A DNA stretch of 24,000 nt from Sulfurihydrogenibium sp. YO3AOP1. Its GTDB lineage: Bacteria > Aquificota > Aquificia > Aquificales > Hydrogenothermaceae. The DNA lies in assembly GCF_000020325.1 (NCBI RefSeq), contig NC_010730.1, forward strand, positions 1,712,175 through 1,736,174. Reading direction: 5' to 3'. Below, piece after piece: positions 1 to 24,000 of the stretch. The notes under the pieces were generated by a model that had not been told where the DNA came from, searched no databases, and saw only the letters and a list, made by a program, of their open reading frames with translations. The position numbers and the translations under genes are program-made. Within the stretch, counting starts at the first letter, position 1; each line of letters begins with the position of its first letter.

Positions 1-343
1 TGCCGGCTATTGGAGTTTTATTTATTAAATCTTTACCCATTAGCTTTGGCGATGGAACGTTTAAATCCATCTTCTGTTGCTCTTGTGTATTTGTATTAGA
101 AGCAGTCTGTCCAGCTATGTTTTCAACAACTTTTATTGTTATAACATCTCCAACCGTGAAAGCTTTAGAATCGGAAAATAAATTGTTATAGCTGCCTGTG
201 TATAAAGAGCCGGGTGTTCTTACGACCTTTTCTTGCTCTATCTCTGGTGGATTTGGGTTAAATGGCTTTCCGTACTCTGTTTTTTTAGCACATCCTGCTG
301 TGATAAAACCTATTATTCCGAATAATAGTATTAATCTTTTCAT
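1..343 (-). CDS. flgH: Flagellar L-ring lipoprotein FlgH, N-terminal part (3' end runs off the window)
   Basis: Own minus-strand translation from the ATG at 343-341 gives MKRLILLFGIIGFITAGCAKK... (signal peptide plus lipobox ITAGC). It continues GSLYTGSYNNLFSDSKAFTVGDVITIKVVENIAG, which is the conserved FlgH core. The start lies 4 nt after the flgA stop. The ORF is open at the window edge and therefore missing from the ORF track. Confidence 0.8.
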   Translation of the reverse strand, partial: MKRLILLFGIIGFITAGCAKKTEYGKPFNPNPPEIEQEKVVRTPGSLYTGSYNNLFSDSKAFTVGDVITIKVVENIAGQTASNTNTQEQQKMDLNVPSPKLMGKDLINKTPIAG

Positions 344-347
344 TTTT

Positions 348-860
348 TTACTCCCTGCTTGCTTCTATCAAAACAGTATCATTAGAGATAACTTTTCCTA
401 CCAATTCTTTGCCTGTAGATATATTTTTAACTTTAATGTAATCCCCTTCTTTACCGTTTTCAAGAGCTACACCAAGCATTTGTATTTTTATGTTTTTATT
501 TAAATAAACTATGCTAACTTTTTGATTTTTTACAACTGCCCATTTTGTAGTAGCTGATATTCTAAATGTGATAGGGATAGTTGCGACTATTTCTTCATCT
601 TTCAAATAAGTACAATCTAAATATAGATAAATACTACTTTTTCCTTTGCTTTTACACTCAACTTTATTAAAATCTTTACTTAACTTCTCTTCATAACTCT
701 GTGGTATTTTAACTACATCTATTATCTCAACATCTTTAAAATTTTCCTTTGCATACTCTAAAGCCATATTTTTAGCTTTTTCAAGCCTTTCACCGGCTTT
801 TACATAAAAAATTGTAAGTAAAACAAGCAATAAAATTATGTTCCAAAGTTTTGCGCTCAA
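348..860 (-). CDS. flgA: Flagellar basal-body P-ring formation protein FlgA-like (SAF domain)
   Basis: 170 aa with an N-terminal signal-like segment LWNIILLLVLLTIFYVKA. The C-terminus LGVALENGKEGDYIKVKNISTGKELVGKVISNDTVLIE matches the FlgA/SAF pattern. It sits between flgG and flgH. The start is a TTG at 860-858 with AAGGAT upstream. Confidence 0.65.
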   Translation of the reverse strand: MSAKLWNIILLLVLLTIFYVKAGERLEKAKNMALEYAKENFKDVEIIDVVKIPQSYEEKLSKDFNKVECKSKGKSSIYLYLDCTYLKDEEIVATIPITFRISATTKWAVVKNQKVSIVYLNKNIKIQMLGVALENGKEGDYIKVKNISTGKELVGKVISNDTVLIEASRE

Positions 861-935
861 TTTTTTATCCTTAATTTATTCAATCTTATAAAAATTATTA
901 ATTTCTCATCAAAGTAATTATTCATTAATCTAAAT

Positions 936-1105
936 ATACGTCAGGTAATAAATTCAATAAAAAATAGGAGATTCTTCGCTGACGCTCAGAATGACGAATT
1001 CTATGATGCTTGTCAATCAACCTTTTCCTGTCATCCTGAGGACGTAAGTCCGAAGGATCTCCTTTTTAAATTCTATGAAAACCGCTAATTTCTCACCCAA
1101 AGTAT
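936..1105. mobile_element. Foldback MITE-like repeat, copy a (forward orientation)
   Basis: Left terminal repeat atacgtcaggtaataaattc is at 936-955 and right terminal repeat taatttctcacccaaagtat at 1086-1105. The internal modules ggagattcttcgctgacgctcagaatgac (967-995) and gtcatcctgaggacgtaagtccgaaggatctcc (1030-1062) are near reverse complements of each other. A perfect 13-bp direct repeat taaaaattattaa lies at 889-901 and 1111-1123. An extra solo terminal-repeat-like stretch taatttctcatcaaagta lies at 899-916. Confidence 0.65.
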
Positions 1106-1119
1106 TAATCTAAAAATTA

Positions 1120-1920
1120 TTAACTTTTCAATGTACTTACAGTCTTAAGCATTTCATCTGCTGTAATAATACCTTTCGAGTTAACTTCGTAAGCTCTTTG
1201 TGCTACTATTAGATTTACCATCTCTTCCACTATATTTACGTTAGACATTTCTAAAAATCCTTGTGTAAGCTTTCCAAAAGCATCAGTATTTGGGTCTCCT
1301 TCTATAGGCTGTCCGGAAGCTTCTGTATACTTAAATAAATTTCCTCCTATTGCTTTAAGTCCTGCTGGGTTTATGAATTTGTAAAGCTTTATATTTCCAA
1401 CTTCTTCTGTTGTCTGTTGTCCACCGCTATTTCTAACTACAATAACTTTTCCATTTGGACTTATAGAAATATTTAAAACTGTTTCTGGAGCTGAAATTTG
1501 TATGTTTGGACTTAATCTGTACCCTTCTGGATTTACTATATATCCTTCGTTATCTATTTGGAAATTTCCAGCCCTTGTAAAAGCTTCGCTTCCATCAGGC
1601 ATTTCTATTTTGAAAAATCCTTCACCTTGTATCGCAACATCTAAAGGATTATCTGTTTTCATCAAACTTCCCTGAGAAAACATTTTTGCAACATCAGACA
1701 CTTTCACACCTAAACCTATCTGAATCCCTGCCGGGACTCTATTCTGAGTTGAGCTTAAAACACCCGGGTCTCTCACATCTTGATAGATCAAATCTTCGAA
1801 ATTAGCTCTACTTCTTTTAAATCCAACTGTATTCACGTTAGCTATGTTGTGAGAAATCACATCTAAATTTGTCTGTTGTGCTTCCATCCCCGACGCTGAT
1901 GTCCATAATGCTCTTAACAT
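1120..1920 (-). CDS. flgG: Flagellar basal-body distal rod protein FlgG
   Basis: 266 aa. The N-terminus MLRALWTSASGMEAQQTNLDVISHNIANVNTVGFKRSR and the C-terminus GFLEMSNVNIVEEMVNLIVAQRAYEVNSK are canonical FlgG rod-protein motifs. AAGGAGG lies upstream of the ATG. Confidence 0.95.
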   Translation of the reverse strand: MLRALWTSASGMEAQQTNLDVISHNIANVNTVGFKRSRANFEDLIYQDVRDPGVLSSTQNRVPAGIQIGLGVKVSDVAKMFSQGSLMKTDNPLDVAIQGEGFFKIEMPDGSEAFTRAGNFQIDNEGYIVNPEGYRLSPNIQISAPETVLNISISPNGKVIVVRNSGGQQTTEEVGNIKLYKFINPAGLKAIGGNLFKYTEASGQPIEGDPNTDAFGKLTQGFLEMSNVNIVEEMVNLIVAQRAYEVNSKGIITADEMLKTVSTLKS

Positions 1921-1941
1921 TTTAATAACCTCCTTAACTTT

Positions 1942-2652
1942 TTATGCTTTTCCAATCTCGTTAACTTTACCTTCTAACATATCAAGATATTTTGCAAGAT
2001 TCATGTATATATCAAATCTTCTATGATTGTTAATCATTTCAACCATTTCTTTAACAATGTTTAGGTTTGCTCCTTCAAGATATCCTTGTTTTATCTCAAA
2101 GTTGGTTATTTGTTGTTCTTGTCCTTGATAGTATGAGTTTCCTACAGCTTGTAAATTTTGCAAATTAACTACTCTTATTTTTCCTGTAATCTGTCCATTT
2201 TGATAAATCTCACCTTTAGGCGTTATTTGAAATTTGCTATCCTGAATTTGAATTCTTCTAAAATTCTCATCTAAAACATAAGCACCGTTTACATCTACCA
2301 AATAGCCTTCCTGATTTATTGAAAAATGACCATTTCTTGTGTAGTATCTTCCTATAGCACTTTCAACCGTAAAAAATCCATCTCTTACAATCGCTAAGTC
2401 TAAATTGTTTTCTGTTTTAATTAAAGGTCCTTGAAAGTTTAAAACCGAGCTATCCATAAAACGTGGGAAAACGAGAAGATCTCCAACTTTTCCTTTATTT
2501 TCAGGTATCTTTTGACTCATTTCTCTAACGAGAAGTTTTTTAAAGCCGGGCGTATTGCTGTTAGCTATATTGTTTGTAGTTGTATCAAGCTGCTCTGTAG
2601 CTCTTTCTCCACCTGAAGCAAGAATATAAATTGGTTGAAAATTTATTGCCAT
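1942..2652 (-). CDS. flgF: Flagellar basal-body rod protein, FlgF-like
   Basis: 236 aa. The rod-family N-terminal motif is NNIANSNTPGFKK and the C-terminal motif is GYLEGANLNIVKEMVEMINNHRRFD. It lies directly upstream of flgG, as in many flgF-flgG pairs. Confidence 0.8.
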   Translation of the reverse strand: MAINFQPIYILASGGERATEQLDTTTNNIANSNTPGFKKLLVREMSQKIPENKGKVGDLLVFPRFMDSSVLNFQGPLIKTENNLDLAIVRDGFFTVESAIGRYYTRNGHFSINQEGYLVDVNGAYVLDENFRRIQIQDSKFQITPKGEIYQNGQITGKIRVVNLQNLQAVGNSYYQGQEQQITNFEIKQGYLEGANLNIVKEMVEMINNHRRFDIYMNLAKYLDMLEGKVNEIGKA

Positions 2653-2655
2653 TTT

Positions 2656-3243
2656 TTAACCTCTTATTTGACTTGAAACAAGTCTTACCCTTTCTTCTTT
2701 CGTCAAAATTTCAGTTATCTTTATTGCAAAATTATCATCTACCTGGTAAAGTTCTCCTTTTGCAACAAGAACACCATTTACTTTTAAATCTATAGGTTCA
2801 TTTAAATATTTGTCTAAATCTATTACAGAACTTGGAGCAAGTTTTAAAATCTCTTCTATAGACATAGATTTTGAGCCTACTTCTACTGTAATTGTAATAG
2901 GAATATCTAAAAGAATATCAAGTTTATTTAAAATTTCTGGACTAAATTCTTCTTTTGTAAAGCTTTCTTTTTTTTCTGATTCTTTTAACGGCGTTTGATG
3001 AGTATTTGCGTCAACAGATTCACTTTTTTCTTCATGCAACATTTCAGACCACTGAGCTGCCAAGTCTTCCTGCGACCCTTCCTTTTTCCCACTTTCATTT
3101 AACATTTCAGACCACTGAGCCAACAAGTCTTCTTGAGATTCTTCTTTTTTCTCGTCTTGGTTTAACATTTCAGACCAAGCGGCTGCTAAATCTTCTTGGT
3201 TATCTTCAGGTTTATTTTCTTGTTTATCCATTTCCTCCATCAT
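2656..3243 (-). CDS. fliN: Flagellar motor switch protein FliN with an extended acidic repeat-containing N-terminus
   Basis: 195 aa. The C-terminal SpoA/FliN domain reads LDILLDIPITITVEVGSKSMSIEEILKLAPSSVIDLDKYLNEPIDLKVNGVLVAKGELYQVDDNFAIKITEI. Tandem ATGs at 3243 and 3240 are preceded by AAGGAG. The gene overlaps the fliM stop by about 17-20 nt. Confidence 0.9.
   Translation of the reverse strand: MMEEMDKQENKPEDNQEDLAAAWSEMLNQDEKKEESQEDLLAQWSEMLNESGKKEGSQEDLAAQWSEMLHEEKSESVDANTHQTPLKESEKKESFTKEEFSPEILNKLDILLDIPITITVEVGSKSMSIEEILKLAPSSVIDLDKYLNEPIDLKVNGVLVAKGELYQVDDNFAIKITEILTKEERVRLVSSQIRG
3034..3198 (-). repeat. Three tandem in-frame 63-bp repeats inside fliN (21-aa units QEDLAAxWSEML...)
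   Basis: On the plus strand, aacatttcagaccactgagctgccaagtcttcctg lies at 3038-3072, aacatttcagaccactgagccaacaagtcttcttg at 3101-3135, and aacatttcagaccaagcggctgctaaatcttcttg at 3164-3198. The period is exactly 63 bp. The encoded peptides are QEDLAAAWSEMLNQDEKKEES, QEDLLAQWSEMLNESGKKEGS and QEDLAAQWSEMLHEEKSES. Confidence 0.9.
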
Positions 3244-4192
3244 CGTTCTCCTTAATTACTTTTGTTATCATTGCAGCGAATTTTTTGTCTAATTTACCTA
3301 AGCTTGCTTTAAATTTAACCTTATCTTCAACTTTTAAGTCCAATTCTTCAGATTGTTTTTTGTTTAATATTATCTCTGTTCCAACATCGTAGTTTAAAAA
3401 TTCTTTTACTAAGACACTAAATTTATCTAATTCCAATATTAGTTTAAGGTTTACTTTTAATAACTTTTTAATAAGCTCTTTTCTCCATTCAGGTGATACT
3501 TCAGAGCCGAATGTATCAGTAAAAAGAATATCTTTGATGGGTAAAAACAGCATCTGTGGAAATGCAAACGTTAAAGGTACCTCTAAACCCTCAATATCTA
3601 TCATAATTTCTGCTACAATAACTTTTTCTGCATGAGATACTATTCTTACCAAAATTGGATTAAACTCTATACTCTTTCTTTCAATTTCTATAGGATATAC
3701 ATCTTTCCATATCTTTTCAAAACTTCCTAAAACAATGTCTACTAATTTTTCAATTATTCTGATTTCAAGCTTTGTAAATTCTCTTCCTTCAATTTTAAAA
3801 GGTCTTGCTCCTCCACCAAACAAAGCACTTACTAAGTTAAAAACAACACGAGAGTCTATAATCAAAAGTGACGAGTCTTTCAAAGGCTTCATATTAAAAA
3901 TTGTATATGATGCTGGTAGTGGAATTTTTCCAATAAAGTCTCCAAATCTCATTGTTACTATTTTACCTTTAGAGACCATGTTTACCACAGGAAATTCAGT
4001 CCTAATTTCTTCTCTAAAGATTTTCACCCACTTTTCAAATAAAACTTCTAATCCTTGAAATCCGCCTTTTTGAATTTTCTCAAGTCTATTAAAATCAAAT
4101 AGCTTTTCTTTTATTTTTTCTTCTGCAGTTGCGGAAGATTTACCTCCACCTATTAATGCATCTATCTCATCCTGAGATAAAAAGTCAGACAT
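3224..4192 (-). CDS. fliM: Flagellar motor switch protein FliM
   Basis: The N-terminus MSDFLSQDEIDALIGG is the classical CheY-P-binding LSQxEIDALL motif. The length is about 322 aa and the gene lies between fliG and fliN. I prefer the ATG at 4192 (GAGGTG, then 6 nt) over the GTG at 4201 used by the ORF track. Confidence 0.9.
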   Translation of the reverse strand: MSDFLSQDEIDALIGGGKSSATAEEKIKEKLFDFNRLEKIQKGGFQGLEVLFEKWVKIFREEIRTEFPVVNMVSKGKIVTMRFGDFIGKIPLPASYTIFNMKPLKDSSLLIIDSRVVFNLVSALFGGGARPFKIEGREFTKLEIRIIEKLVDIVLGSFEKIWKDVYPIEIERKSIEFNPILVRIVSHAEKVIVAEIMIDIEGLEVPLTFAFPQMLFLPIKDILFTDTFGSEVSPEWRKELIKKLLKVNLKLILELDKFSVLVKEFLNYDVGTEIILNKKQSEELDLKVEDKVKFKASLGKLDKKFAAMITKVIKENDDGGNG

Positions 4193-4220
4193 CCCTATCA
4201 CCTCTTTTGACTTATTCTAA

Positions 4221-5243
4221 TTATAGCATTTCTTCACCACCTGCTCCGTATTCAATAACGCCAGACTGTATGAGATTTTTAATAGCCTGTATAATCTTTT
4301 TCCTTGCATTTTCAACATCAGATTTTTTAACAGGACCAAGCACTTCCATATCTTCCAAAAACATTTGAGCAGCTCTTTTTGACATATTAGCAGTAAATTT
4401 ATCAATAATTTCTTGTGGAGCACCTTTAAGAGCAATAAGTAGGTCATTTTTATCAACAGCTTTGAGAATTTCCATAATAGCTCTATTATCAAGTTTAATA
4501 ATATCCTCAAATTTAAACATACGCTCTTCGATATTGTCTGCAAGAGAGGGTGCTTCTTTTCTTATTTCATCAAGTATTTCTTGAGCTAAATCTTTTGGTA
4601 AGTTGTTTACTATTTCGGCTGAAACATCAATTCCACTTAACATTTCTTCTTTTCCAGCTCCTATTGTATAAAGCTCCTCTTCTAAAGAATCAGCAACGGT
4701 TTTAATCATATTAGATGAAACTTTTTCTAAGGATGCAATTCTTTTTATAACTTCTTCTTGAATGTTAGAAATGCCCTGTCTTCTTGGTAAGTATTGGATT
4801 ATTTCTGCTGCCTTTTGTGGTTTTAGCTGTGTTAATATTAAAGCAATAACTTGAGGATGCTCATTTTTAATTATATTTGCTACTACCTTTGCAGGAAGTT
4901 TTTCAATTTCTTGGAAAACTGCTTTCCCTTCTTCAGCCATTACTAAGCCTTCAAACAGTTCTTTAACTTTTTCTGGAGGTAGCGCTTTTTCCAATATCTT
5001 TTTTATATTATCCGGAAGAAGTTTTAAAGGTACTGCCTCTGATAAATTTTTATATGCTTCTTGAATAACTGATTTAATATTTTCTTTTGTCGGCTCTTCT
5101 AATGTGAGTAATGCTTTGATAATCTTCTCAAGTTCAGTTTGTTTAAGATGTTTAAAAATTTTTACATTCTTTTCTTCTGGTAATATAGATAATAATATGG
5201 CTGCTTTTTCTAATCCCGTTAATTTACTTTTTTCCTCAGCCAA
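4221..5243 (-). CDS. fliG: Flagellar motor switch protein FliG
   Basis: 340 aa. The N-terminus reads LTGLEKAAILLSIL. The C-terminal torque-generating region reads MFKFEDIIKLDNRAIMEILKAVDKNDLLIALKGAPQEIIDKFTANMSKRAAQMFLEDME. The start is a TTG at 5243-5241 with GGAGG 6 nt upstream. Confidence 0.93.
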   Translation of the reverse strand: MAEEKSKLTGLEKAAILLSILPEEKNVKIFKHLKQTELEKIIKALLTLEEPTKENIKSVIQEAYKNLSEAVPLKLLPDNIKKILEKALPPEKVKELFEGLVMAEEGKAVFQEIEKLPAKVVANIIKNEHPQVIALILTQLKPQKAAEIIQYLPRRQGISNIQEEVIKRIASLEKVSSNMIKTVADSLEEELYTIGAGKEEMLSGIDVSAEIVNNLPKDLAQEILDEIRKEAPSLADNIEERMFKFEDIIKLDNRAIMEILKAVDKNDLLIALKGAPQEIIDKFTANMSKRAAQMFLEDMEVLGPVKKSDVENARKKIIQAIKNLIQSGVIEYGAGGEEML

Positions 5244-5284
5244 CTTTAGCCTCCATTAAAGTTATATTTTTTGACTTATAAAAT

Positions 5285-5433
5285 GTATTTCGATGAGAAA
5301 TTCAGTAAAAGTATGAGATTCTTCGCTTACGCTCAGAATGACGAAATTAGATTGTTCCTTGTCATCCTGAGGATGTAAGTCCGAAGGATCTCCTTATCTA
5401 AATTCTATAAAAATCGCTAATTTCTCACTCAAG
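5285..5433. mobile_element. Foldback MITE-like repeat, copy b (forward orientation)
   Basis: Left terminal repeat gtatttcgatgagaaattc is at 5285-5303 and right terminal repeat taatttctcactcaag at 5418-5433. The internal modules are gagattcttcgcttacgctcagaatgac (5315-5342) and gtcatcctgaggatgtaagtccgaaggatctcc (5361-5393). It is flanked by an imperfect direct repeat, gttatat..acttataaaat, at 5261-5284 (24 nt) and 5433-5459 (27 nt). Confidence 0.65.
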
Positions 5434-5461
5434 TTATATATTATTCTAACTTATAAAATAT

Positions 5462-5677
5462 TTACTTTCTGAACCATTTTTCTCTGTTTTTTTTATTTTT
5501 ATCCCTTGGAGGAAATATACTTTTATATAAGTTTTTCCAAAAAATTCTTGCTCTTGTAGATTTATAGCTCCAAATAGTTACACTTATTGAAAGTATAATC
5601 CATAAAGGGATAAGAATTCTTATCAATAACTCACTTCCCTTCTCTTCCATTTGATTAAATACAGAAGGTTCGATCAT
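5462..5677 (-). CDS. Hypothetical small membrane protein (71 aa, one predicted TM helix, basic C-terminus)
   Basis: The ATG lies 2 nt after the MCP stop (TAGAAATG). The hydrophobic segment is LLIRILIPLWIILSISVTIW and the tail is lysine/arginine-rich. I recognise no family, and coding status is uncertain. Confidence 0.4.
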   Translation of the reverse strand: MIEPSVFNQMEEKGSELLIRILIPLWIILSISVTIWSYKSTRARIFWKNLYKSIFPPRDKNKKNREKWFRK

Positions 5678-5679
5678 TT

Positions 5680-7332
5680 CTATCTACCTTTTATTTTAAA
5701 TTTTTTCATTTCTTCTTCCACAACTTTTAATTCTCTAATTATTTCTTCATACTCTTTAGCTAATTTTGATATTTGATCAGTATTTTCAGTAAACATCTTT
5801 GCAAGATCATCCAATTTATGCATAATCTTTTCTACAATTGATATTTGGGACTGAATTGTAGATAAAAGAGGGTCAAGAGCATTGTAAATTTCTGAATAGC
5901 TGTTCTTAATATCGCTAAAGTTTATAGATAATTCATTAGTTGCTGTCAATGTTTCATCTATAATTTTTTGAACATTTCTAACGGATTTTTGAATTAAACC
6001 TGCACTGTTTTGAGTTTTTTCTGATAATTTTCTTATTTCATCAGCTACTACAGCGAAACCCCTTCCCATTTCTCCTGCTCTTGCTGCTTCTATTGCAGCA
6101 TTTAGTGCTAAGAGATTTGTCTGCTCTGAAATTTCTATAATACCTTCAACAAAAGAAGAAATCTCATAACCTATATCTTTTATTTCATTACTTGTGGCTA
6201 AAAATTGTTCCATCCGCTCTGAACCTTGAGTTATACTCAGTAGAGCTTTCTTAGATAATTCTCTTATCGTTGTAATTTTCTCTATAATGCTCTCTAAATT
6301 CTGTGTATATGATTTAAAATTATCTCTTACTTCAATAACAAATTGTTCTTGATTTTTCATATTTTTGGATATACCGTTGAATTTATCAATAGAAGTAATA
6401 AGACTATTTTCAACTTTATTAAATGATGAAACAGAACTGCCAATTACTTTACTTAAGCTTTCCAAAGAGTTATTAAAGCTTTGTCTTATTTCTTCAAAAC
6501 CCCCTTCCATCTTTTCTTCTACGCGAAAGCTTAAATTGCCTTCCGATAATTTTTTCATCCCTGTTTTAATAAAACCAAAACTTTTATTAAGAGCTTCTAA
6601 TAAAGAGTTATAACGTTCTATAGTTTCTCCAACTTCATCCTTTAATTTTATGTTTATTTTCTGTGTAAAATCACCAATTGAAGCAAATTTCATAGATTCT
6701 CTAAGTTTAGATAAACCATCAACATATTTATTAAAAAACTTATATATGTATCCAATACCTATAACTGTAATAAATAGAAAAATTACAATTCCAAATAAAC
6801 TTATAAAAGCACCATATATTTGAAACTTTGATATATCAAATTTTATTGTTATTGCACCAAGAACTTCACCTTCTTTAACTAAATGACAGTTCATACAATT
6901 TATAGTTCCATAATCTTTTGCGATATAAGGAATGGTTACTCTATATTCTGCGTTACCTAAACTTTCCATAATAGAATCATAAGATTTGCCCTCCCGTAAG
7001 ACTCTCTTATCAATTTCATCTTTTGGCTTTTCATTATTCTTTGGCGGTCCAAATTGTTTAATAACAGATTCTCCTCTCAAAACATAAATATCTTTTATGT
7101 CATCATTGATTTTTTTCATGTCTTTGATTAAATTATCTCTTCTATCCATGGTTCCTGTAAGCATGTACGTGTTTAATCCGATTCTTACAGCTTCTGCTAT
7201 CGATTTTGCTTCATGTATTGACTGATTTAATCCAATAGACCGTGTAGCCAATCCAAGCATTACAGCAGTTAAAATTGTTAAAATCGTTGAAAATATAATT
7301 AGCCTAATAGCTAATTTACCCCTAATTCCCAT
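5680..7332 (-). CDS. Methyl-accepting chemotaxis protein with a periplasmic CxxCH-containing sensor domain and a HAMP domain
   Basis: 550 aa. The two TM segments are about residues 7-29 and 172-197. The highly conserved MCP signalling hairpin reads [38 protein letters not shown]. The periplasmic region contains NCMNCH (C146, C149, H150; codons at 6883-6897). GAGGG lies 7 nt upstream of the ATG. Confidence 0.9.
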
Positions 7333-7388
7333 GGCATTACCCTCTTAAGCATTTTAAAGATTCGATTATTTTACTACAATCTAACGTA

Positions 7389-10300
7389 TCAGTTATCACG
7401 TCTTATTTTAATTTTTTCAAACAATTCAAAAAGTATAGCTTGATAATCTTTTTCGCCAATTTCTACCTCATCCATAAGCTCTTCTAATTTTCTTGTAAAC
7501 TCCTCTGATAAAAACTCTCTTACATGCTTTAAGCTGTTTAAATACTGATAAACTTTTATACCCATAGAAGTTGGAAATAGTAAACCTTTCTTTTCTATTA
7601 CATATTTTCTTTCAAGAAGTTTAGCAATGATTGTTGCATATGTGGAAGGTCTTCCGATGCCTCTTTCTTTCATTCTAAATACAAGTTCCCCATGGGTAAA
7701 TGGAAATGCCTTTGGCATGATTTTAAATTGTTTATTATTACTTATATCAATTATTCCCTCTAAATCTGGATGAAGTTCGGCCGGTAATATTTTATTCCAT
7801 CCATCTTGAATAATATCTGTATGTAAAACTTTTTCTAATTCAAATCCAAAGCCTTTTATGATTACATCTTTCGCTTTAAATTTAACAGCTCTCATTTGAG
7901 AAGCTATGAAACGTTTAAAGATAAGGTCGTAAAGCTTTATATGGTCAAAGGTTAAACCTTCGTACTGACCGCTTAAAATCATGGATTTTAGCTCTTCTGT
8001 TTCCATTGCTCTTGTTGGTCTTATACATTCATGAGCTCCACCTTCTCCCCAAACTCTCGCCTGGAAATAATCCTTTCCAAATGCTTCTTCTATATACTCT
8101 CTTGCTAAAGCTATACCAACATCAGAAACTCTTGTTGAATCTGTTCTATGGTATGTAATATATCCAAGCTCAAATAGGTCTTGTGCTAATTCCATTGTTT
8201 TTGGGAGTGAAAATCTGTATCTATCGCTCGCATCTTTTAGCATTGTGTCTGTTCTGTATGGTGGAAGAGGATTTTTATCTTCTTCTTTAACTTCCTTTAC
8301 AATAATTTCAATGTTGTTTAAATTATTAAAGATATTTTCTGCATCTTGCTTGTTTTGATAGTCTATGTCCAATTCAAGCTTTTTACTGTCTTGCTGAAGT
8401 GTGATTGTTATTCTGTAAATTTTTTGCTTTCTTTCTTTTTCTCTTTCTATAATCCATCCAAGTACAGGTGTTTGAACTCTACCTGCCGAAAGCCAATTTT
8501 TACCAAAAGCTTTTTGCAGTAGCTGAGAGTATTCAAACCCAACCCATCTGTCCGCCACTCTTCTAACTATTTGTGCTTTTACTAAATTTTCATCAAAATC
8601 TCTTGGGTTTTTGATTGCATTAATGATTGCTTTTTTTGTTACTTCATGAAATTCCATTCTTTGAATATTTTTAACGTAAGGTTTTAAAAGTAGTTCAACA
8701 TCCCATCCTATCTTTTCGCCTTCTGTGTCCGGGTCTGATGCAACGTATACTTCTAAACTCTCAAAGCTTACAGACCTGATGCTTTCTATGATTTCTTCCT
8801 TTCCTTCAATTGATTCATAAACTGGCACAATATGGTCTTTCACAAAAACTCCATAATATCCAAGCTCTTTATTAAGGTCGAGAATATGACCTAAGGAGGC
8901 AGTAATCATTAAGTATCTATCATCTATTGATGTCTCTAAGATTTCATGGTCGTTTACTCTTCTTCTTACAGCTTTTCCAAAGAAGTTTGCTATAGTTCTT
9001 GCTTTGTTTGGAGATTCTACTACTATTAAAACTGGCTTTAAGATGCTTTCTACTTTCTCAAACTTAATCTCACCTTTTAGTATCTTTCTTACCTTTTCTC
9101 TGTCTGAGTCTATCTCTTTAAGAATTTTGGCTAAATCAATTGACTTAAAATCTACAAATTCAATATCATCACTAAACCATCTGACTCTCTTTTGTAGATG
9201 ATTAAAGGCTTTTTTATCGTCTATCAAAATTACTGATAATCCTTTCGTGATTCCACCGCTGTACATTCTGGAAGTTCTTCCGCTTGCTTGCAAGTATCCT
9301 GTTACATCAGATACAACAAGCTTATATCCATCTTCATCTTTTCTAAGGGTAACTTCGTTAGATTCTTTTAAAAGATTTATTATCTCTTCTGAGTTTAAAA
9401 ACTGTCCTACTTCCAATCTTAGATTGTCTACTTTTTCTTTTAGATTTGGATTGTTTTGTAAAAATTCTTCTGTTAGATACTGATATTTTTTTAATTGAGT
9501 TATCCATTTATCAATTTGGATTGCATACTGTGGAAATTTTTTCAAAATGTATGCTCTTATAGAACTAAGTGCCCAAAGTAGATGACTTAGATTTGCTTCA
9601 AATTTTAATGATAGTACGATTTTTGGAACGCCATAAAAAATTGCATATCTGATTACATGAGGAAGGTCTATACCTCTTGCCAATGGGTTTCTGTAAGAAG
9701 AGATGCCAATCAAAACATCTATCTTTCCATTTTCGTATTTCTTTAAGATTTCGTCATCAATCTCTTCATAAGTAGCAGCCTTAACTCCTTTTTTTGTTAG
9801 ATATTCTTTAACTTCTTCAACATATTCTTTCTTTTTGTCAGAAGGTATGAATACAAGTCCGCCTTTCCCAAGTTTTTTTATAAGTTCTGATAATTCGTGA
9901 TTTTCTATATCATCGTAAGAATCTACGATGTTTCTCAAGTAAAATGTTGGAGTTCCTACTTCAAAGCCAAGAAGTTCTCTAAAAAGCTTTATTCTATTTG
10001 ACTTTGGGTTTGAAGTTGCCGATGAAACTATTAGCACACCTTTTCTTTTTGCTTCTATCTTTCTAAGCTTTTCTGTAAGCTGGTTTATTTTGTTCCAATC
10101 TTCATCTGTCTTATTCTGCTTTGCTTTTAGTTTGATAACTTCTAACGCAAGGTTTATATCCTTCTCATCAAAGCCAAGTAAATAAAGTGCTTTGTCTATG
10201 TTTTTTGCGGTTTTTAAGAAGGAATCTACATCATCAACAAACACAAGAGAAAAATCTTTTGGAATCTTGTCATGATTTTTGTATAGAAACATAGAAGTTG

Positions 10301-10823
10301 TAATCAGTACAGAAAAATCTCCATCTTTAAGTCTTTCTAATTTGGCTTCTTTTTCTTTTTTGTTTTCTTCGCCAAAGAATAGGATTTGGTCTTCTTTTAG
10401 CTTGAATATCTGGGTAAGTTTTTTTACAGTTTGATTGACTAACAGCTTTGTTGGAAGGATTATGTAAGATTTTTTATTTTTTTGTGTTAAGTACGATGCA
10501 ACTGATAGACCAAAAGAAGTTTTACCTATGCCGGTAGGGGCTAAAAGTGCAAAAGAGCAATTTAAAAAAAATCTTTTAGCCCAAGTTATCTGTAAGCTCC
10601 ATGGATGAGAACCTATATGCTTGCTAAAAAAGTTTTGCCAATTACTAACTTCATCATCAATATCACATAATATTTTAAACTTTCCTTTTTTTAAAACATC
10701 ACAAACTTCTTCTTTTGGCTCTTGTGGTAAACATCTATCACAAGGTAAGCCTTTGTATAATCTTTCTGACGTAATATCTCCGCCACAGTTAGGACAGAGG
10801 TTTTTAAAAATGCTTGCTATCAT
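7389..10823 (-). CDS. rgy: Reverse gyrase (helicase-like domain fused to a type IA topoisomerase)
   Basis: 1144 aa. There is an N-terminal zinc finger (CPNCGG...CDRC), a Walker A motif (LLAPTGIGKT) and a DDVD box. The Toprim region reads VESPNKARTIANFFG...SDPDTEGEKI, and YITYHRTDS contains the catalytic tyrosine. The length and domain order are diagnostic. Confidence 0.97.
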   Translation of the reverse strand: MIASIFKNLCPNCGGDITSERLYKGLPCDRCLPQEPKEEVCDVLKKGKFKILCDIDDEVSNWQNFFSKHIGSHPWSLQITWAKRFFLNCSFALLAPTGIGKTSFGLSVASYLTQKNKKSYIILPTKLLVNQTVKKLTQIFKLKEDQILFFGEENKKEKEAKLERLKDGDFSVLITTSMFLYKNHDKIPKDFSLVFVDDVDSFLKTAKNIDKALYLLGFDEKDINLALEVIKLKAKQNKTDEDWNKINQLTEKLRKIEAKRKGVLIVSSATSNPKSNRIKLFRELLGFEVGTPTFYLRNIVDSYDDIENHELSELIKKLGKGGLVFIPSDKKKEYVEEVKEYLTKKGVKAATYEEIDDEILKKYENGKIDVLIGISSYRNPLARGIDLPHVIRYAIFYGVPKIVLSLKFEANLSHLLWALSSIRAYILKKFPQYAIQIDKWITQLKKYQYLTEEFLQNNPNLKEKVDNLRLEVGQFLNSEEIINLLKESNEVTLRKDEDGYKLVVSDVTGYLQASGRTSRMYSGGITKGLSVILIDDKKAFNHLQKRVRWFSDDIEFVDFKSIDLAKILKEIDSDREKVRKILKGEIKFEKVESILKPVLIVVESPNKARTIANFFGKAVRRRVNDHEILETSIDDRYLMITASLGHILDLNKELGYYGVFVKDHIVPVYESIEGKEEIIESIRSVSFESLEVYVASDPDTEGEKIGWDVELLLKPYVKNIQRMEFHEVTKKAIINAIKNPRDFDENLVKAQIVRRVADRWVGFEYSQLLQKAFGKNWLSAGRVQTPVLGWIIEREKERKQKIYRITITLQQDSKKLELDIDYQNKQDAENIFNNLNNIEIIVKEVKEEDKNPLPPYRTDTMLKDASDRYRFSLPKTMELAQDLFELGYITYHRTDSTRVSDVGIALAREYIEEAFGKDYFQARVWGEGGAHECIRPTRAMETEELKSMILSGQYEGLTFDHIKLYDLIFKRFIASQMRAVKFKAKDVIIKGFGFELEKVLHTDIIQDGWNKILPAELHPDLEGIIDISNNKQFKIMPKAFPFTHGELVFRMKERGIGRPSTYATIIAKLLERKYVIEKKGLLFPTSMGIKVYQYLNSLKHVREFLSEEFTRKLEELMDEVEIGEKDYQAILFELFEKIKIRRDN

Positions 10824-10872
10824 TATTTTCTACCTCTTTTGATCTGATTAAAATTTTTGTTTTGTGTATTAA

Positions 10873-10901
10873 ATTATATACAAATCGTAAACTTTTAGGA
10901 A
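10873..10901 (-). promoter_or_regulatory. Possible sigma-70-type promoter for rgy
   Basis: On the minus strand there is a perfect TATAAT at 10878-10873, about 50 nt upstream of the rgy ATG. A weak -35 (TTCCTA, 10901-10896) lies at 17-nt spacing. This rests on a sequence match only. Confidence 0.3.
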
Positions 10902-10964
10902 ACAAAGATGGAAATAAAAGATTATTAAAAATAGGTAAGTAAAAGTAGTATAAAAGTGTTAATT

Positions 10965-10992
10965 GTTGGGGCGATTCACGGATCGCCCGTAC
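10965..10992. repeat. 28-nt imperfect palindromic repeat (GTAGGGGCAATTCATGAATTGCCCCTAC type)
   Basis: The sequence is gttggggcgattcacggatcgcccgtac, with a 7-bp GC-rich stem GGGCGAT/ATCGCCC. A related copy, gtaagggcaattcatgaattgttcctac, lies at 21550-21577. Confidence 0.6.
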
Positions 10993-11076
10993 ATAACAGT
11001 TCATTAGACGAGCTTTGCGTATTTCATCTCAAATGGTAAAGATTAAATATCCCATGTATTATGTTAACGCTTCTTA

Positions 11077-11451
11077 TTACAATCCGGCAATCATTTCTAT
11101 CTCTACTAATGCATCTTTTGGAAGTCTGCTGACTTCTACCGTTGACCTTGCTGGTTTATGCTCAGTAAAGTATTGACCATATATTTCATTAACTTTTGCA
11201 AAATCGTTTAAATCTTTTAAATAGATCGTTGTTTTTATTACATGATTAAAGTTTAATCCTGCTTCTTCAAGAATTGCTTTTATATTTTCCATAATGACTT
11301 TTGTTTGTTCTGCGGCATCTTTGCCTACAAGTTCATTTGTTTTTGGGTCTATTGCAATTTGTCCTGATAAGAATATTAAGTTTTCATACTTAACAGCTTG
11401 AGAATATGGACCTATTGGTTTTGGTGCATTTTCTGTGTATATTGCTTGCAT
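11077..11451 (-). CDS. ridA: RidA/YjgF/TdcF-family reactive-intermediate deaminase
   Basis: 124 aa. [15 protein letters not shown]...[12 protein letters not shown]...[22 protein letters not shown] is a full-length match to the RidA family pattern. Confidence 0.9.
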
Positions 11452-11452
11452 C

Positions 11453-12172
11453 TTAAATCTCCTTGAGATCTATTTTTCCTTCGTATATAGCTTTACCAAC
11501 GACTACGCCAAAAATTCCAAACTCTCTTTTTTCATAAAGCTTTATCACATCTTCTAAACTGCCAACGCCACCTGATGCAATGACTGGATGTTTTAGATTT
11601 TTTGCAAGTTCAACTGTTGCTTCTACGTTTGCTCCTATCATTGATCCATCTCTGCTTACATCTGTAAATAAAAATCCAAATATATCTAAATCATCATATT
11701 TTTTAGCAAATTCTAATGGTGAAACTTCTGTTTTTTCTGTCCAGCCTTTAATGGCAACCTTTCCATCTTTTGCATCTATTCCAACAATTACTTTATTTGG
11801 AAAGCTTTCAACTATTTTATAAAACTCTTCTGGATTTTGATAAGCCAAGCTGCCAATTACAACTCTTTCAACGCCTAAATCTAAAACAGCTTTAACAGCT
11901 TCAAAACTTCTAAGCCCTCCACCAAATTCTATTGGAATATTAACAGACCTAACTATGCTCTCTAAGATTTTTATGTTTTTTGGCAGCCCTTCTAATGCAC
12001 CGTCTAAATCTACAACGTGAATATGCTCAGCCCCTGCATCCTCAAAATATTTTGCCATATCAATAGGATTTTCGTTATAAACCTTTACTTTATCAAACTC
12101 ACCTTTATAAAGCCTTACAACTTTTCCACCTTTTATATCAATAGCTGGAATGATAAACTCTTTTAATGTCAT
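11453..12172 (-). CDS. hisA: Phosphoribosylformimino-5-aminoimidazole carboxamide ribotide isomerase HisA
   Basis: [20 protein letters not shown]...[10 protein letters not shown]...GGGLRS...VIGS...[11 protein letters not shown] is the typical HisA (beta-alpha)8 pattern. I prefer the ATG at 12172 (AGGAG, then 6 nt) over the TTG at 12175 used by the ORF track. Confidence 0.92.
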
Positions 12173-12190
12173 CAAATACTCCTTATTAAA

Positions 12191-12266
12191 AGTGAGAAAG
12201 TGAGTAAGTGGATAAGTGAGAGGTGGGTAAAGACTGGGAAGTATTTACACATCACACATCACACAT
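12191..12266 (+). repeat. Bipartite skewed repeat: a GTGAG-rich half followed by a CACAT-rich half
   Basis: agtgagaaagtgagtaagtggataagtgagaggtggg lies at 12191-12227 and acacatcacacatcacacat at 12247-12266. An element with the same layout and orientation lies at 21863-21928. Confidence 0.4.
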
Positions 12267-12268
12267 TG

Positions 12269-12754
12269 CTAATTAAAATTTATGCTTTTTTCTGATGTTT
12301 TTGATAAATGTCCAAACAATAAAGACGCTTCTTTGATATTTTTAGCAATATCTACTGAAAAAGATTTTAGATTTTCTAAATCTTCTTTTAGATTTTCAAG
12401 CTCCATCATGCTTTGAGCTAAAAAGTCTATTATATCTTTCTCATAAATTGTAAAATTCTCCGGAAATAATGGAGTATGGACTTCTAAAGACGGGATTGTA
12501 AAAATGATCCACGCAAGGGCACTAAGGGCTATATTACAAACGTCATCAGCTTTTTCTTTACTTTCTATTTCCGGGATTTTATTAACGATTTCTGAAATTT
12601 TATTTAGAGTCTCTGCAAAGTTGTTTAAAATAAATATTGAATCTTCCAATGATATAATACTACCTTCTTTTACTATCTTATCTATCTTCTTTTGCCCAAA
12701 GTAGATAAAAGATTCAACATCGTATATCATCAAATCAATTTTGTCTCTTATCAT
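12269..12754 (-). CDS. Hypothetical protein (161 aa) translationally coupled to fliA
   Basis: Its ATG overlaps the fliA stop in an ATGA arrangement (12754-12751), with GGAGG just upstream. The protein is predicted to be mainly helical and acidic, with one hydrophobic stretch (ALSALAWIIFTIPSL). I recognise no family. Confidence 0.6.
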   Translation of the reverse strand: MIRDKIDLMIYDVESFIYFGQKKIDKIVKEGSIISLEDSIFILNNFAETLNKISEIVNKIPEIESKEKADDVCNIALSALAWIIFTIPSLEVHTPLFPENFTIYEKDIIDFLAQSMMELENLKEDLENLKSFSVDIAKNIKEASLLFGHLSKTSEKSINFN

Positions 12755-13479
12755 CTTCCTCCTACATATTTCTCAATCAACTTCCTAATTTTTAACATAA
12801 TTTTTGTATGAAGTTGTGAAACCCTTGATTCTGTACAGCCCAAAATTTCTGCGATCTCTTTCATGTTTAAGTCTTCATAATAGTAAAGCGTAACTATCAA
12901 TTTTTCTCTTTCATCAAGCTTATTCATTATTATATCAGAAAGAATTTCTTTAAGTTGTTTTTCTTCTACATACTTTTCCGGTGTATCGTCATTTGTTGAA
13001 ATAACTTCCCAAAGGTGCAAGCTTTCATCGTCATCTTTACTAACATCAGAATCTAAGGATATTAGAATTTTATTAACTGCTTTTTCTGCATATATCATAT
13101 ACTCTTCAAGGCTCATACCGAGATATTCTGCTATCTCTTCTGGCTTTGCTTCTCTTCCTAATTTTGTTTCAAGTTCTACGATTTTGTTTTCAAGATTTTT
13201 TACTTTATTTCTTATGTTTCTTGGTATCCAATCAAGCTGTCTAAGATGGTCGAGGATATATCCTCTTACTCTGATTTCTGCATAGGTTGAGAATTTTACT
13301 CCTTTTGCTGGGTCAAACTTTTCAAGAGCATCATATAGCCCTAATACTCCAACTTGAAAAAGGTCTTCTTCGTCTACTATTGGCGGTAAATTTTGATGTT
13401 TTAATGCTTTTACTATGTAATTTATTTTAGGTAGGAATTCTTTAATTATGTTTGTTTTTTCCTCTTTTCTTAGTTGCAT
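12751..13479 (-). CDS. fliA: Flagellar RNA polymerase sigma factor FliA (sigma-28 / WhiG family)
   Basis: 242 aa. Region 2 reads DLFQVGVLGLYDALEKFDPAKGVKFSTYAEIRVRGYILDHLR. Region 3 includes the PEEIAEYLGMSLEEY helix. Region 4 reads LNMKEIAEILGCTESRVSQLHTKIMLKIR. GGGAGG lies upstream of the ATG. Confidence 0.9.
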   Translation of the reverse strand: MQLRKEEKTNIIKEFLPKINYIVKALKHQNLPPIVDEEDLFQVGVLGLYDALEKFDPAKGVKFSTYAEIRVRGYILDHLRQLDWIPRNIRNKVKNLENKIVELETKLGREAKPEEIAEYLGMSLEEYMIYAEKAVNKILISLDSDVSKDDDESLHLWEVISTNDDTPEKYVEEKQLKEILSDIIMNKLDEREKLIVTLYYYEDLNMKEIAEILGCTESRVSQLHTKIMLKIRKLIEKYVGGR

Positions 13480-13535
13480 CGTATTCCTCCCGTAATTAGT
13501 ATTTTTTCACTAATTTTTTACTTTATAAAAATATA

Positions 13536-13551
13536 AGCAAAATCTATGCCA
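13536..13551 (-). promoter_or_regulatory. Sigma-54 (RpoN) -24/-12 type promoter match upstream of fliA
   Basis: The minus strand reads T-TGGCAT-AGATT-TTGCT, against the consensus YTGGCAC-N5-TTGCW. The GG and GC dinucleotides are at exact consensus spacing. The -12 element lies about 57 nt upstream of the fliA ATG, inside the 123-bp acpS-fliA gap. Confidence 0.5.
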
Positions 13552-13602
13552 ATCATTATATGCTGTAATTTAAGATGTAGTAGAAAAAGAGTGCAGTTAA
13601 AA

Positions 13603-13968
13603 TTATGCAGTGTATATGATTACTGTAGCGATTGAGTATTTTTTTTCGTGAGATAGAGAGAGTTTTATCTTGAAATTGTAAGGGTTTTCTATGTTATGCA
13701 GTAAAATTTCTGCAGGTTGGTTTTTGTGTCCTAAGATTTCTATTTGTTTAAATGTAAGTATTTCTTTAAAGGCTTGGTAGTATGCTTTAATGGTTGCTTC
13801 TTTTGCAGCAAATCTTGCAGAAAGGCATTGTATGTATTCTTTTTTATTAAGGCAGTATTCTATTTCTCTTTGTGTATAAATCCTTGTTAGGAATTTATCT
13901 TTGTATTTTTCATAGGCTTGTTGTATTCTTTTGTTTTCTACTATATCGGTTCCTATGTATATTTCCAT
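13603..13968 (-). CDS. acpS: Holo-[acyl-carrier-protein] synthase (4'-phosphopantetheinyl transferase) AcpS
   Basis: 121 aa. IGTDIVENKRI...RFAAKEATIKA...LSLSHEKKYSIATVII matches the AcpS pattern. AGGAGA lies upstream of the ATG. Confidence 0.85.
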   Translation of the reverse strand: MEIYIGTDIVENKRIQQAYEKYKDKFLTRIYTQREIEYCLNKKEYIQCLSARFAAKEATIKAYYQAFKEILTFKQIEILGHKNQPAEILLHNIENPYNFKIKLSLSHEKKYSIATVIIYTA

Positions 13969-13994
13969 TAGTTAGGCTTCTCCTGTTTTTACGA

Positions 13995-14012
13995 ATTTTC
14001 TATAATCTTTAT
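13995..14012. repeat. Left copy of a perfect 18-bp direct repeat flanking MITE copy c
   Basis: attttctataatctttat occurs identically at 13995-14012 and 14263-14280. The bases immediately outside the repeat differ on both sides. Confidence 0.9.
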
Positions 14013-14262
14013 ACGTCGGATGAGAAATTCAATAAAAGTAGGAGATTCTTCGTCGGCTCCAGAATGACAGAGTAGGAGTATAAAGGCGGAGATTCTTCGC
14101 TTATGCTCAGAATGACAGATTAAGGTGGCTTTGTCATCCTGAGGCTGTAAGCCGAAGGATCTCTTTCCTTGCATTACCATACCCGTCATCCTGAGGACAT
14201 AAATCCGAAGGATCTCCTTTTTAAATTCTATGAAAATCCCTAATTTCTCACCTAAAGTATGC
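14011..14262. mobile_element. Foldback MITE-like repeat, copy c (forward, nested double-module version), inserted in the 3' end of the methyltransferase gene
   Basis: Left terminal repeat atacgtcggatgagaaattc is at 14011-14030 and right terminal repeat taatttctcacctaaagtat at 14241-14260. The outer module pair is at 14041-14068 / 14185-14217. A second, complete module pair is nested inside at 14088-14116 / 14133-14163. The element is flanked by the perfect 18-bp direct repeat. Confidence 0.8.
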
Positions 14263-17200
14263 ATTTTCTATAATCTTTATTTCTTCTTCTGTTAGGCTGT
14301 AAAGCTGATATACAAGCTGGTCTATCTCATGCTCAAGATTTTTTACATGCTGTTGTTTTTCTTGGTTTGTGTCATAATCTTCAGATTGGGTAAGGGTTAG
14401 GATTTGGTCTACTTTTTGGACTATTTGGTCTGCTATGGGTTGGTTTTCTTTTGTGATTGGGGGAAGAGGAAATCTTCCTATGAATTCCCCTTTAATTTCG
14501 CCTTCTATTCCTCCTCCCATATAGAATTTGTAAAAAGCAAATTCAAAAAATTCGGAATTGAAAATACCCAAGAGATACTTACGAATATCGGAGGTATCTT
14601 CATTTGTTGTTATAAAGTGAGTTGTTGCTTCACAATAATATCCCGAAGGAACTATTGCAAACTTAGGAGATTTAGTTATTCTCTTCCACACTATCTTTTC
14701 TTTTTCAAATTCTGGGTAGTAATCGCAAGGTCTTAACTCCCACCAGTAATCACCTTGATCGTCTCGTTTAAAAAGCCCCTTACCTTTGTTTTTTACGTTA
14801 GAAAAGCTCATAAAATGATTGTATAAAGATGAAAAACTCTCTTTAAAAAACTCCTCTGGATTTTTTCTTCCTCTATGCTTGTTAGTCCAACCAGCAGGTA
14901 TAACTATAATCCACAATCCAGCCCATTTATACCTGTATTTCTCAATATCTCTACCTCTTAAAACTGGCTTAATAATTTCCTCTGTTCTCTTTCTCTCTTC
15001 TTCATCCCTACAACTTGCCAAAATCCTGTTTCGTGTTTCCGTATCTATGATAAAAGCATCGTTGTAGCCTGTTTTAATCCCAAAATAAATCTTTACGTCC
15101 CACTCTTTTAGAGGTTTTCCTACTTTTCCAATTTTTTCTTTTAAACTCAAAACACTTTCATCTCCAAGCGTCCAAGCATTATTAGAAAGCTTACTTTGAT
15201 ACATCGTTTGCCATGTTCTAAGCTCTTGCCATGTATCTACCTGAGACCAACTATCTAAATACTCAACTCCTTTCCCAGTAGCTTGCTCAATCAACTTTGA
15301 TTTGCCTTGTCTCAAATACTCATCAATATCTTCAATATCACCTTTAACCTCTAAAAACCTAAAAATATGCTCCTTGCTTGTCTTTTCCTTTCTAAAAATC
15401 AAAATATTAGTATCTACCGTTTGCTCAAAAACTTTATAACCACTAAAATCTATAATCTCTAAAATAGCTGTCTTTTCTTTTAAAAACTTTCTTAACTTCT
15501 CTCCATACTTAGCTCTCATCCATTTGTTGCTTGTTATGTATGCTAAAATTCCTTGCTCTTTTAACAAATGATAGCCTTTTTCATAGAAATAAACATAAAG
15601 GTCTGCTGTTGATGTAAAGACTTCGTAGTTTTGTTTTTGTAAAATTGGCTTAATTGGTTTTATCTTTTCCTGTCTTACATACGGCGGATTACCAATCACA
15701 ATATCAAAGCTATCAACTACTCCAAACATCCACTCTGGGTCAAACCAATCAGCAGATGCATTTTGGTCAAAAATATCAAAATTAGCTATCTTTTCAGCTA
15801 CTTTATCATTCCAACCATCGCCAATCAAAGCATTCTTTAACTTCTCTCTCAGCTCTTTATCTTTATTCTGTAATTGAATCTTTTCAGCCCTTGACTTAAT
15901 TCTAAAATATCTATGTCTTAAAAACTTCAGCTCTTGCTCTAACTTTTCAATCTCCGGATTTCTTAAAGATTTTTGAGCAGGTTTTTCCAGTCCAATCAAA
16001 GCATTTGCAGAAATAAACTTGGTCTCAAGATTTGGCAAGGTTAAAATTCCAAAGTTTGGTTTACTTCTATCTACTTTCTGGTCTAATATCAAAGATATAA
16101 AAAATCTTAGCTTGCTAATCTGTATAGCTATTGGCTGTATATCTACTCCATATATACAGTTTTCTATCAAATAAAGCTTTCTTGCATAGTCTGGATAGTT
16201 TATGCTTTCGTCAAAGTTTTCATTGATTTCTTCTAACAGCTTTTCTCTTTCTTGCTTATCTTTTTCTGATCTAAATACCGCATCTGCTTCCTTGGATGTT
16301 CTCTCTAATTGAATATCTTTCCAAATTTCATTAGACGGGTCAAGCTTTTGAAGTAAAAATACAAGCTTATGAAGAATGCCCATCGGAAAGGCACCGGAGC
16401 CACAGGCAGGGTCTATTATCTTTATCTGGTCTATTGCTTGAATTAGTTTTTTTCTTAAATCATCTGAAATGTTTGGTTCTTTATCAGAATAAGAGAATAG
16501 GTCATCAAAAATATTTTCTGCTTCTGGCACTTTTGTTTTTAGATACTCTCTTAAGCTCTCTTCTACCATGTAATCTACTATCTCTCTTGGCGTGTAGTAG
16601 CTGCCTGTTGCCTTTCTTGCTGTTGTATTAGTTTCTGGATTATAGCTTGCAAGAAGATTTTCAAATACTTTTCCAAGCAGCTCTGGGTCAAGGGCTATCT
16701 CTTGGTCTATCGGCGTTGCTTCATCTGTTGTAAAGTTATAGCTTTTTAAGATATCAATAAGTCCTCTAACCTTTGCATTTTTGCCTAAACCATACTTGGA
16801 TAAATCAACTGTTTTTTCTTCTTGGCTAAAAAACAATTCATCACTGATTTTAGCCTGCTTCTTTTCATTTCTTGAAAATCCGTCTATATAAATTTTGTCT
16901 TTATCCAAACAGTCAAAAAGTCCACCATTTATAAATGGAATATTTTTAAACAGCTCTGAAATTACTTCTTCTTTACTTATCAAAAACTTATTTTCATACC
17001 TGTATAAGCTTTTTACTCCAAAATCTTTTTTGTTTGCAGGAAAGCCTTTATCTTCTGCCCAACCTCTTTCTTTAATAGGTCTATTCAAAGTTGCAAAAAA
17101 TAGATTCTGCAAAATTGCATTGTAATAGTTATCACCTTTGCCAAAGTCTTTGACTATGTTTTTTAGCTCTTTTTCATCAAATAACTTATTTGGCACTAAA

Positions 17201-17877
17201 CCTTTTTCTTTTAAAAACCATATAAACATTAATCTTGTTAAAAGTCTGATTAAGCTTTGGGCGTTTCTGATTTCTCTGTCTTTTTCCGGGTCATCAGAGT
17301 ATTTATAATCATCAGGAAATTTAACTTTATCTAGTGCATAGTAATACCAGTTTTGAAGATCATTGTAAAAATCTCTTGTGATAGGTTGGGCGCTGAAAGC
17401 TTGCTTTATAGAGTCTAAATCTGTAAAATCACAATCTTTAAGCTGATTTATAAACGTTTTGTTTGGTAAATTTGGACTTACGTAAAATGTAAATCTTTTG
17501 TAGTGGCTATACTTTGCCTTTGTGCCATGGGTAGTCTTAAACACAAAAGAAAGTCTAAAGTTTTTATTATCATCATAAAATACAAATAGTCCATAAAACT
17601 TTTGATATCTTTCTAAAAGTCTTTTAGCAATATCAAACTGATTTTTCTTACTTGTCCTTTCTGTAAGGTTGTTAATCTTAATAGCAAAAACTACTAAATC
17701 TGCATCTTGCTTTAATCTAATGTATCCAATTTCTTTTATGTCTAATATGTTATATTTTTCTTCAATATCTTGAGTGTAATGAGCTGGGCTTATATCAACA
17801 GTAAATCCTTTGTCTAATAAGTATCTTTCTAAATTTTCAAGTGAAAAATCCTTTGCAAGGTCTGAAAGCTTATCCAT
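14248..17877 (-). CDS. Large Eco57I/PglX-like gamma-class N6-adenine DNA methyltransferase with a TaqI-C-type target-recognition domain; no recognisable nuclease motif
   Basis: 1209 aa. SAM-binding motif I is IIDPACGSGAFPMG (D489-F497, 16388-16413) and catalytic motif IV is VIGNPPYVRQE (N730-Y733, codons 15679-15690). Family-typical strings include IRLLTRLMFIWFLKEKGL, IPFINGGLF, DPELLGKVFENLL, GSYYTPREIVDYMV and LPNLETKFISANALIG. The C-terminal TRD-like region reads AFIIDTETRNRIL...IKPVLRGRDIEKYRY. The last four codons and the stop (AYFR*) are supplied by MITE copy c. Confidence 0.9.
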   Translation of the reverse strand: MDKLSDLAKDFSLENLERYLLDKGFTVDISPAHYTQDIEEKYNILDIKEIGYIRLKQDADLVVFAIKINNLTERTSKKNQFDIAKRLLERYQKFYGLFVFYDDNKNFRLSFVFKTTHGTKAKYSHYKRFTFYVSPNLPNKTFINQLKDCDFTDLDSIKQAFSAQPITRDFYNDLQNWYYYALDKVKFPDDYKYSDDPEKDREIRNAQSLIRLLTRLMFIWFLKEKGLVPNKLFDEKELKNIVKDFGKGDNYYNAILQNLFFATLNRPIKERGWAEDKGFPANKKDFGVKSLYRYENKFLISKEEVISELFKNIPFINGGLFDCLDKDKIYIDGFSRNEKKQAKISDELFFSQEEKTVDLSKYGLGKNAKVRGLIDILKSYNFTTDEATPIDQEIALDPELLGKVFENLLASYNPETNTTARKATGSYYTPREIVDYMVEESLREYLKTKVPEAENIFDDLFSYSDKEPNISDDLRKKLIQAIDQIKIIDPACGSGAFPMGILHKLVFLLQKLDPSNEIWKDIQLERTSKEADAVFRSEKDKQEREKLLEEINENFDESINYPDYARKLYLIENCIYGVDIQPIAIQISKLRFFISLILDQKVDRSKPNFGILTLPNLETKFISANALIGLEKPAQKSLRNPEIEKLEQELKFLRHRYFRIKSRAEKIQLQNKDKELREKLKNALIGDGWNDKVAEKIANFDIFDQNASADWFDPEWMFGVVDSFDIVIGNPPYVRQEKIKPIKPILQKQNYEVFTSTADLYVYFYEKGYHLLKEQGILAYITSNKWMRAKYGEKLRKFLKEKTAILEIIDFSGYKVFEQTVDTNILIFRKEKTSKEHIFRFLEVKGDIEDIDEYLRQGKSKLIEQATGKGVEYLDSWSQVDTWQELRTWQTMYQSKLSNNAWTLGDESVLSLKEKIGKVGKPLKEWDVKIYFGIKTGYNDAFIIDTETRNRILASCRDEEERKRTEEIIKPVLRGRDIEKYRYKWAGLWIIVIPAGWTNKHRGRKNPEEFFKESFSSLYNHFMSFSNVKNKGKGLFKRDDQGDYWWELRPCDYYPEFEKEKIVWKRITKSPKFAIVPSGYYCEATTHFITTNEDTSDIRKYLLGIFNSEFFEFAFYKFYMGGGIEGEIKGEFIGRFPLPPITKENQPIADQIVQKVDQILTLTQSEDYDTNQEKQQHVKNLEHEIDQLVYQLYSLTEEEIKIIENAYFR
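14263..14280. repeat. Right copy of the perfect 18-bp direct repeat flanking MITE copy c (lies inside the methyltransferase CDS)
   Basis: attttctataatctttat on the plus strand is the reverse complement of ATAAAGATTATAGAAAAT, which encodes IKIIEN near the C-terminus of the 1209-aa protein. Confidence 0.9.
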
Positions 17878-17930
17878 CGGCTGACTTTCTCAATTTTTTA
17901 ATTCAATGCAGGATATTATAGCATTTAAAT

Positions 17931-18067
17931 ATACGTTTGGTGAGAAAATCAATAAAAAACAAGAGATTCTTCGCTTCGCTCAGAATGACACCATTAGGTC
18001 GTTCTTTGTCATCCTGAGGCCGAAGGATCTCATCTGGTGGCATTCTACAAATCGGCGAAAAATCTCC
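17931..18067. repeat. Foldback repeat, copy d (forward; left terminal repeat plus three modules, degenerate right end), between the helicase and methyltransferase genes
   Basis: Left terminal repeat atacgtttggtgagaaaatc is at 17931-17950. The modules are gagattcttcgcttcgctcagaatgac (17963-17989), gtcatcctgaggccgaaggatctc (18008-18031) and cattctacaaatcggcgaaaaatctcc (18041-18067). It fills most of the 202-bp gap between the two large genes. Confidence 0.7.
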
Positions 18068-18079
18068 ACCTTTCACCTT

Positions 18080-21000
18080 CTACATCTCATCTGTAAACTT
18101 CTGATTTTCTACTGCCATAATAACTTCTTGATTTTCTAAATCTAACAATTTTAACTGACTTTCTACTCTCTCTATAAAATCTTCTCCAATCTCTTTTTTA
18201 ATCTCTTCTAACTCTTTTTTTACTTTTTCTATGTTATCAAGATGCTTTTCAATCTTGATTATTCTTTGCAAGATATACTCTGAAAGGCTTGAATACTCCT
18301 CAATATCTTTAATTAAAGCTAAAACAAAGGACCTTAACTCTCCAATGTCTCTATTTTTCAAATCGTTTAATAGGTTAAAAGCTTTTTCTTCTGTGGCTCT
18401 TGGTTTAGGTTTTCTTTTTATGTATGCTTTTTTATCAAAAACCATTTTGTAATTAGTCCAAAAATCCTTTGATATCTTTAATCTTTCTGTCTCCGGAGTA
18501 GCTTTTATCTTCTCATAAACTTCTTCAAAGCTTACTGTTTTTGGTTGTCTTTCTGCATAATCTTTATAGCCTACAAATAAGTCTTTGCCTTTTCTTATAA
18601 AGACCATAAGCTCGTTTTTGTCAGACTGCTTAGCGGTTTTTACTCTATGAGGCATGTTTTGTATTTCTTTTATAACCTCCGGATAGCTTTCTTCTATCTG
18701 ACTAAGCTCATCTCTAACTTTTGTAAAGAAGCTTTCTTCTTCATCTTCTCTGTATTCGTTTAATCTCTTGTAGAGTTTTGATGCTTCTGGCTCTTCTGAT
18801 GGGTCAAAGATTTTAGCATCTTCTCCAAGTATGCTATGAATCATAAACATCTTTGTTTGGGCTATCTGTCTTGACCTTACTATATCGGCTCCTTGTTCTG
18901 TTGGGAAGAAGTTTACTATGTATATCTCATCATATACTTTTTTGCCTATCCTGTTTATTCTTCCAACTCTTTGTATAACTCTAACAGGATTCCACGGTAT
19001 ATCGTAGTTTATAACCGCTCCTGCTCTGTTTAGGTTGTATCCTTCAGAAAGTTTATCCGTCGTAAGCAGGATTTTATATTTATCTTCTTGATGTTTATAC
19101 TGTGCATCAAAATTTTTTGCTATCTCTTCAAAGGTTGTTTTTCCTATGCTTCCATAGGCTACTAAGACTTTATTTTTAAAATGTTTTTTAAGTATTTCAT
19201 CTAAATGTTTTGCAGTATCTGTATATTCTGTAAATATGACAACTTTTCTACCTTCTTTTAAAAACTTTTCAACACCTTCTACAAGCTCATCTACCTTTGG
19301 GTCGTTTTGCGTAAGTTTTAATTCTTCCATCTTCTGTAAAAACTCATCAAACAGCTTTATGTCGTTTTGTATGTCTTTTATAAATTTGTCTTTTTGTTTA
19401 AACTTACTTAAGTCGTAAACTTTGTAATATTCAGCGTTTGTCTTTTGCTCTTTTAAATTTTGCTCATATTTTTCAAGCTCTTTTAAAATCTCATCCGGGT
19501 CTTTTTCTGTTAAATCTTCCATTAGTTTTCTATCAAGGATAAACTTATTTGTTTTTTCAATAAAATCTAAAGCTGTTTCATGAATGCTTTTAAATCTTTT
19601 TATACTTTCATAGAATGAGCCAAAGCTACTTTCAAATCTTTTAACTAAAAGCCTTCTCATAAAGTCATAAAGGTTTCTTTGATATGTAAGTAGAAAGCTT
19701 TCTTCTTCTTTTAACTTTGGCTCATCGTCATCTTTAATGCCTTTTTCATATTTAATTGGAATATAGATTGCACCTTTGAACCTTCCTCCCAGCTCTTCCT
19801 CTTTAAAAGCTGATATTACTTCATCATAAAATTCTGACTGCTCTTTTGTAAGCTTATAGAACCACTCTATTGGGTCTTTAACTTCTGGCAGGTCAATCTT
19901 TTCTTTGTAATGCTTTAAATCAAGCCTATTTCTCCTTATTACTACCGGTTCAAGTATTGACCTTATATGTCTTGCTAATTCCTTAGTCTCTGTTTTTACT
20001 TTGTCTATTTCTACCACTACATTATTTTTACCAAAAATTTCTTTATAGTAGTTTAAAGCTCTTTCTCTTTTTTTCTTGTTTGGAGAGCCATGATGGTTTT
20101 TTATGTAAGAAAGTTTATTAAAAAGGTTTTCGTACTCTTCAAATTTAGATTTAAGGTCTTCGTCAAATACAATGGTTGATTTTTTTGGTATGGTAAAGAG
20201 TTTTAAAAGTGCGAAAATGTCAGAAGGTCTGTTGTTAAAAGGTGTTGCTGTTAGAAGTAGTACTGTTTTCCCTCTGCATATCTCTTTAAGATAATGATAG
20301 CTAAGAGTATTTTCATTCCTAAATCTGTGTGCTTCGTCAACTATTACAACTTCTATGCTATCATGCTCTCTGACAAACTCTAAGGCTTTATCTAACTTTC
20401 CAACGGAGAAAGTTTCCCAGCCATACAGCTCAAAATCTTCTAAATACTTTTTCCATCCTGTAGATTTGTCATCAGGTCCAATAAGATGAGGTGGTGCTAT
20501 GGCTATACCTCTTTTTCCTAATGCCTTTGCTACCATGCATGCAACAACGGTTTTTCCAAGACCTACAACATCGGCTAAAATCGTTCCACCGTGAGATTTA
20601 CAGTTTGCAATAGCCTGAGAAACAGCTTCTATCTGATAAGAGTATGTTTTATAACCTCTTTTCGTCATAAGGTCTATAAGGTCTTTATTTATGTCTTTTG
20701 TCTTATGAGTATCAATGTATGTTTTTAGTAGATAAACATAAGCTGAAAATGGGTCTACATCTTTTAACCCAGTCTCATTTCTAATAGTATTAATTAACTT
20801 TTTCACATCATCTTCTGACAATGCTATTGAATCTTTCCATAAATCATCAAAATACTTTTCTGCTTCTTCAAATCCATAGTCTTTTATCTCAACGTTAAAC
20901 TCATTTTGGATTACAAGTCCTGCTCTTGTTAGGTTGCTGCTACCTGTTATAAAAAGATGTGGTGCTGATATTTCTTTTGTTTTAAATAGATAAAGCTTTG

Positions 21001-21409
21001 AATGATTCGGCTCCCTAGTCTTTCTTATGACTATTATTTTTTCTTCTAAAAGTTTTACAAAAAAATTAACTTGCTCGTGTATATCTTCATTATCTAGCTC
21101 TTGGCTTGTAAAAGCTATCTTTACAGAGTTTATTAAAGCTTGAAAATACTCGTCTTTACTTTTAAGCTTTGTTGCTACTTCATAGAGTCCATAGTTGTCT
21201 TTGTCTACACTTAATCCAACTAAGATTTTTATATGCTCCTGTGAAAGCTTGCCTTCGTCGTAGAGATTTTTTAAAGTTTCATAGAATTCTTTTATTCCTG
21301 AGAAATAAAAGAACCCAACGAGAAATTTTAGCTCTCTGCTGATTTCTATAAGTTCCTGCAGTCTTCTTTTAAGGTCTTTGTTTCCATGATTGGTTATAAA
21401 TGTGCTCAA
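18080..21409 (-). CDS. PLD/HKD-family nuclease domain fused to an SNF2-family SF2 helicase/translocase
   Basis: 1109 aa. The N-terminal PLD-like region contains REPNHSKLYLFKTKEISAPHLFITGSSNLTRAGL (H136, K138, GSSN 156-159; H codon at 21002-21004). The SNF2 motifs are ILADVVGLGKT (20549-20563), VIVDEAHRFRN (DEAH at 20327-20338), LLLTATPFNNRPSDIF, LTTDKLSEGYNLNRAGAVINYDIPWNPVRVIQRVGRINRIG. A C-terminal extension of about 280 aa is uncharacterised. The start is a TTG at 21409-21407 with AGAGG 9 nt upstream. Confidence 0.9.
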   Translation of the reverse strand: MSTFITNHGNKDLKRRLQELIEISRELKFLVGFFYFSGIKEFYETLKNLYDEGKLSQEHIKILVGLSVDKDNYGLYEVATKLKSKDEYFQALINSVKIAFTSQELDNEDIHEQVNFFVKLLEEKIIVIRKTREPNHSKLYLFKTKEISAPHLFITGSSNLTRAGLVIQNEFNVEIKDYGFEEAEKYFDDLWKDSIALSEDDVKKLINTIRNETGLKDVDPFSAYVYLLKTYIDTHKTKDINKDLIDLMTKRGYKTYSYQIEAVSQAIANCKSHGGTILADVVGLGKTVVACMVAKALGKRGIAIAPPHLIGPDDKSTGWKKYLEDFELYGWETFSVGKLDKALEFVREHDSIEVVIVDEAHRFRNENTLSYHYLKEICRGKTVLLLTATPFNNRPSDIFALLKLFTIPKKSTIVFDEDLKSKFEEYENLFNKLSYIKNHHGSPNKKKRERALNYYKEIFGKNNVVVEIDKVKTETKELARHIRSILEPVVIRRNRLDLKHYKEKIDLPEVKDPIEWFYKLTKEQSEFYDEVISAFKEEELGGRFKGAIYIPIKYEKGIKDDDEPKLKEEESFLLTYQRNLYDFMRRLLVKRFESSFGSFYESIKRFKSIHETALDFIEKTNKFILDRKLMEDLTEKDPDEILKELEKYEQNLKEQKTNAEYYKVYDLSKFKQKDKFIKDIQNDIKLFDEFLQKMEELKLTQNDPKVDELVEGVEKFLKEGRKVVIFTEYTDTAKHLDEILKKHFKNKVLVAYGSIGKTTFEEIAKNFDAQYKHQEDKYKILLTTDKLSEGYNLNRAGAVINYDIPWNPVRVIQRVGRINRIGKKVYDEIYIVNFFPTEQGADIVRSRQIAQTKMFMIHSILGEDAKIFDPSEEPEASKLYKRLNEYREDEEESFFTKVRDELSQIEESYPEVIKEIQNMPHRVKTAKQSDKNELMVFIRKGKDLFVGYKDYAERQPKTVSFEEVYEKIKATPETERLKISKDFWTNYKMVFDKKAYIKRKPKPRATEEKAFNLLNDLKNRDIGELRSFVLALIKDIEEYSSLSEYILQRIIKIEKHLDNIEKVKKELEEIKKEIGEDFIERVESQLKLLDLENQEVIMAVENQKFTDEM

Positions 21410-21549
21410 GGCTGGAAACCTCTTTATTATTTTCTAATTAATTTTTGTTGCTGCTAAGACTTGGTTATAATCACTAAATAATTGCTCGGTTTAATGTTTA
21501 TTTTAATGTATTGTCAAACACTTATTATAATACAAAGAACTCTACTTTT

Positions 21550-21577
21550 GTAAGGGCAATTCATGAATTGTTCCTAC
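21550..21577. repeat. Second copy of the 28-nt palindromic repeat type
   Basis: gtaagggcaattcatgaattgttcctac has a left arm and centre (GGGCAATTCATGAATTG) that are palindromic, and a degenerate right arm. It is related to 10965-10992. Confidence 0.55.
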
Positions 21578-21586
21578 TCTTACCTT

Positions 21587-21816
21587 GCCATCCTGAGGCT
21601 GTGAAGAATCTCATTTACATCCTAATTCTGTCATTCTGAGCGTCAGCGAAGAATCTCATTTTTCATCAATTTTTAAAAAAGAGATCCTTCGGACTTACGT
21701 CCTCAGGATGACAGGAAAAGGTTGAATGATAAACATTAAAGGAAGGATAACCTATTCCGTCATTCTACAGCCGGCGAAAAATCTCATGTTTTTGTTAAAT
21801 TTCTCACCCGACGTAT
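21587..21816. repeat. Composite cluster of foldback-repeat modules, copy e (reverse orientation), ending in a single terminal repeat
   Basis: The modules are gccatcctgaggctgtgaagaatctc (21587-21612, a hybrid), gtcattctgagcgtcagcgaagaatctc (21630-21657), gagatccttcggacttacgtcctcaggatgac (21681-21712) and gtcattctacagccggcgaaaaatctc (21759-21785). The terminal repeat taaatttctcacccgacgtat is at 21796-21816. Its reverse complement, atacgtcgggtgagaaatt, matches the left terminal repeat of copy c at 18 of 19 positions. Confidence 0.7.
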
Positions 21817-21862
21817 TAAAATTTTACATATATTATATACGGTTGAAAATTCAAAAGATGTT

Positions 21863-21928
21863 AGAAAGTGAGAAGTGACGAGTATTTTTAAAGTCTTTTA
21901 CATGTCATCTATCACAACATTTCACAAT
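21863..21928 (+). repeat. Second copy of the bipartite GTGAG-rich / CACA-rich element
   Basis: agaaagtgagaagtgacgagtattt lies at 21863-21887 and acatgtcatctatcacaacatttcacaat at 21900-21928. The layout and orientation match 12191-12266. Confidence 0.35.
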
Positions 21929-21951
21929 ATGACTAAAATTTTATCATTTTG

Positions 21952-21960
21952 TGGTAAAAT
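21952..21960 (+). promoter_or_regulatory. Possible extended -10 promoter for fabG-acpP-fabF
   Basis: TGgTAAAAT (a TGn extended -10) ends 30 nt upstream of the fabG ATG, with the RBS TGAGGT in between. There is no good -35 at standard spacing. Confidence 0.3.
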
Positions 21961-21990
21961 ATTAACAATTTTTTATTAAATGAGGTTAGA

Positions 21991-22731
21991 ATGCTAAATT
22001 TTGCTGGTAAAAATGCACTTATAACAGGCTCTACAAGAGGTATTGGTAAAGCAATTGCAGTAGAATTTGCAAAGCTTGGAGCCAATGTAATCATTACTGG
22101 TAGAGATAGAAAATCAGCTGAAGTTTTAGCAAATAATATTGAAAAAGAATATAACGTTAAAGCATTTGGAATAGATTTAGATTTGGCCGGAGATGTTTCA
22201 AAAAGCTTCGAAGAGATAAACAGCTTTACACAAGGAAAAATTGATATACTTGTTAACAACGCAGGAATTACAAAAGATACACTTTTCATCAGAATGAAAG
22301 AAGAAGATTGGAACAGCGTTATCAATGTAAATCTAAACGGTACGTTTAAAATTACTCAACAAGTTGTAAAACTAATGATTAAACAAAGATACGGAAGGAT
22401 TATAAATATAAGCTCTATTATTGGTTTTATTGGAAATATAGGACAGGCAAACTACGCAGCCACAAAAGCTGGATTGATAGGATTTACAAAATCCTTAGCA
22501 AAAGAACTTGCATCAAGAAATATTACCGTTAACGCAGTTGCCCCCGGCTTTATAGAAACTGATATGACCGCAGAGCTGCCGGAAGATATTAAAGCTCAGT
22601 ATCTTAAACAGATACCTTTAAGCAGATTTGGAAAGCCAGAAGACGTTGCAAACGTTGTGTTATTTTTAGCATCTGATTTGGCAAGTTATATAACCGGTGA
22701 AATTATTCACGTAAACGGTGGAATGTATTAA
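21991..22731 (+). CDS. fabG: 3-oxoacyl-[acyl-carrier-protein] reductase FabG
   Basis: 246 aa SDR. Diagnostic strings are ITGSTRGIGKAIA, NNAGIT, SSIIG...YAATKAG and a HVNGGMY C-terminus. It is followed by acpP and fabF. Confidence 0.95.
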   Translation: MLNFAGKNALITGSTRGIGKAIAVEFAKLGANVIITGRDRKSAEVLANNIEKEYNVKAFGIDLDLAGDVSKSFEEINSFTQGKIDILVNNAGITKDTLFIRMKEEDWNSVINVNLNGTFKITQQVVKLMIKQRYGRIINISSIIGFIGNIGQANYAATKAGLIGFTKSLAKELASRNITVNAVAPGFIETDMTAELPEDIKAQYLKQIPLSRFGKPEDVANVVLFLASDLASYITGEIIHVNGGMY

Positions 22732-22759
22732 AAAATTTTAAATATAGGAGGTAATAAAA

Positions 22760-22993
22760 ATGTCAGTTGAGCAAAGAGTAAAAGAGATTATAGCAGACCA
22801 ACTCGGTGTTGAGATGGAAAAAATCACACCTGAAGCAAGATTTGTAGATGATTTAGGGGCAGATTCCTTAGACGTAGTTGAGTTAATCATGGCTTTTGAA
22901 GAAGAGTTTGGCGTTGAAATACCCGATGAAGACGCTGAAAAAATTGCAACTGTTAAAGATGTTTTAGACTATATTAAATCAAAACAAGGGTAA
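22760..22993 (+). CDS. acpP: Acyl carrier protein
   Basis: 77 aa. [21 protein letters not shown] contains the phosphopantetheine-attachment serine. AGGAGG lies upstream of the ATG. Confidence 0.97.
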
Positions 22994-22998
22994 TAGAT

Positions 22999-24000
22999 AT
23001 GAGAAGAGTCGTCGTTACTGGTTTAGGGGCTGTAACACCAATAGGTAATAACGTAAAAGACTTTTGGTCAAATCTTGTTTCGGGCGTTAGCGGTATAGAC
23101 GTAATCAAAAGATTTGACCCAGTTGCTATAGGATTACCTGTAATCATAGCCGGGGAAGTTAAAAATCTCAATCCAGAGCAGTTTTTAGATTCCAAGGAAC
23201 TAAAAAGAATGAGTGATTTTGTTAAGTTTGCTGTAATAGCAGCAAAAGAAGCAATACAAGACTCTGGATTAGAACTTGACAAGATTGACTTAACAAAGGC
23301 TGGTGTTATAGTCGGAACCGGTATCGGCGGCTTGAGGGACATTGAAGAACAACAGAAGGTAGTAATGGAAAAAGGAGTAAGGAGAGTTTCTCCTTTCTTT
23401 ATCCCTTCTGGAATCTCTAACATGGCAGCAGGCTATATATCCATAGAGTTTGGGTTTAAAGGTCCCAACTCTTGTGTTGTAACAGCATGTGCAACAGGAA
23501 CACATTCCATTGGTGATGCATTTAAAATAATTCAAAGAGGCGATGCAGACATTATGATAGCAGGCGGAACAGAATCTGCTATTACACCACTTGGAATTGC
23601 TGGATTTGCTAACATGAAAGCTTTATCAACAAGAAACGATGAGCCTCAAAAAGCATCAAGACCATTTGATTTAGAAAGAGATGGCTTTGTAATGGGTGAA
23701 GGTGCCGGTATAGTGGTTTTAGAAGAGTTAGAACATGCAAAGAAAAGAGGAGCTAAAATTTATGCAGAAGTTGTAGGATATGGATTAACAGGTGATGCTT
23801 ACCATATCACAGCTCCATGTGCCGATGCAGACGGTGCAAAAAGAGTTATAACAATGGCTCTAAACGATGCAAGAATCAACCCAGATGAGGTTGATTATAT
23901 TAATGCTCATGGAACATCTACTCCATTAAACGACAAAATAGAAACATTGGCGATAAAAGAAGTGTTTAAAGACCACGCATACAAACTAAAAGTTAGCTCA
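22999..24000 (+). CDS. fabF: 3-oxoacyl-[acyl-carrier-protein] synthase II FabF, N-terminal 334 codons (continues beyond the window)
   Basis: Own translation from the ATG at 22999 gives [34 protein letters not shown]... The active-site region is [18 protein letters not shown], followed by later ...[13 protein letters not shown]. The ORF is open to the window edge and therefore absent from the ORF track. Confidence 0.95.

Follow-up and report, generated by a model that had tools for sequence, protein, structure and literature searches.

The analysed window, 24,000 nucleotides of the Sulfurihydrogenibium sp. YO3AOP1 genome, contains two large tandem genes on the minus strand, encoding a PLD-SNF2 motor-nuclease of 1109 aa (18080..21409) and a methyltransferase with recognition domain of 1209 aa (14248..17877). 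We consider, with a probability of about 0.68, that this pair is an ATP-dependent restriction-modification system of two components, similar to Type III/ISP, in which the nuclease sits on the motor.

In the proposed mechanism, the 1209-aa subunit would read a short DNA sequence through an exchangeable C-terminal recognition cassette and methylate adenine at that sequence, marking the host DNA; by analogy with related enzymes, the site may be asymmetric and hemimethylated. On unmethylated foreign DNA it would recruit or license the 1109-aa subunit, probably by physical interaction through a family-specific N-terminal domain which replaces the Type IIG nuclease. The 1109-aa subunit would be an SNF2-type double-stranded-DNA translocase carrying half of a PLD nuclease site, and a complete active site would need two paired copies. 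For this reason cleavage is expected to follow ATP-driven translocation and dimerisation or collision, a scheme likened to Type III, Type ISP, SauUSI and MtsD of MANTIS, and restriction may by the same analogy depend on site orientation. Cleavage by PLD chemistry and anti-phage activity are likewise predicted for the pair; to judge from MtsD and DrmC, however, a PLD domain on the motor would be no guarantee of classical double-strand cleavage.

The PLD-SNF2 helicase

The helicase gene begins with a TTG codon preceded by a ribosome-binding site (AAAGAGG) 9 nt upstream, and the N-terminal residues FITN are unchanged across the aligned homologues. Its first 200 residues form a single PLD/HKD nuclease domain (20810..21409, minus strand). 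This assignment is a probable one, based on one Pfam match slightly above threshold (PLDc_2, aa 106-191, 33.7 bits with a cutoff of 27) and on the invariant motifs H136-S-K138 (20990-21004) and G156-S-S-N159 (20933-20944); the PLD-domain profile found no match among the PDB sequences. Motif scan and comparison with homologues detected a single conserved HxK motif in the protein, with no second copy.

The two lobes of the SNF2 ATPase follow on the same strand. Lobe 1 (aa 256-535, 19805..20644, Pfam SNF2-rel_dom) contains the Walker A motif GLGKT (aa 283-287, 20549-20563), DEAH (aa 358-361, 20327-20338) and TATPFNN (aa 387-393, 20231-20251), and lobe 2 (Helicase_C, aa 700-890, 18740..19312) contains motif VI, QRVGRINRIG (aa 813-822, 18944-18973). 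All the PLD and SNF2 motifs are intact, and they are invariant in 14 homologues with 55-74% identity to the window protein; the invariance of the PLD catalytic residues argues for an active nuclease. The remaining C-terminal region (aa 900-1109, 18083..18712, minus strand) was recognised from conserved columns in the homologue alignment and had no match among the PADLOC models.

The methyltransferase and its N-terminal domain

Through Pfam comparison, the 1209-aa protein was classified as an Eco57I-type gamma-class N6-adenine methyltransferase with a TaqI_C recognition domain (Eco57I, 150 bits; N6_Mtase; TaqI_C at aa 970-1137). The conserved part of the catalytic core (aa 471-749, 15631..16467, minus strand) includes motif I DPACGSGAF (aa 489-497, 16387-16413) and NPPY (aa 730-733, 15679-15690). 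The sequence-only reading had placed both genes and the helicase motifs correctly and had recognised these two methyltransferase motifs. Upstream of the core lies a helical linker (aa 166-470, 16468..17382, minus strand), delimited from the PADLOC alignment and the secondary structure of the AF2 model; it shares homology with the stretch that precedes the methyltransferase in Type IIG enzymes, and residues 150-450 align with the PADLOC REase_MTase_IIG models at about positions 310-453.

The N-terminal domain (N-domain; aa 1-165, 17383..17877, minus strand) is a compact alpha/beta, family-specific domain modelled by AF2 with a mean pLDDT of 92. It occupies the position that the nuclease has in Type IIG enzymes, and we propose that it is an adaptor to the helicase. 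No match to it was found in PADLOC, Pfam or PHROG, and Foldseek comparison of the model with PDB folds, including solved Type IIG, IIL and ISP enzymes, gave none at E<0.001. Among the best 150 of 315 clusters matched, the domain was always N-terminal, in host proteins of up to 1265 aa. Its invariant residues (R74, Q80, D102, R108, S110 and R128) do not make up a D..(D/E)xK motif, and no conserved motif of this type or other nuclease signature was seen in the methyltransferase, which bears out the earlier failure to find a PD-(D/E)xK motif in it. Weak Foldseek matches, at E 0.01-0.2 and TM up to 0.4, include such PD-(D/E)xK proteins as Hjc, Cas4 and lambda exonuclease, so that there is a small probability of the modelled domain being a divergent nuclease.

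Linkage of the two genes across genomes

At least 573 helicase relatives were found among 600 candidate stretches examined in species-representative genomes, and linkage was scored on the best 80 helicase loci, which come from many phyla. The methyltransferase was present in 57 of these 80, on the same strand in all; it was found in 32/32 of the loci that extend 4 kb or more to each side and in 25/25 of those that extend 8 kb or more, and every locus lacking it breaks off beside the helicase. In the other direction, the helicase lies upstream on the same strand in 66/80 metagenomic loci collected through the methyltransferase N-domain, and 13 of the 14 without it have less than 2 kb upstream of the methyltransferase. 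Co-localisation is near-obligate in both directions, in support of the earlier view that the two genes function as a pair.

These counts bear on another reading, in which the methyltransferase would work alone as a Type IIG enzyme and the helicase would be an optional accessory or unrelated neighbour. A Cj0031-like Type IIG enzyme reportedly restricts phage, according to Anjum et al. 2016. Over the full length, the PADLOC REase_MTase_IIG models are the best matches of our methyltransferase (450, 372 and 364 bits), the source of one homologue calls it a "type IIS restriction endonuclease", and solitary Cj0031-like Type IIG genes exist (PMC9881135). However, these models match only from about residue 150 onwards and the first 150 residues match no PADLOC model; the N-domain has no conserved nuclease triad and no significant match to solved proteins, and in the 80 metagenomic loci it occurs essentially only beside a PLD-SNF2 gene. 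Together with the presence of the methyltransferase in all assessable helicase loci, this makes such an enzyme very unlikely. Annotation tools currently mislabel the methyltransferase of the pair as a self-contained "Type IIG" enzyme.

Across the best 80 helicase loci, only these two families are conserved and no third conserved gene was found near them. DrmA/DrmB and PglZ/BrxC/BrxL, already noted as missing by the sequence-only reading, were absent from both the window and these loci. This matters for a reading of the pair as a BREX/DISARM-like exclusion module that would act without classical site-dependent cleavage, or would need unlinked partner genes. The best matches of the helicase are DrmD, BrxHI/II and DpdE, and the methyltransferase also matches PglX and DrmMI models, all weakly; an SNF2 protein with a PglX-like methyltransferase recurs in BREX type 3, class 1 DISARM, ARMADA and BR systems, and neither DrmC nor MtsD is proven to cleave. 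The scores are nevertheless far below the family cutoffs (DrmD, 154 against 610; PglX, 104 against 500), and the lack of a third gene and the invariant PLD residues also speak against an exclusion module, which we regard as doubtful.

The pair is scattered over many phyla at 42-73% identity and is found on plasmids too. A pair on a Parabacteroides plasmid was confirmed as a distant member, with 34% identity in the helicase and 44% in the methyltransferase, N-domain included. In some genomes, genes are inserted between the two (YhcG/DUF1016, RhuM-like, AAA_14+DUF4143, AbiEi/AbiEii, DarTG, Schlafen AlbA_2 and DUF559), which are of the kinds usually carried as cargo by Type I restriction operons.

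Exchange of the recognition cassette and co-variation

In pairwise comparison, the methyltransferases of close relatives share 90-100% of their residues as far as about aa 720; beyond this point, identity drops to 10-30% over an exchangeable cassette and climbs again in the last 50 aa. From this profile the cassette was placed at aa ~750-1150 (14428..15630, minus strand), comprising the distal methyltransferase core and the recognition domain, with TaqI_C covering 14467-14970. The helicases paired with unrelated cassettes are 87-92% identical, evenly along their length, and no variable segment is visible in them among these close relatives. Sequence specificity therefore appears to reside in the methyltransferase and to be swapped against a constant helicase, and the domains and cassette swaps together favour the earlier suggestion that the motor carries the nuclease and its partner recognition and modification.

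An N-terminal PLD domain joined to an SF2 motor resembles SauUSI and MtsD, and with its conserved C-terminal region the helicase-nuclease might recognise targets alone, like the Type IV enzyme SauUSI, leaving the methyltransferase only to protect host DNA. If the helicase had a matching specificity of its own, it too would need to change with the cassette; it stays constant while the cassette is replaced, and we find this division of labour very improbable.

The identity matrix of the helicase correlates with that of the N-domain (rho 0.66, reached by 0/2000 permutations), compared with rho 0.20 for the methyltransferase core and 0.11 for the recognition cassette. The helicase C-terminal region gives rho 0.58 with the N-domain and may be the surface that contacts the methyltransferase. 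Such Mantel-type correlations between sequences are best taken as co-inheritance, not contact.

Comparison with known systems

The effector MtsD of MANTIS is a PLD + SF2 dimer with a single shared PLD site, is required together with the methyltransferase for restriction, and is proposed to act by translocation and then collision, although its nuclease activity was not reconstituted in vitro (bioRxiv 10.64898/2026.09.23.753747). Like MANTIS (Gao_RL, BREX-related type 2), our pair has one N-terminal PLD/HKD domain fused to an SF2 helicase-like ATPase, in an effector gene adjoining an adenine methyltransferase that gives sequence specificity. MANTIS, however, consists of four genes (MtsA-MtsB-MtsC-MtsD) and the pair of two, with neither the DUF499 AAA+ loader (MtsA) nor the DUF3780 protein (MtsB) in the window or the best 80 related loci. 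MtsC is alpha-class with a central recognition domain, whereas our enzyme is gamma-class and Eco57I-like with a C-terminal TaqI_C. The helicase, of SNF2/DrmD-like type unlike the MANTIS effector, is no MtsD orthologue: on NF042964, which we take to be the model built on the Gao_RL effector, it reaches 131.5 bits where the cutoff is 1100.

With Type ISP (LlaGI, LlaBIII) and Type III (EcoP15I) enzymes the pair has in common a nuclease, an ATP motor, an adenine methyltransferase and a recognition domain, and with Type III also the split into a motor-nuclease and a methyltransferase-recognition subunit. It differs in having a PLD nuclease instead of Mrr or PD-(D/E)xK and a motor of SNF2 type. Type ISP combines all four functions in one polypeptide, and in Type III the methyltransferase, Mod, is beta-class and has its recognition domain internally. 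Neither protein of the pair matched a Type ISP or Type III family model. Type IIG enzymes of the Eco57I/Cj0031 kind share the helical linker, gamma-class core, TaqI_C-type domain and cassette exchange, but where they have an N-terminal endonuclease domain, our protein has a domain of 165 aa linked to the helicase gene. In class 1 DISARM and ARMADA II, an SNF2 helicase (DrmD/ArmA) also adjoins a large PglX/Type IIG-like methyltransferase (DrmMI/ArmB), and a PLD nuclease belongs to the system (DrmC, dispensable in DISARM), which in our pair is fused to the SNF2 protein; unlike them, the pair has no YprA-type helicase, DUF1998 protein (DrmA/DrmB, ArmC) or ArmD.

The pair is not fully new, the same or comparable pairs having been published in passing in 2017, 2018 and 2023. 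Orf33/orf34 of Lactococcus lactis pLd8 have the same two-gene architecture, and their authors proposed the helicase PLD as the restriction domain (PMC6098607). In Prevotella intermedia, an SNF2 gene lies upstream of the gene for Pin17FIII, which REBASE classes as "Type IIG" and which alone methylates the asymmetric site GGYGAB in E. coli (PMC5608340); we liken this case and the pLd8 pair to ours by description, not by sequence. A survey of programmed inversions noted Cj0031-like, Type IIG-annotated methyltransferase genes with a PLD/SNF neighbour, again in the two-gene architecture of our pair (PMC9881135). These reports were incidental, without survey or test of the pair. The earlier pairs were unnamed, as the sequence-only reading had supposed for this composition, but these publications and MANTIS make the novelty lower than it implied.

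Local context and repeats

The neighbours in the window are flagellar genes, MCP, reverse gyrase, RidA, hisF-like, fliA-like, acpS and fabG, with no further defence-type gene. The G+C content of the locus is not anomalous, and the pair occupies the identical site in every close relative sampled, so local evidence for the accessory island suggested earlier is weak. The repeats thought to bracket it do exist, but they belong to a REP-like element that is intergenic and genome-wide; as it also occurs elsewhere in the window (984-1041 and 5331-5372), it does not delimit an island.

Considering this housekeeping neighbourhood, the stable site and unremarkable composition, and a weak similarity of the helicase to RapA (63 bits), one might speculate that the pair is non-defensive, with an adenine methyltransferase that is orphan or regulatory and an SNF2 remodeller that, like RapA, serves in transcription or repair. 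The swapping of the cassette between near-identical backbones, the defence and toxin-antitoxin cargo inserted inside the pair elsewhere, its scattered distribution, also on plasmids, and the invariant nuclease motif all point against such a role, and we give it very little credence beside a restriction-modification system.

At the 3' end of the methyltransferase gene, REP-like units have been inserted as an array (14013-14257), with a 23-nt direct repeat on either side (13990-14012 and 14258-14280). This array makes up a 91-aa ORF (13989..14264, minus strand), which matches no protein family and is probably not a gene. One more unit, a hairpin found by repeat search (17946-18034, fold z-score -2.7), lies in the spacer between the two genes (17878..18079); the corresponding gap in other genomes is 12-24 nt.

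Helicase and methyltransferase genes

Two tandem genes on the minus strand of the window encode a PLD-SNF2 motor-nuclease of 1109 aa (the helicase; 18080-21409, TTG start) and an Eco57I-type gamma N6-adenine methyltransferase of 1209 aa (14248-17877). We consider that this pair may represent a so far unrecognised minimal ATP-dependent restriction-modification class, in which a Type IIG-like methyltransferase carries a 165-aa adaptor replacing the nuclease and works with a separate SNF2 motor bearing half of a PLD site; the probability we give to this reading is about 0.45, slightly below even. The adaptor would hand unmethylated sites to the SNF2 motor, two motors would have to meet to cut, and the methyltransferase core and recognition cassettes would be freely swapped on a constant motor-adaptor chassis.

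The sequence-only reading had placed both ORFs correctly, in coordinates and in length, and every motif it quoted was located at its position. The helicase contained the Pfam domains PLDc_2 (aa 106-191; 33.7 bits, cutoff 27), SNF2-rel_dom and Helicase_C, and the methyltransferase contained Eco57I (150 bits), N6_Mtase and TaqI_C (aa 970-1137). The PLD, motor and methyltransferase catalytic motifs were all invariant in homologues 53-94% identical to the window proteins, and judged by these motifs the three enzymatic domains are intact. The methyltransferase has the gamma-class order, with motif I (aa 489) ahead of NPPY (aa 730) and the recognition domain at the C-terminus.

The PLD/HKD motif HxK(x)4D...GSxN was found in the helicase with H136, K138 and G156-S-S-N159 invariant and PLDc_2 above its cutoff, and only a single conserved HxK copy was present. 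In Nuc and BfiI, which have a lone HKD copy per chain, the active site exists only in the dimer. MtsD of MANTIS (the MtsA-MtsB-MtsC-MtsD system, Gao_RL, BREX-related type 2) forms a dimer in which two motors share one PLD site (bioRxiv 10.64898/2026.09.23.753747). By analogy with Nuc, BfiI and MtsD, the PLD sites of the helicase would pair by dimerisation. Sequence and profile searches of the PLD domain against PDB chains gave no matches and showed no direct sequence link to BfiI, SauUSI or MtsD.

The phage protein family phrog_26785 covered the full helicase length (312 bits), and the deposited-phage collection contained no record matching the helicase at E<=1e-20. A promoter and terminator scan revealed nothing exceeding chance.

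Co-occurrence of the two genes

Through a survey of one genome per species, at least 573 helicase relatives were found among 600 candidate stretches examined, and the best 80 of these were analysed as loci. Their helicases showed 42-73% full-length identity to the window helicase and came from Aquificota, Thermodesulfobacteriota, Bacteroidota, Chloroflexota, Planctomycetota, Nitrospirota, Cloacimonadota, Bacillota, Patescibacteria, Spirochaetota and other phyla. ORF clustering of the best 80 loci revealed two conserved families only, the helicase (80/80) and the methyltransferase (57/80). The methyltransferase was on the helicase strand in 57/57 loci, in either gene order; the two genes were adjacent in 38 loci and separated by one to three genes in 19. 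Where 4 kb or more flanked the helicase on each side, the methyltransferase was present in all 32 loci, and likewise in 25/25 with at least 8 kb, and the 23 loci without it all end close beside the helicase.

For the reverse scan, metagenomic contigs were searched with the N-domain of the methyltransferase (aa 1-165) as a 6-sequence alignment, a query that samples mainly the helicase-then-methyltransferase sub-lineage. Of the 80 metagenomic loci, 66 had the helicase upstream in the same orientation, and 13 of the remaining 14 had less than 2 kb of upstream sequence. The linkage is near-obligate in both directions, and the two-gene module proposed from the sequence recurs across genomes, both at the 32 assessable helicase loci and from the N-domain side.

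The plasmid collection yielded six helicase matches, with the N-domain in one record only; the loci of L. lactis pLd8 and P. intermedia did not turn up in it. In the locus from Allomeiothermus silvanus plasmid pMESIL02 (L081:2831-6161), the methyltransferase, upstream of the helicase, was annotated as two overlapping CDS of about 788 aa and 328 aa, which could reflect either a frameshift or a natural separation of the methyltransferase from its recognition part.

N-terminal domain of the methyltransferase

The REase_MTase_IIG models of PADLOC, which derive from REBASE, gave the top scores for the methyltransferase (up to 450 bits) and call it Type IIG, that is, nuclease and methyltransferase in one chain, with the helicase ignored. 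It does have the one-chain gamma-class N6-adenine methyltransferase and recognition domain of that type (Eco57I, N6_Mtase, TaqI_C), but the endonuclease domain in the same chain is missing. In enzymes of the Eco57I, BpuSI and MmeI types, the endonuclease is an N-terminal PD-(D/E)xK domain, and Type IIG enzymes are defined by cutting at a fixed distance from their site with no need for ATP. Through a split scan, we found that aa 150-450 align to positions ~310-453 of the Type IIG model and that aa 1-150 match no PADLOC model; therefore, the nuclease-bearing N-terminus of the models, about 300 residues, has no counterpart in the methyltransferase.

The N-domain was predicted to have a compact alpha/beta fold (pLDDT 92), for which Foldseek found no PDB match at E<0.001. 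Its weak matches included a few PD-(D/E)xK proteins (Hjc, Cas4 and lambda exonuclease; TM up to 0.4), which would suit a divergent nuclease. The residues invariant across phyla (R74, Q80, F100, D102, F107, R108, S110, R128 and T141) include no D..(D/E)xK triad, in agreement with the sequence-only reading, which saw no PD-(D/E)xK motif in this protein. The evidence says that the methyltransferase has no nuclease of its own; lacking the nuclease domain that defines Type IIG enzymes, the pair would fall outside that type.

When 1.84 billion representative proteins were searched, the N-domain turned up in 315 clusters. Among the best 150 of these it was always N-terminal, in proteins of at most 1265 aa, and no helicase fusion was found.

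Specificity and cassette exchange

Close relatives of the methyltransferase were 90-100% identical over aa 1-720, only 10-30% over aa ~750-1150, and regained identity over the last 50 residues. This pattern is the signature of recognition-cassette exchange. The partner helicases of these relatives were 87-92% identical, evenly along their length, so a matching specificity could not reside in the helicase; the methyltransferase subunit must then supply the recognition for methylation and restriction alike, an arrangement known from Type I, III and ISP systems.

Co-variation was calculated on 43 paired loci (from L002-L077). The identity matrices of helicase and N-domain correlated with rho 0.66, a value reached by 0 of 2000 label permutations; against the helicase matrix, the methyltransferase core gave rho 0.20 and the recognition cassette 0.11. 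In all but one of the 43 loci the helicase was 44-50% identical to that of the window, and identity of the methyltransferase core ranged from 25% to 75%. From the rho values and this identity pattern, the N-domain travels with the motor, whereas the remainder of the methyltransferase chain gets exchanged. Whole methyltransferase cores, beyond recognition cassettes, have been exchanged behind the conserved N-domain. This co-variation gives support, not proof, for the N-domain as a putative adaptor to the helicase. The core (aa 166-740) fell into at least two classes in the 43 loci, with identities to the window of 25-30% and 40-75%.

Comparison with known systems

The helicase and MtsD of MANTIS are alike in architecture, both with N-terminal HKD/PLD followed by an SF2 helicase. 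MtsC belongs to the alpha-class methyltransferases and has its recognition domain in the centre, whereas the methyltransferase here is gamma-class with C-terminal recognition. Neither MtsA (DUF499 AAA+) nor MtsB (stand-alone DUF3780) was found in the window or among the Pfam-scanned neighbour families of the 80 related loci, and the only ORFs of more than 1000 aa in the window were the reverse gyrase, the helicase and the methyltransferase. On NF042964 (cutoff 1100) the helicase scored 131.5 bits, with the match confined to the helicase core, and on PADLOC PLD_Helicase 78.7 bits, confined to aa 703-889; both are presumably Gao_RL/MtsD effector models. With no DUF499 or DUF3780, a gamma-class methyltransferase and a helicase far below cutoff, membership of the pair in MANTIS was rejected. 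By its sequence, the helicase is probably an analogue or distant relative of MtsD, not an orthologue.

Class 1 DISARM and BREX were also rejected. The sequence-only reading had noted that DrmA and DrmB as well as PglZ, BrxC and BrxL were absent, and DrmA (YprA-type helicase), DrmB (DUF1998), PglZ, BrxC and BrxL/BrxHII were found neither in the window nor in the related loci. The helicase reached 154 bits on NF038317 DrmD (cutoff 610), and the methyltransferase reached 104 and 84 on PglX models (cutoffs 500 and 400), all far below the curated cutoffs. On PADLOC DrmMI the methyltransferase scored 87 bits, against 450 for the Type IIG model.

Type ISP enzymes are one polypeptide with an Mrr-type nuclease, whereas the pair is two polypeptides with a PLD nuclease. 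Type III Res/Mod shares the two-subunit logic but differs in nuclease family and position, motor subfamily and methyltransferase class: Res is an SF2 motor with C-terminal PD-(D/E)xK, and Mod is a beta-class methyltransferase with an internal recognition domain. By analogy, the pair would work most like a loader-less MANTIS, or like a Type III/ISP enzyme made of a PLD nuclease and an SNF2 motor. The name 'C3a139 HKD+Snf2' was considered for the pair and set aside, as it denotes a type III CRISPR-accessory cluster (Shah et al. 2018) matched at 98 bits only.

Proposed mode of action and significance

In the minimal two-protein class that we propose, the methyltransferase would label host DNA by m6A, probably at asymmetric sites and on a single strand. 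An upstream SNF2 gene accompanies Pin17FIII, which REBASE lists as 'Type IIG' and which we liken to the methyltransferase by description; this enzyme places m6A on one strand of asymmetric GGYGAB (PMC5608340). At an unmarked site, the methyltransferase would load or license the PLD-SNF2 subunit through the N-domain, and ATP would drive translocation by the motor. Two motors, or a motor dimer, might then assemble the PLD site and cut, with inverted sites being most efficient.

The sequence-only reading knew of no named system of this composition. We likewise found no name for the pair in the literature searched, but the pair itself had been noticed before. On L. lactis pLd8, orf34 was called Type IIG by REBASE despite having no restriction domain, and the authors proposed the PLD of the adjoining SNF2 protein as the source of that domain (PMC6098607); this locus too is likened by description. 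In P. intermedia 17F, the upstream SNF2 gene was suspected of acting with Pin17FIII (PMC5608340), and a survey of programmed inversions listed Cj0031-like genes with a PLD/SNF neighbour (PMC9881135). New here are the two-way measure of co-occurrence, the family-specific domain in place of the nuclease, the coupling of the N-domain to the helicase and the cassette exchange on a constant motor.

Helicase relatives occur in at least 573 species-representative genomes of many phyla. If the proposal is true, annotation resources would be wrong in hundreds of their 'Type IIG' assignments. BREX type 3, DISARM class 1, ARMADA and BREX-related systems all have an SNF2 helicase beside a PglX/Type IIG-like methyltransferase, and in vitro activation of the MANTIS effector failed (bioRxiv 10.64898/2026.09.23.753747). 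If true, the proposal would offer a thermostable two-protein model for the hand-over from methyltransferase to motor in BREX, DISARM and MANTIS, and the thermophile two-protein version would be the simplest setting to reconstitute it. An adaptor kept with the motor while core and cassette are exchanged would also be a clear case of modular specificity switching.

Genomic neighbourhood

The rest of the window is housekeeping, with flagellar genes, MCP, RidA, a hisF-like gene, a fliA-like sigma factor, acpS, fabG and a reverse gyrase gene (7389-10823, minus strand; zinc finger, helicase, Toprim and topoisomerase domains). Reverse gyrase marks a thermophilic host, so the proteins of the pair should be thermostable. 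Contig DOKW01000082.1 of a Sulfurihydrogenibium-type MAG (Aquificota) matches the window.

The pair had been described as an accessory island bracketed by mobile repeats, and neither part of this description held up well. The hairpin repeat GAGATYCTTCG ... GTCATYCTGAGS has 12 intergenic copies against 0.23 expected by chance; its units lie at 14013-14257 and 21578-21722, and also between the two genes (17946-18034) and at 984-1041 and 5331-5372, and it is probably a REP/MITE-like element spread throughout the host genome. The G+C content was not anomalous, and the pair occupied one site, beside fabG-acpP-fabF, in all sampled relatives; an exact FabG protein look-up for an empty site returned occupied sites only. 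Since the repeats occur elsewhere, the G+C content is normal and the site is constant, local evidence for an island is weak; what speaks for mobility is the patchy spread over phyla together with the plasmid copies.

Past the methyltransferase stop, a repeat array is flanked by a 23-nt direct repeat (13990-14012 and 14258-14280; 21/23 identical), which is a copy of the 3' end of the methyltransferase gene. The arrangement points to an insertion that duplicated its target and changed the final five methyltransferase codons; the stop before insertion would have been about 20 nt before the acpS start. A 91-aa ORF (13989-14264, minus strand) overlaps the methyltransferase stop and is also gene-called in public assemblies. 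It was rejected as a third gene, being built of repeat units with no family match, and is probably spurious. Two further minus-strand ORFs had no Pfam match, one of 161 aa (12269-12754) and one of 149 aa (22974-23423), the latter antisense to the acpP-fabF region and probably no gene.

Genes inserted in or beside the pair

In other genomes, the genes between the pair members included YhcG/DUF1016, RhuM-like, Bro-N-like, AAA_14+DUF4143, AbiEi/AbiEii, DUF6088+AbiEii, DarT/DarG, Schlafen AlbA_2 and DUF559 (examples at L027:8136-9824, L069:8979-9989, L028:128-1796 and the gap upstream of 10007 in L083). Such defence and toxin-antitoxin cargo is typical of the interiors of Type I restriction operons. 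In two loci, Gabija-like OLD and UvrD genes were located directly downstream of the methyltransferase.
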